Below are positions 1 through 64,000 of a DNA stretch of 64,000 nucleotides, one piece after another. The stretch's first letter is position 1. Every line of letters starts with the position of its first letter. A model generated the notes under the pieces. The model saw nothing but the letters and a program-made list of their open reading frames with translations, was not told the origin of the DNA and did no database searches. The position numbers and the translations under genes are program-made. Source of the stretch: a virus; the IMG/VR virus record IMGVR_UViG_3300032893_000018, positions 29,898-93,897 of that record; one strand, written 5' to 3'.

Positions 1-2
1 TC

Positions 3-671
3 GTCGACTCGATCCGGAAGCTCGTGCCCGCTGACATCATGAAGCGCATCCTCGCGGACGGCATCGAGGGCGGCGGAAAGAAGGGGCGCCGCGGCAAGCC
101 CGCCGGAGTCGACGGCATGGGCGGGCGCGCCGCGCAGATCAAGGCCGCGTTGAACGCCGCGTGGATGGATGAGCTTGTGCCGCTGATGGCCGACACCGGT
201 TGCGCGATCCTGATCGTCGCGCGCGAGACGGACGACGATAGCTACGAGGGCGTGAAGGTCGGCGGCGGCAAGGCGCTCGTGTACGAGTCGTCGCTGCGGC
301 TACGCATCGTGCGCCAGCAGCTGTGGGTCGGGCCCGAGGGGAAAAAGAAGTACGTCGGCGAGAAGCACACCGTCGGGATCCACAAGACGAAGGTCGCGGG
401 ACGGATCGAGCCGGTGGTGTACGCGAGCTACTTCACGTCGAACGGCGTGCACGTGCCGGCGGGATTCTGGCCCGAGCGCGACGCGCTCGAGGTCGGGCAG
501 GAGCTCGGCGTGGTCGACCTGAAGGGCAGCTGGTACGGGTTCGACGGCAAGCGGCTCGGCAATGGCGAGGAGGCCGCGGTACAGCGGCTCCTCGACGAGC
601 CGGCGCTCCTCGCCGCCGTGCAGTCGGCGGTGCGTGAAGCAGCACGCCCGGCGGCATCACCGTCGACGTGA
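3..671 (+). CDS. recA: RecA-like recombinase (5' truncated)
   Basis: VDS Walker B at window edge, GGKALVYESSLRL, KTKVA, KGSWYGFDGKRLGNG C-terminal RecA motifs. Confidence 0.85.
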   Translation, partial: VDSIRKLVPADIMKRILADGIEGGGKKGRRGKPAGVDGMGGRAAQIKAALNAAWMDELVPLMADTGCAILIVARETDDDSYEGVKVGGGKALVYESSLRLRIVRQQLWVGPEGKKKYVGEKHTVGIHKTKVAGRIEPVVYASYFTSNGVHVPAGFWPERDALEVGQELGVVDLKGSWYGFDGKRLGNGEEAAVQRLLDEPALLAAVQSAVREAARPAASPST

Positions 672-1384
672 AGATAGTCGTCACGTCGGATCTGCATCTC
701 GACCACCGCACCGGCGGGTTCGAGCGGTTCGGGGAGATCAAGGTCGCACTGGAGCAGACGGTCGAATGCGCACTCGATGTGCACGCCGACGCTTGGGCGT
801 TCCTCGGCGACCTGACCGACCCCGATCTCGATGAGGGGCTCACGCATCGCGCGATCGCGCTCGCGGTGCAAACCGACGGGCGGCTTCGCGAAGAAGGACT
901 CGCGCCGTGGTGGCTCGTCGGGAACCACGACGTGATCGAGGATGGGCGCCTCAGTCACACGCTGCTGGCGCTCGCCGGCGCGGGTGCAAAGGTGTTCGAT
1001 CGCCCCGACTTTTTCCAACGGGACGACGTGGGCGTGATCGCGCTGCCCTACGCTGCCCTCGCGTACCGGTATGACCCGGCGGCCTACGTCCGGTCGGTCA
1101 CGGAGAAGCACGGCGATCTTCGCCAGTGGTTCGTGATGGGGCACATGACTCGCGTCGACGGTGTCGACGATGGGAGCGAGACGGTCGACATGGCGCGCGG
1201 CGGCGACATGCGGTTCCCAATCGAGGAGGCGCAAAAGCTGCCGCGCGCGGTGCTCGTCAATGGACACTACCACCGGCAGCGCATCGCTCGGCACGTCGGC
1301 GACGTGAACATCCCCGGAAGCCTCGCACGATTGACGCACGGCGAGGAACAGAACGAGCCGGGCTTTTTGATCGTGGAGGTGTGA
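668..1384 (+). CDS. SbcD/Mre11-like metallophosphoesterase nuclease
   Basis: SDLH, LGDLTD, GNHD, GH and NGHYH...PGS motifs; next to SbcC-like ATPase. Confidence 0.9.
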   Translation: MKIVVTSDLHLDHRTGGFERFGEIKVALEQTVECALDVHADAWAFLGDLTDPDLDEGLTHRAIALAVQTDGRLREEGLAPWWLVGNHDVIEDGRLSHTLLALAGAGAKVFDRPDFFQRDDVGVIALPYAALAYRYDPAAYVRSVTEKHGDLRQWFVMGHMTRVDGVDDGSETVDMARGGDMRFPIEEAQKLPRAVLVNGHYHRQRIARHVGDVNIPGSLARLTHGEEQNEPGFLIVEV

Positions 1385-1387
1385 CGG

Positions 1388-1792
1388 ATGCGACGGTCGA
1401 AGGTGACGGCGCGAGCGCCGGTGGTAGATGGATCGATCGAGCGGGTGCCAGTGAAGGGCGCGATGCCGCTTGCGACGGTGACGATGGTTGAAGGCAAGGT
1501 GCCGGTGCCTGCGATGCTCGGGATCGTCCGTGTGATTCCCGAGCCGGGCACGACGACGGCGGCGCGAGCTGCGATCTTGAACGCGCTCAAGCAGGCGGGC
1601 GCCGTCCACGTGTGGTTCGCGCCGCCGTCCGCGGGCGCGCGCGTCGTGCTCGACGAGTCGGTCGCGCCGAGCGCTGCCCGCCGGGAAACCGCGCGCGAGG
1701 CAGTCACGGCGATGCTCAAGGAGGCGGCATCGAGGGATCCGGTGCGGCTCGCCGCCGTGCTGGAGAAGGCGCTCGCGAGGGCGGGGCTTTGA
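1388..1792 (+). CDS. Hypothetical protein, possibly a split SbcD C-terminal domain
   Basis: Tightly coupled between sbcD-like and sbcC-like genes. Confidence 0.55.
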   Translation: MRRSKVTARAPVVDGSIERVPVKGAMPLATVTMVEGKVPVPAMLGIVRVIPEPGTTTAARAAILNALKQAGAVHVWFAPPSAGARVVLDESVAPSAARRETAREAVTAMLKEAASRDPVRLAAVLEKALARAGL

Positions 1793-3744
1793 GCGGCGTC
1801 CACTTGGTCGGCCTTCGGCTGACGAACTGGCGGTGCTTCCGTGGTGTGCACGAGCTCGAGCTCGGCCCGGGCGCGTACGCGATCCAGGCGCAGCACGACG
1901 ACGATCGCGACCGATCGAACTGGCTCGGCAAGTCGTCGCTCTTGTGGGCGATCCGGTTCCTGATGACGGGCGACCACCCGGACGCGACTGAGGATGAGTG
2001 GATCGCCCGGGGCGAGACCGTCGGAGGCGTCGACGGGGAGTTCTCCGACGGGACGTTCGTCAGCCGTGAGCGGAAGCTCGGCGACGCCACGCGGCTCCTC
2101 GTGACGCGCCCGATCGACGGTGGCGAGCGACGGCTCGACGGCGACGCGGCGCAGGCGGAGCTCGACGCCTGGCGGTGCATGAACAAGGACGAGGATCTCA
2201 CCACCTGGTGGATCGAGCAGAAGATGTCCGACCGCTTCGTGCGCGAGGACCCCGCGGTGCGCACGCGGATGATCGCGCGATGGCTGGAGCTCGGGCCGAT
2301 CCAGGCGGCGCACGCGCACGCGGCCGAGTGGCTTCGGGACATCGTCAAGGAGCGCGACGCGATCGCGGCGGTGTGCGAGTCGACGGCGGCGCAGGCGGTC
2401 GAGCTGTGGCAGCAGCTGGACGTCGAACCGAAGGACGTCGGCGGGCTCGTTCTCGGGCGCGACGCGCTTCGCCGCGAGGTGAGCGCGCTTCGGGCCTCGG
2501 CGGAAACGGACGCCGAGACGCGCCGCGTGCTTGCGCGAGTGGAGCAGAACAGGCGCGATGCGGAGGAGCACGCGCGGCTGTCCGACGAGCTGGAGGAGGT
2601 GGACGCGACGATCGCCGAGCTGCCGCCTCCCGTTGACGAGTTCCGAGTCGCGGCGGCGGAGCAGGCGGCGGCCGACGCCGCCGCGGTGCTCGCCGAGCGG
2701 GCCCGCGACGAGCAGAGCAAGCGGACGCTCGCGCGCGGTCGATTCGACGGGAAGTGTCCGGTCGGCGGCATCGCATGCCCCGCGACGGCGCAGCTGAACG
2801 CCGACGTCGAGCGCAATGAGCAGCTGCTGCGCGATGCCGCGGAGGCGAAGGCGTTGGCGAGGAAGGCGGCGGACACCGCGCGCGAATCGGTCGCCGCGCT
2901 CGCCGCTGAGCGGAACCGTCTGTCGCAGCTGGAGTTCCGTCGCGAGAAGGTCGTCGTCGCGCTCGCGCGCGTGGAGGCTGGCGCGAAGGCGCACGCGCGC
3001 GCCGCGCAGGTGACGCGCGAGGATCCGGACGCGGCGACCAAGCTGTGGGAGGCGCAGCAGAAGCTCGACAAGCTCGAGAAGGACGCCGCGATGATCGAGC
3101 GGCTGCAGAAGACGCTGCTCGAGAAGAACGCGCGGCTGCAGGACATGGCGCCCGACGTGCAGGCGCACTGCGAGGCCGTCGCGATCCTCGGGCGCGCGGG
3201 CGTGCAGCGGCGGCTCGCCGAGGGTCTCCTCGCGTCGATTGCGGACGACGTGAACCGGTCGCTCGCCGACTGCGGCGTCGCGCTCCACGTGCGGTTCGAG
3301 TGGGCGCGCGAGACCGACAAGCTCGCCGACGCCTGCGGGCAATGCGGCGCGCCGTTCCCGGCCTCGCGCAAGGTGCGACTGTGTGCGACGTGCGGCGGCG
3401 CGCGCGGGAACAAGCTCGACGAGAAGCTCCGCGTGGTGATGTCGGATCGGTCGGGCGGCGCCGACGACCTCGTCGGGCTCGCGACGTGCCTCGCCGGGGG
3501 CGCGTGGCTCCGCGCGCGCCGCGGGTCGCCGTGGTCGATCGCGTGCATCGACGAGGCGTTCGCGCACGTCGACCTCGCGAACCGGCGCGCGATGGGCCGT
3601 CACCTGCTGTCGCTGCTCTCCGGCGAGCACGGATACGACCAGGCGTTCGTCACGGCGCACGACACGGTGACGCTCGCGTCGCTCCCCCGTCGCATCCTGA
3701 TCGAGGCGGGGGCTTCCGGATCGCGCGTCCGCGTGGTGGGGTAG
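1789..3744 (+). CDS. SbcC/Rad50-like ABC ATPase
   Basis: LTNWRCF, SNWLGKSS Walker A, coiled coil with CPVGGIAC hook, RSGG signature, IDEAFAHVD Walker B, TAHD; TTG start inferred. Confidence 0.88.
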   Translation: MSGVHLVGLRLTNWRCFRGVHELELGPGAYAIQAQHDDDRDRSNWLGKSSLLWAIRFLMTGDHPDATEDEWIARGETVGGVDGEFSDGTFVSRERKLGDATRLLVTRPIDGGERRLDGDAAQAELDAWRCMNKDEDLTTWWIEQKMSDRFVREDPAVRTRMIARWLELGPIQAAHAHAAEWLRDIVKERDAIAAVCESTAAQAVELWQQLDVEPKDVGGLVLGRDALRREVSALRASAETDAETRRVLARVEQNRRDAEEHARLSDELEEVDATIAELPPPVDEFRVAAAEQAAADAAAVLAERARDEQSKRTLARGRFDGKCPVGGIACPATAQLNADVERNEQLLRDAAEAKALARKAADTARESVAALAAERNRLSQLEFRREKVVVALARVEAGAKAHARAAQVTREDPDAATKLWEAQQKLDKLEKDAAMIERLQKTLLEKNARLQDMAPDVQAHCEAVAILGRAGVQRRLAEGLLASIADDVNRSLADCGVALHVRFEWARETDKLADACGQCGAPFPASRKVRLCATCGGARGNKLDEKLRVVMSDRSGGADDLVGLATCLAGGAWLRARRGSPWSIACIDEAFAHVDLANRRAMGRHLLSLLSGEHGYDQAFVTAHDTVTLASLPRRILIEAGASGSRVRVVG

Positions 3745-3748
3745 CACC

Positions 3749-4300
3749 GTGCGCGCGCGGAAGCAGATCGACCCGTCGAAGGTGGTCGTGCTCGGCGTTG
3801 ATCTGTCGCTCGCTGGCACAGGGCTCGTCGCGTTGCCCGCGACGTGGGGAGGCAAGTGGAAGCGCGTCGTAGTGCACACGGTGAAGATCCCGATCCCGAC
3901 GCATGCGACGGAGGGCGAGCGTGTCTCGCGGCTCGGCAAGATCGTGATGGAGGTGCTCGCGTTCGCACGCGACAACCGATGCACGCACGGCGTCGTGTTG
4001 AACTACGCATTCAGCAAGTCGAACAAGGCGCACTGGCTCGGCGAGCTCGGCGGCGTCGTGAAGCTGATGATGCGCGACCACCGGGGACTGCTGCTGCAGC
4101 CGGTCGCCGAGAGCGCCGCTCGTTCGCTGATCGTCGGCAAGCTGCCCCGCGCCGACGTGAAGGTTCTCGTGCGCGCGGAGCTGACCCGGATGGGCATGCC
4201 CGCGGCGTGGTCGCTGGACGAGGGCGACGCGTTCGTCGCGGCGAACTGGGGGCTGTTCGAGTCGGGGGCCCCGGGGGCCCTGGTTCACGCCGCCGCGTGA
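3749..4300 (+). CDS. RuvC-like Holliday junction resolvase
   Basis: VLGVDLSLAGTG, LGELGGVVK, DEGDA motifs. Confidence 0.75.
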   Translation: MRARKQIDPSKVVVLGVDLSLAGTGLVALPATWGGKWKRVVVHTVKIPIPTHATEGERVSRLGKIVMEVLAFARDNRCTHGVVLNYAFSKSNKAHWLGELGGVVKLMMRDHRGLLLQPVAESAARSLIVGKLPRADVKVLVRAELTRMGMPAAWSLDEGDAFVAANWGLFESGAPGALVHAAA

Positions 4301-4332
4301 TTCCCGCGGGTTCGTGGCCCCGGCGGAAAAGG

Positions 4333-4362
4333 TTGCAATGATGGGCCATCATGGCCTATCCT
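4333..4362 (+). promoter_or_regulatory. Sigma70-type promoter of cas12 with palindromic operator
   Basis: TTGCAA-N18-TATCCT; ATGATGG-G-CCATCAT inverted repeat at 4338-4352; GGAG SD before ATG 4408. Confidence 0.55.
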
Positions 4363-4407
4363 TTGGGTGTCCGGTCGACGGTCGGCCGCAAAGGACATGG
4401 AGATCAA

Positions 4408-6063
4408 ATGCTGACTCTTTCTCGACCAGCTCTGATCGAATCAGACGAAGAACGACTGTTGCGTGAGTGTGCCTCGGCGTGCTGGACCTATCACCGATTG
4501 CTCGACTTCGAGGAGCAGCACCAGCGTGTGCTCGACGAGGTCGCGAACACCATCGCCCCCGGCATCGTTAGAGTCGGTCGCATTCTTGCGCGGCTAGCGC
4601 GACGAGCACGACGCGCGGAGCGCACGACGAAGGGGCAATGGGCGCCGAACCCGAGACCGGAACTCGCCGCCGGGTTGCGCCTGCGCTTGGACTCGATGCG
4701 CGCGGCGCGCAACGCAGATCCGCGTTGGGCCGTGGCGCTAGGCTGGGCCGACGAGCAAGTGGGAGAGCCGAAGTCCGTGCGTCGGCGTCGTGCGAAGCCC
4801 GTCGACAAGATCAAGCGTCGCAAGACGGAGACCGATGAAGCTTTTGCCAAGCGCCTCGCGCTGCTCTCGCAAGACGAGAGCGACGAGCACTACGCCAAAA
4901 AGCTCGAGGTCATTCCGCGAGACACTCGTCGCGACGCGTATCGCAAAGAGCTCTACGGGCAGCGCCGCATCTACTGGGGCACGTGGAACGCTCTCGTGCG
5001 GAGCGTCGACCAGGCGCGGAAGGACGTGATCGGCCAGCGTGCGCGAGGGATGCCGGCGGAGATCCGGCGCCCGAAGTTCCGCGACCCGGTTTCTCTTTCG
5101 GCGGACGCTGGCGGTTTCCGAATAGTCGAGCGCGGCTCGCCGTGGTGGACGCTGGAGCTCCGCATCGGGGTGAGCGACGGATGGGTCCGGTTCCGCGCAA
5201 AATGCGGTAACTGGCACGCTGTCCCGGCGGACGCGGCGTTCCGCACGCTCAAGCTCACGCGGCGCAGGGATGGTGAGCGCTGGACGTATTCGGTGAGCCT
5301 AACGATCGACATGGAAAAGTCGACGGCGCAGCGAGCAGAGTCGCGGGTCGTAGCGTTCGACTGGGGCCACCGTGAGCACGGGCATGACCGAGCATCCGAT
5401 GGGATCCGGGTTTTCACATGGCTCGGCGACGATGGCGAGCAAGGCGAAGTTCTGATCCCATCCGAGTGTCGCGCCGCCCTCGACGAGATCGACGGGCTGA
5501 AGAGCCGCCTGGACACGACCTACGATGCGAGACGGACGACGCTCGCTCGCCTTCATCGAAACAGGTACCTGTATCGGCGCGCGCTGATGCGGTCCGGCGT
5601 GCGGACCGCTGAGGAAACGGACTGGCTCCGATGGGAGATGCGGTACGAGCGTCGAATCATGGCGCGGCGAAAGAGGATCGTGAACCTCCGTCGAGAGATC
5701 TACCTCACTGCCGTCCGGGAGCTGCGGGCCCGCTACGCGATCTTCGCGTTCGAGGCCGAGTCGGTACCGCAGATCAAGAAGAAGCAGAAGGACGAGGAGC
5801 GGAAACGTCGGCAGCGGAGCAACCGCGACCTCGCGGCGAGGTACGAGTTCACTTCGATTTGCGAGCGGTCAGGTGCCACGATTATCTCGGTACCCGCTCG
5901 CAAATCGACGAAGGAGTGTCCAGATTGCGGGCAACTCACCGAAAACGGTCCTGAATTGCTCATTGCCTGCCCGGGTTGTGGGCGTATTCGGGACAAGGAC
6001 CGAGGTGCGTCACGTGTCATCCTGGGCCGGGCGAAGGAGGCGCTCGCAAACCGTGCTGCATGA
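4408..6063 (+). CDS. cas12: Compact type V CRISPR effector, Cas12m/V-U1-like (about 551 aa)
   Basis: RuvC-I AFDWG, RuvC-II FAFEAE, CPDCG/CPGCG zinc finger, RuvC-III RDKDRGASRVI; IYWGTWNALV...PAEIRRPKF resembles the V-U1 motif; array starts 31 nt downstream. Confidence 0.85.
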   Translation: MLTLSRPALIESDEERLLRECASACWTYHRLLDFEEQHQRVLDEVANTIAPGIVRVGRILARLARRARRAERTTKGQWAPNPRPELAAGLRLRLDSMRAARNADPRWAVALGWADEQVGEPKSVRRRRAKPVDKIKRRKTETDEAFAKRLALLSQDESDEHYAKKLEVIPRDTRRDAYRKELYGQRRIYWGTWNALVRSVDQARKDVIGQRARGMPAEIRRPKFRDPVSLSADAGGFRIVERGSPWWTLELRIGVSDGWVRFRAKCGNWHAVPADAAFRTLKLTRRRDGERWTYSVSLTIDMEKSTAQRAESRVVAFDWGHREHGHDRASDGIRVFTWLGDDGEQGEVLIPSECRAALDEIDGLKSRLDTTYDARRTTLARLHRNRYLYRRALMRSGVRTAEETDWLRWEMRYERRIMARRKRIVNLRREIYLTAVRELRARYAIFAFEAESVPQIKKKQKDEERKRRQRSNRDLAARYEFTSICERSGATIISVPARKSTKECPDCGQLTENGPELLIACPGCGRIRDKDRGASRVILGRAKEALANRAA

Positions 6064-6094
6064 ATCCGAGATCATTGGGGTCGTCCGGATGTCC

Positions 6095-7179
6095 CCATCA
6101 ACAGCCGCGCGAGGCTTCGAGTATCGCGACAGCATGAACACCGACGGTGTTGCGACGTTCGAGCCGTCCATCAACAGCCGCGCGAGGCTTCGAGTATCGC
6201 GACCCCGAGCACGACGAGAACTCGTCGGGCCATCAACAGCCGCGCGAGGCTTCGAGTATCGCGACGACCGATGACGGCGAGGCAGTTGTCGCGCCCGACG
6301 AACCATCAACAGCCGCGCGAGGCTTCGAGTATCGCGACAGCTCTCCGAGTACCCCACGTCTTGGGACTTCTACGAATCCATCAACAGCCGCGCGAGGCTT
6401 CGAGTATCGCGACGCGTCGCTGCGGCGTCGGCGGGTCACGCGAGCTCCCCCATCAACAGCCGCGCGAGGCTTCGAGTATCGCGACAAGACCCGGCGAACC
6501 CCACCGGCAACGACCTGTCCGCCATCAACAGCCGCGCGAGGCTTCGAGTATCGCGACAAGTAGAACACGATCGCTCCGACCACGGTCACGACGAGCTGCC
6601 ATCAACAGCCGCGCGAGGCTTCGAGTATCGCGACGCATCAAAGAGCGTGAGTGGTACGGGGCCGTCGATCGCGGGCCATCAACAGCCGCGCGAGGCTTCG
6701 AGTATCGCGACATGTTCTCGACCCTTTCGACCTGCTCGCGTCCCGCCCCATGCCGCCATCAACAGCCGCGCGAGGCTTCGAGTATCGCGACGCGGCACGC
6801 CTCCGGGACATCGCGGACCGCGCGCCGCCATCAACAGCCGCGCGAGGCTTCTTCGAGTATCGCGACGAGTCGGCACTGCACCGCGCGCCGCACGAGGTCG
6901 GCCATCAACAGCCGCGAAGGGCTTCGAATACTTCGACCGTCGAGCACGCGGACCGGTCTCCCGCCATCAACAGCCGCGAAGGGCTTCGAATACTTCGACC
7001 ATGGACGATCCGGGAGCGAGCGGCGGCGTACGCACACAAATAACAGCCGCGACGGGCTTCGAATACTTCGACCCCCACACGAGCAGCCATCAATAGCCGC
7101 GAAGGGCTTCGAATACTTCGACCGGTGGTAGCTGCCTGCCGCTTTATCAACAGCTGCTAGGGGCTTCGAGTACCTAGAC
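6095..7179 (+). CRISPR. CRISPR array, 16 repeats of 36 bp and 15 spacers
   Basis: CCATCAACAGCCGCGCGAGGCTTCGAGTATCGCGAC at 6095,6168,6230,6303,6378,6450,6522,6599,6676,6756,6828 (last has +CTT); variant B at 6902,6964,7037,7087; variant C at 7144; spacers 14-44 nt; orientation inferred. Confidence 0.97.
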
Positions 7180-7249
7180 GAGAGGATGTAGATGCGCGGC
7201 AATAACGGGCGATGGCAAAGCGAAAGCTCCGAGGCAAGCTGAAAAAACT

Positions 7250-7582
7250 TTGGACCACGAGCGGCAAGCACATCAATTCCAATTCGACGAGTTCTCCGAA
7301 CGGGAGCGCAAGCTCAACGAGCTGCCCATGCACGTGAAGGTGCTGCAGAAGGCTCTCGGCGAAGCGCATCAGGAGATCGCGAAGCTTCGTCGTGTAGCGG
7401 ACAAGAACAAATTCAGATTCGATGACGACGAGGACAGGGTGGGCGAAGTCGTGAACCAGGTCACGATGTATTTAGCGGCCATTGGTGCTCGCGTGAATTT
7501 GGAGGTCGAATTCGCCTCGGGGCGCAGGAACTCCTTCGAACTGCAAAACAGCCTCCTGCGCGATTTCTTGGGGATTCGATGA
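7250..7582 (+). CDS. Small coiled-coil hypothetical protein lying between CRISPR repeats
   Basis: 110-aa ORF, lower GC; start uncertain (ATG 7212 is out of frame across an A6 run). Confidence 0.5.
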   Translation: MDHERQAHQFQFDEFSERERKLNELPMHVKVLQKALGEAHQEIAKLRRVADKNKFRFDDDEDRVGEVVNQVTMYLAAIGARVNLEVEFASGRRNSFELQNSLLRDFLGIR

Positions 7583-7595
7583 GAGGATGCGCGAA

Positions 7596-7631
7596 CGCCC
7601 AACAGCCGCGAAGGGCTTCGAATACTTTGAC
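7596..7631 (+). CRISPR. Orphan variant-B CRISPR repeat
   Basis: CGCCCAACAGCCGCGAAGGGCTTCGAATACTTTGAC. Confidence 0.85.
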
Positions 7632-7796
7632 GGTCGTGCTCTCCCCGAAGAACGCGGAGCCGGAGCTTCGCGCGGGCATCGACAACGCGCGGCGCGCGGC
7701 GCAGGCCGCGGCGGCGTCCGGGGACGTGCGCCGCGCGATCCGGTACCTCGCCGACGCCGAGTGCCTGGAGCGCGCGCTCGCCCGCGCGACCCGGAG

Positions 7797-8057
7797 ATGA
7801 CGCACGCGGAGCGCCGGATGGCCCTGTGGCTCGCGCACCTGTACGAGGTCGAAGGCGACCGCTTCGAACACGGCGACGAACCGTGGTTGGTCCGATACGA
7901 GCGCGTCGTGCCCGACCTGCGCGAGGCGGGGCGCTGCTACGAGGCAGCGACGCGGATGAACGAGCGCGGGATGGGGGGGATCCCATTCGGGCACGATCTC
8001 GAAGAACTTCACGAGCGGGCGATGGACGCCTTCGCGCCAATGGACTGTGACGAGTAG
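7797..8057 (+). CDS. Hypothetical protein
   Basis: ATGA overlap with upstream small ORF, phage-like codon usage. Confidence 0.55.
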   Translation: MTHAERRMALWLAHLYEVEGDRFEHGDEPWLVRYERVVPDLREAGRCYEAATRMNERGMGGIPFGHDLEELHERAMDAFAPMDCDE

Positions 8058-8091
8058 TGAATGGCATCCTCCTCGCCGGAGGATCTGATCG

Positions 8092-8793
8092 ATGACGAGG
8101 AAAACGAAGGCGCCACTCCGCGCGCCTGATGCGTTCTTGGAGTATCCCACGGTGCTCCTCTCCCGGTTGAAGGAGGACCCGAAGAACCCGCGCGTGATCA
8201 CGAACGCGGAGCTCGAGATCCTGGAGCGGTCGATGTTCGAGTTCGGGTTCGTCGAACCGGTCGTCGCGAGACCGAGCGATGGCTTGATCATGGGAGGGCA
8301 CCAGCGGCGCCGCGCGTACCTCGCGCTCTATCCGAAGTTGAAGCTGTTGATTCAGTTCACCGTCAGGATCAGCGGCGGCACTATCACCGACGAAGACTTC
8401 GGCGCTCCGCGCGCGCCGGTGATGTGGCGCGAACTCGACGACCAACGCGCGCGCATGTTGAACCTCGCCCTGAATCGGATCGGCGGGACATGGGACGCTG
8501 ATAAGCTGCCGCAATTGATCGAGTCGCTCACGACGCAGATGCCGCTAGAGGCGTTGATGGTCACGGGGTTCACCGCTGCCGAGCTGACCGACTTCGCCGA
8601 TCTCGCGAGTAACCCGGTGGTGACGACCGGTGACGCACCGGTCTCGACGCCGCGGGCGCCGCACTTGTCGTTTGACTTCAGCAGCGAGAAGAAGCGCGAT
8701 GCCGTGAAGCGGTTCATCGCTGCGCGTGTCGAGAAAGGTAAGAAGACCGAGCTCGGTGGTGACCTGCTCGCGAAGCTCCTGGGTGTGCGATGA
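8092..8793 (+). CDS. ParB/Srx N-terminal domain protein
   Basis: PKNPR, FGFVEPVV, IMGGHQR, LNLALNRIGGTWD. Confidence 0.85.
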   Translation: MTRKTKAPLRAPDAFLEYPTVLLSRLKEDPKNPRVITNAELEILERSMFEFGFVEPVVARPSDGLIMGGHQRRRAYLALYPKLKLLIQFTVRISGGTITDEDFGAPRAPVMWRELDDQRARMLNLALNRIGGTWDADKLPQLIESLTTQMPLEALMVTGFTAAELTDFADLASNPVVTTGDAPVSTPRAPHLSFDFSSEKKRDAVKRFIAARVEKGKKTELGGDLLAKLLGVR

Positions 8794-9227
8794 CGCGCCT
8801 CGGTCGCATGTTCAGGAACCTGTTGGAGCGGTTCCTCGGTCGCTACCATGAAGGGCCCGAGCCGCCGCGCCGGCTCGCCGAGGAGGTGCGGATCTTCCGC
8901 CACCTGTTCCCGCTTGCCGACGCCAGGCAGTGGGAGGAGCTCGCCGTCGAGCTCGCGGGGCGGTCGTACCGCGACGGGTTCACGCGCGGATTCGAATGGT
9001 GTGAGCGGAGCTGGGAGGGGCCCGCCGTGGAGCCCGAGCGGCTCGCCGAGGCGCAGGCCCACGACTGGTCGGCGGGCGACGCGAACCCCGTCGTGCGCGA
9101 GCTCCTCCTGCGCGAGCCCGACCCGCTCACGGCGCGACAGGTGCGCGACCTCGAAGAGGCGGCGGCCGACGCGATCGCGCGCGGGATCCCGTTCCGCGCG
9201 GCACCCGGGCCGCGCCAGCGGTGGTAG
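8790..9227 (+). CDS. Hypothetical protein
   Basis: ATGA-coupled ORF. Confidence 0.6.
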   Translation: MTRLGRMFRNLLERFLGRYHEGPEPPRRLAEEVRIFRHLFPLADARQWEELAVELAGRSYRDGFTRGFEWCERSWEGPAVEPERLAEAQAHDWSAGDANPVVRELLLREPDPLTARQVRDLEEAAADAIARGIPFRAAPGPRQRW

Positions 9228-9303
9228 CCGCGGCATGATGGGGGAGGCGGCGTTCGGCGAGAACATTCCCCCCCATGTCCCCGGGCGCCGTCGCTTCTTC
9301 CTC

Positions 9304-9322
9304 ACGGATTACCGTAATCCGT
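9304..9322. promoter_or_regulatory. Palindrome copy 1 (ACGGATTAC-C-GTAATCCGT)
   Basis: Perfect 9-1-9 inverted repeat 8 nt before ATG 9331; also at 24643 and 37592. Confidence 0.75.
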
Positions 9323-9330
9323 CGCAACCC

Positions 9331-9639
9331 ATGAACACCGCATCCCACGCCATCGCTTCCGTCGTCGCGTATTACTCGCAAGCGCTCGCCGAGGCCGAGG
9401 CCGGAAAGCAGCAGCTCGTGTCGATGCTCAAGGCGTCGACCGCGCCCGATCCGACGCGCGACGCGTTAGTCGCGGCGGCGCTCGTCGTCGCCGAGCTGAA
9501 GCTGCCGACCGACGCGATGATCGCCGCGCTCGAAACCCTCCGGAGGGAAGCCCATGCCTACCGAACCGCGCCCGGTCGAGTCGATCCCGCCCGGATGGCG
9601 CGAGTGGAGCCCGCCCGCGACACCCCACGTCAGGGCTAG
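9331..9639 (+). CDS. Hypothetical protein
   Basis: Helical Ala-rich ORF after palindrome. Confidence 0.5.
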   Translation: MNTASHAIASVVAYYSQALAEAEAGKQQLVSMLKASTAPDPTRDALVAAALVVAELKLPTDAMIAALETLRREAHAYRTAPGRVDPARMARVEPARDTPRQG

Positions 9640-9794
9640 CTACGCGCCGCCGTCGCCGATGGGCCGCGTCGTGCGCATGCGATGCGAGCGGTGTGGGGCG
9701 TCGCGGGCGGTCGTGTGCACGTCGAACGCGCCGCGCTCCCACATCGTGAGGTTTGCGATCGAGCACGCCGGTTGCGCGGCGGCATGAACGCGCG

Positions 9795-11693
9795 ATGACC
9801 TACGTCGCGGATGTCCTCGGGGACGGCGGGCTGATGGCGCGAGCGCGCAAGGATTACGCCGCGCGGCCCGGGCAGATCGAGATGGCGGAAGCGGTCGACG
9901 CGGCGATGCGCGATGGCGCGCGCCTGCTCGTCGAGGGACCGACGGGCACGGGCAAGTCGCTCGCGTACCTCGTGCCGGCGCTGTGGCGCGCGGTGCACGA
10001 GGGGAAGAAGTGCGTCGTCGTGACGGGGTCGATCCCGCTCCAGGAGCAGCTCAGCCGGAAGGACCTGCCGATGCTCGCCGCGGTGCTGCCGTGGAAGTTC
10101 GAGCACGCGATGCTGAAGGGGATCTCGAACTACCTGTGTCTGCTCGCGCAGGAGGAGGCCGGCACGGACGCCACCATGCTGCGCCCGCTCGACGCGCTGG
10201 CGTCGTGGGCGTCGTCGACGACGACGGGCGACTTCTCCGAGCTGGAGGAAGAGCTCGAGCCGGAGGTGCGGGGAAAGCTGACGACGACGTCGGAGGATTG
10301 CCTCGGGCAGCGCTGCCCGAGAGCGGCCGAGTGCCACGTGCTCAGGGGCCGCGCGATCGCTGCCCGCGCGCACGTCGTTGTGACGAACTACCATCTGTTC
10401 TTCGCTGACCTCGTGCTTCGCCGCGAGATCGGAAAGGGGATCCTCCCGGACTACTCGAACGTCGTGTTCGACGAGGGGCACCAGGCGGCGGAGATCGCGC
10501 GCGCGTTCTTCGGGTTCAAGCTGACGCCGTTTGCGATCCGGCGATGGTCGAAGCGGCTCATGCCGATCGACTCGCGCTTGCACGATCGACTCGTCGGCGC
10601 GTCCGATCGGTTCTTCGCGGCGCTCGCCGAGTACCGGGCGTCGGACTCGTACAAGGCGCGGCTCCTGGAGCACGACCCGGTCGACTGGGAGCCGCTGTGG
10701 CACGACCTCCGCGCGGCGGAGAAGAAGCTCTCGGACGCCGCGAAGAACGAGCCGGATCCGGCGAGGTCGAAGAAGATCATGTCGGCGGCGGGCTCCGCCG
10801 CGAGCGCCGCTACGATCGTTTCCACGTCGATGCGTCAGACCGAGGACGGCATCGTGTATCACGTCGACGTGGAGGGTCAGGGCCGCGTCGCGCTGTGCGG
10901 GCAGCCGCTCGACGTGTCGCGGAAGCTCCGTGAGTGGATCTTCGCTCATCCCGCGGTCTCGTCCATGGTCGTCGCGTCCGCGACCCTGACGGCGGCCGGT
11001 AGCTTCGAGATGGTCGAGCGCGAGCTCGGCGCCGACGGCGCGCGAAAGCTCGAGGTCGAGTCCCCGTTCGACTGGGCATCGCAGTCGATGGTCGTTGTTC
11101 CTCCCGGCTTGCCGAACCCGACCGAGCGCACGTTCCAGGCGGCCGCGTGCGCCGCGTTCGTCGACGCTGTGCGCGCGGCGCGCGGGCGCACGCTCGGGCT
11201 GTTCACGAGCCGGCGGATGATGGAGGCGGCGGCGGCCGCGCTCCGCGAAGCGCGGCTCGGGTTCGCCGTCATGTGCCAGGGCGAAGCGCCGCGGATGAAA
11301 CTCGTCGAGCGGTTCCGCGCCGACGTGAGCTCCGTCCTGATCGGCACGTCGTCCTTGTGGGAGGGCGTCGACGTGCCGGGCGAGGCGCTCTCGTGCGTCG
11401 TGATCGACCGCCTGCCGTTCGATTCGCCCGACGATCCGATCTCGGACGCGATGAACGAGCGCCGCCGCGACGCGTTCAAGAAGTGGATGCTGCCGCGTGC
11501 GATCCTCGGCTTTCGCCAGGGGACGGGGCGGCTCATCCGGTCGGTGACCGACCGGGGCGTCATCGTGGTGCTCGACCGCCGGCTCGTCGAGAAGCCCTAC
11601 GGCAAGTCGTTCCTGCGCGGGCTGCCGCTCGGCGTGCCGCTCGTTCGGGGAGAGGCCGCGTGGGAGAAGACGATCGCGGACTTCCTCCGATGA
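9795..11693 (+). CDS. DinG/YoaA-family ATP-dependent helicase
   Basis: RPGQ Q-motif, GPTGTGKS, Fe-S cysteines, DEGH, SATL, WEGVDVPG, QGTGRLIR. Confidence 0.95.
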   Translation: MTYVADVLGDGGLMARARKDYAARPGQIEMAEAVDAAMRDGARLLVEGPTGTGKSLAYLVPALWRAVHEGKKCVVVTGSIPLQEQLSRKDLPMLAAVLPWKFEHAMLKGISNYLCLLAQEEAGTDATMLRPLDALASWASSTTTGDFSELEEELEPEVRGKLTTTSEDCLGQRCPRAAECHVLRGRAIAARAHVVVTNYHLFFADLVLRREIGKGILPDYSNVVFDEGHQAAEIARAFFGFKLTPFAIRRWSKRLMPIDSRLHDRLVGASDRFFAALAEYRASDSYKARLLEHDPVDWEPLWHDLRAAEKKLSDAAKNEPDPARSKKIMSAAGSAASAATIVSTSMRQTEDGIVYHVDVEGQGRVALCGQPLDVSRKLREWIFAHPAVSSMVVASATLTAAGSFEMVERELGADGARKLEVESPFDWASQSMVVVPPGLPNPTERTFQAAACAAFVDAVRAARGRTLGLFTSRRMMEAAAAALREARLGFAVMCQGEAPRMKLVERFRADVSSVLIGTSSLWEGVDVPGEALSCVVIDRLPFDSPDDPISDAMNERRRDAFKKWMLPRAILGFRQGTGRLIRSVTDRGVIVVLDRRLVEKPYGKSFLRGLPLGVPLVRGEAAWEKTIADFLR

Positions 11694-12052
11694 AGCGGCG
11701 CGTGCACCCGAACGTTCAAGCCGCGATCGACGAGATCGAGCGGCAGACGAAGGCGTTGAAGAAGCTCGCCGAGCTCGTCGACATGCTCGCGATCCCGACG
11801 TCGCGCGGCGGCGTGTATGTCACGGACTGGGAGCGCGAGTTCGTGCGGGGCCTCGCGATGAGGGTCGGCGAGGAATTGACCGACAAGCAGATCGAGAAGA
11901 TCGACCAAGTGCACGACGACCTGAGGAAGGGGCGCACGGCGCCGCAGGATCGCGACCCCGGCGCCGCGAACCTGTTCAGCAACATGGAGCCGGCGAAGCG
12001 GGCCGAGCAGTTCGCGCGGGCGAAGAAGGTGAAGCTGCCGTGGGAAAAGTAG
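11690..12052 (+). CDS. Hypothetical protein
   Basis: ATGA-coupled; TDWEREFV...LTDKQ motif. Confidence 0.6.
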   Translation: MKRRVHPNVQAAIDEIERQTKALKKLAELVDMLAIPTSRGGVYVTDWEREFVRGLAMRVGEELTDKQIEKIDQVHDDLRKGRTAPQDRDPGAANLFSNMEPAKRAEQFARAKKVKLPWEK

Positions 12053-12355
12053 CGCGCAGGAAGGTCGAGCGTGAACGGCAACGGGTGCGCCGCCGTCGCG
12101 CGCGCTCGCACAAGCTGCAGCCGGGGCTGCACGCCCTGTCGGCGCTCCTCGGCGCCGATGCGTACGAGGAGGTTCGACAACGCCGCGCCGACGATCTGAT
12201 GCGCGAGCTCGGGCGGAACTTCGGGCGGTTCCTCTTCCGAGACTCGATCCTGCTCACCGTGCTCCGGCGAATGAAGCCGCCGCTTGGGATGCGCATGGCG
12301 GTGAGGCGTGGCGAGGTGCAGTGGTCGCCCGATAGATTTTTCCCCGGGATGCACG

Positions 12356-13045
12356 ATGCGCCGTAGCAAGCCGCGCGAGCCGTTCCGCACCATCGTTGCC
12401 GACCCACCATGGCCATACGCGGACAAGCTGCCGGGCGCGAAGCGCGGCGCCGAGAAGCACTACTCGACGTTGCCCATGAACCGCATCGAGTCGTTCCTTC
12501 GCGACCGCGGGTTCCCGATCGCCGACGACGCGCTGCTCTTCCTGTGGCGCGTGGCGCCGATGCAGTCCGAAGCGCTCGGCGTGATGCGCGAGTGGAGGTT
12601 CCAGCAAAAGAGCGAGATCGTGTGGTGCAAGTCGGTACGGGACGACGAGGAACAGATCGCGCGCGTTGCCAAGTCGTTCGACAATAAGGGCCCGCGCGTG
12701 GAAGCGGTCATCGAGGCGTCGTTCGAAGCGGCGCGCCGCTTGAAGTTCGGCATGGGCCACTACGTGCGCAACGGGCACGAGGTCTGCCTGATCGGCCGCC
12801 GCGGTCGCGCAAAGGTGCTGCACCGGTCACAACGGTCCGTGTTCTTCGCCCCCGTCGGCGAGCACTCGGAGAAGCCCGACGAGTTTTACCGGATCGTCGA
12901 GGAGCTCGCGCCCGGGCCGTATCTCGATCTGTTCGCGCGGAAGGAGCGCCGCGGGTGGACGTCGATCGGAGACGAGATCAGCACGCCGCCGATCTTCACG
13001 CACACGCCGGAGGAGCTCGGCTGGGTGAAGGCTCCGGGTGGGTGA
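12356..13045 (+). CDS. MT-A70 family adenine methyltransferase
   Basis: IVADPPW, HYSTL, LFLW, GMGHYVRNGHE, HSEKPDEFY, LDLFAR. Confidence 0.92.
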   Translation: MRRSKPREPFRTIVADPPWPYADKLPGAKRGAEKHYSTLPMNRIESFLRDRGFPIADDALLFLWRVAPMQSEALGVMREWRFQQKSEIVWCKSVRDDEEQIARVAKSFDNKGPRVEAVIEASFEAARRLKFGMGHYVRNGHEVCLIGRRGRAKVLHRSQRSVFFAPVGEHSEKPDEFYRIVEELAPGPYLDLFARKERRGWTSIGDEISTPPIFTHTPEELGWVKAPGG

Positions 13046-13105
13046 TCTTGCCGGCCGCGAGGCGAGCGTGGCACCTTTGGGTCGGAGGATCCGAAGACCG
13101 CTCGC

Positions 13106-13753
13106 ATGCGCCGAACACGCGCACCAAGGCCCCCCGCGCCGCCGCGGGCAGGGAAAAGCCCCGCCGTCGAAGGAGGCGAGGGGTCACGCGGCACACCGCC
13201 GTCGTCGCCGTTCGAGATGCAGCAGCGGCGCGAGTGGGCGCTCCGGCTCCTCCGCGGCGGCGCGACGCTCGACCACCTGATCGAGTTCGGTCGCCGCCAC
13301 GACCCGCCGCTCTCCGAGCATCAGGTTCGGACTGCGTACCACGGCGTGCTCGACGATCAGTCGGAGGCGTTCGCGGACCAGCGCGAGAAGTACCGCTCGC
13401 TCCAGATCGCGCGGCTGTCGAACGACCTCGTGAACCTCCGGTCGCTGCTCGCGCAGTACACGCCGCGCCCACCGTCGGTGCAGGAGCCCACGGGATACCC
13501 GGGGCAGCCGCGGCAGCTCGCGTGGGTGTACTCGGCGATCGCCCGGCATGAGCGAGAGTGGGCGCGCGTCGCCGGCACGCACGCGCCGATCCGCGTCGAG
13601 CTCGACGCGAACGTCGGGATCAGGATCCGCGGCGCCGTGATGCAGGTCGTCGGCTCGCTCAGCGACGAGCAGATGGACGACCTCGCAGCGCAGCAGCTCG
13701 AGATCGAGCGACGCGCTGGCGTGATCGACGCCCACGGGGACGCGGTCGAATGA
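13106..13753 (+). CDS. Putative terminase small subunit
   Basis: Helical/HTH-like ORF overlapping the terL start. Confidence 0.55.
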   Translation: MRRTRAPRPPAPPRAGKSPAVEGGEGSRGTPPSSPFEMQQRREWALRLLRGGATLDHLIEFGRRHDPPLSEHQVRTAYHGVLDDQSEAFADQREKYRSLQIARLSNDLVNLRSLLAQYTPRPPSVQEPTGYPGQPRQLAWVYSAIARHEREWARVAGTHAPIRVELDANVGIRIRGAVMQVVGSLSDEQMDDLAAQQLEIERRAGVIDAHGDAVE

Positions 13754-15399
13754 GCGAGGTTCCCCCGAAGAAGGTGCAGGCGGTGGTGAAGCGCTTGTTC
13801 GCGCAAGCGGCGCGCGCTCGCGTCGACCCGGCGGCGTTCTTCGAGTTCGTGATGGTCGAGGAGTTCACAGGCAAGCCGCTGAAGATCGCCCCGCACCAGC
13901 AGCTCTTCTTCGACTTCGTGACGGCCCACCCGCGGTGCGTCGTCCGCGCGTTCGCAGGCGCGTCGAAGACGTACATGGTGTCGGCGCTCACGCTGTTCAA
14001 GCTCGGCCAGGACTCGTCCGAGCGCGGCGTCATCCTGAGCGCCACCGTCGGGCAGGCGAAGAAGCCGGTCGGCATGGTGCGCCGGTACATCGAGGACGGC
14101 GGCCGGCTCGCGCTCGTGTTCCCCAAGCTGATGCGCTCGCCGCGGCCCGGCGACTCATGGACGCAGACGCAGCTCGTCATCGCCCGCGAGCGCGTGATCC
14201 GAGACCCGTCGCTCACCGTGTGCGGCATCGGCGGCAAGCTGCCCGGCGCGCGCATCTCGTGGGCGAACGCCGACGACCTCCTGACGCTGGAGAACACGCT
14301 CGCCGAGGCGCAGCGCGAGCACACATTTACGTGGATGGGCAGCACGGTGATCCCGCGGCTCGACACCGACGACAGCCACATCGTCGTGACGAACACGCCG
14401 TGGTTCCCGACCGACCTCACCTACCAGCTTGAGAAGGGCATGGACGGCGCCGACCCGTGGCCGTCGCTCACGATGGAGGCGCACGGGGACGTGATCATCC
14501 GCAACACGGAGTGGGACTCGCCGCTCGTGCGCCCCGCGATGACGGACGACCCGAGGCAGGAGCGGTGCCGACTCGTCGCGCACGATCACCCCCGCTACGC
14601 GAAGATGGTCGGGGTCCATGGGGCGAAGGCGGGGTGGGTCGACGAGGCGGATCGCGTGCCGCTGTGGCCCGAGAAGTGGAACTGGGAGCAGCTCGAGGCG
14701 CGCCGGAAGATCATGCCGGCGTCCGAGTACAACCGCACCATGCGCTGCATCGTCCGCGACAAGGACAGCGAGCGCGTCAAGACCGAGTGGATCGACGCGT
14801 GCAAGGACGCGGCGAAGAAGAACGGCGCCGACAAGCTCGTGTCGCAGTGGGGCGGCGACCACGTGTACACGGGCGTCGACCCCGCCTTCGGGCTGTCGGC
14901 GAAGCACGACCGCAGCTGCATCTTCACGTTCTGCGTTCTGCCGACCGGGCACCGTCGGATCCTCGACGTGAAGGTCGGGCGGTGGCGGTCGAGCGACATG
15001 GTCGACCGCATCATCCAGACGTCGCAGGCGTACGGCTCGCTGGTCTGCGTCGAGGGCAATTCAGCGCAGAAGCTCATCCGCGACTGGGCGCGCGAGAAGA
15101 ACGTGAACGTGATGATCCGCGCGCGCGACACGACGGGGAAGAACAAGATGGACCCGCGCTTCGGCATCGAGTCGATCTTCCACGAGGTCGAGCGCGGCGC
15201 GTGGCTCATCCCGTCCGACGCGAAGGGGGCGATGCCCGCCGGGGTGGCGGACTGGGTGCAGGACCTCTTCGACTACGAGCCGGACCAGCACACGGGTGAC
15301 GTGCTGATGGCGTCGTGGATCGCGCGCGAGCAGGCACGTCGCCGCGGTGCGTTCGCCCACGCGGACGCGGGCGGGCTCGCGGGGCTTTCGAGCCGGTGA
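13750..15399 (+). CDS. terL: Terminase large subunit
   Basis: PHQ, degenerate Walker A RAFAGASKT, ADDL Walker B, TNTPW, LWPEKW, nuclease GVDPA...D, VEGN, DVLMASW. Confidence 0.85.
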   Translation: MSEVPPKKVQAVVKRLFAQAARARVDPAAFFEFVMVEEFTGKPLKIAPHQQLFFDFVTAHPRCVVRAFAGASKTYMVSALTLFKLGQDSSERGVILSATVGQAKKPVGMVRRYIEDGGRLALVFPKLMRSPRPGDSWTQTQLVIARERVIRDPSLTVCGIGGKLPGARISWANADDLLTLENTLAEAQREHTFTWMGSTVIPRLDTDDSHIVVTNTPWFPTDLTYQLEKGMDGADPWPSLTMEAHGDVIIRNTEWDSPLVRPAMTDDPRQERCRLVAHDHPRYAKMVGVHGAKAGWVDEADRVPLWPEKWNWEQLEARRKIMPASEYNRTMRCIVRDKDSERVKTEWIDACKDAAKKNGADKLVSQWGGDHVYTGVDPAFGLSAKHDRSCIFTFCVLPTGHRRILDVKVGRWRSSDMVDRIIQTSQAYGSLVCVEGNSAQKLIRDWAREKNVNVMIRARDTTGKNKMDPRFGIESIFHEVERGAWLIPSDAKGAMPAGVADWVQDLFDYEPDQHTGDVLMASWIAREQARRRGAFAHADAGGLAGLSSR

Positions 15400-15422
15400 C
15401 CTGGGCGGCATGATCCGCAGCC

Positions 15423-15983
15423 ATGCGGTACGACGACGTCTCGAAGCTCATCAACGGCGCCTGCTCGCTCATGGAGTGCAGCGTGTGCGGCAGGGTGTTC
15501 GCGATGCAGGCGCGGGAGGACCGGTGCCCGGGGTGCGGCGTGCGGTCGGAGACGGCCGGCTATCTGATGTCGATCCGCGTGTTCAAGTCGCGGCCGACCG
15601 GCGACCCCGAGGAGGTCGTGCACTGCATCTTCAACTTCGAGATGTCGAACGTTCCGAAGAAGATTCGCGTGGACGACGAGGCGGGTCGGTGCCGGTTCGT
15701 CATCGACGCTATGACGCGCGCATCTCGCGCGGCCGCCGCCGCCGTGGGGAGGGCGTTCGAGCTCGACGTCGTGGCGTGCACGCGCGCCGACCTGGCGTCG
15801 TTCACGTCCTGGTCGTGCAGGGGATCCGAGCTCGTCCAGGTGGACGTGTCGACGATGGTCCCCGACGACGCGGAGAACCTCCGCGTGTACTGCTTCGTCG
15901 ACGAGGCCGGGCGCCGGTACCTGTCGGGGGCGATCGGCGCGCTCGTGATGGGTCGCCGCGCCGCCACGCTCGGCGATGCCTGA
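15423..15983 (+). CDS. Hypothetical zinc-ribbon protein
   Basis: CSVC...CPGC. Confidence 0.55.
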   Translation: MRYDDVSKLINGACSLMECSVCGRVFAMQAREDRCPGCGVRSETAGYLMSIRVFKSRPTGDPEEVVHCIFNFEMSNVPKKIRVDDEAGRCRFVIDAMTRASRAAAAAVGRAFELDVVACTRADLASFTSWSCRGSELVQVDVSTMVPDDAENLRVYCFVDEAGRRYLSGAIGALVMGRRAATLGDA

Positions 15984-15998
15984 GCTATCCTGCTTGGC

Positions 15999-16697
15999 AT
16001 GGATCACGTCGTTCTCGGCCCCGGCACGATTCCTCCCGCTCCGGTAGACAGCTCGTGCGCGCACGAGTTCAAGCAGGCGAGGTTTTACCGGCAGGGGCGC
16101 CGCGGGTTCGGCATCGTGTACGTCTTGCTGCACGTCGCGGAGTGCGCGGAGGTCAACAGCGCCGCGGACAATCTTTGCTCCTACTGCGCGTCGATGCCCG
16201 ACGGCCGCGTCGCCAGCTGGACGTACGCGACCGACCGGTACTCGGTGACGCAGTCGGTGCGCGAGGCCGATACGGCGTTCCACGCGCCGCCGCTGAACGA
16301 CTGCTCGATCGGCATCGAGTCGGCGGGGTTCTCTAGCCAGCTCGATGCGGACTGGGCCGACGACTACTCGCGCGACATGCTCGACCGGTTCGAGACGCTC
16401 GTCGCCGACGTGTGCAGGCGGCACGGGATCCCGGCCCGGGTCGTCCCCGATGACGCGCTCCTCGCGGCGCTGCCGCAACTGACCGCGCTCGCCGGGCGCG
16501 GGCACATCTACGGCGGCCCGACCGAGCCCACGATCGCGGTCACGTGGGAGCAGGCCGCATCGATCTTCGGGGGGATCTTGACGCACGCGCAGGTCAGCCG
16601 GGTGTTCAAGAAGTCCGCGCACTACGACCCCGGTGCGCACTTCCCGCTTGATGACTTCGTGCGCAAGGTGGCCGCGCGAGTGGCTTCTGCGGCATGA
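15999..16697 (+). CDS. N-acetylmuramoyl-L-alanine amidase (endolysin)
   Basis: LLH..E, TAFHA, NDCSIGIE, TH, HYDPG Amidase_2 motifs. Confidence 0.85.
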   Translation: MDHVVLGPGTIPPAPVDSSCAHEFKQARFYRQGRRGFGIVYVLLHVAECAEVNSAADNLCSYCASMPDGRVASWTYATDRYSVTQSVREADTAFHAPPLNDCSIGIESAGFSSQLDADWADDYSRDMLDRFETLVADVCRRHGIPARVVPDDALLAALPQLTALAGRGHIYGGPTEPTIAVTWEQAASIFGGILTHAQVSRVFKKSAHYDPGAHFPLDDFVRKVAARVASAA

Positions 16698-17023
16698 CCC
16701 CGGGCCCGGCCGCGGCATACAGCGGAGCAGCGGTGGTCGGATGCGACCCCGAGGAAGGAACTCCGGTGGAAGACGTGCGGCACTCGAAGAAGAAGGACAC
16801 GGCCCGAGCAGTGATCCCCGACGAGCAACGCGAGGACGTCGCCGAGCTCGACGCCCGGCTAGAGGAGGTGATCCGGCTCGTCGACAACCTGGTCGACGCG
16901 CAGGTCATGGGAGCGAGCGACGACGAGCTCGTCGAGCACGCGAAACGGATCGGGAATGCGGGCGCGAAGAAGCGAATCGCGCTGCGCCGCGTCGCAGACC
17001 ACGACATCGCCCTCGGCGTGTAG
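16694..17023 (+). CDS. Hypothetical protein
   Basis: ORF with phage-like codon usage. Confidence 0.45.
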   Translation: MTPGPAAAYSGAAVVGCDPEEGTPVEDVRHSKKKDTARAVIPDEQREDVAELDARLEEVIRLVDNLVDAQVMGASDDELVEHAKRIGNAGAKKRIALRRVADHDIALGV

Positions 17024-17130
17024 CGGTGGCATAAACGGAGCGGCCCGGGCTCCCGCGAGGGTTGCCTCCGTTCTGACCCGTCTTCTTTGCAGTTGCGCGA
17101 CGGGCCCGGGCCTTCAACCCGGGAGATCCC

Positions 17131-17592
17131 ATGCTGGAAGTCATCGAGACGGCGCGGATGCAGGACGGGAGCGTGATGGCGCTCCTTCGGTCGGAGACGC
17201 CGGGCGAGGCCCAGAAGGTGAAGGACGGCGTCACGCTCATGTGCGGGGCCCGCGCGTTCCGGCCGACCAAGGTGTTCGCCGCGACCGACACGGGCCGCCG
17301 CGTGTCGGTCGCGTTCGAGCCGTCGACCCAGCTCGCGGTGCGGATGAAGTTCCGCGTCGCCGGCGAGCCGATGGATGACGAGGAGTTCGCGCACGCCACG
17401 AAGCTCCTCGCGATGGTCGGGCAGTCGATGCGCACGGTCGACGCGGCCGCGTTCCTGGAGCGGCTCCTGTCGATGCCTGGGTCGTCGGGCGCGGGCACCC
17501 TCGCCAGGATCGCCGCGGTGCTGATGGCGGCGCAGGAGTCGCTGCCGCCGAGCGACGACGTCGACGACCTGGCCGCGAGGTTGCGGTCGTGA
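17131..17592 (+). CDS. Hypothetical protein
   Basis: GGAG SD, ORF. Confidence 0.6.
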   Translation: MLEVIETARMQDGSVMALLRSETPGEAQKVKDGVTLMCGARAFRPTKVFAATDTGRRVSVAFEPSTQLAVRMKFRVAGEPMDDEEFAHATKLLAMVGQSMRTVDAAAFLERLLSMPGSSGAGTLARIAAVLMAAQESLPPSDDVDDLAARLRS

Positions 17593-18068
17593 CGGACGCG
17601 AACGCGATCGCGCTGTGCGTCGTGATCTCGGTGTTCGGCGCGTACGCGGTCGCGTCGGTGCTCGGGAGGACGAAGCTCGGCGCCGCGGTGCTGGCCATGA
17701 TGGCGGAGCAGAAGCGGGCGCGGAACCTCGCGAACTACGCCGCGGACGCGCGCGCGGCGACGAACCGCGCGATCGATGCCCGGCTTGAGGTCGCGTTGTC
17801 CGAGCTCGAGCTCTCCCGGATCGCGGCCGAGGTGCCGCCTGAGATGGCGCCCGCCGTCATCCAGGCCGCGCAGTACGGCTACCGCATGGAGCGGGCGGTG
17901 CTGCAGCAGGCGCGCGCCCTCGGGCTCCACGTGCCGCAGGACGTACTTCCCGACGTCACGGCGCCCGAGCCCCGGCCGGACGCCGAACCGGGCCCGCGGC
18001 TTGCCGTGGTGACCGCCGCCGACCCGATGGAGTACCGCGGCGGCTCGTTCGTGCCGCGGCGCCGCTGA
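17589..18068 (+). CDS. Membrane-anchored hypothetical protein
   Basis: N-terminal hydrophobic helix. Confidence 0.55.
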   Translation: MTDANAIALCVVISVFGAYAVASVLGRTKLGAAVLAMMAEQKRARNLANYAADARAATNRAIDARLEVALSELELSRIAAEVPPEMAPAVIQAAQYGYRMERAVLQQARALGLHVPQDVLPDVTAPEPRPDAEPGPRLAVVTAADPMEYRGGSFVPRRR

Positions 18069-18108
18069 CGCCGTGGCGGCATGACATCCGGTCGAAGGAA
18101 GGTGCGCT

Positions 18109-18297
18109 TTGCCCAACATCGGCCACAACATCCTGCTGACGCCCGAGGAGATCGAGCTCGCGCTGAAGGAGTGCGCGTTTGAGAAGCTCCGGGCGCGGGG
18201 CAACTTCCCGAACTTGGAGCGCGGCGAGTTCATCCGCGCGGCGAGCACGCACCGGCTGGAGAACGGCTCGGTGTCGGTGGTGTTCGCCGAGGAGTGA
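18109..18297 (+). CDS. Small hypothetical protein
   Basis: AAGGAAGG SD, TTG start. Confidence 0.45.
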   Translation: MPNIGHNILLTPEEIELALKECAFEKLRARGNFPNLERGEFIRAASTHRLENGSVSVVFAEE

Positions 18298-18379
18298 GCG
18301 CGGCTTGTGACCGAGCCCGGCGTCGCGTACGCTGACGGCGCGCCCTCCAAGTGCGGGGGCCCCACTCCCAGGAGAAGCG

Positions 18380-18766
18380 ATGGCCACGTACTACCTCATC
18401 AACTGCGTCAAGGTCGGCGGGATCGAGCGATACGCCGGCGAGCTCGTCGACAGCGCGCAGGAAAGCACGACGGCGATCACCGACGCGGGCGGCGTGCTCG
18501 AGGCGAGCAGCAATGGCCAGGTCGCGGCGGCCGCGCTCGTCGCGCAGCAGCTCCGCCTGGACGGCGAGACGCAGACGCGCATGAACGGCGTCATGTGCGC
18601 GGCGCTCGCGCAGAGCGGCGGGACGGGCGCGCAAGGGGCGCAGGGCGACACGGGCGCCCAAGGTGACGCCGGGGCGCAGGGCGCGCAGGGTCATCAGGGC
18701 GCGGCCGGGTCGCAAGGCTCCCAAGGTTCACAGGGCGCGCAGGGCTCTCAAGGCGCGCAGGGCTGA
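18380..18766 (+). CDS. Collagen-like repeat protein
   Basis: C-terminal GAQG/GSQG G-X-Y repeats; AGGAG SD. Confidence 0.75.
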   Translation: MATYYLINCVKVGGIERYAGELVDSAQESTTAITDAGGVLEASSNGQVAAAALVAQQLRLDGETQTRMNGVMCAALAQSGGTGAQGAQGDTGAQGDAGAQGAQGHQGAAGSQGSQGSQGAQGSQGAQG

Positions 18767-18826
18767 GTCGCAGTCCGAGGGTTTGGCGCGCGGGGCGGAC
18801 AGCTAGCTCCGCGCGTCGTTGTTTGA

Positions 18827-19369
18827 TTGGAGGATCCGATGCTGAATGCGATCGTCGTGCACGACCCGCGCCGCGAGGTGCCGGATGGTCAGATCATCAG
18901 GGGCGAGCTCGAAGTGGCGAAGGCAAAGTCGCACGGGCTTCTTCTCCTGCCCGTCGATCTCGACCACGCCGCGGACGGGCTTGGCGGTTACTTCCGCCGC
19001 GGGTGGGGTACTGGGTGGCTGATGAACCGCAACTCGGGCGAGCGCGCGTGTCCGATGGCGCTCGGCGCCGATCCCGAGTTCGGGTGGATCTACTGGGCGG
19101 CGTGGGTCGTCAGCTCGGGCGGCGATCCGCGGGGCTCGGTCCGGCTTGCGAGCGACACGACGGTGCCCGGCGTGATGCAGGCGGGCATCGGCGCGAGCGA
19201 CGCGGCCGACCTCGGCGGAAACCCGGAGGGGTTCGCGATCGCCGGTAAGTGCCAGCTGACGGCCAAGCAACGCGGCCCGATCGCAGTGTCGCTGTGGGGC
19301 GTCGCGAAGCACTCGCTGATCGTCGTGTCCGCGGTGTCGACGACGCGCCGCGAAGTCGGCTACCCGTAG
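18827..19369 (+). CDS. Hypothetical protein
   Basis: GGAGG SD near ATG 18839. Confidence 0.55.
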   Translation: MEDPMLNAIVVHDPRREVPDGQIIRGELEVAKAKSHGLLLLPVDLDHAADGLGGYFRRGWGTGWLMNRNSGERACPMALGADPEFGWIYWAAWVVSSGGDPRGSVRLASDTTVPGVMQAGIGASDAADLGGNPEGFAIAGKCQLTAKQRGPIAVSLWGVAKHSLIVVSAVSTTRREVGYP

Positions 19370-19396
19370 CCGGCGGGCGGCGTGTATCCTTCCCGC

Positions 19397-19693
19397 ATGC
19401 TTCGGGAGCTCACCGCCCGCGCGTTGTGGGTCGCTTCGAACAGCTGCGCACTGGCCGCGGACTTCCTGTCTCGGGCGGCGGATCGCGCGCTGGACGCCGC
19501 GCTGCTCATCGAACCCGCCGAGGAGCCCACGCACGAGGAGGTTGTGCGCGACGGTCCGGTGGTGTCGGACGAGGCGCGGCGGATGATCGCCGACCTGGAG
19601 GAGCGGCCACAACCGCTGCCTGTTGAAACCAAGCCGCTCGTCGGCTCGCTCGCCGATCGCGGGGCGATGGTCGGCAGGAAGTGGTCGCTGTGA
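19397..19693 (+). CDS. Hypothetical protein
   Basis: TATCCT -10 box 6 nt before ATG; overlaps portal start. Confidence 0.5.
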   Translation: MLRELTARALWVASNSCALAADFLSRAADRALDAALLIEPAEEPTHEEVVRDGPVVSDEARRMIADLEERPQPLPVETKPLVGSLADRGAMVGRKWSL

Positions 19694-22248
19694 CGGCCGT
19701 CGCGACGAACTACAAGTTCCCGACCGAGAAGAGCTCGGACGGATCGATCCGCGCCGTGTCGAGCTTCGGCCCCGACATGACGTCCTTCGGCCTGGACCCG
19801 TCGCACCTCGGGAAGGCCGGCTACGACGCGGAGGCGCTGTACAACAGCGAACGCGCCAAGGAGCTCGACTTCCGATCGAGCTTCTACCGGTGCACGAACC
19901 ACAATTGGAAGCCATTCAACATGGACGGCGGGCTGATTGGGCCGCAGGAGCGCAGCGCTCCGTTCGAGGGCGCTCAGCCCATGATGTCGACCATGTCGGG
20001 GCCGACGTCGTACGTGCCGCTGTCGGCGCGCCGCCCGCACGCGCCGGTTCGGATCGCGCGCACGATCGTGCGCGCGTTCACCGGGATGCTCTTCGGGCAC
20101 AATCGCTGGCCCGGGATCCGCAGCGACGACCCCGACACGCAGGCGTTCGGCGAGGCCGTGGCGAAGGCGGCGAACCTCCGGAACCGGTTCGTGCGGGCGC
20201 GGAACCTCGCGGGCTCGTGCGGCACCGCGGCGCTCTCGTGGTTCTTCCGCCAGGGCTCGCCGCGCGTGCGGGTGCACACCGGGCGGTTCGTCCACGTGCT
20301 CGAGTGGGACGACGTCGACGACTACGTCGTGAGGCACGCGACGGAGCTCTACCAGAGCTGGGCGACGCGCGAGACCGAGGACGGGCCGCAGCGCTATCGC
20401 GTGTGGGTGCGTCGCGATTGGACGCCCGAGGCCGACGTCGTGTTCAAGCCGATCGAGGTGACGGGCGAGAGCCCCGAGCAGTGGGTGATCGATAAGGAGC
20501 GGAGCTTCGTTCATGGCGACGGGTTCGCCCACATCGTCTGGCTCACGAACTACCCGGACGACGACGAGCCGTCGGCGGTCGACGGGCAACCGGATTACGC
20601 CGAGCTGTACGACCCGATGGCGACGCTCGACGTGTCGAACTCCGTCGCCGTGCGCGGCGTGATGCGGAACCTCGACCCGACGCTCGTCGTGAAGATGGAC
20701 CCGATGGACGTCGGCGCGGCGATGATCAAGAAGGGCAGCGATAACGCCCTGGTCGTCGGCGAGCAGGGCGACGCGGATTACCTCACGATCGATGGAGATG
20801 TGGTGACGGCGGGCAAGGAGTTCGTCGGCACGCAGCGCGAGCAGATCCTGGAAGTCGCGCAGTGCGTGGTGCCCGATCCGAACGAGGTCGCCGCGGGCGG
20901 CACGAGCTCGGTCGCGCAGAAGATGATGTACGCGCCGATGATCGGCACCGCCGACGTCCTTCGCGAGCCGTGCGGGCACGCGCTCGTCCAGCTGCTCGAA
21001 CAGATGAAGCTATCGGCTGCAAACGAGATGAGCCGACCGCCGGGCGAGGTGCAGGAGTACGACGTCGACCTGTCCGAGCCCGAGTCGGAGCCCGACGCGC
21101 TGGAGCAGGACGACGACGTTGAGAACTTCGAGGCCGAGGAGATGACAGCGGCGGACCAGGAGCAGCCGGCATCCGCGGTCGAGTACTACCTCGACCTCCC
21201 TCCGCGCGTAGTGATCGACGTCGTCGACGGTCAGAAGGTCGAGCGCAAGGTCGAGATCAAACCGGGCGAGGGGAAGTTCTGGCTGGAGTGGGGCGAGTAC
21301 TTCCCGCCGACGTCACAGGACAAGCAGGCCGCCACCGAGGCGGTGTCGTCGGCGGCGGGCGGGAAGTCCGTGCTGTCGCAGCAGACCGCGGTCGAGCTCG
21401 CGTCATCGCTGTACAACAAGGACGCCACGGAGGAGTGGGCGCGCGTGCAGGCGGAGCGCGAGCAGGACGCACGCGAGACGGCGGGCATGTTCCCGGGCAC
21501 GGGCGGCGAGGTCGATCCGAACGCGTCCGAGCCCGTCGACACCCCTGCGCCCGACGACGATCAGGAGACGTTGATCACGCCGACCGACATGAGCGTCGTC
21601 ACGCTCGTGAACGAGGCGCGCGCGTCGGCAGGGCTCGGTCCGCTCCGCACGCCCGAGGGGCAGTCCGACCCCGACGGGTGGCTCACGGTCGAGGAGTTCC
21701 GCGCGAAGCGACAGGCGAAGGGCGAGCAGCAGGGCGCGGTCGAGGGCAAGGTCGCCGCGGGCGTCGACCCAGCGGATGCGGCAGCCGACGCGATCGATGC
21801 GCCGGCTGCCGATGCGCCGCCGACCGATGCTGCCGATCCGCCGACCGGCGGTGGCGACATCACGAACCAGGTCGACGGGATCCTGCAGGGCGATTTCCCC
21901 GACGAGGCGTTCGACTGGGTGCACGACGCCAAGTGGACGGGCCCGACGAGCGTGCCGATTGACAAGATCGACACGTCGCAGCGCGACACGTGGCGCGCTA
22001 GCAAGGAGCCCGGCAAGGTCGCCGACTTCGCTGGCCTGATGCAGGCGGGCGGTGAGGACATCAAGCCGGTGATCCTCGTGCGATGGCCCGGTTCGAAGCA
22101 GCTGTTCGTCGCCGATGGTCACCACCGAGTGCTCGCGGCGGAGAAGGCGGGCGTGCCGGTGAAGGCGTTCATCGCCGACGTGCCGCAGCAGAACGGCCCG
22201 TGGATGACGATGCACTCGAAGCAGATCCCGAAGGCGGCAGGGCAATGA
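19681..22248 (+). CDS. Portal protein with C-terminal ParB-like domain
   Basis: Position after terminase; VNEARASAGLGPL portal C-terminal motif; terminal PVILVR...ADGHHRVLAA. Confidence 0.75.
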   Translation: MVAVTAVATNYKFPTEKSSDGSIRAVSSFGPDMTSFGLDPSHLGKAGYDAEALYNSERAKELDFRSSFYRCTNHNWKPFNMDGGLIGPQERSAPFEGAQPMMSTMSGPTSYVPLSARRPHAPVRIARTIVRAFTGMLFGHNRWPGIRSDDPDTQAFGEAVAKAANLRNRFVRARNLAGSCGTAALSWFFRQGSPRVRVHTGRFVHVLEWDDVDDYVVRHATELYQSWATRETEDGPQRYRVWVRRDWTPEADVVFKPIEVTGESPEQWVIDKERSFVHGDGFAHIVWLTNYPDDDEPSAVDGQPDYAELYDPMATLDVSNSVAVRGVMRNLDPTLVVKMDPMDVGAAMIKKGSDNALVVGEQGDADYLTIDGDVVTAGKEFVGTQREQILEVAQCVVPDPNEVAAGGTSSVAQKMMYAPMIGTADVLREPCGHALVQLLEQMKLSAANEMSRPPGEVQEYDVDLSEPESEPDALEQDDDVENFEAEEMTAADQEQPASAVEYYLDLPPRVVIDVVDGQKVERKVEIKPGEGKFWLEWGEYFPPTSQDKQAATEAVSSAAGGKSVLSQQTAVELASSLYNKDATEEWARVQAEREQDARETAGMFPGTGGEVDPNASEPVDTPAPDDDQETLITPTDMSVVTLVNEARASAGLGPLRTPEGQSDPDGWLTVEEFRAKRQAKGEQQGAVEGKVAAGVDPADAAADAIDAPAADAPPTDAADPPTGGGDITNQVDGILQGDFPDEAFDWVHDAKWTGPTSVPIDKIDTSQRDTWRASKEPGKVADFAGLMQAGGEDIKPVILVRWPGSKQLFVADGHHRVLAAEKAGVPVKAFIADVPQQNGPWMTMHSKQIPKAAGQ

Positions 22249-22376
22249 TCCGGAAGAAGGGATCGCAGTACCAGGTGCGCTCGAAGAGCGGGAAGAACCT
22301 CGGCACGTACAAGTCGAAGGCCGGCGCGAAGAAGCGCCTCGCTCAGGTCGAGTATTGGAAGCACAAGAAGAAGTGA
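22245..22376 (+). CDS. Small basic phage protein
   Basis: MIRKKGSQYQVRSKSGKNLGTYKSKAGAKKRLAQVEYWK; ATGA overlap. Confidence 0.7.
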   Translation: MIRKKGSQYQVRSKSGKNLGTYKSKAGAKKRLAQVEYWKHKKK

Positions 22377-22380
22377 GCGA

Positions 22381-24366
22381 ATGGCCGCGCGGAAACCGCC
22401 ACCGCACGAGCTCGTCAAGGCGACGCGCGACGACGCGAACGCGTACAAGGGTCGCGCCGATCCCGTGCGCGTGCTCCGGGCGAACCGCGAGCAGGTGATC
22501 CGGCTTGCGCAGGGCAAGGGCGTCGGCCGCATGCGCGAGGTGCTGAAGCGCGCGGAGAAGGCGCTCGCGTCGCGCCTCGGCTCGGGCCCGCTTGCCGGTG
22601 GCAAGGAGGGGTTCTCCGCGGTGCAGCGCCGGCTCGCGCTTGCACAGATCCGCGCGGTGGTCGGCGACGTGGGCGATGGCGTGAAGGACGTCGTCGTCGA
22701 TGGTGCGGGGCCTCTCGCGGAGGACGCGGGCGCGGGCGTGATCGACTACATGCGCGCGTCGGATCGGAAGTTCAGAGGCATCGTCGAGCGGCTACCGATC
22801 CGCGAGGCCGCGGTGCTCGACCGCGCGACGCAGGGCGCCGAGAGCAGCGTGCTTCACCGGCTGATGGGCGACCCGAGGAAGGGTCCGGGGATCCTCAAGC
22901 GGTACGGCGACGGCGTCGTCGAGCGGTTCGAGCAGGCGCTGCAGCAGCGCTTCCTGCAGAAGACATCCTGGGAGGACACGCGCGCCGCGATCGTCGCCGA
23001 GTCGCCGTTCCTGCAGGGCGTGCCCGGGCACTGGGCGGAGCGCATCGTGCGCACCGAGTGCTTAGTCGGCGAGACGCCGGTTTCCGGAGCGGTGGTACGG
23101 GCAGCTTTTCGCCGGTGGTACGAGGGCCCGATCGTCGAGTTCATCACCGACAATGGCCGCCACTTCGCCACAACCCCGAATCACCCAATGCTGACGAGGC
23201 GCGGATGGGTCGCGGCGGCGGCTCTCAACGATGGTGACGATCTGGTCTGCTACCGAGGGCAGCAGCACGCGCGTGCGCCTGGCGACGAACACCGTGAGCA
23301 CGCACCATCCACGGTCGCTCAGATATTCGATTCGCTCACGGAGATACGGGTCCTTCAGCGGCGACGCGGTTCCAAGGACGACTTCCACGGCGACGGGATG
23401 CAGCGCGAGATCGAGATTGCGAGTGCCGACCGGGAGCTGGAGGTCGGGGTGTACGCCCCTCTCTTCAAGCCACTGTGCGATCAGATCCTCACCCCAACCC
23501 ACGCGACGCGCCCTGCTTTTTGCCGCAATTGCGGACGCCTTCTGTCGATCGATGAGCAGGCGTGCTTCTGCAGAGCTCCGAATTTGTACTCCCTCCATAC
23601 GCAAACGGTAGAGCACGCCGCGTTTATCGATGCCGAACTCGCGAGCGAGACTCTTGATGCTCTCGCCGGAGACGTAGCGTTTCGCAATCGCTTGCGTGGG
23701 CACCTCGCCGCGGAACCTGGGTGGCACTCCGCCCCTGGTATGAAACGCAAGGCGAGCCGCCGATCGGGTGCGGGCCTTTCCGATCTTGCGCAGATGCTTG
23801 CGCAGAGTGTGGACGTTGGCTCCGGCTCGGGCGGCCGCGTCGCCGGTGCTCGCGCCTGCGACGTAGAGTTCGATGGCGTGGTCGAGGTTCGAATGCGCGA
23901 GTTTCGAGGACACGTCTACAACCTGACCACGTGGGACGGATACTTCTGCATTGCCGGAGCTTATACCGGAAACACGATGGGTGTGTATAACCGCGCGTCG
24001 CTCGACGCGTCCCGCGAGCTCGATGACCAGCTCGGCGACGTCGTGAAGATCCTGTGCGCCACGTTCGACGGTCGCACGGCGTGGGACAGCTACCTCGTGC
24101 ACGGGCAGATCCGGCGCGTCGACGAGCCGTTCGAATGCCCCGAGTATAACGGGTCGGTGCATCGGTACATGCATCCGCCGAACCGCCCGAACGATCGCGA
24201 GGTGGTCGTGACGCACCGGGTGGCGTGGCCGATCCCCCCGGAGCTCCGCCCGCGGCCGAGGAGCGAGGCGGCGTCGCGGTGGGCCGACGCGGGGTACTCG
24301 CGGGCGATGCCGGCGACGCCGCGACAGACCACCGTGCCGCTTGAGCGGTTCGGCAGGGTCGCTTGA
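22381..24366 (+). CDS. MuF-like minor head protein containing an intein
   Basis: Spliced junction RIVRTE|TMGVYN; FDGRT, VHGQIR, HPPNRPNDR; follows portal. Confidence 0.85.
   Translation: MAARKPPPHELVKATRDDANAYKGRADPVRVLRANREQVIRLAQGKGVGRMREVLKRAEKALASRLGSGPLAGGKEGFSAVQRRLALAQIRAVVGDVGDGVKDVVVDGAGPLAEDAGAGVIDYMRASDRKFRGIVERLPIREAAVLDRATQGAESSVLHRLMGDPRKGPGILKRYGDGVVERFEQALQQRFLQKTSWEDTRAAIVAESPFLQGVPGHWAERIVRTECLVGETPVSGAVVRAAFRRWYEGPIVEFITDNGRHFATTPNHPMLTRRGWVAAAALNDGDDLVCYRGQQHARAPGDEHREHAPSTVAQIFDSLTEIRVLQRRRGSKDDFHGDGMQREIEIASADRELEVGVYAPLFKPLCDQILTPTHATRPAFCRNCGRLLSIDEQACFCRAPNLYSLHTQTVEHAAFIDAELASETLDALAGDVAFRNRLRGHLAAEPGWHSAPGMKRKASRRSGAGLSDLAQMLAQSVDVGSGSGGRVAGARACDVEFDGVVEVRMREFRGHVYNLTTWDGYFCIAGAYTGNTMGVYNRASLDASRELDDQLGDVVKILCATFDGRTAWDSYLVHGQIRRVDEPFECPEYNGSVHRYMHPPNRPNDREVVVTHRVAWPIPPELRPRPRSEAASRWADAGYSRAMPATPRQTTVPLERFGRVA
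23059..23973 (+). mobile_element. Intein (305 aa, residues 227-531)
   Basis: Block A CLVGETPV, block B TTPNHPMLTRRGW, block F HVYNLTT, terminal TGN followed by +1 Thr; lower GC. Confidence 0.92.
23062..23913 (-). CDS. Antisense HTH + DUF559/Vsr-like endonuclease nested in the intein
   Basis: Two HTH-like units (AIELYVAGASTGDAA; AKRYVSGESIKSLAREFGI), then E-x3-QWLEERG...QLPVG...DLAL..VAVEV...RIEYLSDRGWCVL; GTG start inferred. Confidence 0.8.
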   Translation of the reverse strand: MSSKLAHSNLDHAIELYVAGASTGDAAARAGANVHTLRKHLRKIGKARTRSAARLAFHTRGGVPPRFRGEVPTQAIAKRYVSGESIKSLAREFGIDKRGVLYRLRMEGVQIRSSAEARLLIDRQKASAIAAKSRARRVGWGEDLIAQWLEERGVHPDLQLPVGTRNLDLALHPVAVEVVLGTASPLKDPYLRERIEYLSDRGWCVLTVFVARRTRVLLPSVADQIVTIVESRRRDPSAPRQHWVIRGCGEVAAIVGDELDDRALVPPAKSCPYHRSGNRRLAD

Positions 24367-24394
24367 CCGCGCCCGGCGTGATACTGATCTCGTC

Positions 24395-24643
24395 ATGGCT
24401 CAGCGCCCGAACCGACCGATGAAGCTCGGCGTCACGAAGGCGCCCGCGGCGCGCGACAGCGCCGGGCGCTTCTCCGCGCTGCCCGACAACCCGATCGACG
24501 AGGTCGACGCGGGCAGGAAGGCGAGCGAGTGGGCCCCGGGCATCGGCCAGGGCACGGCGCGCACGTTCGATGAGCCGCTGCCGATGACGCCCGCCTTCAT
24601 CCCCGAGAAGCGCCCCATGGGCGCCATGCGAAACGGACGCTGA
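24395..24643 (+). CDS. Hypothetical protein
   Basis: ORF in head module. Confidence 0.5.
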   Translation: MAQRPNRPMKLGVTKAPAARDSAGRFSALPDNPIDEVDAGRKASEWAPGIGQGTARTFDEPLPMTPAFIPEKRPMGAMRNGR

Positions 24644-24662
24644 CGGATTACCGTAATCCGTC
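24642..24662. promoter_or_regulatory. Palindrome copy 2 (GACGGATTAC-C-GTAATCCGTC)
   Basis: Perfect 10-1-10 inverted repeat at a gene boundary. Confidence 0.75.
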
Positions 24663-24686
24663 GACCCCACCCAGGAGACCCGACCC

Positions 24687-24908
24687 ATGCCGAACAACTT
24701 CGTCGAGAACCCCACCGTGAAGTCGCCCGCCGCGAAGAAGCCGCGCGACATCACCCAGGCGTTCACCAACCCGCAGAAGCCCGTCGCCGACAACGGCTCG
24801 ACGGAGGACGCGGCGCGCACGCGGTTCGCGGTCGACGACGTGTCGCCCGGCGGCGGCGTCGGTTCGGTCGGCAACGGCTCGAAGCCCTTCCGCGTCGGCG
24901 GCGGCTGA
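24687..24908 (+). CDS. Hypothetical protein
   Basis: AGGAG SD. Confidence 0.6.
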   Translation: MPNNFVENPTVKSPAAKKPRDITQAFTNPQKPVADNGSTEDAARTRFAVDDVSPGGGVGSVGNGSKPFRVGGG

Positions 24909-24914
24909 TCTCCG

Positions 24915-25337
24915 ATGGGTCAGCTCGTTCTCAGCGGGACGCTGCAGGGCGGCCCCCCGAACGGCACGGACATCGGTCCGGGCCCGCGCATGTCGCTGAA
25001 CGTCCCGCTGGCGTTCAAGGGCGGCAGCTGGGGCAAGTCGTACAACGCGGCGACCGGCATCCTTCAGCGCTCGGTGTCGACCGACGTCTACCTGCAGCTG
25101 GCGGGCGTGAGCAGCAGCGCGTCGGATCCCGTGACGAAGGGCGATACGCTCTACCTGCTCACGAACGGCCCCGTGTCGTTCCGGCTCACGACGGACGACG
25201 GGAGCGGCGGCAACGTCGTCGCGGTCGTCCCCGTCGACGGGTTCGCGATGTGGGAGTTCCCCGGCAACAAATTCCTCAAGCTGCTCGAGGTGCTCGGCTC
25301 CGCGAGCATCGAGTACTTCGTCAGTGGCCAGCAGTGA
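24915..25337 (+). CDS. Putative virion structural protein
   Basis: Beta-rich ORF in head module. Confidence 0.55.
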   Translation: MGQLVLSGTLQGGPPNGTDIGPGPRMSLNVPLAFKGGSWGKSYNAATGILQRSVSTDVYLQLAGVSSSASDPVTKGDTLYLLTNGPVSFRLTTDDGSGGNVVAVVPVDGFAMWEFPGNKFLKLLEVLGSASIEYFVSGQQ

Positions 25338-25488
25338 CGTGACTCGCCGCCGCGACCTGGGCTAAGCTCCTTCGCGGGCCGCGTCCCGGCGCGCGGCGGT
25401 CGTCGAACGGCACTCACGCGCGGACGGCGGCTAGGCGAACCACAACACCGGAGCCACCCCCTGAGAACGGGGAGAGACAGAGGCCACC

Positions 25489-26166
25489 ATGACCGTACGT
25501 GAAGACTTCAACCGCGCGCCGATCGGCGCGCTTCCCGACATGTTCCGCGTGCTCGCGCTCGGCGACTTCCTCGCCGGCAACGTGCCGCAGTTCTTGCGAC
25601 ACCAGGACCCCGTCGCGGTGGGTGGCTATGGCGTCGCGTCGACCGAGATGGTCTCGCTCGACTACTACAGCCGCGCGTCGAGCATCCAGCGCGCGACGAG
25701 TCGAGCGGGCACGTCGACGGGCGATCTCACGGTCGACGGTTACTCGGGCACGGCGCCCGCGGCGGCCCACATCGGCATCAGCCCGGACGGGAACCTGATG
25801 TTCGCGCCGTCGTCGGACGTGACGAACGTCGATGTGTACTACACGCCCGAGCGTGGCGTGCCTGTCGAGCTCGTTCGCCCCGTGTCGTCGAACGCGATCG
25901 CGTTGCCGTCATCCATCACGGATCTCGGCGCGGTCCTCCTGATGGAGGCCGAGTCGCTCGAAGGGACGCTCACCGGACTTCTCCGCGTGCAGCTCCCGTC
26001 GGGTTCGGCGGCGTCGAGCGGGTGCGCGAGGTTCGACCTTGCGAAGGCGAACGTGAAGTTCGCGGCGGCGAACGCGGTCACGCGCGCCCGCGTGCTCCTC
26101 CTCGTCTCGGTGTCGAGTGACGAGGACCTGCAGAAGCTCCTGCAGTCCGACTCGCAGTTCATCTGA
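25489..26166 (+). CDS. Putative head decoration/structural protein
   Basis: Position and composition. Confidence 0.5.
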   Translation: MTVREDFNRAPIGALPDMFRVLALGDFLAGNVPQFLRHQDPVAVGGYGVASTEMVSLDYYSRASSIQRATSRAGTSTGDLTVDGYSGTAPAAAHIGISPDGNLMFAPSSDVTNVDVYYTPERGVPVELVRPVSSNAIALPSSITDLGAVLLMEAESLEGTLTGLLRVQLPSGSAASSGCARFDLAKANVKFAAANAVTRARVLLLVSVSSDEDLQKLLQSDSQFI

Positions 26167-26184
26167 AGACGGTGAGGCAGGGCT

Positions 26185-26225
26185 AAAAAAGAAAAGGGGG
26201 CGTCGGGCTCCAACCCGGCGCCCCC
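26185..26225 (-). terminator. Intrinsic terminator facing the minus strand
   Basis: AAAAAAGAAAA then GGGGGCGTCGGG-CTCCAA-CCCGGCGCCCCC hairpin. Confidence 0.65.
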
Positions 26226-26253
26226 GAGTGTTTCGACCAAGGAGGATCCGAGG

Positions 26254-27279
26254 ATGTTTGCAGCGTTCAGCAGGTGCGTGCTCGCACCATTTCTTTGCAT
26301 CGAGGCGGGCGAGGGTGACGGGGGTGGAGGAGATGGCGGCGAAGGTGGCGACGAACCGCCGCCCCCGCCGGCAGGTGCTCAAGGCACCGCGGGTGCTCAA
26401 GGCACCGCGGGTGCTCAAGGCGCCGCGGGTGCTGCGCCGGCCGCGCCACGCCGCACCGAGGTGTCGGAGACCGCGATCGCCGACGTGCGGCGCCGCGAGC
26501 GCCGGAAGCTCCTCCGGGAGGAGTACGGCACCGACAACGAGGAGGAGGTCGCGCGCATCAAGAAGCAGCGCGCCGAGGAGGCGGACCAGCGCAAGCGCGA
26601 GGCGGAGGAGCTCGCCACGTTCAAGGCGGCGGAGGACGAGCGCAAGCGCGCTTCGCAGACCGACCTCGAGCGCGTCACCGACGAGCTGACCAAGTCGAAG
26701 GAACGCGTCCAGCAGCTGGAGCGCGAGCTAGCCGACACGAAGCGCCAGGTGATCGTGGTCAAGCAGGACGCGGTGCTGTCGCAGAAGATCGCGTCGCACC
26801 GGTTCAAGGCGAGCCGAGCGAAGTACGTGCTCCGCGACATGGCGGAGTACGTGCACGCGCTCCCGAAGAAGGAGCAGGAGAAGTTCGGCGACCGCGAGAT
26901 CGATCGCTGGCTCCGCAAGTACGCGGCGGAGAACCCCGACTTCCTCGAACCCGCGCCCGCCGCGCCAGCGGCCGCCGCCGGTGCGGGTGAAGCCGGCGAA
27001 GGTGGCGAGGGCACGCCCAAGCCGCGGCCCGCGGCGCCAGCCGCCCCCGCACGCCCGATCCGCCGCCCGGTCGGCGCCGACAAGCGCCCACCGCAGCAGC
27101 GCCCCGCGCCGGTGACGGACGTGAAGAAGACGTTCGCGCCGGGCAAGGCGAACTCGATGACTGACGCCGAGGTGAAGGCGGAGCTGAAGCGCCGCGGGAT
27201 GTCGGGCTGGCCTGGCGCGGGTCGCGCGCCGCGGTCTCGCTACGAGGGCGGCGCGGGCCGCGACAGGAGCGGCAAGTGA
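26254..27279 (+). CDS. Capsid scaffolding protein
   Basis: Gly/acidic N-terminus, long charged coiled coil, upstream of capsid; 18-bp tandem repeat at about 26374-26433. Confidence 0.7.
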   Translation: MFAAFSRCVLAPFLCIEAGEGDGGGGDGGEGGDEPPPPPAGAQGTAGAQGTAGAQGAAGAAPAAPRRTEVSETAIADVRRRERRKLLREEYGTDNEEEVARIKKQRAEEADQRKREAEELATFKAAEDERKRASQTDLERVTDELTKSKERVQQLERELADTKRQVIVVKQDAVLSQKIASHRFKASRAKYVLRDMAEYVHALPKKEQEKFGDREIDRWLRKYAAENPDFLEPAPAAPAAAAGAGEAGEGGEGTPKPRPAAPAAPARPIRRPVGADKRPPQQRPAPVTDVKKTFAPGKANSMTDAEVKAELKRRGMSGWPGAGRAPRSRYEGGAGRDRSGK

Positions 27280-27938
27280 CGAACCAGCAGCTGAACCGCG
27301 GGCAGATCGCCATGGTCGCCCGCGCCGCGCACGAGGCGAATCGCGCCTACTGCCTGTGGATGGGCGACGAGACGGTGAAGCCGTGGGAGACCGCCGGCGA
27401 TCAGCAGCACGAGTCGGCCATGCGAGGCGTGGAGGGCGTGCTCTCCGGCACGACGCCAGAGAAGAACCACGAGTCGTGGCTCGACTTCAAGCGGCGCCAG
27501 GGCTGGACGTGGGGCCCCGAGAAGGACGAGGCCGCGAAGAAGCATCCGTGCATGGTGCCGTACGACGAGCTGCCGCCCGAGCAGAAGCTGAAGGACGCGA
27601 TGTTCATCGGCGTCGTGTCGGCGTGCGTGGCGGCGGCGTTCGGCGACGCGCACCTGTGGGTTGTGCCGTACGAGCGGCAGGAGCCCGAGCCGACGCTGGA
27701 CGCGATGCGCCGCGAGCGCGACTCGCTCAAGGTGGCGAACGACGAGCTCGGGTCGCTGCTGGCGGTGCGCGGTGCGCAGCTCGACTCGCTCACCGTCCAG
27801 CTGACGGGGACGCTGAAGAAGCTCGACGATGCGCTCGCGCAGCTCGACGCGAAGCCCGACAGCGAGGAGAAGGTGCCGACGTCGCCGAGCGGCGACCCGC
27901 CCCCGGCTCCACCGACGGAAGCGCCCCCCGCGCCCTGA
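27276..27938 (+). CDS. RyR-domain phage protein
   Basis: NHESW...GWTWGPEKDEAAKKHPCMVPYDELPPEQKLKD. Confidence 0.85.
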   Translation: MTNQQLNRGQIAMVARAAHEANRAYCLWMGDETVKPWETAGDQQHESAMRGVEGVLSGTTPEKNHESWLDFKRRQGWTWGPEKDEAAKKHPCMVPYDELPPEQKLKDAMFIGVVSACVAAAFGDAHLWVVPYERQEPEPTLDAMRRERDSLKVANDELGSLLAVRGAQLDSLTVQLTGTLKKLDDALAQLDAKPDSEEKVPTSPSGDPPPAPPTEAPPAP

Positions 27939-28049
27939 CCGCTTGCGCGACGCCGGGTCGGTCGGCTACTAATCAGGGGTGTAGCCGACCTCGGCTCACC
28001 GGCCCCGATCCCGCGCGCCACCCTCGCGGTCACAAATCACGGTGGACTC

Positions 28050-28127
28050 CAAGGAGGCAGGTTGAGCGCGGGAAGGCAAAGCGCCCCGCGAAGCGGACGC
28101 GCCCGCAACCCCTGAAGGAGTCCACCG
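28050..28127 (+). promoter_or_regulatory. 5'UTR stem sequestering the capsid RBS
   Basis: CGGTGGACTCC (28050-60) is the exact complement of GGAGTCCACCG (28117-27), which covers the SD. Confidence 0.6.
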
Positions 28128-28128
28128 C

Positions 28129-29523
28129 ATGTCTCAGCAACTCGTCGTAGGCATCCCGCCTGCGGTCCTCAAGCTCCAGCAGGAAGGTCTGCTCGAGCGT
28201 TCGTTCCACGACGGCCTGTTCCCGGCTCTCCTCTTCCGCGGCGAAGCGGAGGTCGACACGTGGCCCGAGCACGCCGGCACCGAGATGCTCTTCACGCGGC
28301 CCGGCCTGATGGCGCCCGTGACGGAGCCGATCGCGCCCGGCACGGACCCGCAGAGCCAGACGGTGCCCTACGAGCAGTGGGTCGCGCAGCTCGTGCGGTA
28401 CGCGAACAGCATCGACACGCACATCCCGACGTCGGTCACGGCGAACGGCGATCTGTTCCTCCGCAACATCCACCAGCTCGGCCTGAACGCCGGGCAGTCG
28501 GTGAACCGCATCGTGCGCAACGCGCTCTTCGTCCCGTACCTCTCGGGGTCGACGAACATGATCGCGGCGGGCGGCAGCACGGACGACACGATCCGCGTCG
28601 CCGCGCTGAACGGCTTCACGGACGTCGTGCTGACGGCGAACGTGCGACCGGTGCCGGTGAGCTCGTCCTCGCCGCTGCCGATCACGATCAAGAACTCGGG
28701 CGGCGACATCGCGGTGAACGTCGTCGGTTTCGAGGCGGACGACCCGACCGATCCGAACGGCCCGGGCACGCTCTTCCTCGACGCCGCGCTCGGCGCGACC
28801 GTGGCGATCCGCACGCCGGTGCTCTCGGCGAACCGGCCGATCATCATCCGCGCGGGCGGCGGCTTCTCGGTCGACGCGATCAGCTCGTCCGACGTGCTGC
28901 AGCTGCAGGACATCATCAACGCGGTCCAGAAGCTGCGTAAGCAGAACGTGATGCCCCACGAGGACGGGTTCTTCCACGACCACGTCCCGACGGAGGGCGA
29001 GGCCCAGCTGTTCACCGACCAGGTCGTGCAGCGCCTCAACACGTCCCGCCCCGACGACGTCTACTACCAGGAGGCGTTCATCGGGACGATGGCCGGGTGC
29101 GTGCACTACTCGAACAACGAGTGCCCGGACTCGGACAACAGCGGCACGCTCGTGTCGACGGGCACGAGCTCGTTCTACTCGCGCGGCATCGGCGCGGAGA
29201 CGATCAACGCGGCCGGCGTGCGCATCGGTCGCCTGATCATCACGGGCCGCGGCGTCCTCCAGGAGCGGTGGATGGACGAGAACAAGTACCTCACCGAGGC
29301 CGGCGTCACCGGCAAGGTCGGGGACTTCCAGATCGTCAACATGGGCATCCAGGTCGACACCGACCGCGTGCAGCTCAAGCTGCGCGCGCCGCTGAACAAG
29401 CTCATGGACGAGGTGAGCGCGACGTGGGCGGCGACGACGTCGTTCGCCGCGCCGACCGACATCGCGTCGGGGGGCCCTCAGAGATATAAGAGGGCCATCT
29501 GCGTGGAATTCGCAATCGAATGA
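28129..29523 (+). CDS. Major capsid protein
   Basis: 464 aa after scaffold; very high GC3; typical position and size. Confidence 0.8.
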   Translation: MSQQLVVGIPPAVLKLQQEGLLERSFHDGLFPALLFRGEAEVDTWPEHAGTEMLFTRPGLMAPVTEPIAPGTDPQSQTVPYEQWVAQLVRYANSIDTHIPTSVTANGDLFLRNIHQLGLNAGQSVNRIVRNALFVPYLSGSTNMIAAGGSTDDTIRVAALNGFTDVVLTANVRPVPVSSSSPLPITIKNSGGDIAVNVVGFEADDPTDPNGPGTLFLDAALGATVAIRTPVLSANRPIIIRAGGGFSVDAISSSDVLQLQDIINAVQKLRKQNVMPHEDGFFHDHVPTEGEAQLFTDQVVQRLNTSRPDDVYYQEAFIGTMAGCVHYSNNECPDSDNSGTLVSTGTSSFYSRGIGAETINAAGVRIGRLIITGRGVLQERWMDENKYLTEAGVTGKVGDFQIVNMGIQVDTDRVQLKLRAPLNKLMDEVSATWAATTSFAAPTDIASGGPQRYKRAICVEFAIE

Positions 29524-29583
29524 TTCCGAGCACTTAGCTCGCCGCTTAAACCGCGGCGGGCCGAGTGCGGCATCATTCGGGGC

Positions 29584-30378
29584 GTGAAGCGCTGCACGAT
29601 CTGCACTCGCGAGCATCACCGCAAAGACGGTCGGTGCTCCGAGTGCAGTCGCGCACGCAAGCGCGGCGAGCTCTACGGCCGCGCGATCGAGTGGGGGATG
29701 CGCGCCGCGACGGGTCTTCGAGCGTGCACGCACTGCGGGGCGATGAAGGACGTCGACGCCTTCAAGTGGCAGAAGCGGAAGCTCGGCAGGCATCGAACGT
29801 CTTGGTGCAGGGCGTGCCTCAACGAGCGCGCGAACGAGTCGATGAAGGTGCTCTGGCACTCGCCCGAGCGGAGGGCCTTGCGCGGGTTGCAGCGGGGGAT
29901 GCGGTGGCTTTGCAGGCCGAAGCCGTTGACTCCGAACGAACGCGCGGCCAATTGGCGGAATGCGAACCGGGAGCGTTACCGAGAGATCACGCGGTCGTTT
30001 TGGCGCACGCCGAAGGGCAAAGCCTGGATCCGGAATAACCGGGACAAGTTGAGCGCAGCCCGCAAGCGCTTCGCCAGGACGCCGCACGGCCGCGAGGCGA
30101 TCCGCCTGCAGGCGCAGAAGCGGCGGGTGCTCATCGCGCGGGCGGTGTGCACGCTCACGCGGGCCGAGTGGGAGGCGATCGTCGAGCGGCACCGCCACTG
30201 CTGCGCGTACTGCGGGAAGAAGCTCGTCGGCGCCGACCTGACGATGGACCACGTCGTGCCGATCTCGAAGGGCGGGCACCACACGGCGGCGAACGTCGTG
30301 CCCGCATGCGGCTCGTGCAACTCGAGGAAGCACGCGCTGGGCCTGGAGGACTTCCTCGCGCGCCTCCGGTCGTCGTAG
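29584..30378 (+). CDS. Free-standing HNH endonuclease
   Basis: CAYCG...DHVVPISKGG...NVVPACGSCNSRK; N-terminal zinc fingers. Confidence 0.92.
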   Translation: MKRCTICTREHHRKDGRCSECSRARKRGELYGRAIEWGMRAATGLRACTHCGAMKDVDAFKWQKRKLGRHRTSWCRACLNERANESMKVLWHSPERRALRGLQRGMRWLCRPKPLTPNERAANWRNANRERYREITRSFWRTPKGKAWIRNNRDKLSAARKRFARTPHGREAIRLQAQKRRVLIARAVCTLTRAEWEAIVERHRHCCAYCGKKLVGADLTMDHVVPISKGGHHTAANVVPACGSCNSRKHALGLEDFLARLRSS

Positions 30379-30406
30379 TACCCTCCCGCCTGGAGGACCG
30401 AAAACC

Positions 30407-30784
30407 ATGCGACACAACAGGCAGCAACGAACGCACGCGCCCGCCGCGCCGACCGCCAAGCAGGGTGGCACGACCGTGACCACGCTCGGCACCGGGCCGA
30501 TCCCGAACGTCGACCCGCAGCTGATCGACCATTCCGGCAAGATCGGCGGCGACGCGACGGCGCACAACCCGCCACCGCCCGACGAGCCCGTGCCGCCGCC
30601 CGAGCAGTACGTCGTGCTCGTGGACAAGATGGCGACGGTGAACGGCTTCCGCACGATGATGCGGCGGGGCAAGGTCGTCGACCGCGCGAACTACGACGTG
30701 AAGTCGCTCGCCGCGCAGGGCGTGCGCATGAAGAAGCTCGCCGCGGGCGAGGAGCCGGGCGACGTTCTGCTCGAGACCGGCTGA
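30407..30784 (+). CDS. Hypothetical head-associated protein
   Basis: GGAGG SD. Confidence 0.6.
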   Translation: MRHNRQQRTHAPAAPTAKQGGTTVTTLGTGPIPNVDPQLIDHSGKIGGDATAHNPPPPDEPVPPPEQYVVLVDKMATVNGFRTMMRRGKVVDRANYDVKSLAAQGVRMKKLAAGEEPGDVLLETG

Positions 30785-30796
30785 AAGGAGTAGCCG

Positions 30797-31207
30797 GTGT
30801 CCGTCCCCGCGCCTCTCACGGACGACGAGAAGAGCCGCGTCCGGTACCACATGGGCTACCCGGAGGTGCGGGCGGCGGCGACGTTCGCGCTCGGCATGCC
30901 GGCGACGGTCGAGACGGCGTTCCTGATCGAGCTCGCGCTGAACCAGCTGACGGACCAGGGTCGGGCGCGGTGCAGGTACATCCTCTCCGTGCTCGATTCG
31001 CTCGACGCGCAGATGGTCGATAACGCGGAAAACCTCGCGGCGGAGGCGGTGGGCGACATCAAGATCAATCTGCGCGAGCAGAAGCACCTGAACTACAAGT
31101 ACGACCGGTGGGTCGCGTCGCTCTCGAACCTGCTCACCGTGCCGCGCAATCCCTTCGACCAGCGGCTCACGCAGTCGGGCGGGATCAACGTCGGCGTGAT
31201 GGGGTGA
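30797..31207 (+). CDS. Putative head-tail adaptor
   Basis: LTDDEKSRVRYHMGY; position. Confidence 0.6.
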   Translation: MSVPAPLTDDEKSRVRYHMGYPEVRAAATFALGMPATVETAFLIELALNQLTDQGRARCRYILSVLDSLDAQMVDNAENLAAEAVGDIKINLREQKHLNYKYDRWVASLSNLLTVPRNPFDQRLTQSGGINVGVMG

Positions 31208-31211
31208 GCCG

Positions 31212-31430
31212 GTGGCCCGCAAGTACGTCATTGCGACCGACCACCCGAGCGGGGATCTGATCTTCCCGGCGACGCAACGGTTCGACACTCGCGAGGAGGC
31301 AGAAGCGGAGCTCTCCACGCACACCGCGGAGTTCAGGGCAACGCACCGGATCGTGGAGGGTGACGAGGCGCCGGATGGCGTCCTCGACTTTGAGGGGTAC
31401 CGCAGGCGTCGGCCAGGGGATCCGGTCTGA
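31212..31430 (+). CDS. Small hypothetical protein
   Basis: Coupled ORF. Confidence 0.45.
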   Translation: MARKYVIATDHPSGDLIFPATQRFDTREEAEAELSTHTAEFRATHRIVEGDEAPDGVLDFEGYRRRRPGDPV

Positions 31431-32068
31431 TGCCCGTCCCGAAGCCGCTGCCGTCCGGCCCGGTCGCGCGCACGAAGCTCGCCCACAAGCTCGCGCGCCG
31501 CGCCGATCGCATCCGGCAGATCGCGACGAAGTTCGGCGCGATGCCGTACCGCGTCTTCCTGACGTGGGAGCGGTGGTCGGGCGGCAGGGTCGGCGCGGGC
31601 GACCCGGCCATCTACCGGCGCATCGAGCTCCTGCCGACGCCGCGCGTGGCCGACATGACGGCGATCACGCTGCGAACGACGCCGGTCGGGACGTTCCCCG
31701 AGGGGAGCCTGCGCGTCGACCGCGTGAGCTGCTTCGCGTACACGGAGGACGTCCTGCGCGGGCTCGCGATCCCGCCCGCCGCGCCGAACGAGCAGCCGCA
31801 GCTGCCGCCGATGATCGACCAGCGCGGGCCGGGCGCCGACGAGCGGTTCGGGCCGTCGATGGACTTCTACTACGAGGTGGTCGAAGACGGTCGCGGCGAC
31901 GACCCCGCCTATCGGAAGCGGTTCCGCATCATGGCGGGGCCGTGGAGGAACGCGACGGGCGTCGAGTGGGCGGTGGTGGTGCAGCGCGCGTCGCAGGACG
32001 ACGACCGCCGCGGACAGCCCGTCACGCCGGAGCAGGACGCGGCGCTCGCGCGGTTCTTCGGGCGGTGA
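31430..32068 (+). CDS. Putative head closure/stopper protein
   Basis: Position in head-tail module. Confidence 0.5.
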   Translation: MPVPKPLPSGPVARTKLAHKLARRADRIRQIATKFGAMPYRVFLTWERWSGGRVGAGDPAIYRRIELLPTPRVADMTAITLRTTPVGTFPEGSLRVDRVSCFAYTEDVLRGLAIPPAAPNEQPQLPPMIDQRGPGADERFGPSMDFYYEVVEDGRGDDPAYRKRFRIMAGPWRNATGVEWAVVVQRASQDDDRRGQPVTPEQDAALARFFGR

Positions 32069-32090
32069 CCGCGGCGGCATGATCGGATCG

Positions 32091-32264
32091 ATGGCCGATT
32101 GCTTGGTTTGCGCTGAGGCGAAACCCCTCAAGATTTGTGAGAAGTGCGGGTTGCAGATGGCCATCAGCATCTTGCAAAACGCGGTGCTGGACGATGGGCA
32201 GCAGCAGGAAGTGCTGAAGACCGCCGTCAAACGCGCGCTCGTACTGCTGGAAGCATTGGGTTGA
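32091..32264 (+). CDS. Small zinc-finger protein
   Basis: CLVC...CEKC; lower GC; first gene of the inserted cassette. Confidence 0.5.
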   Translation: MADCLVCAEAKPLKICEKCGLQMAISILQNAVLDDGQQQEVLKTAVKRALVLLEALG

Positions 32265-32320
32265 GTGCGGCATGACCTCCGAACGTGGGCCATCTTGACC
32301 CACCCAACAGGAGGCACGAC

Positions 32321-32995
32321 ATGACCAGGCAACCCAAGAAGGAATCGATCGACCGGGCGAAGGCGCTCATCACGGGCGGCGGGGAGGAGCGGGTGTCGCT
32401 CAAGGCGCCCGACCTGCGGGTGGCGACCTTCCACATCGTCGGCACCGCGCCGTACGTTCAGAACAAGTTTTCGAACAAGGCGCGCGAGATGATGAAGCAG
32501 ACCCAGATGATGGGGTCGCAGGCGAAGACCCGGAAGGTGCGCGAGCCGAAGGACTTCGACGCCGTGTACCGGGGCGCGATGCACCTCACCGAGGACGGTA
32601 AGTACGGGATCCCGGCGAACGCCTTCAGGTCGGCCTTGATCTCGGTGTGCCGCCTCATCGGGTTCAAGATGGTGCTCGCGAAGCTGTCGGTGTTCGTGCT
32701 GCCCGACGGGTTCGACGCGGACGATGGCACGCCGCTCGTGTTCATCAACGGCGAGCCGGTGGCGCACGAGACGGTCGGCAGGAACGACAACGGCAGCGCC
32801 GACATCCGCGTGCGCCCGATGTGGCGAGAGTGGTCGGCCGACGTGCGCGTGCGGTTCGATGCGGACCAGTTCTCGCACAAGGACGTCGCGAACCTGCTGA
32901 TGCGCGTCGGCATGCAGGCGGGCGTCGGCGAGGGGCGGCCCGACTCGAAGAACAGCGGCGGCATCGGCTGGGGCACGTTCGAGTTGGAGGGCTGA
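32321..32995 (+). CDS. Stand-alone RAMP/Cas7-like RNA-binding protein
   Basis: N-terminal strand FHIVGTAPY, YGIPANAFRSAL (RAMP IP-x-S-x-K/R helix), RVRPMWREWS, C-terminal Gly-rich loop GVGEGRP...GWGTF; AGGAGG SD. Confidence 0.75.
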   Translation: MTRQPKKESIDRAKALITGGGEERVSLKAPDLRVATFHIVGTAPYVQNKFSNKAREMMKQTQMMGSQAKTRKVREPKDFDAVYRGAMHLTEDGKYGIPANAFRSALISVCRLIGFKMVLAKLSVFVLPDGFDADDGTPLVFINGEPVAHETVGRNDNGSADIRVRPMWREWSADVRVRFDADQFSHKDVANLLMRVGMQAGVGEGRPDSKNSGGIGWGTFELEG

Positions 32996-32998
32996 GCG

Positions 32999-33442
32999 AT
33001 GGCCGAGATTACCGACAAGGTCATCGACAGGCTCGAGGCGCTGAGGAAGAAGGGAGGTGGCGTCCTCACGCCCGAGGCCGTGCTCGCCGACGCGAAGGCG
33101 AAGGCGAGCCCGCTCCACGCGCACTTCGACTGGGACGACACGGTAGCGGCGCACCGCTACCGGCTGATCCAGGCGGGGCAGCTCATCGTGCGCGTGAAGG
33201 TCACCATCGAGCCGCGGACGCAGCGCGACGTGCAGGTCGACGTGCAGATGTACGAGCAGACCGGGCAGGAGCAGGGCGAACGCGTGTACCGGCACATCGC
33301 CGACATCGCGACGAACGAGGAGTACTACGCCGAGCTGCTCGACTCGGCGAAGAAGGAGCTGCAGGCATTCCAAAGGAGGTATCAATCGCTCAAGGAGCTG
33401 CGGGCGCTCTTCGAGCAGATCGAGAAGTTGTTCGCGGCCTGA
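32999..33442 (+). CDS. Partner protein of the RAMP gene
   Basis: LTPEAVLADA...SPLHAHFDWDDTVAAHRYRLIQA motif; coupled to the RAMP gene. Confidence 0.7.
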   Translation: MAEITDKVIDRLEALRKKGGGVLTPEAVLADAKAKASPLHAHFDWDDTVAAHRYRLIQAGQLIVRVKVTIEPRTQRDVQVDVQMYEQTGQEQGERVYRHIADIATNEEYYAELLDSAKKELQAFQRRYQSLKELRALFEQIEKLFAA

Positions 33443-33445
33443 CCA

Positions 33446-33772
33446 CGCAGGCGCCGCATCTCTTCGCTCCGCGCCACAACACGGTCCTCCTCACCGCTCC
33501 GCAACGCAGGCTACGCCACGCCCCGCTTCACGCAACCCCGCCGCACCAGCCATCGCAGGCTACGCACCGTTCCGCCGCGCTACGCCCCGCCCGTACTCCG
33601 CCGCCCACTTCATCGCAGGCTCCGCTCCGCTCCGCCACGCGTGTCAGCACAACGCACCGCCACGCTCATCAGCTCACCGCAGGCCTCGCTCGTCTCTCCG
33701 GTCCTGGCACGGCTCATCTGTGCTTCGCAGGCATCGCCACGCACCGTCACGCATCGCATCGGCCGGCAACGC
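33446..33772 (+). ncRNA. Pentamer-periodic array of 6 units, putative guide RNAs
   Basis: CGCAGGC at 33446,33505,33554,33614,33678,33726; each followed by (NN-CGC-like)n pentamers; strongly C-skewed and intergenic. Confidence 0.75.
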
Positions 33773-33789
33773 TGGTTATCATCTGAACG

Positions 33790-34302
33790 GTGAAGGTCGA
33801 CCTCCGGGACGCCGGGCGCGCGCTCGCGCAGCTCGGCATCGGCATGAACCGAGCCGCTGAGCGCGGGCTCCTCTCCGCGGCGATCCGCGGCGTGCAGATC
33901 ATCCAAAGCCAGATCATCCCGTCGAAGGTCCCGCAGCCGGTCGACCGCGGGCTCTACCGCGCCGGGTGGAAGTGGGGGCCGGTGCCCGGCGGCGGCGAGC
34001 TGTGGAACTCGGAGCCGCACGCGCCGCTGATCGAGTTCGGCGTGCGCGCCGGGAACATCAAGGTCGGGCGCAAGATGATCGACGCGCTCACCGAGTGGGC
34101 GATGCGAAAGGGGATCGCGTCGGACCGCAAGGAGGCGCGCCGGGTGGCGTGGGCGATTGCGCGGCGCATGAAGAAGCGCGGGATCTTCAATCGCGGCCGC
34201 GGGCTCGGGATCCTCAAGGAGCTCATGACGAAACGCATGCCGGCGATCATCCGCGAGGAGATCAAGCTGGAGGTCGCGCGCGAGCTCGCTCGGCGGCAAT
34301 AA
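33790..34302 (+). CDS. Neck/tail-completion protein (HK97 gp10-like)
   Basis: PVDRGLYRAGW, HAPLIEFG, IARRMKKRG. Confidence 0.7.
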   Translation: MKVDLRDAGRALAQLGIGMNRAAERGLLSAAIRGVQIIQSQIIPSKVPQPVDRGLYRAGWKWGPVPGGGELWNSEPHAPLIEFGVRAGNIKVGRKMIDALTEWAMRKGIASDRKEARRVAWAIARRMKKRGIFNRGRGLGILKELMTKRMPAIIREEIKLEVARELARRQ

Positions 34303-34466
34303 CGGGGGATGAGTCCGAGGACGGCGCGGCGTGGGATCTTGATGGTGGGCTTCCTGCTCGGCGTGGCGGCGTTCGAGGGCACGTCCGCGATCGTGGCGTG
34401 GCTGAGCGGGGCTGCGTGCGGCATGTGGTACGTGATGAGCGAAGTCGACAAGCAGGACGACGTGCC

Positions 34467-34820
34467 GTGACGTTCGCCGACGACTACGACCACGTGATGG
34501 CGCACGGTCTCGCGCGCGAGTTCGAGCTGCCGTGCGGGATCCGCATGCTGCCGCTCAACATCCGGCTCGTGCATCTGTCGGCGCAGTATCAAGACGGCGT
34601 GGTCGCCGACCAAGTGTCGATCGGCGCGGCGGTGACCGTTCTGGAGCGCACCACGCGCGCGACAGTGCAGGTGCAGGCGTCGCAGTTGTTCGACGCCGAG
34701 GTCTATCGCAACGATCCGCGCGCGATCGTGAAGCGCGTGCTGATGTCGATCCTCGAGCACGAGGTCGACGAGCTCCTCCTGCACAACGGCGAGTACCAGG
34801 ACCCGCACCGAGGACGATGA
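34467..34820 (+). CDS. Hypothetical protein
   Basis: LEHEVDE...DPH motif. Confidence 0.6.
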   Translation: MTFADDYDHVMAHGLAREFELPCGIRMLPLNIRLVHLSAQYQDGVVADQVSIGAAVTVLERTTRATVQVQASQLFDAEVYRNDPRAIVKRVLMSILEHEVDELLLHNGEYQDPHRGR

Positions 34821-35077
34821 ACCAAGCCGCCCACCTCGTGAACCAGCTCCGCATGATCGGCGGGCAGGGCGCGGAAGTGAAGCAGACTCCAAACGAGTAT
34901 CTCGAGCGGAAGGTGGCGGGTCGGTGCGTTACCCCGTACTGCACTGAACCGGCGGGCGAGACCGTCTACTGCGAGAAGCACCGCGTGCGGCACAACCGGC
35001 TGATGACGAAGTCGAGGGAGCGACGACGCGCACTCAAGACGGCCCCGATGTCTCATCCGGAGAAGGGTGGGCCATGA
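34817..35077 (+). CDS. Small zinc-finger protein
   Basis: GRCVTPYC...YCEKH. Confidence 0.55.
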   Translation: MNQAAHLVNQLRMIGGQGAEVKQTPNEYLERKVAGRCVTPYCTEPAGETVYCEKHRVRHNRLMTKSRERRRALKTAPMSHPEKGGP

Positions 35078-35421
35078 TGGGCATGGCCGACGACGCGACG
35101 CCGGGCGGCCTGCTGATGCTCGCCGCGACCATCGAGCTCGCCGTGCTCGTGGTCGTCATCGTCGTGCTCAAGTGGCGCGCGTCGAAGGCGCCGGTGATCG
35201 ACGCGATCGAGGTCGAGCTCACGCACGAGGAGCTCCGGCTCGTGAGCGACGCGCTCGACTCCCACGTGTACTGGCAGCTGTCCGACGAGAGGTACCGGAG
35301 CGACGGGATCGTGATCGGGGAGGGCTCCGACGACCCGGCCGCTCGCTCCGAGATCGAGCGGTGCGAGGAGCTGCGCGAGCGGGTGGACGAGATCGCGGCG
35401 CGGTTGAACATCAGCCACTGA
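35074..35421 (+). CDS. Membrane-anchored hypothetical protein
   Basis: One TM helix. Confidence 0.55.
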   Translation: MMGMADDATPGGLLMLAATIELAVLVVVIVVLKWRASKAPVIDAIEVELTHEELRLVSDALDSHVYWQLSDERYRSDGIVIGEGSDDPAARSEIERCEELRERVDEIAARLNISH

Positions 35422-35439
35422 CCTGCGAAGCTGACGGGC

Positions 35440-35721
35440 ATGAAGCTCGTCGCCGCGGCGCTCCTCGGGGTCGTGTTCGTCATCATCGCGTGCTCGGTCA
35501 CTCCGGCACCGCAGCCGCCGCCGGAGTGCGGGGCGAACGCGTTCTGCGACGGGCTGACGGCGGACTACGCCGCGGCGCTCGCCGACGCGGGGGTGTCCGC
35601 GCTCACGTTCCAGCAGGCGTGCCGCGCGCAGATCGCGCTCGACGTCGACAACCTCGCGGCGTCGATCGCCGCTCTCAAGAACCAGGACGCCGGAGCGCCG
35701 GCAGCAGGAGCAAAGCCGTGA
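35440..35721 (+). CDS. Putative lipoprotein
   Basis: Signal peptide with IIAC lipobox. Confidence 0.6.
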   Translation: MKLVAAALLGVVFVIIACSVTPAPQPPPECGANAFCDGLTADYAAALADAGVSALTFQQACRAQIALDVDNLAASIAALKNQDAGAPAAGAKP

Positions 35722-36719
35722 AGTCGATCTTCTCACCCTCGCACAACCGACATGTGAAGCTCGGGCGTCGCCGCCCCGTCGCGCCCTCGCCGCGCATGCC
35801 GCTGTCGCGCTATCTCCGCGCCGCGCTGCCGACGCCCCCGGCGTCGTGCGACTTCACCGCGAAGGCGCGGTCGGTGCTCGCGATGGTCTACCTGAACGAC
35901 CAGCTCGGCGACTGCGTGATCGCTGGCGGCTATCACATCGTCGGGGTCGAGACAGGCAACGCGACCGGGACGCCGTACGTCGCGACCGACGCCGTGCTCA
36001 AGGCGGACTACCACGCAATCGGCGGGTACGTGGACGGCGACCCGTCGACCGACAACGGCTGCGACGAGGACACGGCGATCAACTACTGGACGTCGCACGG
36101 GTTCGCGAACGGCACGAAGCTCCTCGGCTCGGTGTCCGTCGACGCGACGAACCGGCAGCAAGTCGAGCTCGCGGTGTGGCTCTCCGAGGAGCTCATCGTG
36201 TGCATGGAGCTCCCCGACGCCTTCGTGAACCCGTTTCCCGCGGGCGACGGGTTCGTGTGGGATGTCGCGGGCGCCCCGGTGCCGGACAACGGGCACTCGG
36301 TCGCGATCGCCGGGTACAACGCGCAGGGCGTGATCGTCATCACGTGGGGGATGATCGGGATCATCACGTGGGCCGCGCTCGCGAAGTATGCGAAGCCGTC
36401 CGCGGGCGGCAGCTGCAACATGGTGCTCTCGCCCGATCAGGTCGCGAAGGGACAGACGAAGGCGCCGAACGGCATCGCGTGGCACGACATCGTCGTCGAC
36501 TGCGACGACCTCGGCATGCACGTGCCGGTGCCTCCGAGCCCCGCGCCGCCCGCGCCGACGCCACCGAGCCCGGCGCCCACGCCGACGGCGCTCGGCTACG
36601 ACGCTTGCGTTGCGGCCGTGCAGGCGGGGCTGAAGGGCAGCGGCCTGAGGCTCATGTACGAGGGCACGGCGGAGCACTACGCGATCGCCGGGCTGAAGAA
36701 GGCGTTCGGGCACGTCTGA
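35718..36719 (+). CDS. Papain-like (C1-type) cysteine peptidase domain protein
   Basis: LNDQLGDCVIAG, GHSVAIAGY, ITWG; Pro-rich linker. Confidence 0.7.
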   Translation: MKSIFSPSHNRHVKLGRRRPVAPSPRMPLSRYLRAALPTPPASCDFTAKARSVLAMVYLNDQLGDCVIAGGYHIVGVETGNATGTPYVATDAVLKADYHAIGGYVDGDPSTDNGCDEDTAINYWTSHGFANGTKLLGSVSVDATNRQQVELAVWLSEELIVCMELPDAFVNPFPAGDGFVWDVAGAPVPDNGHSVAIAGYNAQGVIVITWGMIGIITWAALAKYAKPSAGGSCNMVLSPDQVAKGQTKAPNGIAWHDIVVDCDDLGMHVPVPPSPAPPAPTPPSPAPTPTALGYDACVAAVQAGLKGSGLRLMYEGTAEHYAIAGLKKAFGHV

Positions 36720-36738
36720 GGCGCGGCATCATCGGGGC

Positions 36739-37320
36739 ATGCGCCTCGTCGCCCTCGCCGCCCTGGTGGCCGCCTGCTCGGGCCCGGCCTTCGAAGCCGG
36801 TGCCCTGCCGGCGGCTGACGCACCCGGAGCCGACACCGGGGCGGACGCAGCAGCCGCGGGCGGCGGGGCGCATATCCCACCCGAGGACGCCGGGACCGCC
36901 GCGGGCGGGCAACCGGGCGCGGGGGGTGCCGGGACGAGCGCAGGCGGGCGCGTAGCGTCGGCGGCGGGGGGTTCCAAGGACTTCGGTGCCGGCGGGTCGC
37001 CTGGTAATTCCCTCGTCGATGCCGGATCGGGAGGCGTTGCGTTTCTTGGATCCGGAGGAACCGGTACGGGTACAGGCGGCTCGTTCGGCACCGGAGGTGT
37101 CTCCGCGGCGGGCGGCGCACCAGGATCGGGTGGGTTCGTGCCCATCGATCTCGGCGACATCCTGACCAACCGCGGCGATTGCGCGCCGCAGCCGGACGGG
37201 TGCCATGTGGGGCTCGCGGCGGGGCAGCTCGTGGTGTGCTCGATGCCGGCGGGGCTTCGACTCGACCGGTGCCAGTCGGTGATCAACGCGCCGTTGTACA
37301 CGTGGTGCTGCACGCCGTGA
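36739..37320 (+). CDS. Myxobacterial-type Gly-rich lipoprotein
   Basis: LVAACSG lipobox, GGTG/GGAG linker, Cys-rich C-terminus. Confidence 0.7.
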   Translation: MRLVALAALVAACSGPAFEAGALPAADAPGADTGADAAAAGGGAHIPPEDAGTAAGGQPGAGGAGTSAGGRVASAAGGSKDFGAGGSPGNSLVDAGSGGVAFLGSGGTGTGTGGSFGTGGVSAAGGAPGSGGFVPIDLGDILTNRGDCAPQPDGCHVGLAAGQLVVCSMPAGLRLDRCQSVINAPLYTWCCTP

Positions 37321-37343
37321 GCAGGCGTTGTTATCTGCACCCG

Positions 37344-37592
37344 ATGGAATTCGAGCGGGTACCGCTGCCCGAGTGCGCGGTGTGCCACCGCCCCGTCGAC
37401 GAGCTCCGCACGTACCGCGACGACTGCACGTTCGAGTTCGTGGTGGTGGCCTTGTGCCACGGGAAGAAGGAGACCGTGCGCGTGCCCATGACCCTCATGC
37501 AAGAACGAGCGTGGGACGTGACCATGGGCCGCGTGTTCGAGCCCGCCGCAGCGGAGCTCGCGCCGCGAACCTCGCCGCGCCCTACTGACTGA
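37344..37592 (+). CDS. Small hypothetical protein
   Basis: CAVC...CHG. Confidence 0.55.
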   Translation: MEFERVPLPECAVCHRPVDELRTYRDDCTFEFVVVALCHGKKETVRVPMTLMQERAWDVTMGRVFEPAAAELAPRTSPRPTD

Positions 37593-37610
37593 CGGATTAC
37601 GGTAATCCGT
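37592..37610. promoter_or_regulatory. Palindrome copy 3 (ACGGATTAC-G-GTAATCCGT)
   Basis: Same 9-1-9 palindrome, upstream of ATG 37624. Confidence 0.75.
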
Positions 37611-37623
37611 GGGCGGGGCTACC

Positions 37624-38373
37624 ATGGGGAGCATGGCCGCACCCGAACCGAAGCCGCCCGCGCCCACGTCCCCGATCGGCGCCGCCGAGAAGATCATGGG
37701 CGGCGGGCAGCGGCCCTTCGGCGACGTGTGGGGCCCCGCGTCGCCGCCGATGCCGGACCTCGACCCGCGGGAGCACGCGCTGAACGCGCTCGCGCTGTTC
37801 GTGTCGCTGCTCACGTTCCGGCGGGAGGCGGGCCCGGGGCTGCCGCCGACGCCGTTCCGCGTGCCGTTGGAAAATATCTTCGTGTTCCAGCCCGACGACG
37901 TGCAGAACGCCGCGGCGCCGGTGCTCAACTCGATCGCGTTCCTCCCGGGCCGCGGCACTCACGAGCCGTACGGGCTCGGGCCGCCCGTCGAGCTCGACGA
38001 CACCGCCGACGTGTACCGCCCGCAGTCGGTGCTCGTGCGGAAGGGCGACTACACGGAGATCGTCGGCGTCGAGATCGTGGAGGCGAAGCACCAGTTCCGG
38101 CGCGCGGTCGTCGCGGGGTTGAAGGAGGCGTTCCGCCAGGGCGACGACTCCGGCGCGCTGAAGCTCCGGTGCGGGCGCGCGTACTTCGACCGCGTCGCGA
38201 CCTTCCGGCTCGACGAGTCGGAGTACATCGCCGACGACGATGTCGGGCTGAACCGCCGCCGTGCGCACCTGTACATCCTGATGCAGGTCCCCGAGGTGCA
38301 GCTCGTGTCGGCGGTGCGGCTCCAGCCGAAGGTGTCCGTCGAGGTCACGACCGCGACGGGTTCGGATCCCTGA
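37624..38373 (+). CDS. Putative tail terminator
   Basis: Position upstream of sheath. Confidence 0.5.
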   Translation: MGSMAAPEPKPPAPTSPIGAAEKIMGGGQRPFGDVWGPASPPMPDLDPREHALNALALFVSLLTFRREAGPGLPPTPFRVPLENIFVFQPDDVQNAAAPVLNSIAFLPGRGTHEPYGLGPPVELDDTADVYRPQSVLVRKGDYTEIVGVEIVEAKHQFRRAVVAGLKEAFRQGDDSGALKLRCGRAYFDRVATFRLDESEYIADDDVGLNRRRAHLYILMQVPEVQLVSAVRLQPKVSVEVTTATGSDP

Positions 38374-38668
38374 CCTTGCGCGGCCGGCGGCGCGGGCAGT
38401 CGTCCGCGTGTGGGCGCCTCGGTTCGGTGCGCCCGCACGTGCACACCTTGGGCGGCACCTTGCGGTCGCGGCGGTCTGGCGGTCGAGTGTCGTGCCGATG
38501 CATCTTGCACGTGTACCGGTATCCGCGGCGCGTCGTGCGGTCGCGGTGGAAGCATCGGAGCGGGTGGAACGAGCAGCACCACGTGCAGTAGAGCACCGTG
38601 ACCTTGCGCCCCGACCGATCGTGGGGCCCGACGCGGGTCACGAGCGCGACGGGGTTGTGGTCGTTCAT
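38345..38668 (-). CDS. Small zinc-binding protein (HNH/EndoVII N-terminal-like)
   Basis: CTWC..FHPL..FHRD..TRRGY...CK; GAGGAAGG SD. Confidence 0.5.
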   Translation of the reverse strand: MNDHNPVALVTRVGPHDRSGRKVTVLYCTWCCSFHPLRCFHRDRTTRRGYRYTCKMHRHDTRPPDRRDRKVPPKVCTCGRTEPRRPHADDCPRRRPRKVRDPNPSRS

Positions 38669-38854
38669 GCGCCCTTCCTCGACGGTCATGCCGCCGTCGG
38701 GCTCGACACCGGGAGGCCGGGTCGGCTACACCTATGGTCGACAGCACCGGCTGCCGACGGCTCCCGATTCCCGCGTTCCACCGCGCGGTCACAAGTGCAT
38801 GGTGGCGACCCACGACGGATCCGATCGACAGCACCCTCCGAAGGGATCGATCCA

Positions 38855-41404
38855 ATGGGCGCAGGTTTCGTTCGTCGGTACACCAGCCAGCAGCCGCTCG
38901 ACGTGCTCCTCGCGATCGAGGGCGTCGTCATCATCGACACGGAGCCGCCGAGCCAGCTCTCGGGGCTCGGCACCGGCGCGGTGTGCGAGGTCGGCGAGAT
39001 GGAGGACGGGCCGTTCAACACGCCCACCGAGGTCTTCTCCGGGCTCGACTATCTGCAGACGTTCGGCGGGTTCGGGTTCACCTACGGCGGCGTGCCGTCG
39101 TGCAACCCGTGCGCGCGGGCGCGGTACGCCGACGCGACGCTGACGCCTGAGTACTGGAACGGGAACGCGTTCATCGCGCTCGCGAAGAAGAAGTTCGCGC
39201 GGCTGTTCCTCGTGCGCGTCGACACGTCGGTCGGCGCCGTGAGGCTCCAGCGGCTGCCGCAGGTGACGGGCAACGCGAACCCGCTGTGGTCGCTCACGAA
39301 CAGCTACTCGGTGGAGGTGCAGCTCGACACGGCGGCGTTCGTCGGCGCGACGTTCACGGGCGCCGTCGCGGCGCTCACGTCCGCGGCGGGCACATACCCG
39401 ACGACGTTCACCGGCGGACAGTCGATGAACGTCACGATCGATGAGAACACCGATCAGCAGATCGGACCGGTCGACATCGTGTTCGAGTCCGGCGACCAGT
39501 CGCACGGGCAGGTGATCGCCCGCATCAACGCGACGCTCGGGTACACCGCGGCGACCGACGCTGGCGGCGGCGAGACGACGATCTCCGGGCGCGTGAAGGG
39601 CAAGCGCGGGTCGGTGATCGTGAACTCCGTGTCGGGCGCGATCGTCACGACGGCGACGGGTTTCTCCGCCGCGGAGGCGGACGGCACCGGCAACGTGAAC
39701 CAGCTGACGGAGGTGACCTTCCTCGAGGTGAAGTCCGTCATCGAGGCGGCCGTCACCGGCACGCGCGTCGAGCTCGACGACGCGGGCAACATCCGGATCG
39801 CGGCGACGTCCGCGTCGCGCATGGTCGTGCAGGACACGGGCGGCGTGTTCGGGTTCGTCGACGCGGGTGCCGACTTCGAGGTATCGCGCGCGTCCGACGG
39901 GTTCGCCGACCTCGTGTCGGAGGCGGGCAGCTACCCGACGAGCTTCGGCGGCGGCGAGTCGCTCACGCTCGGCTTCGACGTGAACCCCGACGTCGACATC
40001 GTGTTCACGTCGGGCGATCAGACTCGCGACCAGGTGATCGCGCGCATCAACTCGACGCTCGGCGCGACGTACGCGACGGCGGTCAGCACGGATCGGATCA
40101 AGCTCGCCGGACTCGTGAACGGCGGGCAGGTACGCGTCGTGTCGGCGACGAGCGGCGTGCTGACGACGCTCGGGCTGTCCGCGGGAGTTACCGAGTCGCA
40201 GGGCGTGAGCGACACGCCGATCCCGGCGGGCTTCCGCGTGCGCGACTCCGCGGCGCACGAGTGGGTGACGATGCAGACCTTGACGGTGCCGGTCACGAAC
40301 CCGGGCCCGTTCACGATCAAGGTGCGGCCGGGCACGGACGACGGCACGGCGCCGAGCGCGTCGGGCGCGGCCGTGACGGTGATGGTCAACTCGATCCCCG
40401 GGCTCGCGCTGTCGTGCACGAACCCGTCGAGCCTGTCGGCGGCGCTCACCGAGTCGCAGATCGACGCCGCGTACCAGGCCGCGATGGACACGACGCTGTC
40501 GATGTCGGCGGTCACGAAGGACACGGACATCATTCTCTCGGCGCGCCAGTCGAACGCGCTCCGCATCGCCGGGCGCCTGAACGCGCTGACCGCGTCGTTC
40601 TCGCTCCGCGGGCGCCGCTTCATCGCGCGGCCGCCGCTCGGCACGACGACGCGCGCGCAGGCGAAGAGCAATTCGCAGCCGGGCGTCGGCGTCCTGCGCG
40701 AGGAGCGCGTCTGGTACGCGTTCCCCGGCGTGCAGGTGAACATCCCGCAGATCGCCACGCGCGGCTCCGCGGGCGGCGCGGGGTTCACGGACAGCGGGAA
40801 CATCGACGTCGGGTTCGACGCGCCGATCGCGTCGACGGCGAGCCAGCTCGCGCCGGAGGAGAACCCCGGCCAGCTGACGGCGTTCATGGACTACGTGCTC
40901 GGCATCGAGGCCGGAAACCCCGACGTGCAGAACCTCCAGCTGGAGGACTACGAGTCGTTCCGCGCGAACGGCATCATGGCGCCGCGGGTCGACTCGGGCA
41001 CGTGCGTGATCCAGTCGGGCGTGTCGTCCGTCGACCCCGCGCAGCACCCGTCGCTCGTGCCGTGCACGCGGTCGCGGTTCGCCGACTACGTGTCGGACAC
41101 GCTCGCGCAGGGCGTGCTGCCGTACTCGAAGAAGCGTATGTCGCGGTCGAACCGCATCAGTGTGTTCGGCGTGTGCGACGGCTTCCTGAACACGCTCCTC
41201 TCGCCGCTGCAGCCCGACCAGTCGCGGATCGACTCGTACGCGCTCGACGCGAAGTCGGGGAACTCCGCGGCCGCGATGGAGGTGGGCGTGTTCCGCCTGC
41301 TCGTGCGCGTGAAGATGGACCCGGACATGCTCGACATCGTGCTCGACATGCAGGTCGGGCCGACGGTGAGCACGACCGGCGTGAACATCACGCAGACGCA
41401 GTGA
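38855..41404 (+). CDS. Contractile tail sheath protein
   Basis: EGVVIID, GEMEDGPFNTPTEV N-terminus; sheath-like C-terminus; followed by tube. Confidence 0.88.
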   Translation: MGAGFVRRYTSQQPLDVLLAIEGVVIIDTEPPSQLSGLGTGAVCEVGEMEDGPFNTPTEVFSGLDYLQTFGGFGFTYGGVPSCNPCARARYADATLTPEYWNGNAFIALAKKKFARLFLVRVDTSVGAVRLQRLPQVTGNANPLWSLTNSYSVEVQLDTAAFVGATFTGAVAALTSAAGTYPTTFTGGQSMNVTIDENTDQQIGPVDIVFESGDQSHGQVIARINATLGYTAATDAGGGETTISGRVKGKRGSVIVNSVSGAIVTTATGFSAAEADGTGNVNQLTEVTFLEVKSVIEAAVTGTRVELDDAGNIRIAATSASRMVVQDTGGVFGFVDAGADFEVSRASDGFADLVSEAGSYPTSFGGGESLTLGFDVNPDVDIVFTSGDQTRDQVIARINSTLGATYATAVSTDRIKLAGLVNGGQVRVVSATSGVLTTLGLSAGVTESQGVSDTPIPAGFRVRDSAAHEWVTMQTLTVPVTNPGPFTIKVRPGTDDGTAPSASGAAVTVMVNSIPGLALSCTNPSSLSAALTESQIDAAYQAAMDTTLSMSAVTKDTDIILSARQSNALRIAGRLNALTASFSLRGRRFIARPPLGTTTRAQAKSNSQPGVGVLREERVWYAFPGVQVNIPQIATRGSAGGAGFTDSGNIDVGFDAPIASTASQLAPEENPGQLTAFMDYVLGIEAGNPDVQNLQLEDYESFRANGIMAPRVDSGTCVIQSGVSSVDPAQHPSLVPCTRSRFADYVSDTLAQGVLPYSKKRMSRSNRISVFGVCDGFLNTLLSPLQPDQSRIDSYALDAKSGNSAAAMEVGVFRLLVRVKMDPDMLDIVLDMQVGPTVSTTGVNITQTQ

Positions 41405-41428
41405 CCCGACCCCGACGCGAGAGGAACC

Positions 41429-41872
41429 ATGGACCAAAGGATCAAAGGCCAGGAAGTCGGAATCCGCATCGTCACCGACGCGGTGACGGAGGCGTCGATC
41501 GACACCGTGAGCTCGTTCAACGACGCGGTCGCGCTCGAGCTGAAGGAGGCCGGCTACCTCGGCGAGGTCGTCAACCGGTTCGACGAGATCCTGAACGGGT
41601 TCGGCGGCGACATGGAGATCAACATCACGCGCGGCGACTGGGTGTTCTTGGTCCAGCGCATCGTCGACCGCGCGACGCGGAAGACGCCGAACACGGTGTT
41701 CAACGTCGTGCGCACGGACCTGTTCCCGAACGGCGACAGCGCCATCTTCGTGTACAGCGACGTGAAGTGGGGCGAGATCCCGACGACGGTCGCGAGCCGC
41801 GGCGACTACGTCAAGCCGAAGCTGCAGTTCAAGTGCAGCGACCGAGCGGTGAAGGTCAACGCGCTGCCCTGA
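41429..41872 (+). CDS. Tail tube protein
   Basis: 147 aa after sheath. Confidence 0.75.
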   Translation: MDQRIKGQEVGIRIVTDAVTEASIDTVSSFNDAVALELKEAGYLGEVVNRFDEILNGFGGDMEINITRGDWVFLVQRIVDRATRKTPNTVFNVVRTDLFPNGDSAIFVYSDVKWGEIPTTVASRGDYVKPKLQFKCSDRAVKVNALP

Positions 41873-41877
41873 GCGCG

Positions 41878-42000
41878 TGAAGGAGATCGTCGCCGGTCAC
41901 GCCTGGTCGAAGGGGCACATCCGACTCGTCGAGGTCCACCCTCCCTCGGCCCCCGGATCCTCCTCCCCGACGACGAGACGCGGCCGGCGACGGTCTTTCA
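41878..42000 (+). ncRNA. Structured intergenic RNA element
   Basis: GATCGTCGCCGGTC pairs with GGCCGGCGACGGTC (G-U pairs), closed by TGAAG/TTTCA; inner CTCGTCG/CGACGAG. Confidence 0.45.
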
Positions 42001-42024
42001 GTCGTGTGTGCAAAGGAGGACCGA

Positions 42025-42570
42025 GTGGAAGACCAGAGGAACGAGGAAGGGAAGCCCGAGGAGAAGAAGCCGCCCGCGCCGCTGTTGCGCGTGCCGCCGC
42101 CGCAGAAGGGAGGCGCGCCCGCGTGGGCGCTCGTGCCTCCGAACATCGCGCTGCCGTCGGCGCGCCCGGTGTTCTACCTGCGGTTCCCGTCCGCGATGAC
42201 GGACGACCCGCGCATCGGCAAGCCCGTGCCGTCGATGACGGACGAGGAGCTCAAGGCGTTCGGGTCGAGCGACGCGCTGTTCCGGCAGTGCATCATCTGG
42301 CCCGTGTCCGTCGGGGACAAGAAGCTCGCCGTGCAGCGCGCGATGGGCAACGAGGACCGGCTGCAGGACGAGCTCGCGAAGGGGATGATCCGCGCGGTCG
42401 ACGGCGTCGCGGTCGACGACTCGTCGGCGAACCTCGACGTGTGGTGGGAGTCCGTCGGCGAGCGAGTGCGGTCGCAGCTCCGCATCGTGTGGTTGCAGCT
42501 CCACCGGCCGACGCTCCAGGAGCAGCAGGTTTTTTTCGAGCTGTGCATCGAGGGAAGGTCGGCTGGCTGA
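42025..42570 (+). CDS. Tail assembly chaperone (G)
   Basis: AGGAGG SD and GTG; between tube and tape measure. Confidence 0.75.
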   Translation: MEDQRNEEGKPEEKKPPAPLLRVPPPQKGGAPAWALVPPNIALPSARPVFYLRFPSAMTDDPRIGKPVPSMTDEELKAFGSSDALFRQCIIWPVSVGDKKLAVQRAMGNEDRLQDELAKGMIRAVDGVAVDDSSANLDVWWESVGERVRSQLRIVWLQLHRPTLQEQQVFFELCIEGRSAG

Positions 42571-42881
42571 AGATCGGCGCGGACGGCGTCCCGCTCACGT
42601 GGGACGCCGTCGCGGCGCGACTGAAGTCGATCGGGTTCTGGCCGCCAGAGCCGCCCGCCTCGATGCCGACGCCCGGCGCGGCCGAGAGCATGCTTGCCGA
42701 CATCCGGTGGGCGGAGGCGTTCGTGTGCCGGTACATGGGCGGCAGCATGTACGCGACGATGCAGCAGTGGACCGACGAGGAGCTCGCCGGGTACATGGCG
42801 GCGCTCTACGACATCCGCCTGCTAGAGGTCGGGAAGCGCAAGGGCAACTCGTTCGACGACCCCGACGCTAAGTGGCAGTAA
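42531..42881 (+). CDS. Tail assembly chaperone GT extension via -1 frameshift
   Basis: In-frame slippery T TTT TTC at 42531-42537; -1 frame open to 42881. Confidence 0.8.
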   Translation, partial: FFRAVHRGKVGWLKIGADGVPLTWDAVAARLKSIGFWPPEPPASMPTPGAAESMLADIRWAEAFVCRYMGGSMYATMQQWTDEELAGYMAALYDIRLLEVGKRKGNSFDDPDAKWQ

Positions 42882-42890
42882 GCTCGGGCG

Positions 42891-44933
42891 ATGGCCGACT
42901 TCGACGTCCACGCGAGGATGACGCTGGAGGACGACGCGTCCCCGGGGCTCGGGCGCATCAAGCACGGGCTCGACGAGACGGGGGAGCGCGCGCATCACGC
43001 GGGCGAGGAGATGGGGTTCGCGGAGCACATGCTCTCGAACTTCGCCGCGATCGAGCTGTCGGGGGTGTTCGACCAGGTTCGCGAGACGGCGTCGGAGTTC
43101 ATCAAGGTCGCGGAGGAAGCGCAGACGGCGAACGAAGCGGTCGGCGCGCTGATCGCGGCGGTGCAGGACAAGGGGATCGGGGACGCGGTCGAGCAGGCGG
43201 GCGCACTCGGCGACGAGATGAACGAGGTAGCGATGCGGTCGCATCAGGCGGCCGGCGCGGTGAAGGGCGCGTTCGAGGGGATTCTGGAGATCACGGGCGC
43301 GACCGAACAAGGCATCGCGAAGGCGACCCACCAGGTCGAGGAGATGAGCCGCGTCGCGACGTTCCTCGGCAAGGACGTCGGCGCGATCAGCTCCGAGTTC
43401 GCGATGATGGAGGAGGGTGTGGTGCGCACGAAGGGGCAGCTCTTCCGCGTGCTGAACACCACCGGGATCTTCGGCGACAACATTCACAAGGCATCGGAGG
43501 GGTGGCAAAAGCTGACGGAGGAGGAGCGGGTGCGGCGGCTCGAGTACGCGCTGCAGAAGCTGAACGGCAACATCGCGGACGCGACGCCGACGTTCGCGCA
43601 GGCGAAGACGACGCTCGGCGACATCGTCGAGGTCATGCAGGAGAAGATGGGCGCGCCGGTGCTCGCGGCGATCACACCCGAGCTCGCGCACCTCGCCGAC
43701 GAGCTGAAGGCGGGGATCCCGACGATCGAGGAGTTCGGCAAGGAGATGTCGGTGGACGTCGCCAAGTGGGTGCACGAGGCGGGCGACGAGATCCAGCACG
43801 GGTTCGACTACATCCGCTCGCACGGCAAGGAGATCCACGACGACATCGTCGGCGCGGTCGAGGTGGTGAAGGACGTCGTCGACTTCATCATCTCGCACAA
43901 GGAGGAGATCGCGATCGCGTTCGGCGCGAAGGCGGCCGTCGGGCTCGCGGGCGGCGTCGCTCGGACGCTGGGCGAGTCGGGCCCGGGTCGCGCGGTGATC
44001 GGCGGTGCGGGGGCGCTGTACAACGCGGGCGCCGCGGGCGGCGGGTTCATGGGCGTCGGCGGCATGGCGGGCGGCGTGCAGGCACTCGGCGCGTTCGGCG
44101 CGGCCGCGGGCGCGTGGCTCCTCGCGGGCGAGCAGCTCGGCAAGCTCTACTCGGAGATGGAGGCGGACTCGCGGAAGGACTTCGACGCGATCAAGCGCGG
44201 GATGCAGGACATGACGTCGGAGTCCACGCAGTGGACGCAGACCGAGACGGACGCCTTCCACCGCATGCGGGACAACCTGATCGACGCGGCGGCGGCGCTC
44301 GGCGAGGACGCGGGCGCGGCGGCTCAGTACGCCGACTCGCTCGAGAAGCAGCACGGCTTCCACGCGAAGAACATGGCGATGGCCGAGTCGCTGAAGGCGA
44401 TGGCGGGCTCGTTCGAGGTGCTCGCGGCGGACGCGCAGTTCTCCGTCGACCACGCGAAGAACCAGGCGGAGGCCGCGGCCGCCGCGGCGGAGCAGGCTGC
44501 GTTCGGCGAGGGCACGGGCGCCGACGTCGTGAACCAGTTCGCGACGGGGTTCGAGGCGCTCCGGAACGCGCACGACCAGGCGGCGATGAACTACGTCGGC
44601 GGGCTGCTCGCGAACTCGAAGAACCTTACTGCGTCCTTCCTCGCGTCGGCGCAGCTGACCGACGAGGGGTGGAAGGCGCTCGCGGACTCTATCGAGTCGG
44701 GCGGGTCGCAGTTCAAGGACATCGCGCAGATGTTCCGCGACCAGATCAAGGGCGGCGCGGAGAAGCTGACGATGAAGCCGCCGAACTTCAACTTCTCGGG
44801 CAGCACGTTCAAGATCCAGCAGGACTTCCGCGACCAGGACCCGGACCGCGTCGCGCTGCAGTTCAAGGAAGACCTGACGCGCGAGGCGACGAACCGGCTC
44901 GGGTCGGGCTTCTCGACGCCGTTCGGCGCGTGA
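42891..44933 (+). CDS. Tape measure protein
   Basis: 680 aa helical, Ala-rich, after chaperones. Confidence 0.85.
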   Translation: MADFDVHARMTLEDDASPGLGRIKHGLDETGERAHHAGEEMGFAEHMLSNFAAIELSGVFDQVRETASEFIKVAEEAQTANEAVGALIAAVQDKGIGDAVEQAGALGDEMNEVAMRSHQAAGAVKGAFEGILEITGATEQGIAKATHQVEEMSRVATFLGKDVGAISSEFAMMEEGVVRTKGQLFRVLNTTGIFGDNIHKASEGWQKLTEEERVRRLEYALQKLNGNIADATPTFAQAKTTLGDIVEVMQEKMGAPVLAAITPELAHLADELKAGIPTIEEFGKEMSVDVAKWVHEAGDEIQHGFDYIRSHGKEIHDDIVGAVEVVKDVVDFIISHKEEIAIAFGAKAAVGLAGGVARTLGESGPGRAVIGGAGALYNAGAAGGGFMGVGGMAGGVQALGAFGAAAGAWLLAGEQLGKLYSEMEADSRKDFDAIKRGMQDMTSESTQWTQTETDAFHRMRDNLIDAAAALGEDAGAAAQYADSLEKQHGFHAKNMAMAESLKAMAGSFEVLAADAQFSVDHAKNQAEAAAAAAEQAAFGEGTGADVVNQFATGFEALRNAHDQAAMNYVGGLLANSKNLTASFLASAQLTDEGWKALADSIESGGSQFKDIAQMFRDQIKGGAEKLTMKPPNFNFSGSTFKIQQDFRDQDPDRVALQFKEDLTREATNRLGSGFSTPFGA

Positions 44934-44969
44934 TGATACGCTCCACGAGCAACACGGAGACCCCCGCAC

Positions 44970-45722
44970 ATGACCATGCCGATCCTCCCCGCGCTCGTGC
45001 CCGCCGAAGACTCCGACGGAGGCGACGAGGGCGCGCCGCAATCGCTGGCCGACTGCCTCGCGGCGCTGTCGCCGGACGCGCTGGAGCAGTTGCAGAAGGA
45101 GGCGGCGGACTCCGCTGCGGCGGGCGAGCTCGACGACTTCATGCCGAGCGGCGGTGGTGACGGCGAGGGCGGAGGCGACGGCGCCGACGATGCGGAAGCG
45201 CCGCCGGACTCCGTGCCGGCGAACGCAGCGCCGGCCGACGACGAGGAAGCGCCGCCGGACTCCGTGCCAGGTGGCGACGACGGCGACGAGGGGGCCGACG
45301 ACGGATCCGAGGACATCGCGCACGCGGTGCAGGAGGCCGGCATGGCGGCGGCCGAGTGCATGTCGATCGTCCAGCAGCTGCAGCGGATGGTGAAGGAAGC
45401 CGAGTCGCACGAGGACGCCGGCATGGACGTCGACTCGCTGGAGGATGCGCTGAAGGACGCGCAGAAGGCGCAGAAGGCGGCGGAGGACGCGCAGGAGGAC
45501 GCCGAGAAGGCGGCCGACGACGAGGACGCGTCAGGCGCGGCGGCGGCGTGCGAGGACGCGCAGGAGGCGCTGAAGGACGCGCAGGCGGCGATGCAGGCGG
45601 CGAAGGACGCCGTGCACGAGTCCGCGTCCGACGAGATCCCGGACGACCACGACGCGAAGAACGCGATGGCGATGTGGGCGCAGTCGGTGACCGGCAAGAA
45701 GCCGGGCGGCGGGAAGGACTGA
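44970..45722 (+). CDS. Highly acidic low-complexity protein
   Basis: Asp/Glu/Ala-rich; duplicated EAPPDSVP. Confidence 0.6.
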   Translation: MTMPILPALVPAEDSDGGDEGAPQSLADCLAALSPDALEQLQKEAADSAAAGELDDFMPSGGGDGEGGGDGADDAEAPPDSVPANAAPADDEEAPPDSVPGGDDGDEGADDGSEDIAHAVQEAGMAAAECMSIVQQLQRMVKEAESHEDAGMDVDSLEDALKDAQKAQKAAEDAQEDAEKAADDEDASGAAAACEDAQEALKDAQAAMQAAKDAVHESASDEIPDDHDAKNAMAMWAQSVTGKKPGGGKD

Positions 45723-45750
45723 CCGCGCGCCCGCGCGCTCGGGGCGCGCC

Positions 45751-46950
45751 ATGAGCCAGGTCGTCATCGAGGAGCTCGGCGGCTCGAAGCGCACGTTGAC
45801 GCTCAACGGCGCGGGGCTGCCGTTCCAGGGCGCCGAGTGGGGCGGCGACCAGGTCGTCGACACGGTGTGGAACCCGGGGTCGTCGGTGGCCGTGCAGCAC
45901 GTGCTCGGGCCGAAGGAGCTGCCGTCGGACTGGGAGGGCGAGTGGAACACCACGCGGCTCGTCGCGTCGCCGTGCGAGTGGGACGACGGCACGGGCGGCG
46001 GTCTGAAGTCGCTCGTGCTCGCCGACGACGTGCGGAACGCGCTCGACTCGATCCGCATGCAGGGGCAGCTCCTCCGCGTCACGTGGACGGACAAGCCGAA
46101 CCGTCGCGTCGGGCGGTACGGGCGGCTGACGTCGGCGAAGTTCCCGACGACGCGGTCGGACGACATCAAGTGGAAGGCGACGTTCGAGTGGATCGGGCGC
46201 GTCGACGCGGGCATCGCCGTCGTGAACAGCGATCAGTCGGTGGCGGCGGCGCGGGCCGCGGCGCTCGCGGCGACGGACGCGCAATCGCGGATCGAGGCGG
46301 CGAACTTCATCGCGTCGAACCCGAGGGTGCCGAACTCGGCGTCGACGTTCACGCTCGGCGCGCTCGAGCAGTTCGCGAAGGCGCCGCTCGCGATCGCGCA
46401 GTCGTTCGCCCGCGCGATGACCGACGTCGCGAGCCGCATGCGCACGCTCGGCGGGATCATCAACACGGCGCGCTCGCTGCCGCAGGCGATCGCGGAGCAG
46501 TTCGTCGACGCGGCGCTCGACGCGGTGGGCGTGGCGAACGAGTTCGTCGACCAGATGAGCCGCCCGTCGCCCGAGACGATGTCGCTGCAGACGGACGTGA
46601 AGTCGCTCCTCCGCGCGACGACGTACTACTCGGGCGCGCAGACGGGCGCGGACCTGCTCGCCGAGCAGTCGATGACGGCAGCGCGCGCGGCGCAGCAGCG
46701 GCGGGCGGCGCGCATCCGCCCGGGCGCCGACCCGCGGTCGCTCACCGGCGCGGGCGACATCCTGACCGTGTACGCGCCGAAGGCGGGCGACACGCTGATC
46801 GCGATCTCGCTGCGGTTCTACGGCGTCGACCTGTCGTACCAGCTCGCGCGCGCGAACGGCCTGCCGGGCTCGACGATCTTCCCGCCCCGGTCGCCAGCGC
46901 TGATCATCCCGACGCGCGCGGTGATCGACGCGCTCTCCGGGAGCACGTGA
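45751..46950 (+). CDS. Tube initiator/baseplate protein with C-terminal LysM-like domain
   Basis: KAGDTLIAISLRFYG...LARANGL...LIIP. Confidence 0.7.
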   Translation: MSQVVIEELGGSKRTLTLNGAGLPFQGAEWGGDQVVDTVWNPGSSVAVQHVLGPKELPSDWEGEWNTTRLVASPCEWDDGTGGGLKSLVLADDVRNALDSIRMQGQLLRVTWTDKPNRRVGRYGRLTSAKFPTTRSDDIKWKATFEWIGRVDAGIAVVNSDQSVAAARAAALAATDAQSRIEAANFIASNPRVPNSASTFTLGALEQFAKAPLAIAQSFARAMTDVASRMRTLGGIINTARSLPQAIAEQFVDAALDAVGVANEFVDQMSRPSPETMSLQTDVKSLLRATTYYSGAQTGADLLAEQSMTAARAAQQRRAARIRPGADPRSLTGAGDILTVYAPKAGDTLIAISLRFYGVDLSYQLARANGLPGSTIFPPRSPALIIPTRAVIDALSGST

Positions 46951-46951
46951 C

Positions 46952-48709
46952 GTGTACCGGCAGCCCGAGCAAAGCTACTACCCGAGGGCGCGGCTACGCC
47001 TCCTGATCCGGTTCGAGGACTACGGCGATCCAGGGACTCCGGCGGTTCCTGCGCGCATCCCGACGCTCCGCGGCGGCTCGAAGGACACGGGCGCGCCGGG
47101 GCGGCTGAAGGTCGTGAACAACGACGGAGTGCTGACGCTGGTGCAGCCGGGCACGAACCCGGCGACGGGGATCGGCGGGCCGCAGGACCAGACGACGAGC
47201 TCGGACGGGCTCACGCACGTCGTCGACGGCGTCGTGCCGATCTCAGCGCGCCACGAGCGGAACGGGATCCGACTCGCCGATAAGCTGACGTGCACGGTGT
47301 CGTTCGCCGACTTCCCGTTCGACCCGCGCACGATCCGCGCGTGCGCGGTGAAGTACTTCCTCGGGTGCATCTCGGCGGAGGACGCGGCGCGCGGCGCCGA
47401 GGGGCAGATGCGGCCGAACTCCACGGTGCTCGGCCAGGCGATGCCGTACCTGACGATCCCCGACACGTGGGTCGACTCGCTCGGGCGCACGCGGTCGAAC
47501 CAGCGCTTCTCTGGCTGGGTCGACACGGACGCGATGCAGCTCGACGACGACTCGGCGACGGTGCAGCTCGAGTGCACGGACAACACGCGGCGGTTCATCG
47601 ACCAGGACCACCCGTCGCAGCTGTTCGTCGCCGCCGACCGCCCGATCGACGAGGCGATCGCGAACTACCTCGCGTCGTTCCCGCAGTTCGTCGGCTTCTC
47701 CGTGGAGTACCGCCCGCGCGTGCAGCGCAGCGTGATCCCGCTCCTGTCGAAGGCGCTGTCGGAGACGTCGAAGCGCCCGGGCAAGGGGCCGCTCCAGGGG
47801 ACGCAGACGCAGAAGGTGTCGGTGTGGGACTACCTGACGGACGTCGCCGGGATGATCGGCCACATCATTCGCGTCGTCGACACGACGGTCGTCATCCAGC
47901 GGCCGCGCACGCTCTACCAGGGCGACTTCGTGCGCGAGGGCGACCCGTTCACGGGCCGCATCATCGAGCAGTCGGGGGGCGACCCGCTCGTGCTCCGCGC
48001 GCGGATGTACGGCTACGGCGCGAACGTGCGGTCGCTCGCGATCGAGCGCGGCTATGCGAAGCGCGCGCCGACGAACTTCGAGGTGCGGAGCTACGACACG
48101 GCGCGGAAGAAAACGATCTACATCCGGTACCCGGACCGGAACGACCGCGTGAAGTCGCTCCTGCCGGGGGAGGGCGCCGACCTGAAGTTCGAGGTGGTGC
48201 GCGTGCAGGGCGTGAGCGACCCGGAGACGCTGCGCGTGATCGCCCAAGCGCACTACGAGTCGCGGAACCGGAATGAGATCGTCGCGACGGTCGAGACGGT
48301 GAACCTCGGGTCGTTCGGCGGCGACAACCTCGACCCCGACGTGCTCGACCTGGAGGAGGGCGACCCGGTGCAGATCGAGGTGGTGCGTTCGGACACGGCG
48401 AGCACGGTGCAGAAGCTCGCGGCGGCGACCGCCGACGAGCTCGTCGCGCTCGGGTTCAAGTCGGACCTCGCCGCGGCGTACGTCGCCGCGCGCGATCGGA
48501 TCGCACTCCCGAACACGTTCCGCACGCGGCAGATGTCGACGGACTGGAGCAACGACAAGACCGTCGTGGTGAAGATCGCGGCGGTGAACTACGTCGTGGT
48601 GAGCGTCGACAAGACGCTGCCCGACGGTGAGGAGATCACGACGGACCAGCTCGAGGGGACGCAGGAGGACCGCGCTCAGGTCGTGAGCGTGGACGATCAG
48701 TTCGGATGA
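46952..48709 (+). CDS. Baseplate hub (gpD-like)
   Basis: Position; SVWDYLTDVA, YGANVRSL. Confidence 0.65.
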   Translation: MYRQPEQSYYPRARLRLLIRFEDYGDPGTPAVPARIPTLRGGSKDTGAPGRLKVVNNDGVLTLVQPGTNPATGIGGPQDQTTSSDGLTHVVDGVVPISARHERNGIRLADKLTCTVSFADFPFDPRTIRACAVKYFLGCISAEDAARGAEGQMRPNSTVLGQAMPYLTIPDTWVDSLGRTRSNQRFSGWVDTDAMQLDDDSATVQLECTDNTRRFIDQDHPSQLFVAADRPIDEAIANYLASFPQFVGFSVEYRPRVQRSVIPLLSKALSETSKRPGKGPLQGTQTQKVSVWDYLTDVAGMIGHIIRVVDTTVVIQRPRTLYQGDFVREGDPFTGRIIEQSGGDPLVLRARMYGYGANVRSLAIERGYAKRAPTNFEVRSYDTARKKTIYIRYPDRNDRVKSLLPGEGADLKFEVVRVQGVSDPETLRVIAQAHYESRNRNEIVATVETVNLGSFGGDNLDPDVLDLEEGDPVQIEVVRSDTASTVQKLAAATADELVALGFKSDLAAAYVAARDRIALPNTFRTRQMSTDWSNDKTVVVKIAAVNYVVVSVDKTLPDGEEITTDQLEGTQEDRAQVVSVDDQFG

Positions 48710-49767
48710 GGCGCCAGCGCTATCGCCACGTCGGGTCGTTGAATCTCGCCGACCTCGGCCGCGAGATGGAGACGCCGAACGCCCGCCGCGTGTGGGTCAG
48801 CTACGGCGTGGTCGAGGGCACGGACAGCGAGCCGTGCGTGACGTTCGACAAGGACCAGGGCCAGGTGCTCGTGCGGGTGATGCTGCAGCCCGACCTGATC
48901 CCGGCCTACTGCCGCGTGGCCATGCGGATCGCCGGCAACGGCGAGGCGGAGTACCACCCGTTCCTGACAAACGACGAGGTGATCGTCGTCGTGCCGGAGG
49001 GCAGCCCGCGCGCGGGGCCCGTGATCATCGGCAAGCTGAACGGGCAGCTCGACCCGTTCCCGATGGACTCGGTCGCGGGGCAGGACCCGACGAAGAACAA
49101 CTTCGCGTTCAAGCGCACGCGTACACCGTACGTGGAGGAGTACGACGGGCCGCTGATGTTCCGGTCGGCGTCGACCGGCGGCTTCCTGTCGATCGACGAG
49201 GCGGGCGTCGTGACGATCCGCGCGGGCGACGCGACGGACCCGGCAGCGCCCGCGGCGGGGTTCCGCATGGGGCCCGACCTGATCGGCGTGCAGAACGCGG
49301 AAGCCGACGTGATGCTTCAGCTGAACCTCACCGACGAGCTCTTCTTTCTCCGCGTGAAGGACCTGAACGTCACGCTGTCGAACACGGCGACTCACCCGAG
49401 CCTGATCGGCGTGCCCGACGCGCTCGCGATCGGCACGGCGGGCAACGCGCCTGGCGAGCACGCGATGAGCACGGAGGCGATGCTGCTCGTGCTGATGAAC
49501 TTCATGCAGACGCTCGGCGCCGCGATCGGGACGGCGTCGCCCGGGCCGCTGTCGGGCGCGACGCTCGCGGCGCTGATGACCCGTGCGTCGACGGTCGCGC
49601 CGATGGCGGCGGCGCTCGCGGCGTCAGGCGCTGGCGTGCTGGCGGCGCTTGACTCGGGCACGCTGTCGGCGCTCCTCGCGGCGTTCGCGTCGATGCCGCA
49701 GAAGCAAGCATCGCCGACCGGGCAGGTCGCGCCCGGTGTCGGTTCCCCGGGCTTGTTCATCGGATGA
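48706..49767 (+). CDS. Baseplate spike (gpV-like)
   Basis: OB-fold-like GEAEYHPF..NDEVIV...G...GPVIIG. Confidence 0.7.
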   Translation: MRRQRYRHVGSLNLADLGREMETPNARRVWVSYGVVEGTDSEPCVTFDKDQGQVLVRVMLQPDLIPAYCRVAMRIAGNGEAEYHPFLTNDEVIVVVPEGSPRAGPVIIGKLNGQLDPFPMDSVAGQDPTKNNFAFKRTRTPYVEEYDGPLMFRSASTGGFLSIDEAGVVTIRAGDATDPAAPAAGFRMGPDLIGVQNAEADVMLQLNLTDELFFLRVKDLNVTLSNTATHPSLIGVPDALAIGTAGNAPGEHAMSTEAMLLVLMNFMQTLGAAIGTASPGPLSGATLAALMTRASTVAPMAAALAASGAGVLAALDSGTLSALLAAFASMPQKQASPTGQVAPGVGSPGLFIG

Positions 49768-49781
49768 AGTAAGATCGACCG

Positions 49782-50108
49782 ATGGCCGGCTTCGCTCCTC
49801 CGCTCGATGCGCCGCCCCCCGGGAACGACACCGGCGCGGGCGTGACGGGAGGCGCGAGCTTCGCACCGTCGCCGTCGGGGCCGTCGCTGTGCGGCTTCAC
49901 GATCCCGACGTTCAGCTACTTCCTCGGCTTCCGCCTGCCGGGCTTCCCGCCGTTCGCGTTCCCGCCGACGTTCAACTTCCTGATCCGCCTCAACTGCGAC
50001 CTGTCGAACCCGCTGTCGGCGTCGTTCGGGTTCGGCGGCGGCCGCGTGAGCACGATCGACAAGGACGCCGACCCCGAGTACGGCGAGGGTCTCGCCGATG
50101 CGGCGTGA
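49782..50108 (+). CDS. Hypothetical baseplate-region protein
   Basis: Pro/Phe-rich ORF. Confidence 0.55.
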   Translation: MAGFAPPLDAPPPGNDTGAGVTGGASFAPSPSGPSLCGFTIPTFSYFLGFRLPGFPPFAFPPTFNFLIRLNCDLSNPLSASFGFGGGRVSTIDKDADPEYGEGLADAA

Positions 50109-50382
50109 TGCGTGGCGCGTGGAGGCCACCACATGGACCGTCGGCGAGGGTGGCCCCGTGGTGGAGATCCGCGGCGCGGTGATGTTCCCGCAGTACGTGG
50201 AACTCGACGACATCTTCCACGAGCAGGCAGGCGACCGCGTCGACCTGCCCGACGATCGCTGCGCGCTGTGCCGCGCCGGGCTGTGCGTGCAGCTGCAGGA
50301 TCGCGAGGAGAAGAACCTCGTCCGCCACGGGCGCCTGCACGATGCGTGAAGCCGCGGCCGCGGGCTGGTAGTCTCCGGGGCG

Positions 50383-51189
50383 ATGTCGCTTCAGATCCTG
50401 ATCAGCCAGTCCGGCGCGCCCGTCACCCCGCCCGGCCAGGCGCGCGAGGATCTCGTGACGGGGCTTCCGGTGCAGCTCGAAGCGATCGGGGGGCCGTTCT
50501 CGAAGTACCTGTGGACATTCATCTCGAAGCCGATCGACATCGCGGCGGAGGCGTTCGCGAACTCGGCGTTCACGGCGTCGACGTCGGCCGTGACGCTGGT
50601 CGACCCGGTCGACGTGCGAGGCACGTACCTCGTGCAGGTCGCGGTCGACAGCGGGCAGGGGCTCGGCGCGACCGAGGACGACGTCGCGCAGATCACGTTC
50701 TACGCGGGCGACCTCGCGACGGCGCTGCAGGGCGCGCTCGCGACCGACCCGGGCGAGCTCCCCCGCCGGCTGATGGCGTACGCCGAGCAGCTCCAGCACA
50801 ACGTGCCGGACGCGCTCCAGCCGACGGGCAACACCGAGGGATGGAGCCGGGAGTGGTATCGGATCTGGGACGTCCTCGAGCGGATGTACCAGGGCAAGGG
50901 GTGGGCGCACGCGCGCGTCGCGATCCCGGGCGGCGGTCCCGCGTCGGTGGTGAACGGGTTCAACGTGGCGACCGCGACGTGGACGGCGACCGGCACCGTC
51001 GACATCGTGTTCGTTCGACCGATGCAGACCGCGGACTACTCCGTGATCCCGGTGCCGATCGGCGCGGCCGGCATGGCGTACGCGGACAACATCACGACCA
51101 CGGGCTTCACGCTGCACCGCTCCGACGTCGGCGGCACCGACGCCGACCTCGACACGGCGTTCGTCGTTCACTACGCGCTGCAACCGTGA
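50383..51189 (+). CDS. Putative virion/fibre-associated protein
   Basis: Ig/PKD-like N-terminus, fibre-tip-like C-terminus. Confidence 0.55.
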   Translation: MSLQILISQSGAPVTPPGQAREDLVTGLPVQLEAIGGPFSKYLWTFISKPIDIAAEAFANSAFTASTSAVTLVDPVDVRGTYLVQVAVDSGQGLGATEDDVAQITFYAGDLATALQGALATDPGELPRRLMAYAEQLQHNVPDALQPTGNTEGWSREWYRIWDVLERMYQGKGWAHARVAIPGGGPASVVNGFNVATATWTATGTVDIVFVRPMQTADYSVIPVPIGAAGMAYADNITTTGFTLHRSDVGGTDADLDTAFVVHYALQP

Positions 51190-51193
51190 GCCC

Positions 51194-52369
51194 ATGGCCG
51201 AGTCGTTCTTCAGCGGGAACGTCAGGCAGGCCGGCGCTTCCCAGAACGCCGCCGAGCTCCGCGCGCTCGGGCCCGTCGAGCAGTTCCGCCCGGGCCAGCT
51301 CGCCGGGCTCCTCGGCGGGAACGTGTACTACTGGGATCCGTCGTCGACGGCGACGGACGACGGCGCGACGGTCATCAAGCCGGATGCGCTCGGGCCGACC
51401 GACCCCGGTCGCTGGCTGATCATCAACCTCGGGTCGGGGCCGGGCGCGCAGGGCGCGCAGGGCGGCCCGGGCGCGACGGGTGCCCAAGGTGCGGCGGGCA
51501 CGCAGGGAGCGCAGGGCGGGGCAGGCACGCCGGGCGCGCAGGGTTCCCAGGGCGGCGTGGGCGCGCAGGGCGGCACCGGCGCCCAAGGGGTCCCGGGCAC
51601 GCCGGGCGGCCCGCAGGGGGCGCAGGGTGCGCAGGGCGACATGGGGAGCGCCGGCTTCCAGGGTTTCCAAGGTCGGCAGGGGAACACCGGCGCGCAGGGG
51701 CTTCAGGGCGACGTCGGCGCGCAGGGGTCGCAGGGCGTCGTCGGAGCGCAGGGCGTGCAAGGCGCGCAGGGCGCGCAGGGCGCGCAGGGATCAGTCGGCG
51801 CGCAGGGGTCGCAGGGCAATCAAGGGCTTCAAGGATCGCAGGGGTTCCAGGGCTTCCAGGGCGTGAGCGCCATCGGGCAGATCAATCTGAGCTCCGCGGG
51901 CGGGTGGAGCTCGCTCACGAGCGGTAACGAGTCGCAGCAGCAGACTGAGTCGACGACGAACAAGGTCAACACGTTCACGGCGCGCTTCCTCACCGCGACG
52001 CAAAGCTTCTTCGAGTGCCAGATGGCGATGCCGTCCGACTACGACGGCGGCACGCTCACGGCCGTCTTCTACTGGATGGCGAACTCTTCGGCGACGGACC
52101 CGTGCGTGCTCGGGCTCGCGTGCCGCGCGTACGCCGACGGCGACACGTGGGATCAGGCCTACGGCACCGTGCAGGAGGTGACGAAGGCGAACAACGGCCA
52201 GCTGGTGATGAACATTACCACGGCGACCGCCGCGATCACGCCCTCGGGCACCCCCGGCGCCGGGTGCCACATGCAGTTTCGCATCGAGCGCAAAGGCTCG
52301 GGCGCCGACACGCTCGCCGCGACGGTGCGGCTCCTCGAATGCAAGGTCACGTACACGCGCCTGCCGTGA
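51194..52369 (+). CDS. Collagen-like fibre protein
   Basis: DDGATVIKP...GRW N-terminus, long GAQG repeat, globular C-terminus. Confidence 0.8.
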
Positions 52370-52383
52370 GTTAGGATCCCGCC

Positions 52384-52737
52384 ATGCCCATCGTCGCCGA
52401 CAACGTCACCGAGACCACGACCATCGACATCCCGCAGCCGCCCGTGCAGGAGTCCCGCGTGCTCGACACGTTCATGATCACGCAGCTCACGATCGGCCTC
52501 CCGCCGAACGACGTTGCGAGCACGCGCATCAACGGCCAGCTCGAGCGCGGCTACCGCGACGACAAGGGCCAGTTCACGAGCGTCTCGACGACGTCGTTTC
52601 AGATCGCGGGCGCCGAACTCCTGAAGCTCATGGGCTCGCCCGTCACGCAGGGGCTCTCGCACTACGAGGACTTCAAGCAAACGATCTACGCCTTCCTGAT
52701 CGCCCGCGGCGACATCCCCGCGGGCACCGTGACGTGA
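52384..52737 (+). CDS. Hypothetical protein (possible fibre chaperone)
   Basis: ORF between fibre genes. Confidence 0.55.
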   Translation: MPIVADNVTETTTIDIPQPPVQESRVLDTFMITQLTIGLPPNDVASTRINGQLERGYRDDKGQFTSVSTTSFQIAGAELLKLMGSPVTQGLSHYEDFKQTIYAFLIARGDIPAGTVT

Positions 52738-52744
52738 GGTAGGC

Positions 52745-55663
52745 GTGGCGCGCTACTGGGTCCCCGGTGGCACGGGCAACTGGAACAGCACCACCAACTG
52801 GTCGACGACCGACGGTGGTACTTCCGGCGCGTCCGTCCCCGACGCGACTCAGGACGCGAACTTCACCGCGTCGAGCGGCGCGGGCACGGCGACGGTCAAC
52901 GCTTCCGCCGCGTGCTTGAACCTCAACTTCACGGGCTTCACCGGCACGTTCACGGGGTCGTCGGCGCTCGCCATCACGGGCGGGCTCACGCTCGTCGTGA
53001 CGATGACGCTCTCGTACACGGGCGCGATCACGTTCAACGACACGAGCGGGTCGACGAACTCGATCACGAGCGCCGGTCAGACCTTCCTCTCGACCATCAC
53101 CTTCAACGGCGCGGGCGGCATGTGGCAGCTCGCTGACACCTTCGTCTCGACGGCCGCCGGTGGCGTGGTGCTCACCACCGGCACTTTCGATTTCAACTCC
53201 GTCGCTGCGACGATGGTGAAGTTCGACAGCTCCGGCGCGGGCACGCGCACGGCGAAGCTCGGCAACTCCCAGATCACGATCACCGGCAACAGCACCGGCG
53301 GCTCGTGGAACACCGTCTCGTCGCTGACGCTCACGACGGGCGGTTCCTCCAAGATCAGCTTCAACGCGACGACCGGTAACAACCAGATGAACTGTGGCGC
53401 GCTCGTCTTCGACGACGTCGAGTTCACCACGGGCGGGCACACCTTCACGATCTCGGGCACCGGTTCGCCGACGTTCCGAAACTGCTTCGTGAAGAGTCCG
53501 ACGGCTGGTGGGCAATTCAATCCTGGTGGCTCCAGCTTCACGAACCTCGACTTCACCGGCTTCGTCGGGATCTGGGGTGGCGCATCGCCTGTCAACGTCT
53601 CAGGCAACTTGACGATGGTCGGCACGATGACCACGACCTTCACGGGCGGGCTCACGTTCAACGGCACCGGCGCGCAAACACTCACCTCGGCGGGCGTCCA
53701 GCTGGCCACGCTGGTCTCGATCAATAAGGCCAGTGGGACGCTGACGCTCGCGGACGCGTTCATCACGACGAGCGGCGTGAACCTCACCGCGGGCGGGCTC
53801 AGCTCGGCCGGCGTGACGGCACAGATGCTGTCTTTCGTCTCCAACACGTCGAACGTGCGTTCTCTCGATCTCACGAACGCCACGTGGACGGTCGTCGGCT
53901 CGGGCACGGTTTGGAACATGAGCCCGTTCACGAACGGGTCGATCACCGTCACCAGTTCGTTGTTGATTTTCGACAACAGCGCCGACAGCAACAATCGTCT
54001 AGTAGCGACTCAGGCAGGAGTCGCGGTCGGCGATGTGCATTTCACCGGCACGGGGAGTGGGAACTTTGATGCCACCAATTTCGGCGCGCGCGATGTGAGC
54101 GTCTCGGTCACTGGCGGTGGTTCGTTCAAGGGCTGCGTGCAATCGAGGAACCTCGACTTCACCGGTTTCACCGGCTCATGGACGGGCACCGGAACGGTGA
54201 ACATCAGCGGCTCGCTGACGATGGTCACCGGCATGAGCATCGCGGGCGCGATGACCTCGCCGCTCAAGTTCAACGACACGACCGGCACGACTCGCACCAT
54301 CACGAGCGCTGGAAAGGTACTGATCAGCACCGTCACCTTCGACGGTGTCGGCGGCGTGTGGCAACTCGCCGACGCTTTCACGTCGACGAGCACGATCACG
54401 TTGACCAATGGATCTTTCTCGACTTTGGGCTATGCGGTGCAGTGCACGACGCTCAGCAGCAGCAACACGAACACCCGCGTGCTCGACATCACGAACTCGA
54501 CGATCACGCTCGTGCCGACGACGGTCACCACCGCGTGGCAACTCTCGACGACGACCGGGCTCGCGTTCACGAGCACTGGCTCTCGGATCGTCTTCCGCGG
54601 CTCGTCGACGGGGAACATCTCCTTCGCGACTGGGAGCCTCACGTATAACGACGTCGAATACTCGGGTACGTCCACGGATCAGTGGGTGTGGACCGGTAGC
54701 CCGACGTTCCGGGACATCTTCGTGACGAACCACAGCGGGGGATGGCTTGGGAACGCAGTGTGGGTCTGTCGGAACCTGAACTTCACCGGGTTCACCGGCA
54801 CGTGGAGCGGCACGGGTGGAGGATCCATCTCGGGCGACCTGACGATGTCCGCGTCGATGACGAACACGAACAGCGGCGCGCTCGTCATGAACGGCACCGG
54901 GACGCAGACGATCACCTCGAACGGGATCGGCTTCAACAAGACGATCAACATTAGCTGCACGGGCACGGTCCAGCTCGCCGACACGTTCACCGCGACGACG
55001 CTCTCGACCGTCACGCTTCTCCTCGTCAGCGGCACCTTCAACACGAACAACCAGGCGATGTTCGTGACGGGAGTCGCGCTCGGCTTCACCGGCGCGACCA
55101 CGCGAGCCTTCAACCTCGGCTCCTCCGTCGTCACCCTCACGGGAGGCGGGACCACGATCTGGAACTGCGCTCTGAGCCCTGGGACGATGGCGTTCAACGC
55201 GGGCACCTCGACGATCGTCCTGAACACGACGTCGAGCTCTCAGACGAACTTCGATGGAGGCGGGTTCACCTACTACAACGTCACCTTCGGCACCGGCGCA
55301 GGGACGGGAGCCTTCGAGATCATAAGCTCGAACACGTTCAACAACATCGAGCTGGACGGCGCTCCTCGAACGCTGCTCATCCAGCAGACCACGACGCAGA
55401 CGCTGAACGACCTGATCTGCATGGGCACGTCGTCGAACCTCAACACGATCAAGTCGGCGATCGGAGGCGTCCCCGCGACGCTCTCGAAGGCGAAGAACAA
55501 CACCGTGAACATCGACTGGACCCACTTCCAGGACATCCACTTCACGGGCGGCGCGCGGTGGTTCCTCGGCCAGCACGCGGTGAACGACGGCGGCACGAAC
55601 GGCGGGCGCTACGCCGGCAGCTCCGACCGGTACTCCTCGGGCGACACGCCCTACGCCGCCTGA
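52745..55663 (+). CDS. Large Thr/Gly/Ser-rich beta-helical adhesin/tail protein
   Basis: RYWVPGGTGNW start; four NL(N/D)FTGF repeat modules. Confidence 0.75.
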   Translation: MARYWVPGGTGNWNSTTNWSTTDGGTSGASVPDATQDANFTASSGAGTATVNASAACLNLNFTGFTGTFTGSSALAITGGLTLVVTMTLSYTGAITFNDTSGSTNSITSAGQTFLSTITFNGAGGMWQLADTFVSTAAGGVVLTTGTFDFNSVAATMVKFDSSGAGTRTAKLGNSQITITGNSTGGSWNTVSSLTLTTGGSSKISFNATTGNNQMNCGALVFDDVEFTTGGHTFTISGTGSPTFRNCFVKSPTAGGQFNPGGSSFTNLDFTGFVGIWGGASPVNVSGNLTMVGTMTTTFTGGLTFNGTGAQTLTSAGVQLATLVSINKASGTLTLADAFITTSGVNLTAGGLSSAGVTAQMLSFVSNTSNVRSLDLTNATWTVVGSGTVWNMSPFTNGSITVTSSLLIFDNSADSNNRLVATQAGVAVGDVHFTGTGSGNFDATNFGARDVSVSVTGGGSFKGCVQSRNLDFTGFTGSWTGTGTVNISGSLTMVTGMSIAGAMTSPLKFNDTTGTTRTITSAGKVLISTVTFDGVGGVWQLADAFTSTSTITLTNGSFSTLGYAVQCTTLSSSNTNTRVLDITNSTITLVPTTVTTAWQLSTTTGLAFTSTGSRIVFRGSSTGNISFATGSLTYNDVEYSGTSTDQWVWTGSPTFRDIFVTNHSGGWLGNAVWVCRNLNFTGFTGTWSGTGGGSISGDLTMSASMTNTNSGALVMNGTGTQTITSNGIGFNKTINISCTGTVQLADTFTATTLSTVTLLLVSGTFNTNNQAMFVTGVALGFTGATTRAFNLGSSVVTLTGGGTTIWNCALSPGTMAFNAGTSTIVLNTTSSSQTNFDGGGFTYYNVTFGTGAGTGAFEIISSNTFNNIELDGAPRTLLIQQTTTQTLNDLICMGTSSNLNTIKSAIGGVPATLSKAKNNTVNIDWTHFQDIHFTGGARWFLGQHAVNDGGTNGGRYAGSSDRYSSGDTPYAA

Positions 55664-55689
55664 GCGCCTCGCTGGTATGCTCGCAGGCG

Positions 55690-56574
55690 ATGACCGTCGC
55701 CACTGTTCCCTCCGGTTGGGGGGGAGGTTCCTGGGGCGCATCCCCGTGGGGCAGCGGCGCGCCGCCGTTCCGGCTCCTTCGCGCGCAGGCCGTGCGCGAG
55801 AACGTGATCCGGCTCTACTTCACGACGCAACCGCTCTTCACGGGGCTCGGCGGCCCGACGGACGCGGCCCGCGTCGACCGGTACTCGGTCGCGGTGGTCG
55901 GCGGCGTCGGCATCGACGGCGAGCCGTGCCGCCCGGTGATGCCCGCCGCGGTCGAGCTCGCCGCCGACCCGGGCTCGGTGAGCACCGAGATCGACGTGTT
56001 CGTCGATCGCCCGATGACGGCATGGCCGGCGCAGTACCGGGTGACGGCCGTCGGGCTCGTGTCGCGGCTCGGATCCTTCCTCCGGCCCGGCTCGTCGGCG
56101 GTGTTCGACGGTGCGCGCGCCGGCATCCTACCGGCGGTGTCGTCGAACCAGGTCGCGTCGAGTGATATCGCGAACCCGCAGACGCGCGCGGATCTCCTCG
56201 GGCTCCACGCGGTCAATCCGAACGCGGCGCTGGGGACGTTCCCCGTCGCGCCGACCGGCGACTACGCGTCGGACTCGCCGCTGAGCTCGTACCGGAAGCG
56301 CGTGTACCGCCGGCTGACGTCGATCACGGACGGGTTCGCGCACCTCGCGGGCTACGGCGTCGGGCTCGTCAGCGCGGTGAAGCGGCAGGCGCGGAGGGGC
56401 GCGCGCGAGCGGCTCGCGGCGATCGCGGAGCAGCAGATCATGCTCGAGCCCGAGACGCTCTCGGTGACGGTGCAGTTCACGACCGTCGGCGATGTTACGT
56501 TCTACCGCGTGCGCGCTCGCGTGAACTTCTCAACGGAGCCGGTCGGGTTCGACGTGCCGGTGGAGATCGGCTGA
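55690..56574 (+). CDS. Baseplate wedge protein with gp25-like C-terminus
   Basis: RRLTS...FAHLAGYGVGL...EPE; upstream of baseplate J. Confidence 0.6.
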   Translation: MTVATVPSGWGGGSWGASPWGSGAPPFRLLRAQAVRENVIRLYFTTQPLFTGLGGPTDAARVDRYSVAVVGGVGIDGEPCRPVMPAAVELAADPGSVSTEIDVFVDRPMTAWPAQYRVTAVGLVSRLGSFLRPGSSAVFDGARAGILPAVSSNQVASSDIANPQTRADLLGLHAVNPNAALGTFPVAPTGDYASDSPLSSYRKRVYRRLTSITDGFAHLAGYGVGLVSAVKRQARRGARERLAAIAEQQIMLEPETLSVTVQFTTVGDVTFYRVRARVNFSTEPVGFDVPVEIG

Positions 56575-57680
56575 TGGACATCCCGAGCAGGCTCGACTTC
56601 TACGGCATCGGCCGGCGCTACGTGATCTCGCGCGCGAGGAACATCGACCCCGCGGTGATCGACGTGCAGGGATCCGATGCGAACGTGTTCGTCGGCGCGA
56701 CGTCGTTCATGGCGCAGCAGGTGTCGCGCCAGCTCGCCGACGGGCTTCGGAACCTGACGCTCGACGCGGAGGGGGACCAGCTCGACCGCGTCGTGATGGA
56801 CCGCTACCAGCTGCCGCGGAAGGGCGCGGCGCCCGCGGTCGGGTCCGTGGATCTCGCGCGCGCGGTCGCCACGGCGGGCGCGGGCACCGTGGACCTCGGC
56901 ACGAAGATGACGACGCGCGGCGGCGTCGAGTACGTGTCGCTGACGGCCGGCTCCTTCGACGCCTCGACGACGTCGGGCGTGTCCGTCGACGTGCGCGCGG
57001 TGCAGGCCGGGGCGGCGTTCCAGGTCGGGGCGAACCAGGTCGTCGCGATGTCGAACCCGGGGATCTTGTTCGACCCGACGATCCAGCCGAACAACCCGCT
57101 GCCGATGTCGGGCGGCGCGGACCGCGAGACCGACCCCGACTACCGGAACCGCGCGCGCAACTTCTGGTCGGCGGCGCGCCGCGGCACCGTCGGCGCGATC
57201 GCGTTCGGCGCGCTCGCCGTGCCCGGCGTCGACAGCGCGTTCGCGATGGAGGAGCTCGACCCGACGGGGCGCCCCGCGCGCATCGTGACGCTCGTCGCCG
57301 CCGACGGTGCAGGGCAGTGCAATCGGGTTCTCGCCGCACGCATCGAGCAGGGGCTCCTCGACTACCGCGCGGCGGGCATCACCGTGATCGTGCTCGGCTC
57401 GCAGCCGCAGATCATCACCGTGCGGCTGGCGCTCACGTTCCGCGCGGGCGTCGACACGTCGACGCTCTCGAACGATATCCGAGCCGCCGTCGTCGAGTTC
57501 GTGAACTCGCTCGGCGCGAACCAGGCGCTCCGGCGCGCCGATCTCTCCGCAGTGCTCGCGCGGTACCGCGATGCGGGGCTCGTGCCCGTCGACGGCACGA
57601 TCGCCGAGCCCGTCGGTGACCTGATCCCCGACTTCGGCAAGACGCTCCGCTGCCGGCTCTCCGACGTCGTGCTGGTCTGA
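56574..57680 (+). CDS. Baseplate J-like protein
   Basis: AEGDQLD...RKGA, GGADRETDPDYRNR, VPGV, RAAGITV. Confidence 0.9.
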   Translation: MDIPSRLDFYGIGRRYVISRARNIDPAVIDVQGSDANVFVGATSFMAQQVSRQLADGLRNLTLDAEGDQLDRVVMDRYQLPRKGAAPAVGSVDLARAVATAGAGTVDLGTKMTTRGGVEYVSLTAGSFDASTTSGVSVDVRAVQAGAAFQVGANQVVAMSNPGILFDPTIQPNNPLPMSGGADRETDPDYRNRARNFWSAARRGTVGAIAFGALAVPGVDSAFAMEELDPTGRPARIVTLVAADGAGQCNRVLAARIEQGLLDYRAAGITVIVLGSQPQIITVRLALTFRAGVDTSTLSNDIRAAVVEFVNSLGANQALRRADLSAVLARYRDAGLVPVDGTIAEPVGDLIPDFGKTLRCRLSDVVLV

Positions 57681-57682
57681 CG

Positions 57683-59245
57683 ATGGCGACCCCGTTCACC
57701 CGCGACGACCTGATGGCGCTGTGGAAGGCGGTCGTCGACCCGTCGTACAGCCAGCCGCTGCTCGAGAACCCCGACAGCGGCATCGAGGCGATCGAGCAGG
57801 CGGCGGAGCAGTTCGCGCGCGCGTCCGTCGCGATCGAGCGGTCGCTTCAAGCGTTCTACGCGCGGCCGTGGTCGGGGCAGGATTACCCGCCCGCGTCGGG
57901 CGCGCGGCGCGCGTCCGTCGACGTGGAGGTGTCGCGCACGGGGAACGCGTCGCAGCCGCTCCTGATGTTCGCCGGGCAGGTGTTCTTCGAGGAGCAGGCG
58001 AACGACTACGGCGTCGACGGCGGCGTCGTGGTCGGCACCGGGCGGAGGTACACGATCGACGGCGCGCCGTTGTGCATCCCGCCGGGCGCGACGTCGGCGA
58101 TCGCGTCGTGCCTCTCCGAGCGCCCCGGGTTCGGGTACAACGCGCCGCCGCCTGACAGCATCACGGCGATCGACCTCGGGTCGACGGCGCAGCGCGGGAT
58201 CCACGGGACGATCACGCCAGCGGCCGCGTCGAACCGGCTCTCGTTTGCGCGCGGCGACATCATCCCGCCCGCGGCCGTCGGGCAGTACGTGCAGATCACC
58301 TTCGGGGCGAACGCGGGGCAACTCCGCCGCGTGCTTGCCTACTCGCCGCCCGACGGCGCATCGCCGCTCGGCTCGGTCGCGCTCGACGCGGTCGGGTGGG
58401 GTTCGGCGCCGTCGATCGCCGGCACGTTCACGCTCGGCGAGGAGATCGATCAGGCGGCGACGGGTGCGCGCGCGGTCGTGCGGCACGCCGCCGACGGGTG
58501 GGTCGTGTGGGAGGCGATCGCGGGGGCGATCGCGCCGGGCGCGATCGTCGGCGCGCAGTCGGGGGCCGTCGCGACGATCGACGTCGTCACGCGCGACGCC
58601 GCGATGACCGCCGAGATCGCGGGCGCGACGTGGCAGCTCCTCGAGTGGTCCGACCTCGGCGTGTCGTGCACGAACGCGGCGAGCCCCGTCGACGGGGCGA
58701 ACCCGGAACTCGACATGATCGGCGAGGAGCGCGGGGTCGGTCGAGCGCCGGGCGAGGAGGACGTCACCTACCGCGAGCGCGTGGACCAGCTCCCGGACAC
58801 GGTCTCGCCGAACGCGGTCGTGCGCGCCGCGAACCGGGTGCTGTCGCAGTACGGGCTGGAGGGCGTGCTGCGCGAGGCGGGCGACATCGCCGACCGGTTC
58901 CCCGGGTTCTTCTACGACACGACCGACCTGTCGGGCCCCGCGGCGTACGCTTACGACCTCGACTTCGCGGTGCGCCCGCGCGACCGGTATAAGTTGTACC
59001 TGAGCCTGCTCGAGTCCCGCGCGTTCTTCCTGATCGGCCTGCCGCGGACGGGCATCGGCGAGTTTGGGTTCGCCTACGATCTCGGTGGGATGAACTTCTT
59101 CGACGACGCGCCGCTGATGAGCTTCTTCGACGGGTTCCCGGCGACCGCGGCGTACATGAGCCGCGCGGTGTGGGACTCGATCGACAACGCGCGCGCGGCG
59201 GGCGTCGGGTTCGACCTGGTCGCGGATCGGTACGGGGCCCTGTAG
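57683..59245 (+). CDS. Baseplate wedge protein (gpI-like)
   Basis: LDMIGEERGVGRAPGEEDVTYRERV; RAAGV C-terminus. Confidence 0.65.
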   Translation: MATPFTRDDLMALWKAVVDPSYSQPLLENPDSGIEAIEQAAEQFARASVAIERSLQAFYARPWSGQDYPPASGARRASVDVEVSRTGNASQPLLMFAGQVFFEEQANDYGVDGGVVVGTGRRYTIDGAPLCIPPGATSAIASCLSERPGFGYNAPPPDSITAIDLGSTAQRGIHGTITPAAASNRLSFARGDIIPPAAVGQYVQITFGANAGQLRRVLAYSPPDGASPLGSVALDAVGWGSAPSIAGTFTLGEEIDQAATGARAVVRHAADGWVVWEAIAGAIAPGAIVGAQSGAVATIDVVTRDAAMTAEIAGATWQLLEWSDLGVSCTNAASPVDGANPELDMIGEERGVGRAPGEEDVTYRERVDQLPDTVSPNAVVRAANRVLSQYGLEGVLREAGDIADRFPGFFYDTTDLSGPAAYAYDLDFAVRPRDRYKLYLSLLESRAFFLIGLPRTGIGEFGFAYDLGGMNFFDDAPLMSFFDGFPATAAYMSRAVWDSIDNARAAGVGFDLVADRYGAL

Positions 59246-59267
59246 AGTTCGGCGAAGGAGCAACACC

Positions 59268-60911
59268 ATGAGCGGCGGCGGCGGAAAGCTGGAAGTCATC
59301 AACACGCGCGAGCGCGCGGTCTCGGACGACATCAATCGCCTTCAGGCGTTCCTTCAGTATGACCGCGCCGAGCTCGCGCGGCGGCTGCTCTCGAACCGAA
59401 ACGCGGTGTTCACCGGCGGCGGCGGCGTGCAGGAGTTCGGCAGCTACGTCGACACGACGCTGCAAGACGGCGCGGCCGTCGGCACGCCGCTCCGCGCGGA
59501 CGTGATCGACGGGCTCGTCGTGCTGCCGCAACCGACGTCGCTGAACCTCCTCGTGTCGCCCGGGAACGTGTGGCTTGACGACCCGGATGGGCAGGCGGGC
59601 AGCTCCGACCCGAACCCGCCGAACCCGGACGACTCGCGCGCGAAGCTCGTCGTCGACCCGGGCGTGCAGCTCGCCGGCTCACTCGTGATCGGGGCCGGCT
59701 CGGGGTCGATCCGGCTCGACGTGATCGAGTGCCAGCGCACGACGTCGATCCTCGAAACCGACTCGCGCGACGTGTACGACCCGTCGACGGGCGTCTTCTT
59801 GCCCGTGACCGTGACGAAGGTCACCGAAGGGCGGCTCTCGTACCGCGTGCGCGCCGGCACGCCGGGCTCGGGACTTCCCGCGAACGTGCAAGGATGGCTG
59901 CCGCTGTGCGTGGTGTCGGTGCCGTCGACGGCGACGAGCGTCGACGACTGCACGTTCTGGGACGTGCGCCCGCTCGTGAAGGACCGTATCGCGGCGGGTA
60001 CCGACATTCAGTCGGTGCTGCAGCCGATCGAGCTCGAGAGCTACCTCAACTCGAACGACTTCACCGACACGACGAAGACGCTGATCTCGGGCATCATCAA
60101 CAGCCGCTTCGGCATGTACAAGGCAGGCGGCGCGATCGGCATCGACGTGCAGGCTGCCGCGAACCAGGCGGGCGGGTCGTCGTTCACGTCGCTGACGCCG
60201 TGGTACCTGTGGGCGATTTTCCCGGGCGGGTTGCCGCGGTGGGTGCAGTACAACGCCTTCCCGCTCGCTCGCGTGCCGAACGGGCCGCGCGGGATCCTCG
60301 CGGCGTACCAGTTCGGGGCGGCAACCGATCTCGGGTTCGGCAACGTCACGCCGCCGCCCGCGACGGGGATCCTCGGCGCGCAGCCGGGCGTCGTGCTCGC
60401 CGCCGGGATCTGCGGCGACATCGGCGGCGGCCCCGTGCCGCTCGCGATCACGATCTCCGGCGGCGAGACGATGCCCGGGAACGGCGCCTACCTGCAGGGG
60501 CCCGCGCCGACGGCGAGCACGACCGCGGAGGATAACTACTCGCTAGTGAACGGCACGCACTTCCCGCGGGGCGCGAAGGCCGTCAAGTTCAACGCGGCGT
60601 GTCGCATCGTGGGGACGGCAGGGCAGTCGGTGCTGTTCACGACGCAGATCGGCATCTACGCGGGGTCGGACTTCGCGAACGCGAAGCTGATCGGCGTCTA
60701 CGCGGGCGGCGTGCAGTTCATGTTGCTCGACGCGAGCGGGTTCGCCCTGGTCGGGTTCGAGCAGTGGATCCCGCGAGCGGTGTTCGGGAGCTCGAACGGC
60801 TACGCGGACGACAACTTGTACTTCGTGATCCAGTGGGGCGCGACGCCGATCACGGGCGGCGCGCTGACGCGCGACACGCAGAACCTCCAGATCCGCGGCT
60901 GGAAGCTCTGA
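59268..60911 (+). CDS. Putative tail fibre/baseplate-attached protein
   Basis: Position; ERAVSDDINRLQ, RLDVIE. Confidence 0.6.
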   Translation: MSGGGGKLEVINTRERAVSDDINRLQAFLQYDRAELARRLLSNRNAVFTGGGGVQEFGSYVDTTLQDGAAVGTPLRADVIDGLVVLPQPTSLNLLVSPGNVWLDDPDGQAGSSDPNPPNPDDSRAKLVVDPGVQLAGSLVIGAGSGSIRLDVIECQRTTSILETDSRDVYDPSTGVFLPVTVTKVTEGRLSYRVRAGTPGSGLPANVQGWLPLCVVSVPSTATSVDDCTFWDVRPLVKDRIAAGTDIQSVLQPIELESYLNSNDFTDTTKTLISGIINSRFGMYKAGGAIGIDVQAAANQAGGSSFTSLTPWYLWAIFPGGLPRWVQYNAFPLARVPNGPRGILAAYQFGAATDLGFGNVTPPPATGILGAQPGVVLAAGICGDIGGGPVPLAITISGGETMPGNGAYLQGPAPTASTTAEDNYSLVNGTHFPRGAKAVKFNAACRIVGTAGQSVLFTTQIGIYAGSDFANAKLIGVYAGGVQFMLLDASGFALVGFEQWIPRAVFGSSNGYADDNLYFVIQWGATPITGGALTRDTQNLQIRGWKL

Positions 60912-60918
60912 GCGCGCG

Positions 60919-62277
60919 ATGCGGCTCGCCGACCTCGCGCTGTCGAAGGGCACGACGCTCGCCGCGGTCGCTGCCCGCGCGCGCGTGCAGCCGCTGTTCC
61001 TGAAGCGCGTCGACGAGGGCGTCCAGCCGATCACGCCGTCCGTCGTGAAGCTCGTCGCGAACGTGCTCGGCGTCGACGAGGTCATCGTGCTCGCCGCGTG
61101 CCCGCTCACGACGAAACTCGACGGGCCGATGCACCGCAAGGCGATCCCGCCCGGGTTCGGCGAGGAGCTGCCGGTTGCCAAGCTCGCGCCGCTGAAACCT
61201 CCGATCGTGTCGCCGACGATCGCTTCGAAGTCGTTGTTCCTTTTCCTCGGGCCGCTCGAGGGGGGGCCCGACAACAACTCGGTGATCGAGCGGTACGTGA
61301 TCGACGATGCCGGCGCGCCGACGCTCGCCGTGTCGCTCTTGGACTCGTCGGATGCTTACCCCGGCGGGCTCTTCGGGTGTGTGGCTGGCGTGCTCGGGAC
61401 GCAGGGGCAGCTGTGGGTCGGTGGAGACGACGACACCGAGGTGCCGCTGACGTTCAGCGTCGCGCCGCGCACGCTCGACTTGAACAGCGATGTGTACACG
61501 TGGACGGGCTTCTCACTGCAGACGTTCGCGAAGGGCTCGGTCGACCCGGCGACGGGCCGCGTATGGGTGACGATCGCGGACGGCTTCCTGTATGCGTTCG
61601 ACCCGCTGAACCTCCTCGCCGGGCCGCTAGTGTTCGACCTCACGGTGGACGCGGTGACCATGGTGTGCGGCGCGATGCTCTTCCTCGACGGGTTCCTCTA
61701 CGCGCTGTGCGAGTCGACCTCGGGGAGTTCGATCCTGAAGATCGATCCGCGACCGAGCCACGAGGCGATCGTCGCGTCGACGGCGAGCCCGGCGGCGGAC
61801 ATCAACGGGCTCTCGTTCTTCATGCTCGAGTGGGTGGAGTCCGCCGGGAAGTTTTATTCGAACACGGACGGCGGGCTGAACACGTGGGATCCGTCGACGC
61901 TCGCGATGGTAGGGCACGTCGGCAACTCCGACCCGGTGACGAACATGGGCGGCGCGTACGACGCGTCGACGGACTCCTTCTGGATGGTGCAGCTCGACGG
62001 GGTGACGCCCTTTCATCCGGTGCGGCTGCCGCGCGCGACGGGGATCCCCGACTTCGTCGGCACCGGGTACGACGCGCAGTTCTCCGCGCCGCACCCGCCC
62101 GCGCTCACCGACGCGCGCGTCGCGTTCTTCCCAGGGCAGGACAACGACACCGGCGAGCGGAAGCTCTTCTGGTACACGATGGACGGCACGCCCGCGCTCG
62201 CGGGATCGATCACGGTTGGGTCGGGGCCGAACCCGACCGGTCGAAACAACGTGACCGGCGGGCTCGTCTACGGTTGA
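60919..62277 (+). CDS. XRE-HTH-like N-terminus fused to beta-propeller-like domain
   Basis: [11 protein letters not shown]...[10 protein letters not shown]; blade-like repeats ([18 protein letters not shown]). Confidence 0.55.
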
Positions 62278-62311
62278 CGCTCGCGCCGCCGGGCGCGCAT
62301 GCTTTCGCGAG

Positions 62312-62761
62312 ATGGCTCGGCACGACGTGCACACGACGAAGGGCGGGATCCACACGGCGGTCGCGTGGCGGTTCCGCAAGGCGGACGACCTCGCGGTGTT
62401 CCAGCCGTACGAGGGATACCCGATCGAAGCGAAGCAGCTCGGGCCGGGCGACGTCGGGAAGATCGCGTTGTGCGACGCGCCGATCGGCGCCCACATGCTC
62501 GTGTCGATCTCACCGATCCAGTGGCTCGGGCTCGGTGGTGGCGGGCCGCCCGGGCCGCAAGGCGCGCAAGGTAAGCAGGGCGACGTCGGCGCGCAGGGCC
62601 ACCAGGGCGCGCAGGGATTGGGTCACGTCGGCGCGCAGGGGTCGCAGGGCGAGCCGGGCCGCATCGGCGACAAGGGACCGGCAGGCGACGTCGGGCCGCA
62701 GGGTTCCGTCGGCGCGCAGGGCGCGCAGGGAATGTCGGGAGCGGCGAAGAAGAAGGCGTGA
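62312..62761 (+). CDS. Collagen-like protein
   Basis: GPQGAQG repeats; paralog of 63280. Confidence 0.75.
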
Positions 62762-62810
62762 CAGCCGCGCGGCGTGACTCGGTGTCACGCGCTGGAGTAA
62801 CCTGTCGGGC

Positions 62811-63272
62811 ATGAAGTTCCCGCTGGTGTTCTTCAGGTACGTCGGCACGCCGCCCGATGGGGGAGTCGCGCTCGGTGACGATGCCGACCCCGTCGGGAAC
62901 ATCACGCCCGATAACGTGCTGTGCGCGCCGCTCCGGATCGACCGCCCGCTGAACCGGCTCGCGATCGGGTACTCGGGACCGATGGGTGCGACGCAGCTCG
63001 CGTGCGACGTGTGGCAGTACGAGGAGCAGCCGGCGAAGGAGGGAGCGGGACCGGGCTACTGGTACAAGCTCACGAGCTCGCCGATCACGCTCACCGTGAA
63101 CGAGCTCACGTTCATCGGCGTCGTCGGTGGACAGCCGCCGATGGCTGGGCAGTCCGAGTCGCTGAACTTCTTCATCCAAGTCGCCGACACCGGCTCGCCG
63201 CCCGACGGCACGTACCGCTTCGCGGTGACGGGAGACTCGGGCATCGGCGATCCGTTGTTCGCGGGGCCGTGA
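62811..63272 (+). CDS. Hypothetical virion protein
   Basis: ORF with -10 box 7 nt upstream. Confidence 0.55.
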
Positions 63273-63279
63273 GGCACCC

Positions 63280-64000
63280 GTGAGCGGGCACGCACGGCAG
63301 ACCCAGAACGACGGCGGGGTCCATTCGATCGTCGCGTGGACGTTCGCGAACGCGGCGGACCTCGTCGCGTTCCACCCGCTGACGGGCGAGCCGCTCACGT
63401 CGGACGGGCTCACGCCCGCCGACTTGTGGCGCGTCGGCGTCACGCTCGACACGGGCGCGATGTACGCGCTGATGAGCATCTCGCCGATCGCGTGGCAGCC
63501 GCTCGGTGGGAGCGGGCCGCCCGGGCCGCAGGGCGCGCAGGGCGCGCAGGGCCGGCAAGGGTCGACGGGCGCGCAGGGTGCGGCGGGCGCCGATGGCGCG
63601 CAGGGGTTCCAAGGTCGGCAGGGTTCCGCCGGTGCAACGGGCGCGCAGGGCGACACCGGCGCGCAGGGCGATGATGGTACGCAGGGCCGGCAAGGCGCGA
63701 CGGGGTCGCAAGGATCGCAGGGCGACACCGGCGCGCAGGGCGACACCGGCGCGCAGGGCGACACCGGCGCGCAAGGAGCTCAAGGTCGGCAAGGATCGAC
63801 GGGCGCGCAGGGCAACACCGGAGCGCAGGGTGACGTCGGTCAGCAGGGGTTCCAGGGCGACGACGGCGCGCAAGGGCACCAGGGCGACACGGGGGTGCAG
63901 GGCGCCCAAGGATCGATTGGCGTCCAGGGATCTCAGGGATCCACCGGCGCGCAGGGGTCGCAGGGCCTTCAGGGCGCGACCGGCGGAACCGGGGCGCAGG
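63280..64000 (+). CDS. Collagen-like protein (3' truncated; not in ORF track)
   Basis: GTG start, [11 protein letters not shown]...[12 protein letters not shown] then GAQGDT repeats to window end. Confidence 0.8.

Follow-up and report, generated by a model that had tools for sequence, protein, structure and literature searches.

A contiguous intein and a separate nuclease gene occupy opposite strands of the same DNA within a phage head protein gene, and the roughly 0.9 kb that they share is best explained as a composite mobile element in which the antisense gene is, in our judgement, probably that of the homing endonuclease. The element was found in a stretch of 64,000 nucleotides, referred to here as the window, from the uncultured virus recorded in IMG/VR as IMGVR_UViG_3300032893_000018.

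On the plus strand, a class-1 HINT intein interrupts the conserved RTE|T motif of a MuF-like head protein and, once made within the precursor, presumably excises itself. On the minus strand, a separate gene encodes two helix-turn-helix (HTH) domains, a long helix and a Vsr/DUF559-like PD-(D/E)xK nuclease. In a mixed infection this nuclease would recognise the MuF allele of a phage that lacks the intein and cleave it close to the insertion site, such that repair from the intein-bearing copy would spread the intein and the nuclease gene together. The in-register antisense phase makes coexistence of the two frames cheap, since each has only three codons to avoid. Most of the sense middle is filler that needs only to stay open, but the nuclease core lies opposite the end of the N-terminal splicing lobe, with both frames constrained in two short patches. 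The features are collected in Table 1.

Table 1. Features of the element and of its host gene, in window coordinates
Feature	Position	Strand	Details
MuF-like head morphogenesis / minor capsid protein precursor, 661 aa	22381..24366	+	ORF, directly 3' of the portal gene
Class-1 HINT intein, 305 aa	23059..23973	+	Sequence, Intein_splicing match, AF2, fold search
Antisense in-register gene, 283-aa HTH-HTH-nuclease (P0001)	23062..23913	-	Codon for codon opposite the intein
First three-helix HTH domain, residues ~7-44	23782..23895	-	AF2 helices 7-18, 23-30, 34-44; HTH_20 and HTH_23-type matches
Second three-helix HTH domain, residues ~73-106	23596..23697	-	AF2 helices 73-81, 86-93, 97-106
Vsr-like PD-(D/E)xK nuclease core, residues ~136-256 (predicted)	23146..23508	-	AF2 and structural matches
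Catalytic-candidate acidic residues	E142 23490-23488; D168 23412-23410; E177 23385-23383	-	Helix 1, strand 2, strand 3
SD-like AGGT (putative)	23921..23924	-	7 nt before GTG; (G/A)AGGTT at the same place in relatives
Two-frame patch 1	23380..23397	both	Sense D108-F-H-G-D-G113 vs antisense P173-V-A-V-E177-V178
Two-frame patch 2	23173..23187	both	Block B T39-P-N-H-P43 vs antisense (R/W)243-V-I-R-G247
Sense-frame filler, intein residues 173-266	23575..23856	+	Open, poorly conserved, predicted disordered; opposite both HTH domains

The intein and the gene opposite it

Taken alone, the exteins of the window's protein match no Pfam or PHROG family. The MuF assignment comes from the RTE|T site and the post-portal position that the window shares with its relatives. 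The insertion motif AERIVRTE|TMGVYN matches the same-site motif in relatives whose C-exteins match Phage_Mu_F (PF04233); in two of these, L005 and L006, the match is above threshold and lies directly after the same intein. Annotated relatives are named as MuF-like minor capsid or head morphogenesis proteins.

The coordinates first proposed for the intein and for the minus-strand ORF hold in the sequence. The original prediction also described the splicing blocks as intact, which is correct for Cys1 (TGC, 23059-23061; invariant in 42 relatives), for block B (T39-P-N-H42-P, with N41, H42 and P43 invariant among relatives), for block F (G284-H-V-Y-N-L, 23908-23925) and for the downstream junction, where the invariant Asn305 (AAC, 23971-23973) is followed by Thr+1 (ACG, 23974-23976). 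The penultimate residue is Gly (Y-T-G-N) rather than the His of block G. The TGN ending is common to relatives at the same site (site a), and some active inteins lack the penultimate His.

The AF2 model of the intein exceeds pLDDT 90 at residues 1-66 and 270-305. Its best fold match is the Mtu RecA intein (2imz_A; Z 12.3, rmsd 3.0, 111 aligned), followed by 21 further HINT chains at Z ≥ 8, and every one of the 32 chains matched at Z ≥ 2 is an intein or a HINT domain. In the sense frame, Pfam finds nothing but Intein_splicing and PT-HINT, with no LAGLIDADG or HNH domain and no nuclease family. By its sequence matches and its model, the sense middle of the intein is not a nuclease, in agreement with the original prediction.

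The antisense gene begins and ends on codons of the intein. Its GTG start (23913-23911) is the complement of the block F His285 codon, and its TAA stop (23064-23062) is the complement of intein codon 2, Leu2 (TTA). Of 60 relatives aligned at the GTG, 52 have a start codon there, either ATG (44) or GTG (8). His in block F is encoded by CAT, which reads as ATG on the antisense strand, in 38/45 (16.3 expected), and Leu2 is TTA or CTA, giving an antisense stop, in 30/38 (3.7 expected). The start and stop codons of the antisense gene are therefore under selection.

Both of the upstream signals first described, the AGGT and a TATAAG hexamer (minus strand, 23965-23960), are present. The (G/A)AGGTT of the relatives pairs with the codons for Asn-Leu in the sense block F, and because the same sequence is also constrained by block F, the AGGT is only a putative SD. 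A promoter and terminator scan of 22900-24200 was empty on both strands, such that no sigma-70-type promoter was found upstream of the GTG and the TATAAG is unsupported in that role. According to the original prediction, the nuclease would be expressed from an antisense transcript, independently of late MuF expression. Promoter-like sites in relatives are inconsistent, with one good site in Aaphi23 and none in vB_StyS-sam.

The proposed reading of the antisense product as two HTH units and a DUF559/Vsr-like nuclease is upheld by Pfam and by structure prediction (AF2 mean pLDDT 82.9). HTH_28 matches antisense residues 75-104 at 26.2 bits, above the cut-off of 25, and the second HTH domain has structural matches of the resolvase and transposase HTH types (Z 5-6.6). 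Among relatives of the antisense protein, HTH Pfam families (HTH_23) match 15/17, and there are weak matches to the restriction endonuclease MTES_1575. The nuclease core is predicted to have an alpha-beta-beta-beta-alpha-beta-alpha topology, with AF2 elements H142-151, E157-162, E165-171, E174-181, H189-200 and E204-211. By VIA-align it matches Vsr (1cw0_A; Z 10.6, 112 aligned, rmsd 3.0), in an alignment that reaches residue 256, as well as 3hrl_A (Z 9.4) and I-Bth0305I (3r3p_B; Z 9.3), the last also found by Foldseek (3r3p, probability 0.99).

Three acidic residues of the core, E142, D168 and E177, do not vary among 17 close relatives, and their conservation across 63 diverse representatives is 98-100%. 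Residues 178 to 200 include no invariant His or Lys that could serve as the Vsr general base or as the Lys of (D/E)xK; relatives have W, L, H or V at position 179, and R194 is the sole invariant basic residue nearby. With neither the His general base nor the Lys that the classical motifs conserve, it is the three acidic residues alone that suggest catalytic competence.

Distribution, mobility and known systems

Relatives of the antisense product at 25-55% identity occur in at least 86 loci, of 42 to 74% GC. Each of the 86 loci analysed (GC 0.42 to 0.74) has the match antisense to, and in register with, an open frame of 251-1294 aa; two of these loci are truncated where the contig stops. By tblastn, phages of Gordonia, Pseudomonas, Aggregatibacter, Vibrio and Cronobacter, as well as uncultured phages, carry relatives with 25-42% identity. 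Each of these is found beneath a MuF or head-morphogenesis gene, and inspection of four loci placed it on the opposite strand in all four. Wherever the antisense gene is matched in a phage, the gene above it is a MuF gene, and the matches occupy two distinct MuF sites. A profile search gave thousands of matches; among those inspected none is free-standing, and all carry (H/Y)(W/R)V(I/V)R, a motif that mirrors block B. One distant profile match, P0046, also maps under MuF genes by tblastn against annotated phages. Beyond actinophages, the distribution takes in Salmonella Jerseyviruses, E. coli Snoke, and phages of Pseudomonas, Aggregatibacter, Vibrio, Cronobacter and Idiomarinaceae. With at least 158 IMG/VR contigs bearing a relative of the antisense protein, two MuF sites, and members in cultured Salmonella, E. 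coli, Pseudomonas and Aggregatibacter phages, the arrangement is stable and widespread rather than an actinophage curiosity. The antisense gene has been missed almost everywhere by gene callers and annotators.

Salmonella Jerseyviruses show an exact presence/absence polymorphism for the intein, as expected for a homing element. The intein is covered in 58 of 349 Jerseyvirus-type records that match the MuF gene of vB_StyS-sam, and the remaining records, among the matches listed, are mostly two-piece matches with a coverage of 48-58%. In vB_SenS-Ent1 the empty site reads exactly PAHPN|CRSTT. Since both intein-bearing and intein-less Jerseyviruses are in culture, they provide a ready experimental system. 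A search with the N-extein against IMG/VR and phage records found no relative, and no close intein-less allele of the window's own MuF lineage came to light, so recent mobility is shown for relatives only. A 6-bp inverted repeat, CATCGT...ACGATG, spanning the reconstituted target was considered and dropped, since it is not conserved in other site-a junctions.

The architecture is rare but not unprecedented. In an independent report of 2025, Gosselin, Arsenault and Gogarten (bioRxiv 10.1101/2025.01.02.630785) were the first to describe antisense Vsr-like nucleases in actinophage minor-capsid inteins, which share with the window a contiguous intein, a minor capsid (MuF) gene among the hosts, an antisense nuclease ORF and a sense middle without a recognisable fold. 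The nuclease predicted there matches Vsr 1CW0 at Z 10.6, the same top match and Z-score as here, and 3R3P by HHpred (E = 4.6e-5), whereas a PDB profile search with the window's nuclease, run to E = 10, did not recover 3r3p by sequence. The preprint's Gordonia phages Vivi2, Affeca, Keitabear and Sedona are among the present tblastn matches. The window differs in coming from an uncultured virus and in its relatives' wider phage host range, and, set against the preprint's inteins, its ORF spans block F to intein codon 2 and holds two doubly constrained patches. Strict register and embedded start and stop codons are not described in the sections of the preprint consulted. New features of the present work are the breadth of hosts, the strictness of the register, the placing of the antisense start and stop within the His285 and Leu2 codons, and the two patches of frozen synonymous sites. 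The same preprint cites antisense LAGLIDADG inteins, in Synechocystis DnaX and others (Gorbalenya 1998; Gogarten et al. 2002), as contiguous inteins with the homing endonuclease gene on the complementary strand; there the nuclease is LAGLIDADG rather than Vsr-like PD-(D/E)xK, and the host genes are others.

The phage homing endonuclease I-Bth0305I, of the EDxHD family, likewise joins modular DNA-binding repeats at its N terminus to a Vsr-like catalytic domain at its C terminus (Taylor et al. 2011, PMC3239194), and Vsr-like nucleases also occur in "fractured genes", together with split inteins (Dassa et al. 2009, PMC2677866). The helix 1 Glu and strand 2 Asp of EDxHD are conserved in the window's nuclease, but the His and second Asp are not, and HTH_23, HTH_28 and HTH_7-type domains stand in place of the NUMOD repeats. 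The known members stand alone, reside in introns or separate the two halves of a split intein on the same strand, whereas the window's nuclease gene is antisense inside a contiguous intein. Antisense homing endonuclease genes are also found in nuclear group I introns, such as the L2066 introns (PMC9548176), where a self-splicing element again carries a mobility nuclease opposite the host-gene strand. However, an intron of this kind is a non-coding RNA and so keeps no second reading frame open, whereas both strands of the window's element are coding.

In textbooks, inteins exemplify the in-frame fusion of a mobility nuclease to a splicing element. A separate, opposite-strand nuclease within a contiguous intein supports the idea that splicing elements are invaded by homing nuclease genes that were free-standing, and such an intein is an intermediate between full, mini and split inteins. 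The family could also provide a new scaffold for site-specific nucleases of the Vsr-like type, with HTH modules for targeting.

Selection on the two frames and rival explanations

Conservation was compared between frames with 63 representatives that share less than 80% identity. Among codon positions, antisense position 3 varies most, and amino-acid entropy is lower in the antisense than in the sense frame over most of residues 6-230, with about equal values at residues 171-200 and a reversed pattern at splicing blocks A/B and F/G. In a synonymous-shuffle test on 1861 pairs, the antisense identity is 0.317 versus the 0.172 expected as a by-product of the sense protein, and the sense identity is 0.197 versus the 0.178 expected from the antisense protein. 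Over the same 600 nt, the tblastn score is 54 bits for the antisense frame but 41 bits for the sense frame. In this register a stop in one frame can face only TTA, CTA or TCA in the other, such that each frame remains open if the other avoids these three codons. In low-GC loci they are used in neither frame, where 5-23 would be expected per frame (P from 10^-2.4 to 10^-12.9). The antisense frame is under protein-level selection, and the sense frame is kept open.

An open minus frame alone proves nothing, given that long antisense ORFs are usual in DNA of 68% GC, and the minus ORF could be a shadow, open by chance in GC-rich coding DNA and without a product. The stop-to-stop ORF does extend far past the intein (444 codons from ATG 24396), and neighbouring genes have long antisense ORFs too. 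Yet an antisense ORF of ~300 codons is open in relatives of 42-44% GC, where 11-19 stops would be expected, the antisense identity is nearly twice the by-product of the sense protein, and the codon-position entropy has the pattern of a minus-strand gene. In addition, the HTH matches are above the Pfam threshold, the nuclease fold is predicted with confidence, and the start and stop codons are themselves selected. A shadow ORF is already refuted by these comparative data and is exceedingly improbable; conservation, codon statistics and predicted fold rise above what such an ORF would show and bear out the real antisense nuclease gene of the original prediction. It is also very improbable that the sense insert is the endonuclease or DNA-binding domain, with the antisense similarity its mirror image. 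That reading could draw on sense residues 80-170, modelled at pLDDT 66-90, and on the sense motif D-F-H-G-D-G, which is nearly invariant among relatives and opposite frozen synonymous sites. However, the sense model matches HINT domains only, no nuclease family appears in Pfam, and the sense frame is the less conserved one except in two short patches. Its predicted secondary structure may moreover be an echo of the antisense model, since the helices and strands sit exactly opposite those predicted there.

If the antisense gene is real, its product may still not be, or no longer be, the homing enzyme of the intein; it could be a regulator with a dead nuclease fold, or a nuclease that acts on competing phages or host DNA to the benefit of the phage. 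We consider this unlikely. The absence of the classical His of Vsr/EDxHD and Lys of PD-(D/E)xK would fit such a product, as would an N-terminal half dominated by two HTH domains and the lack of an intein-less close relative of the window's gene among the records searched, and the preprint reports, for some VSR-like groups, inheritance that looks vertical (bioRxiv 10.1101/2025.01.02.630785). Conversely, the three acidic residues are conserved to near invariance, the gene is found only inside MuF inteins at two MuF sites, which fits an intein-linked nuclease, and the intein is exactly present or absent among close Jerseyviruses. A homing endonuclease remains the preferred reading of the antisense gene.

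Codons constrained in both frames

The sense frame had been proposed only to stay open. This applies to residues ~173-266, which are modelled at pLDDT 27-41 and have an amino-acid entropy of ~3.0 in the sense frame versus ~2.4 in the antisense frame, but it does not apply to the two patches in Table 1. The antisense side of patch 1 is the beta-3 strand of the nuclease, with the catalytic Glu, inside the nuclease core. Its antisense synonymous sites are frozen at GAA (60/60; 29.4 expected) and GTG (62/63; 11.0 expected), and further at GCC (62/62; 22.7 expected), GTC (48/48; 22.6 expected) and CCC (40/40; 14.9 expected). In patch 2, which is opposite a predicted beta strand of the nuclease domain, it is the sense synonymous sites that are frozen, with Asn41 as AAT in 59/62 (14.5 expected) and Thr39 as ACC in 58/61 (24.5 expected), and Pro43 is CCC in only 1/63 (16.1 expected). 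The frozen sites therefore define two short patches that are constrained in both frames.

It is possible, if rather doubtful, that the overlap at the nuclease core exceeds that of a gene opposite filler, with ~120 codons that also encode the end of the N-terminal lobe and a sense module. Should the sense module be a folded part of the excised intein that aids the nuclease, for example by helping to recognise the target or by controlling it, two proteins coded on both strands of the element would together form its homing system, and it would be, if true, among the deepest natural cases of antiparallel dual coding. The family as a whole offers a clean natural test bed for the sharing of codons by two proteins on opposite strands.

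In this possible reading, the conserved sense module runs from P83 through D-F-H-G-D-G to L127, and single codons among the ~120 of the overlap would answer sometimes to one frame and sometimes to the other. This alternating control would be conserved across phages of Actinobacteria and Proteobacteria.

The window's intein and its opposite strand

The intein that interrupts the MuF-like gene ends in Y-T-G-N, followed by Thr, and Pfam matches in its sense (plus-strand) frame are limited to Intein_splicing and PT-HINT. The window's exteins matched no Pfam or PHROG family. In relatives that carry this intein at the same motif, the C-exteins match Phage_Mu_F above threshold, and where relatives are annotated, the host gene is named as a MuF-like minor capsid or head-morphogenesis protein. 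The term MuF-like for the window's gene denotes an assignment by common site, gene order and relatives, with no direct family match.

The minus-strand open frame has identical codon boundaries to the intein frame, and from stop to stop it spans 444 codons, longer than the GTG-to-TAA gene, whose 283-residue product is termed P0001. Because an in-register antisense frame is expected to be open by chance at 68% GC, the ORF alone is no proof of a gene. A first hint that the opposite strand is the coding strand within the intein comes from sense GC3, which falls from >0.9 in the exteins to 0.6-0.7, while sense GC1 rises.

Features of the window's intein and antisense gene, with structural matches and codon counts (nucleotide positions unless residues are stated)
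Feature	Position	Strand	Detail
MuF-like host ORF	22381-24366	+	661 aa, directly 3' of portal gene
Intein insert	23059-23973	+	305 aa, inside ORF 22381-24366
Intein Cys1, TGC	23059-23061	+	first residue of insert
Block B, T39-P-N-H-P	23173-23187	+	
Block F, G-H-V-Y-N-L	23908-23925	+	
Antisense stop TAA	23064-23062	-	complement of intein codon 2 (TTA)
Antisense start GTG	23913-23911	-	complement of block F His codon
Intein sense model	residues 1-66		pLDDT >90
Intein sense model	residues 70-79		pLDDT 44
Intein sense model	residues 80-170		pLDDT 66-90
Intein sense model	residues 173-266		pLDDT 27-41
Intein sense model	residues 270-305		pLDDT >90
P0001 three-helix HTH domains	residues 7-44 and 73-106		AlphaFold2
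P0001 long helix	residues 114-133		AlphaFold2
P0001 alpha-beta-beta-beta-alpha-beta-alpha core	residues 142-234		AlphaFold2; then two further strands
1cw0_A, Vsr endonuclease	P0001 model residues 136-256		VIA-align Z 10.6, rmsd 3.0, 112 aligned
3hrl_A, endonuclease-like protein NGO0050	P0001 core		VIA-align Z 9.4, rmsd 2.0
3r3p_B, I-Bth0305I homing endonuclease catalytic domain	P0001 core		VIA-align Z 9.3
3r3p, I-Bth0305I catalytic domain	P0001 core		Foldseek probability 0.99, ranked second
P173 CCC	antisense residue 173		40/40, expected 14.9
V174 GTC	antisense residue 174		48/48, expected 22.6
A175 GCC	antisense residue 175		62/62, expected 22.7
V176 GTG	antisense residue 176		62/63, expected 11.0
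E177 GAA	antisense residue 177		60/60, expected 29.4
Asn41 AAT	sense residue 41		59/62, expected 14.5
Thr39 ACC	sense residue 39		58/61, expected 24.5
Pro43 CCC	sense residue 43		1/63, expected 16.1

Conservation and selection of the antisense gene

A tblastn search of 50,697 phage records with P0001 found 36 at 25-42% identity, from Gordonia, Pseudomonas, Aggregatibacter/Haemophilus, Vibrio, Cronobacter and one uncultured virus. Every match is overlain by a MuF or head-morphogenesis gene, on the opposite strand in the four loci inspected; phage Aaphi23 (43% GC), for example, has a 338-codon antisense ORF within an 800-codon MuF gene. Relatives occur on 158 IMG/VR contigs, of which 80 were analyzed with two MAG contigs and four phage records. 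In all 86 loci (GC 0.42-0.74) the match lies opposite a long open frame (251-1294 aa, a range that includes two loci cut by a contig end) and is in register with it. Gene calls already existed for thirteen homologues, mostly on short contigs. Among 1.8 billion representative proteins, a profile search matched 416 at E <=1e-30, and every member inspected has a motif mirroring block B of the intein. The sole member searched onward, P0046, maps under MuF genes, with matches that include 61 Salmonella phage records and E. coli phage Snoke, in which the intein is annotated. By these sequence comparisons, P0001 is a member of a conserved protein family. The GenBank record of Salmonella phage vB_StyS-sam (locus L094) lists a 134-codon "hypothetical protein" (ORF43, L094:1697-2098, plus strand) antisense inside the MuF gene; ORF43 is the C-terminal part of a nuclease gene of 250 codons, or 272 from one stop to the next. 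At this gene, most other records have no annotation.

Selection was assessed with 63 representatives of <80% identity in one codon alignment, which serves both frames because they are in register. Over most of P0001 residues 6-230, nucleotide entropy peaks at antisense position 3 (sense position 1) and amino-acid entropy is lower in the antisense than the sense frame, the two being about equal at 171-200; blocks A/B and F/G show the opposite, the sense frame being the more conserved there. In a comparison of residues 6-170 in 1861 pairs of <45% identity, the antisense frame gives an identity of 0.317, versus 0.172 expected with synonymous codons shuffled were the sense protein alone conserved. 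The sense frame gives 0.197, versus 0.178 expected if conservation of the antisense protein accounted for all of it. In tblastn with 600 nt against Gordonia phage Vivi2, the antisense frame scores 54 bits and the sense frame 41 bits, and only the antisense frame of those 600 nt reaches Pseudomonas and Aaphi23. Together, these results indicate that nearly all mid-intein conservation belongs to the minus-strand protein.

With in-register antisense frames, a stop in one can arise only from TTA, CTA or TCA in the other. These codons are absent from both frames across the overlap in eight loci at 42-53% GC, where 5-23 per frame are expected from each phage's extein codon usage (P 10^-2.4 to 10^-12.9 per frame and locus). 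Both frames are, by this codon count, kept open. The start and stop of the antisense gene are also selected. The column of the window's GTG holds ATG in 44 and GTG in eight of 60 aligned representatives, and the opposing sense His codon is CAT in 38/45 (expected 16.3). Where intein residue 2 is Leu, it is encoded by TTA or CTA in 30/38 (expected 3.7), so that the antisense gene stops right at the intein's border. In most loci, an SD-like (G/A)AGGTT is present 7-8 nt upstream of the start; it also complements the block F Asn-Leu codons and so can be credited to neither frame alone.

ATA (sense Tyr) replaces ATG/GTG at the start column in L011, L028, L057 and L070, which may have an alternative start or a decaying nuclease gene. 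The inteins of L036, L045 and L055 are ~360 aa, some 55 residues beyond the others, and have no start codon at the usual column, suggesting insertion or rearrangement near block F. A promoter search for the window's antisense gene found none. Aaphi23 has a promoter-like site (L001:2445-2472, plus strand; CTTACA, 16 nt, TATAAT, with an upstream TG; 10/12 matches) that ends 28 nt upstream of the antisense ATG (2501), inside the intein C-terminal splicing region; no counterpart was found in the window or vB_StyS-sam.

Predicted structures and doubly constrained patches

HTH_28 scores above the Pfam cut-off in P0001; HTH_23 matches 15 of 17 relatives, HTH_7, HTH_38 and HTH_58 match many, and the MTES_1575 restriction-endonuclease family gives weak matches. 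An AlphaFold2 model of P0001 was built from a 17-sequence alignment (mean pLDDT 82.9). The 17 close relatives show no variation at E142 (helix 1), D168 (strand 2) or E177 (strand 3), or at R152, G153, Q159, G163, N166, R194, G202 and W203, and these residues are 89-100% conserved across the 63 diverse representatives. The His and second Asp of the I-Bth0305I EDxHD motif are not conserved in the P0001 family, nor is the Lys of the classical (D/E)xK, so that the nuclease domain is filed as Vsr-like by its predicted fold and not as an EDxHD member.

The intein was modeled with AlphaFold2 from 42 sense sequences, and a fold search returned 32 chains at Z >=2, all inteins or HINT domains (best, Mtu RecA intein, Z 12.3), with the ~100-114 aligned residues corresponding to the two splicing lobes. 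Sequence profiles link the sense frame to known inteins only at residues 7-86 and 227-305, parts that solved mini-inteins join directly. The sense middle is therefore not a recognizable nuclease, as the original prediction held, and its proposal that the antisense strand encodes one is borne out by conservation, antisense-frame selection and the predicted fold. The 94 sense residues opposite both HTH domains look like filler. We infer that the antisense protein is expressed and binds and cleaves DNA, and that the intein splices.

The further claim that the sense frame need only stay open holds for sense residues ~173-266, which are predicted to be disordered. At most invariant antisense residues, synonymous codon use is as expected from each gene's own usage (E142, GAG 33 and GAA 27; likewise G141, G153, G163, R194, G202 and N166), leaving the sense frame free there. 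The claim fails at two patches. Synonymous sites are frozen at antisense residues 173-178, the complement of sense D-F-H-G-D-G (23380-23397), and V/I changes at 174 and 178 leave the sense protein unaltered. Block B shows the converse, with frozen sense codons that keep antisense I245, G247 and R/W243, on a strand placed within the nuclease domain by the model and the Vsr alignment. Between the patches, the sense frame rules the codons of F90, L93 and G97, and the antisense frame those of R152, G153, G163, N166, D168, A170, R194 and G202. In both models, predicted helices and strands of the D-F-H-G-D-G module lie exactly opposite those of the nuclease, so that the apparent fold of the sense frame may echo, in mirror image, the alignment of the antisense proteins. 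Codon freezing could also reflect constraint at the nucleic-acid level.

Precedents, mobility and neighboring genes

A survey of actinobacteriophage inteins (bioRxiv 10.1101/2025.01.02.630785, version of 20 October 2025) describes LAGLIDADG or VSR-like nucleases antisense in full inteins, including those of minor capsid proteins, with a sense middle of no recognizable structure and with matches to Vsr 1CW0 (Z 10.6) and, by HHpred, to 3R3P. For antisense LAGLIDADG inteins it refers to Gorbalenya 1998 and Gogarten et al. 2002, and for Vsr-like nucleases between split-intein halves to Dassa et al. 2009. The actinophage inteins described there share the window's architecture and its 1CW0 Z score; with such systems already reported, the window holds a new member, not a new kind. 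In the available portions of the preprint, we found no account of spread far outside actinophages, of the constant in-register phase with the codon logic behind it, of selection for start and stop codons embedded in the intein, of overlap between nuclease core and splicing lobe with two doubly constrained patches, or quantitative proof of antisense-frame selection.

Members of this intein and nuclease family are inserted at either of two MuF sites, the window's RTE|T (site a), where the intein ends in G-N, and a second between Asn and Cys of HP(x)N|C(R/D)C (L057-L090 and L094, e.g. L094:1093-3030, minus strand), where inteins end in H/S/Q-N with Cys at +1. For the vB_StyS-sam MuF gene, 58 of 349 matching phage records (80-99% identity) cover the intein, and the rest, among the matches listed, mostly align in two pieces at 48-58% coverage. 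The empty site of phage vB_SenS-Ent1, PAHPN|CRSTT, is the exact position of the 272-aa intein in vB_StyS-sam. Such exact presence or absence among aligned relatives is the signature of a homing element. Searches with the window's exteins, which have diverged too far to reach relatives, found no intein-less allele of its own MuF lineage.

In the reconstituted window junction (23040-23061 joined to 23974-23979), an inverted repeat of 6 bp (CATCGT, 10 nt, ACGATG) surrounds the point of insertion; other site-a junctions do not conserve it. The window's C-extein (23974-24366, plus strand) reads H-P-P-N-R-P-N-D-R where most MuF proteins show HPNCRC, and relative L007 (listed with L027) has P-P-N-R-P-N-D-R too; they represent a Cys-less MuF subfamily that escapes PF04233. 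The portal protein (19681-22248, plus strand; 855 aa; phrog_64, E 8.6e-11) is extended at its C terminus by a stretch that gives a ParB-like match (phrog_1033, E 4e-4, residues 758-830), and its translation includes a D-G-H-H-R motif, suggesting fusion to a ParB/Srx-like domain.

Follow-up and report, generated by a model that had tools for sequence, protein, structure and literature searches.

The DNA analysed here, called the window below, is a stretch of 64,000 nucleotides (positions 29,898 to 93,897 of the IMG/VR record IMGVR_UViG_3300032893_000018). It belongs to a complete 94-kb phage genome of 69% GC, the virus record itself being complete. On the + strand, between 32321 and 33789, we find a VIPR-type locus (Viral Interference Programmable Repeat, described in 10.64898/2026.04.26.720920). 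It is composed of three elements: vipr (32321-32995, +, 224 aa), with an AGGAGG located 7 nt upstream of its ATG; a vap-like accessory gene (32999-33442, +, 147 aa); and a predicted array of vrRNAs (33446-33789, +) made of pentamers and devoid of tail. The locus is placed in the structural (late) gene block of the phage, with head, HNH and neck/tail genes as neighbours, and the three-part cassette that the initial annotation had placed between head-tail genes is confirmed. The claim that no other class 1 cas gene lies nearby also holds: PADLOC and the other family searches matched no cas family in the ORFs neighbouring vipr, and the array beside vipr has a 5-nt period without the repeat-spacer structure of CRISPR. 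A Cas12f-like CRISPR locus, unrelated to vipr, is found 26 kb upstream in the same phage; one complete phage thus combines VIPR with a miniature type V CRISPR locus.

An imperfect palindrome of 17 bp, TGGGCCATCTTGACCCA (32286-32302, +), lies 18 nt before the start codon of vipr and is a possible regulatory site or operator. Only three sites occur within at most 3 mismatches across the 94-kb genome, for about 0.2 expected by our own estimate; the other two precede the Cas12f-like gene (window 4342-4358) and a third gene situated outside the window. The Cas12f-like and VIPR loci are possibly preceded by the same palindromic site. A scan of the locus for promoters and terminators returned none, with a sigma-70 promoter consensus that is uninformative for a high-GC host.

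The product of vipr is predicted to be a minimal single-RRM RAMP (Cas7-like), with a G-loop, GVGEGRPDSKNSGGIGWG, and a thumb hairpin at about residues 146-168. Its AF2 model (pLDDT 82.8) matches Csm3, Cmr4 and type VII Cas7 with a Foldseek E of about 1e-4 at probability 1.0 and VIA Z-scores of 10-11.7, and the top 50 structural matches given by VIA are all CRISPR RAMPs (Z 9.3-11.7). The Cas7/RAMP fold previously proposed is therefore upheld by AF2, Foldseek and VIA. The resemblance to VIPR, which the initial annotation had mentioned, proves real too and amounts to homology with the Vipr of SUSP1: PDB 36pp_D, "SUSP1 Vipr protein", is matched with E 2e-3 when the sequence is searched alone and with 8e-4 when a profile is used, and hhalign aligns residues 33-224 to SUSP1-type Vipr with E 3e-5. 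Besides, vipr matches phrog_4652 (E 7e-18), a PHROGs family of unknown function, and the sequence search gathered 5,383 homologues.

The window Vipr retains 54 of the 57 invariant residues. The three exceptions, A109V, T118V and V200A, affect sites that are invariant in more than 220 homologues, even in one of 27% identity, and the trio is unique to this protein. Positions 109 and 200 align to Ala75 and Cys173 of SUSP1 at the interface of helix 1 and the G-loop; the alignment suggests that A109V and V200A compensate each other in size. As for the residues in contact with RNA, Arg138, Asp177 and Arg179 of SUSP1 correspond by alignment to Arg165, Glu204 and Arg206 (invariant). In SUSP1 Vipr, His17 contacts G1 and Trp178 stacks on G2 (10.64898/2026.04.26.720927). 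The equivalent of His17 is Asn48 in the window Vipr (in the family: His 75%, Asn 19%, Cys 5%), and that of Trp178 is Gly205 throughout its clade; because of this glycine, the details of the binding mode may differ in this clade from those of SUSP1.

The partner comprises a predicted winged-helix-like N-terminal domain (1-105) followed by a C-terminal helical hairpin (106-147). Its AF2 model has a pLDDT of 87.6, and its resemblance to winged-helix proteins is weak (Foldseek E >0.2, VIA Z 5-6.5, PADLOC Csa3 wHTH E 0.007). The gene matches phrog_15946 with E 3e-21, again a PHROGs family of unknown function, and a homologue of 28-45% identity adjoins vipr in most of the 103 homologous loci compared, which supports the partnership that had been supposed. 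No similarity to SUSP1-type vap1, the only vap tested, was detected. A profile match to the TALE protein Hax3 (E 8e-8) was rejected: no single stretch passes, and the score accumulates along the TALE repeats from a short "L-P-x-DVV-x-A" motif, i.e. not homology. In Pfam, NCBIfam, PADLOC and Rfam, no family corresponds to Vipr, to Vap or to the array, Rfam in particular giving no structured RNA family for the array RNA.

The array consists of six units of 10-13 pentamers, starting at 33450, 33509, 33558, 33618, 33682 and 33730. The heptamer CGCAGGC is found at 33446, 33505, 33554, 33614, 33678 and 33726, and its spacings of 59, 49, 60, 64 and 48 reproduce exactly those first reported. It had been taken for the opener of each unit; its positions stand, and the heptamer is better read as the last CGC of one unit, an A and the first GGC of the following one, i.e. 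a 4-nt step, so that the unit grammar becomes GGC-NN (CGC-NN)n CGC-A. CGCAGGC occurs only 22 times on the + strand of the 64-kb window; at this rate 330 nt should contain about 0.1, and 6 are seen. GGC opens 6/6 units and represents only 1 of the 62 other triplets. No room is left for a conserved 3' tail, the units abutting by the 4-nt step and the next gene starting at 33790, 5 nt past the last parsed pentamer.

The periodicity is clear from the autocorrelation, 0.47 at lag 5 and 0.43 at lag 10 for 0.2-0.35 at other lags, and no tract with a 5-nt period scores higher than the array in the window or in the 93.9-kb genome (z about 5), of which it is the sole tract of this kind. Within the triplets, position 3 is a pyrimidine in 65/68 cases (96%; baseline 0.63, p 2e-10), position 2 is a G in 43/68 (baseline 0.23, p 1e-12), and position 1 is a C in 46/68 and a G in 15/68. 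The entropies of positions 1-3 are 1.29, 1.53 and 0.77 bits, for 1.92 bits at each NN position. The array RNA is also less structured than 100/100 shuffles (z +4.2). The canonical GGY triplet (YNNGG) is thus not the scaffold of this array, as the initial annotation had rightly seen; the sister loci have GGC, and a small set shares CGC.

About 90% of the 103 homologous loci show a strong 5-nt periodic tract directly beside vipr or vap, in answer to the autocorrelation test that had been proposed for homologues. On the vipr strand, these tracts nearly always read GGC-NN (2,966 periodic GGC counts), and in the GGC-type relatives the units are separated by a 4-nt step, GGC-A-GGC, whose junction base is A in 259/276 cases; among CGC-type junctions, CGCAGGC is found in 32/35. 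The CGC form is common to eight other viral or metagenomic loci (L108, L109/L115, L111, L112, L243, L249, L299 and L329), all with clean GGC-NN(CGC-NN)n-CGC-A arrays and Gly153, and with Cys48 wherever this position is readable. The window Vipr has the same Gly153, in the thumb, yet Asn48 instead of Cys48. Across loci, how often C occupies triplet position 1 follows the genotype at 48/153. Neither position was retained as the sole determinant of the scaffold: proteins with Asn48, Ala48 or Leu48 mostly go with GGC arrays and Cys48/Val153 loci are mixed, while GGC arrays accompany His48/Gly153. In quick trees the CGC loci are scattered, and an AU test is compatible with a single clade (p 0.34). 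The search of genome contigs for the CGC junction pattern gave mostly single chance matches in GC-rich genomes. On the sequences compared, CGC represents a lineage variant at triplet base 1. As to the novelty first claimed, the CGC variant stands; a new class of system does not, the locus being a member of a very large published family. The same array architecture is also present in cultured relatives, Mycobacterium phage Quico and its kin and Cyanophage Cy-LDV1.

Altogether, the locus is very probably a VIPR of the tail-less "staggered array" kind, lodged in the late/structural block of a high-GC phage. In such a system, vipr, vap and the array would be transcribed together, as suggested by their common + strand, the 3-nt gaps and the absence of a predicted terminator. 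By homology to SUSP1 Vipr, for which cryo-EM structures show this mode of binding, Vipr protomers would polymerise along the RNA, one per pentamer, each holding a C/G-G-Y triplet and exposing the two variable bases. That subunits hold the constant triplet and display NN had been deduced beforehand for this locus, and is the mechanism published for VIPR (10.64898/2026.04.26.720920). At CGC-A-GGC, the step of 4 nt interrupts the 5-nt register, and filaments would end there. Six guides, each about 48-64 nt long and headed by a true GGC, would then come from the transcript; the A junction is conserved in the relatives, over more than 300 junctions. Judging from the published work on SUSP1, each RNP may read NN-x-NN-x on double-stranded DNA, following the one-base skip rule, and silence a competing mobile element, with the help of the winged-helix-like Vap.

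It is improbable, on balance, that we are instead dealing with a decaying VIPR, whose array and perhaps protein are losing function, the CGC and the off-consensus triplets being the product of relaxed selection and a GC/C-biased drift. Certainly the window array is the most degenerate of its kind: 63% of its triplets are canonical, for 82-100% in the eight other CGC arrays, 1-nt register slips occur in units 3 and 5, and unit 5, strongly degenerate, is nearly unrecognisable. The substitutions A109V, T118V and V200A at otherwise invariant sites point in the same direction, as does the failure to find targets in the genome of the phage itself, in related loci or by exact scans of contigs. Concerning the latter, exact full-length NNx matches of units 1 and 4, with zero mismatches allowed, were 0 in viral and genome contigs, the published criterion for a VIPR target being an NN match of at least 80% (10.64898/2026.04.26.720920). 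A mismatch-tolerant search of the phage genome with skips of 0-3 returned only the trivial self-match at skip 3, the best guide match, 15-16 of 22-24 bases, equalling the shuffled mean, and in 1.6 Mb of related loci the guides did not match above shuffled guides. The absence of self-targets under skips of 0 to 2 bases agrees with what is published for VIPRs (same source).

On the other hand, both ORFs are intact, the 54 invariant residues are kept, the three changes are conservative and two of them look size-compensating. The degeneracy is also uneven, unlike what neutral decay would produce: position 3 remains a pyrimidine in 96% of the triplets and position 2 bears most of the losses. Furthermore, all six CGC-A-GGC junctions are perfect and the RNA still avoids secondary structure. 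Degenerate internal pentamers are found as well in close GGC-type relatives, e.g. L001 and L024, and are frequent according to the discovery paper (10.64898/2026.04.26.720920).

That the periodic tract is a low-complexity coding region, a DNA minisatellite or a structural DNA element, and not a guide RNA, is hardly credible: frames 32647-33786 (+) and 33610-34299 (-) are indeed open across it, and neither promoter nor terminator was detected in the sigma-70 scan mentioned above, but they overlap with ORFs A and B in different frames, spurious long frames are expected in stop-poor DNA of 69% GC, a 5-nt period with 4-nt steps shifts the frame at every repeat and is for this reason incompatible with codon periodicity (0.35 at lag 3 against 0.47 at lag 5), the triplet and NN grammar stands beside vipr in about 90% of 103 divergent loci, always on the vipr strand, and small-RNA sequencing and pull-down have proven such arrays to be guide RNAs in the VIPRs of SUSP1 and P. 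fulva (10.64898/2026.04.26.720920).

If the locus is a functional VIPR, as we favour, the CGC scaffold could receive a more speculative reading, to which we give rather little credence: CGC VIPRs would be natural orthogonal Vipr-vrRNA pairs, in which base 1 turned from G to C together with a change of the G1 pocket. This change would put Cys or Asn in the place of SUSP1-His17 and add Gly153 in the thumb; a phage's guides and protein would thereby be insulated from rival systems of the GGC type, and likewise from the "solo" vrRNAs by which Vipr is hijacked. At the unit start, the invariant A-GGC would be a separate signal, for nucleation or processing, read differently from the internal triplets. 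The window itself would represent a second and independent solution (Asn48/Gly153 with A109V, T118V and V200A), in which base 2 is read loosely.

VIPR is a very recent subject, known from 2026 preprints only, and has been proposed as an ancestor of CRISPR RAMPs; it is also a compact programmable DNA binder. The locus described here leaves the general picture unchanged. Its interest lies in the CGC-NN variant, which nine loci or more share and which goes with two positions of the protein, the histidine that reads G1 being aligned to one of these: this variant offers a handle on the recognition of the scaffold by Vipr and possibly orthogonal Vipr/guide pairs for multiplexing. Besides, the unit boundary xGC-A-GGC is kept though the internal triplets switch to CGC, which is evidence, at the level of sequence, that the boundary is a signal in its own right; its conservation bears on how tail-less arrays get cut into guides. 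Owing to the cultured relatives cited above, this biology is open to experiment.

Among known systems, VIPR type II (Escherichia phage SUSP1 and the P. fulva prophage, with Vipr, vap1 and vrRNAs; 10.64898/2026.04.26.720920, 10.64898/2026.04.26.720927, PDB 36pp) is the natural comparison. In both, the RAMP is small, has a single RRM, a G-loop and a thumb, and the homology spans the whole protein (hhalign E 3e-5). Both are phage-encoded operons of two genes next to which the array lies in the same orientation, with no cas genes adjoining. Their pentamers combine a constant triplet with a hypervariable NN and number about 10-13 to a guide; published VIPR RNAs contain 9-16 repeats each (10.64898/2026.04.26.720920). 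The differences are nevertheless numerous. Identity to SUSP1 Vipr is only about 23%; the scaffold is CGC (GGC in the first triplet only) instead of GGY; the window array has no conserved 3' tail or pseudoknot, whereas an invariant one follows each repeat tract in type II; Asn48 and Gly205 replace His17 and Trp178; and the partner is unlike vap1 and the locus sits in a structural block.

By its architecture, the window array is closer to the published "staggered arrays" (10.64898/2026.04.26.720920, figs. S17-S18 and Methods "VIPR type classification"), which are tail-less and in which the end of a unit is the start of the next; that source describes them without confirmation by small-RNA sequencing. 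It also gives the alternative consensus YNNNG/NNNGG/NNNNG, and the C-NN-CG of the window fits YNNNG, G1 not being conserved while G2 and Y3 are kept. Its text names neither a CGC scaffold nor the rule of a GGC as first triplet. Other non-GGY scaffolds come from the arrays found with a genomic language model (10.64898/2026.10.21.760802; GAC/NN, CAC/NN, WGT/NN and TGH/NN, 21 clusters), which like the window are 5-nt arrays beside Vipr-fold proteins; the text of this work does not name CGC/NN and reports neither a link between scaffold and residues nor an initiator triplet.

Class 1 CRISPR systems differ from the window by a repeat-spacer array, Cas5, Cas6, a large subunit and a second RRM, all absent here, and by a 6-nt instead of a 5-nt step, the guide information being non-contiguous in the window. 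Their backbone subunits (Csm3, Cmr4, type VII Cas7 and the domains of Cas7-11) are nonetheless the closest solved folds, with the same RRM core, Gly-rich loop and thumb, and, like the Vipr family, they polymerise on RNA with a fixed step.

The VIPR locus lies on the + strand at 32321-33789 of the window, in a viral genome of 93,897 bp (69% G+C) whose record is rated complete. It comprises ORF A (vipr, 32321-32995, 224 aa), preceded by a good ribosome-binding site, ORF B (32999-33442, 147 aa), starting 3 nt past ORF A, and a non-coding tract of 347 nt that carries the array and is bounded by the GTG start, at 33790, of a neck/tail-completion gene. The genes 5' of ORF A share its strand: those for a major head protein and an HNH endonuclease, and small ones of unknown function. 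In this structural block the major head protein gene (28129-29523) is followed by the HNH/endonuclease VII-type gene (29584-30378; phrog_8660, E 2e-21), which is probably a free-standing homing endonuclease.

ORF A has no model in Pfam, NCBIfam or PADLOC, and falls in phrog_4652 of PHROGs, whose function is unknown. The initial annotation took it for a RAMP-like protein, and structure prediction bears this out: the AlphaFold model (pLDDT 82.8) resembles Csm3, Cmr4, type VII Cas7 and Cas7-11 domains (Foldseek probability 1.0), and CRISPR RAMPs fill all 50 top rows of VIA-align, with Z of 10-11.7. The likeness to VIPR, which had also been proposed, is confirmed as well. Among PDB sequences the sole phmmer match is chain 36pp_D, the "SUSP1 Vipr protein" (aligned from thumb to G-loop; E 2e-3, and E 8e-4 with a profile), and hhalign matches a profile built from 26 family members to a SUSP1-like Felixounavirus Vipr over nearly the full length (E 3e-5). 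The family counts 5,383 database clusters at E <= 1e-3.

The array (33446-33789) is the top 5-nt periodic region of the window and of the whole genome (z ~5), with an autocorrelation of 0.47 at lag 5 and 0.43 at lag 10. When it is parsed in pentamers, 65 of the 68 triplets end with a pyrimidine, 43 have G at base 2, 46 begin with C and 15 with G; both positions of the variable dinucleotide NN show near-maximal entropy. The six copies of CGCAGGC noticed earlier, and their spacings, stand on exact recounting, but what was read as a unit opener is the junction CGC-A-GGC: all units open with a true GGC, followed by CGC-type triplets. The array RNA folds worse than 100/100 dinucleotide shuffles (z +4.2), as expected if the guide is kept extended by protein.

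Periodicity is also found beside homologues, as had been anticipated. In about nine tenths of the 23 genome and 80 viral loci fetched, whose homologues are 43-66% identical to ORF A, the strongest lag-5 tract adjoins vipr or the ORF B homologue. On the vipr strand the relatives' triplet is GGC, in GGC-NN runs of about 8-13 pentamers split by a single 4-nt unit, GGC-A-GGC. Of 276 such junctions, 259 have A as the lone base; the window CGCAGGC is this same junction. Such a tail-less architecture is that of the "staggered" arrays of the VIPR discovery paper (10.64898/2026.04.26.720920). Clean GGC-NN arrays with GGC-A-GGC junctions also occur in cultured or named phages, Mycobacterium phage Quico (locus L360, NC_028751.1, 2093-2488) and Cyanophage Cy-LDV1 (L359, BK059895.1, 3143-3366), beside homologues (31% and 53% identity respectively) annotated as hypothetical. 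Instead of the structural block, both loci occupy the early region, near genes for a repressor and an excisionase (Xis) and, in Quico, also near Cro and Ant genes. Phage records with a match number about 27 for Mycobacterium and 5 for Gordonia. A ~2-kb tract, far longer than the other arrays, lies at L023:3681-5646 (Gemmatales MAG, contig BPJP01000018.1) beside a 43%-identical homologue with Asn48/Val153 (window numbering). By counts (298, and 248 for three in a row), its periodic triplet on the vipr strand is GTC, with T instead of G at base 2; the partner gene is placed past the array.

A scan for the CGC junction revealed further loci encoding homologues of 52-66% identity, on viral (L108, L109/L115, L111, L112) and metagenome contigs (L243, L249, L299, L329), with very clean GGC-NN(CGC-NN)n-CGC-A arrays (82-100% canonical triplets). 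In the cryo-EM structure of SUSP1 Vipr, His17 and Asp177 are reported to read scaffold G1, Arg138 and Trp178 to read G2, and helix 1 and the G-loop to form the Y3 pocket (10.64898/2026.04.26.720927). From the hhalign alignment, Arg138, Asp177 and Arg179 correspond to the invariant Arg165, Glu204 and Arg206 of the window protein, Trp178 to Gly205 (Gly across the clade) and His17 to position 48, where the family has His (75%), Asn (19%) or Cys (5%). Position 48 is Cys in every further CGC-array protein where it is readable, and Gly153, in the thumb hairpin, is shared by all of them. The C fraction at scaffold position 1 goes with the 48/153 genotype: 0.84-0.87 for Cys48/Gly153, 0.74 for Asn48/Gly153 (the window), about 0.4 for Cys48/Val153 (mixed arrays), 0.35 for Asn48/Ala153 (L037, mixed array), 0.02-0.15 for His48/Gly153 and below 0.3 for most other combinations. 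GGC and CGC are mixed inside single units at L037:2890-3300, L044:4020-4330 and L078:4020-4330 (C fraction 0.35-0.43), so in some lineages base 1 is relaxed to G or C, not switched outright. As the CGC loci were picked via their arrays, and as the resolution of the tree is too low to tell one lineage from several (quick trees scatter them, yet the AU test does not reject a single clade, p 0.34), this covariation is a lead and not a demonstrated code.

The window locus differs from its CGC kin in both protein and array. Its Vipr has Asn48 instead of Cys48, and carries Val109, Val118 and Ala200 at sites that are Ala, Thr and Val in over 220 homologues, one of them just 27% identical. The SUSP1 counterparts of residues 109 and 200 are Ala75 and Cys173, which lie around the Y3 pocket on helix 1 and the G-loop; the exchange of Ala and Val between the two sites may be a compensating swap. 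The array is also more degenerate (63% canonical triplets against 82-100%), one unit being nearly lost. Uniform neutral decay would not predict this pattern, since the losses fall mainly at base 2, base 3 is still a pyrimidine and the junctions are all intact.

ORF B homologues (28-45% identity) lie beside vipr in most loci; no similarity was found between ORF B and the SUSP1-type vap1. In the ORF B model (pLDDT 87.6) an alpha/beta domain at the N-terminus is followed by a helical hairpin at the C-terminus, and the weak matches are mostly winged-helix (Foldseek E >0.2, VIA Z 5-6.5, PADLOC Csa3 wHTH E 0.007). A winged-helix-like DNA binder would agree with what is reported for several vap genes, which is not proof. 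The match of the Vap family profile to the TALE protein Hax3 (summed E 8e-8, no single stretch passing; 32999-33105, Vap residues ~6-35) is taken to be a chance one, driven by a short GG-x-L-x-P-x-DVV-x-x-A motif resembling a TALE repeat.

Under the one-base skip rule published for VIPR, the guides matched neither the phage's own genome nor 1.6 Mb of related loci better than shuffled controls did; published VIPR systems are reported to be likewise without self-targets. For units 1 and 4 the viral and genome collections held no full-length match that was exact. That no target emerged at all is uninformative, as the collection scans were limited to exact matches.

The phage carries two RNA-guided systems, for besides VIPR the 4351-7185 region holds a Cas12f/TnpB-like gene (570 aa; Pfam PF07282 TNB domain, E 2e-7) followed by a CRISPR array of ~16 repeats (36-nt repeat CCATCAACAGCCGCGCGAGGCTTCGAGTATCGCGAC, with variants at the far end). 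The 94-kb genome has three copies of a 17-bp palindrome-like site, TGGGCCATSWTGRCCYA, and no others within 3 mismatches. They lie just upstream of vipr (32286-32302), of the Cas12f-like gene (4342-4358) and of a third gene (genome 21617-21633, outside the window). The two non-vipr copies share a flanking context resembling -35 and -10 promoter elements. This site may be a shared operator.

Altogether, the reading of the cassette as an RNA-guided RAMP system finds support: what the phage carries here is a VIPR system, which, judging by homology, would work by the VIPR mechanism. In the text of the VIPR papers no mention was found of a CGC scaffold with a kept GGC initiator triplet, of a link between this scaffold and thumb position 153 or the His17-equivalent residue, or of the outlier Vipr of the window. 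As a kind of system the locus is not new: earlier descriptions cover VIPR itself, repeats of other consensus (among them YNNNG) and the non-canonical triplets GAC, CAC, WGT and TGH (10.64898/2026.10.21.760802).

What the first reader, a model, noticed from the sequence alone, without database searches (positions are those of the whole stretch)
33554..33920. Array dinucleotides read as NN.NN.NN match phage structural genes, skipping codon wobble positions
Seen by manual decoding with one skipped base between dinucleotides. Unit 6 (AT CA AC CA AT AT CC) matches ATcCAaAGcCAgATcATcCC at 33901-33920 in the neck gene just downstream (13/14). Unit 4 (TC CA GT AG AA AC, then CA TC AG AC) matches the minus strand of 31553-31569 in the upstream head-tail gene 12/12, with 4/8 in the next four pairs. 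Unit 3 (TC CG TA CC CG TC, needing one 1-nt bulge in the parse) matches the minus strand of 52543-52559 12/12. In all three the skipped base is codon position 3. Inference: the guides target homologous genes of related competing phages in a way insensitive to synonymous escape, and the self copies are imperfect. Caveat: I searched only in codon phase, and one such hit alone could be chance in a GC-biased 64 kb. Units 1, 2 and 5 gave no convincing hit.
Basis: partly seen in the sequence, partly recalled or inferred. Interest (0 to 1): 0.85.

Follow-up and report, generated by a model that had tools for sequence, protein, structure and literature searches.

The report
VIPR guide array; one likely target
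The repeat array belongs to a VIPR system, a CRISPR-like RNA-guided gene silencer of phages first described in 2026 that reads DNA two bases at a time and skips every third; of the three claimed matches only the one to the neck gene looks real, and it fits rival phages better than the phage itself.

Summary
All three gapped matches are in the sequence as described, with the skipped base at codon position 3. Within the phage's own 94-kb genome they are no better than shuffled guides or a skip-2 control.

The array itself is real. It sits next to a Cas7-like gene (vipr) and a partner gene (vap). About 70 related loci carry the same module. It fits the published VIPR system (bioRxiv 10.64898/2026.04.26.720920, .720927 and 2026.10.15.759431).

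Units 3 and 4 fail: 15/20 and 16/24 over the full guide, and unit 4 scores at most 13/24 at the homologous sites of relatives.

Unit 6 holds up. In 1 Mb of related VIPR-less phages it matches 15/16 and 14/16 at the homologous neck-gene site. Shuffled guides reach 15/16 in 0 of 200 and 1 of 500 trials. It spells the family consensus IQTQIIP, whereas the phage's own copy reads IQSQIIPS (13/16).

Unusually, the scaffold triplet here is CGC, not GGC.

This is a new member of a known kind. This scan has already found VIPR systems in at least 84 other genomes.

The parts
32079..32264 (+). 61-aa ORF with two Cys pairs (zinc-ribbon-like). It lies inside the inserted cassette, upstream of vipr. Whether it belongs to the system is uncertain.
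   Evidence: Read from the sequence and the ORF list. Relatives without VIPR have the p212 and neck genes adjacent, so 32069-33789 is an insertion.
32285..32995 (+). vipr, the Cas7/RAMP-like guide-binding protein. The likely true start is ATG 32321, which follows an AGGAGG.
   Evidence: The profile of 17 homologues hits PDB 36pp_D 'SUSP1 Vipr protein' at E 6.9e-5; the single sequence hits it at E 0.0024, with the thumb Arg and the G-loop aligned. The AF2 model (pLDDT 76) matches Cas7/Csm3/type VII Cas7 at prob 1.0, E about 1e-4. phrog_4652.
32999..33442 (+). vap, the vipr-accessory protein (147 aa). Its fold is not assigned.
   Evidence: phrog_15946. A homologue lies next to vipr in 62 of 71 related loci. 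AF2 pLDDT is 83 and Foldseek finds no PDB match.
33446..33504 (+). vrRNA unit 1: CGCAGGC then 11 pentamers. NN: GC AT TT TC GC AA GG TC AC TC AA.
   Evidence: Parse. Length 59 = 5n+4, the staggered layout.
33505..33553 (+). vrRNA unit 2. NN: TA CA CC TT GC CC CG CA AT.
   Evidence: Length 49 = 5n+4.
33554..33613 (+). vrRNA unit 3. It has a 1-nt register slip after the sixth pentamer.
   Evidence: Length 60.
33614..33677 (+). vrRNA unit 4, with 12 NN.
   Evidence: Length 64 = 5n+4.
33678..33725 (+). vrRNA unit 5. It is degenerate: 2 of 8 triplets conform and one base is missing.
33726..33772 (+). vrRNA unit 6. NN: AT CA AC CA AT AT CC AA. It is the last guide and abuts the neck gene.
   Evidence: It is the only guide with a match beyond the nulls.
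33790..34302 (+). Neck / tail-completion gene (HK97 gp10-like).
   Evidence: phrog_5. PF04883 on homologues.
33901..33923 (+). The phage's own, mismatched copy of the unit 6 target (IQSQIIPS, 13/16).
   Evidence: It is the unique best unit 6 hit in the whole genome. The homologous sites in relatives score 15/16 and 14/16.
31553..31569 (-). Unit 4 partial match (6 of 12 NN). Judged to be chance.
52543..52559 (-). Unit 3 partial match, which needs a bulge. Judged to be chance.

Best explanation
Window 32285-33790 is a VIPR cassette: vipr, vap and a six-unit 'staggered' vrRNA array. It is inserted between the head-tail gene and the neck gene of a 94-kb high-GC phage.

The mechanism below is taken from the studied SUSP1 system and is inferred here, not shown. 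The array is transcribed and cut into guides of about 50-65 nt. One Vipr protomer binds each pentamer, hides the constant triplet and presents the two variable bases. These pair with double-stranded DNA, skipping every third base, and silence the bound gene.

Of its three matches, only unit 6 is likely to be a real guide-target relation. Unit 6 spells the conserved IQTQIIP motif of the neck gene of related phages that lack VIPR, while the phage's own adjacent neck gene carries a Thr-to-Ser change and a different eighth codon (13/16). The unit 3 and unit 4 matches are chance.
For: Identity as VIPR:
- Sequence match to the solved SUSP1 Vipr and a Cas7 fold.
- Every one of about 70 loci with a vipr homologue has a 5-nt-periodic array beside it, while loci fetched through the neck gene have none.
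- vap co-occurs in 62 of 71 loci.
- Unit lengths of 5n+4, with guides overlapping by 1 nt at CGC-AG|GC, match the 'staggered arrays' of the paper.

The code: 1-nt skip, wobble-aligned, acting on dsDNA (papers).

Unit 6:
- In 1.02 Mb of related phage DNA the best skip-1 match is 15/16 (L101 10109-10131), and another is 14/16 with the first 7 NN perfect (G001 48554-48576, minus strand).
- Both are in frame at the site homologous to window 33901.
- Skips 0, 2 and 3 give 12-14.
- Order shuffles reach 15 in 0 of 200 trials, base shuffles in 1 of 500, and natural foreign guides in 1 of 89.
- 120 neck homologues have the consensus IQTQIIPS.
- The unique best own-genome hit lies 111 nt into the gene that abuts the array, which a random hit would do about 0.5% of the time.
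- The eight whole relatives have no vipr or vap.
Against: - Unit 6 has only 16 informative bases. After correcting for six guides, P is roughly 0.01-0.07.
- No perfect 16/16 neck target exists in IMG/VR. The 34 exact hits are all unrelated and mostly low-GC.
- Relatives' sites are homologous to the phage's own site, so their better scores rest on only one to three extra bases.
- The own copy, at 81%, formally passes the paper's >=80% target threshold.
- Units 1-5 found no target.
- The scaffold triplet is CGC, not GGY. Changing GGY abolished silencing in SUSP1, so activity here is unproven.
- Expression, processing and binding were not tested.
Confidence: 0.7

Rival explanations
1. The locus is VIPR, but all three matches, unit 6 included, are coincidences. 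The real targets are other mobile elements of the unknown host that are absent from the DNA searched.
For: - The own-genome scan gives no guide above its shuffles.
- Unit 6 has only 16 informative bases, and 34 perfect chance hits exist across IMG/VR.
- 299 guides of related loci show no excess of matches to their own flanks.
- 103 such guides show no skip-1 excess in 593 kb (both strands) of related loci.
Against: - Unit 6 reaches 15/16 in relatives, against 0 of 200 and 1 of 500 shuffles.
- The three best hits fall at one homologous, in-frame site.
- That site is in the gene abutting the array.
- The guide matches the family consensus rather than the phage's own allele.
Confidence: 0.22
2. 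Unit 6 acts on the phage's own neck gene. The imperfect 13/16 match just downstream of the array would let VIPR tune or time late gene expression.
For: - The own site is 81% matched, above the >=80% cut used for natural targets.
- It lies 111 nt inside the next gene.
- A functional SUSP1 guide has a footprint of only six units.
Against: - Published sets show no self-targets at >=80%.
- Relatives match better than self.
- The mismatch is at an amino-acid-determining base, as expected for an immune allele.
Confidence: 0.06
3. The array is a decaying or inactive remnant. The CGC triplets and the broken unit 5 mean that Vipr no longer loads these RNAs, so no match has any consequence.
For: - Only about 55-75% of triplets conform, and 2 of 8 in unit 5.
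- All other related arrays examined use GGC, apart from L080.
- GGY mutations abolished silencing in SUSP1.
Against: - The G-to-C change is systematic across units, not random decay.
- The third base C is kept almost everywhere.
- vipr and vap are intact with high GC3.
- The window's Vipr has a unique V212A in the G-loop, plus W106K.
- Another relative (L080) pairs a GTC scaffold with a unique change of the thumb Arg, so scaffold switches do occur together with protein changes.
- The paper accepts YNNNG-type repeats.
Confidence: 0.15

Closest known systems
VIPR systems with staggered vrRNA arrays (bioRxiv 10.64898/2026.04.26.720920, fig. S18)
   Same: Lone RAMP protein plus vap plus tandem pentamers with a constant triplet and a hypervariable dinucleotide. 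Guides abut with a 1-nt overlap. Carried by a phage.
   Different: The constant triplet is CGC (YNNCG) after a first GGC, rather than GGY. The array is more degenerate. The type (I-VII) could not be assigned because the paper's tables are not held.
Type II VIPR of Escherichia phage SUSP1 (PDB 36pp; bioRxiv 10.64898/2026.04.26.720927 and 2026.10.15.759431)
   Same: The thumb Arg (SUSP1 R138 = window R177) and the G-loop ...G-x-G-[DE]-x-R-P are conserved. The 1-nt-skip, wobble-aligned code applies. The target is a conserved coding motif of a competitor.
   Different: Sequence similarity is detectable only over about 46 residues. The G-loop Trp (W178) is Gly here. There is no long 3' tail or pseudoknot. 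The candidate target is a structural (neck) gene of sister phages, not a satellite recombinase.
Cas7 backbone of class 1 CRISPR effectors (Csm3, Cmr4, type VII Cas7)
   Same: The fold matches, and the protein binds a guide periodically, with a thumb that breaks the duplex.
   Different: Period of 5 nt with three guide bases hidden, rather than 6 nt with one. No CRISPR repeats, no cas1/cas2, no nuclease partner.

Membership tests
VIPR | Vipr protein: a minimal RAMP with RRM core, glycine-rich loop and thumb | tested here: met
   HMMER hit to SUSP1 Vipr 36pp_D. Foldseek gives Cas7 family chains at prob 1.0. The invariant G-x-G-E-G-R-P loop and R177 are present.
VIPR | Intergenic tandem 5-nt repeats with a constant triplet and a hypervariable NN, at least 4 units | tested here: met
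   Lag-5 autocorrelation excess is 0.24, against a window mean of 0.01 and sd of 0.044. Six units of 8-12 pentamers. The same holds in about 70 related loci.
VIPR | The constant triplet is GGY | tested here: not met
   The triplet is CGC in most pentamers; only the first pentamer of each unit is GGC. The paper admits related consensus forms, including YNNNG, which this fits.
VIPR | Adjacent vap accessory gene | tested here: met
   The 147-aa gene follows vipr. Homologues lie next to vipr in 62 of 71 loci.
VIPR | Viral or proviral location | tested here: met
   The record is a 93,897-bp phage rated 100% complete. The cassette lies between the head-tail and neck genes.
VIPR | Guides match natural targets under the 1-nt-skip rule, aligned to wobble positions | tested here: inconclusive
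   Unit 6 scores 15/16 and 14/16 in relatives' neck genes, in frame, and beats the nulls and the other skips. Units 1-5 have no target above the nulls.
VIPR | vrRNAs are expressed, processed and bound by Vipr; the complex silences dsDNA targets | not testable with these tools
   This needs small-RNA sequencing, pull-down and reporter assays.
Type II VIPR (SUSP1-like) | Guides of about 100 nt with a conserved structured 3' tail | tested here: not met
   Units are 48-64 nt and are separated only by CGCAGGC. Rfam finds nothing in the region.

The most novel reading that the evidence does not exclude
Two features go beyond what I found in the VIPR papers.

(1) Scaffold switching. This phage uses CGC/NN and a Gemmatales relative (L080) uses GTC/NN, while about 70 relatives use GGC/NN. 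Each switch comes with a unique substitution at an RNA-contact position of Vipr: V212A and W106K here, and the thumb Arg changed to Met in L080. This could create orthogonal Vipr-guide pairs that rivals' solo guide RNAs cannot hijack.

(2) Linkage. The guide sits directly beside the phage's own mismatched allele of the gene it targets in sister phages. That forms a linked killer-and-rescue pair which recombination would carry together.
Probability: 0.25. Interest if true: 0.65.

Novelty: new member of a known kind. Interest (0 to 1): 0.4.

Why it matters
- It shows that an unaided reader can recover the published non-contiguous VIPR code from raw sequence. It also shows that short partial matches (six dinucleotides) within one genome are worthless without shuffled nulls.
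- It adds a candidate natural target class, a conserved motif of a structural neck gene in sister phages, with an apparently immune allele right next to the guide.
- The CGC scaffold, and the GTC scaffold in a relative, point to natural specificity variants of Vipr. These could be tested as orthogonal programmable DNA-binding systems.

Tried and rejected
- Before the identification I considered a Rho utilisation site (C-rich, G-poor), a decayed pentanucleotide microsatellite, partition or packaging sites, and a TRAP-like ring-binding RNA. I dropped them once relatives showed G-rich GGC/NN arrays in the same orientation next to a Cas7-like gene.
- Rfam: only sub-threshold noise.
- Promoter and terminator scan: nothing in or around the array.
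- 103 guides of related arrays against 593 kb (both strands) of fetched loci: skip-1 was no better than skips 0, 2 or 3.
- 299 related guides against their own flanks: no excess.
- Exact-pattern scans:
  - Unit 4 (11 NN) in IMG/VR: none.
  - Unit 4 (10 NN) in metagenomes: none.
  - Unit 1 (10 NN) in metagenomes: five unrelated hits at about chance level.
  - Unit 6 (8 NN) in IMG/VR: 34 unrelated hits.
- Collection scans accept only exact patterns, so targets at 80-95% identity could not be sought there.
- vap fold: no PDB match.
- Host: vipr relatives occur in MAGs of many phyla, so no host could be inferred.

Full report
**The object.** Window 33446-33790 is a 345-nt C-rich, G-poor spacer (GC skew down to -0.40) between a 147-aa gene and the neck gene. 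It holds six units that each begin with CGCAGGC, at 33446, 33505, 33554, 33614, 33678 and 33726. Each unit continues with pentamers of two variable bases plus CGC. The 5-nt periodicity is the strongest in the window: the lag-5 excess is 0.24, against a mean of 0.01 and sd of 0.044.

**Checking the claim.** All three matches exist as written, with the skipped base at codon position 3. I then parsed every unit strictly and counted gapped hits on both strands.
- Skip-1 gave one 12/12 hit and two hits of >=13/14.
- Guides with shuffled dinucleotides gave means of 0.25 and 0.5 (P 0.19 and 0.11).
- The skip-2 control gave the same counts, one and two.
- Full-length guides against the whole 93,897-bp genome never beat their shuffles. 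Unit 6 scored 13/16 (shuffles reach this 16% of the time). The claimed unit 4 site scored 16/24 and the claimed unit 3 site 15/20.

The codon-phase agreement follows from searching only that phase.

**What the array is.**
- Every IMG/VR locus with a homologue of the upstream 236-aa protein has a strongly 5-nt-periodic array beside the gene. Loci fetched through the neck protein have none.
- In relatives the pattern is very clear: NN+GGC pentamers punctuated by (AC)CGCAGGC. A caller shows that consecutive guides overlap by one base.
- Fifty more loci from GTDB genomes of many phyla show the same pattern.
- A profile of the protein hits PDB 36pp_D, 'SUSP1 Vipr protein' (E 6.9e-5). Its AF2 model (pLDDT 76) matches Cas7-family chains at probability 1.0.
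- The partner gene accompanies vipr in 62 of 71 loci. Its fold is unassigned.

This is the VIPR system of three 2026 preprints. In those papers:
- Vipr protomers polymerise on a vrRNA of GGY/NN pentamers and hide the GGY.
- The NN pair with double-stranded DNA while skipping every third base, which silences transcription.
- Natural targets are competing mobile elements.
- The skip aligns with wobble positions, which blocks synonymous escape.
- 'Staggered arrays' with 1-nt overlaps are described (fig. S18).

**Genomic setting.** Eight complete relatives of this phage (85-100 kb) and 22 partial ones share the capsid, p212 and neck genes but lack vipr and vap. In them p212 and neck are adjacent. 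The cassette at 32069-33789 is therefore an insertion.

**Targets.** I scanned all guides against 1.02 Mb of these relatives. Only unit 6 stands out.
- It scores 15/16 in L101 (10109-10131, IQTDIIPN).
- It scores 14/16, with the first seven dinucleotides perfect, in G001 (48554-48576, minus strand, IQTQIIPS).
- Both sites are in frame and homologous to window 33901.
- Skips 0, 2 and 3 give 12-14.
- Order shuffles reach 15 in 0 of 200 trials, base shuffles in 1 of 500, and natural foreign guides in 1 of 89.
- Among 120 neck homologues the consensus at this site is IQTQIIPS, exactly what unit 6 spells. The phage's own gene has Ser (AGC) for Thr.
- The own-genome best hit is unique and lies in the gene that abuts the array.

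After correcting for six guides, P is about 0.01-0.07; the adjacency adds further weight.

Caveats on unit 6:
- It has only 16 informative bases.
- No perfect neck target exists in IMG/VR.
- The relatives' better scores rest on one to three bases beyond the shared conserved motif.

Unit 4 fails the homology test, with a maximum of 13/24 in 29 relatives. Units 1-5 found nothing convincing anywhere.

**An unusual feature.** Related arrays use GGC; this window uses CGC. The window's Vipr is the only one of 62 with Ala at the invariant G-loop Val212, which aligns with SUSP1 C173. It also has Lys at the 93%-conserved Trp106. One relative, L080, has a roughly 2-kb GTC/NN array and is the only sequence with Met in place of the thumb Arg that holds G2 in SUSP1. 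This hints at co-evolving scaffold specificities, but the window's count of deviations (6) is not extreme.

**Verdict.** This is a new member of a known kind. The code is already known, one of the three claimed targets is probably real, and two are chance. This scan has reported VIPR loci in at least 84 other genomes. Some of those notes also describe guides that sit beside the phage's own mismatched copy of the target. I could not confirm that layout as general in this clade.

Noticed in passing
L080:3700-5650: A Gemmatales MAG prophage carries a roughly 2-kb array of NN+GTC pentamers with GTCA|GTC staggering. Its Vipr is the only one of 62 with Met in place of the thumb Arg (window R177 = SUSP1 R138, which holds G2). 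This may be a second scaffold-specificity variant.
   Followed up: partly
window 32079-32264: A 61-aa ORF with CxxC...CxxC (zinc-ribbon-like) lies between the head-tail gene and vipr, inside the inserted cassette. A weak terminator-like hairpin lies at 32080-32101.
   Followed up: no
window 32285-32330: vipr probably starts at ATG 32321, with AGGAGG 7 nt upstream, not at GTG 32285. Homologues align only from about residue 34 onward.
   Followed up: partly
phage records BK059895.1, NC_028751.1, NC_023580.1, MN234179.1: Cultured phages carry homologues of this Vipr annotated as hypothetical proteins: Cyanophage Cy-LDV1 (53% identity), 27 Mycobacterium smegmatis phage records (Quico, Florinda, Saal and others, about 31%) and Gordonia phages. 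They would be tractable hosts for testing this clade.
   Followed up: no
L038, L039, L052, L069, L070: Some related loci have two or three separate pentamer arrays on both sides of vipr and vap, rather than one.
   Followed up: no
L014:5851-6291: A pentapeptide-repeat gene (15-nt period) lies about 1 kb downstream of a VIPR array. It gave a false lag-5 signal.
   Followed up: no
window 11713-11734 (minus strand): Unit 5 has a perfect 12/12 match under a 2-nt skip. It shows how easily six-dinucleotide matches arise by chance.
   Followed up: yes
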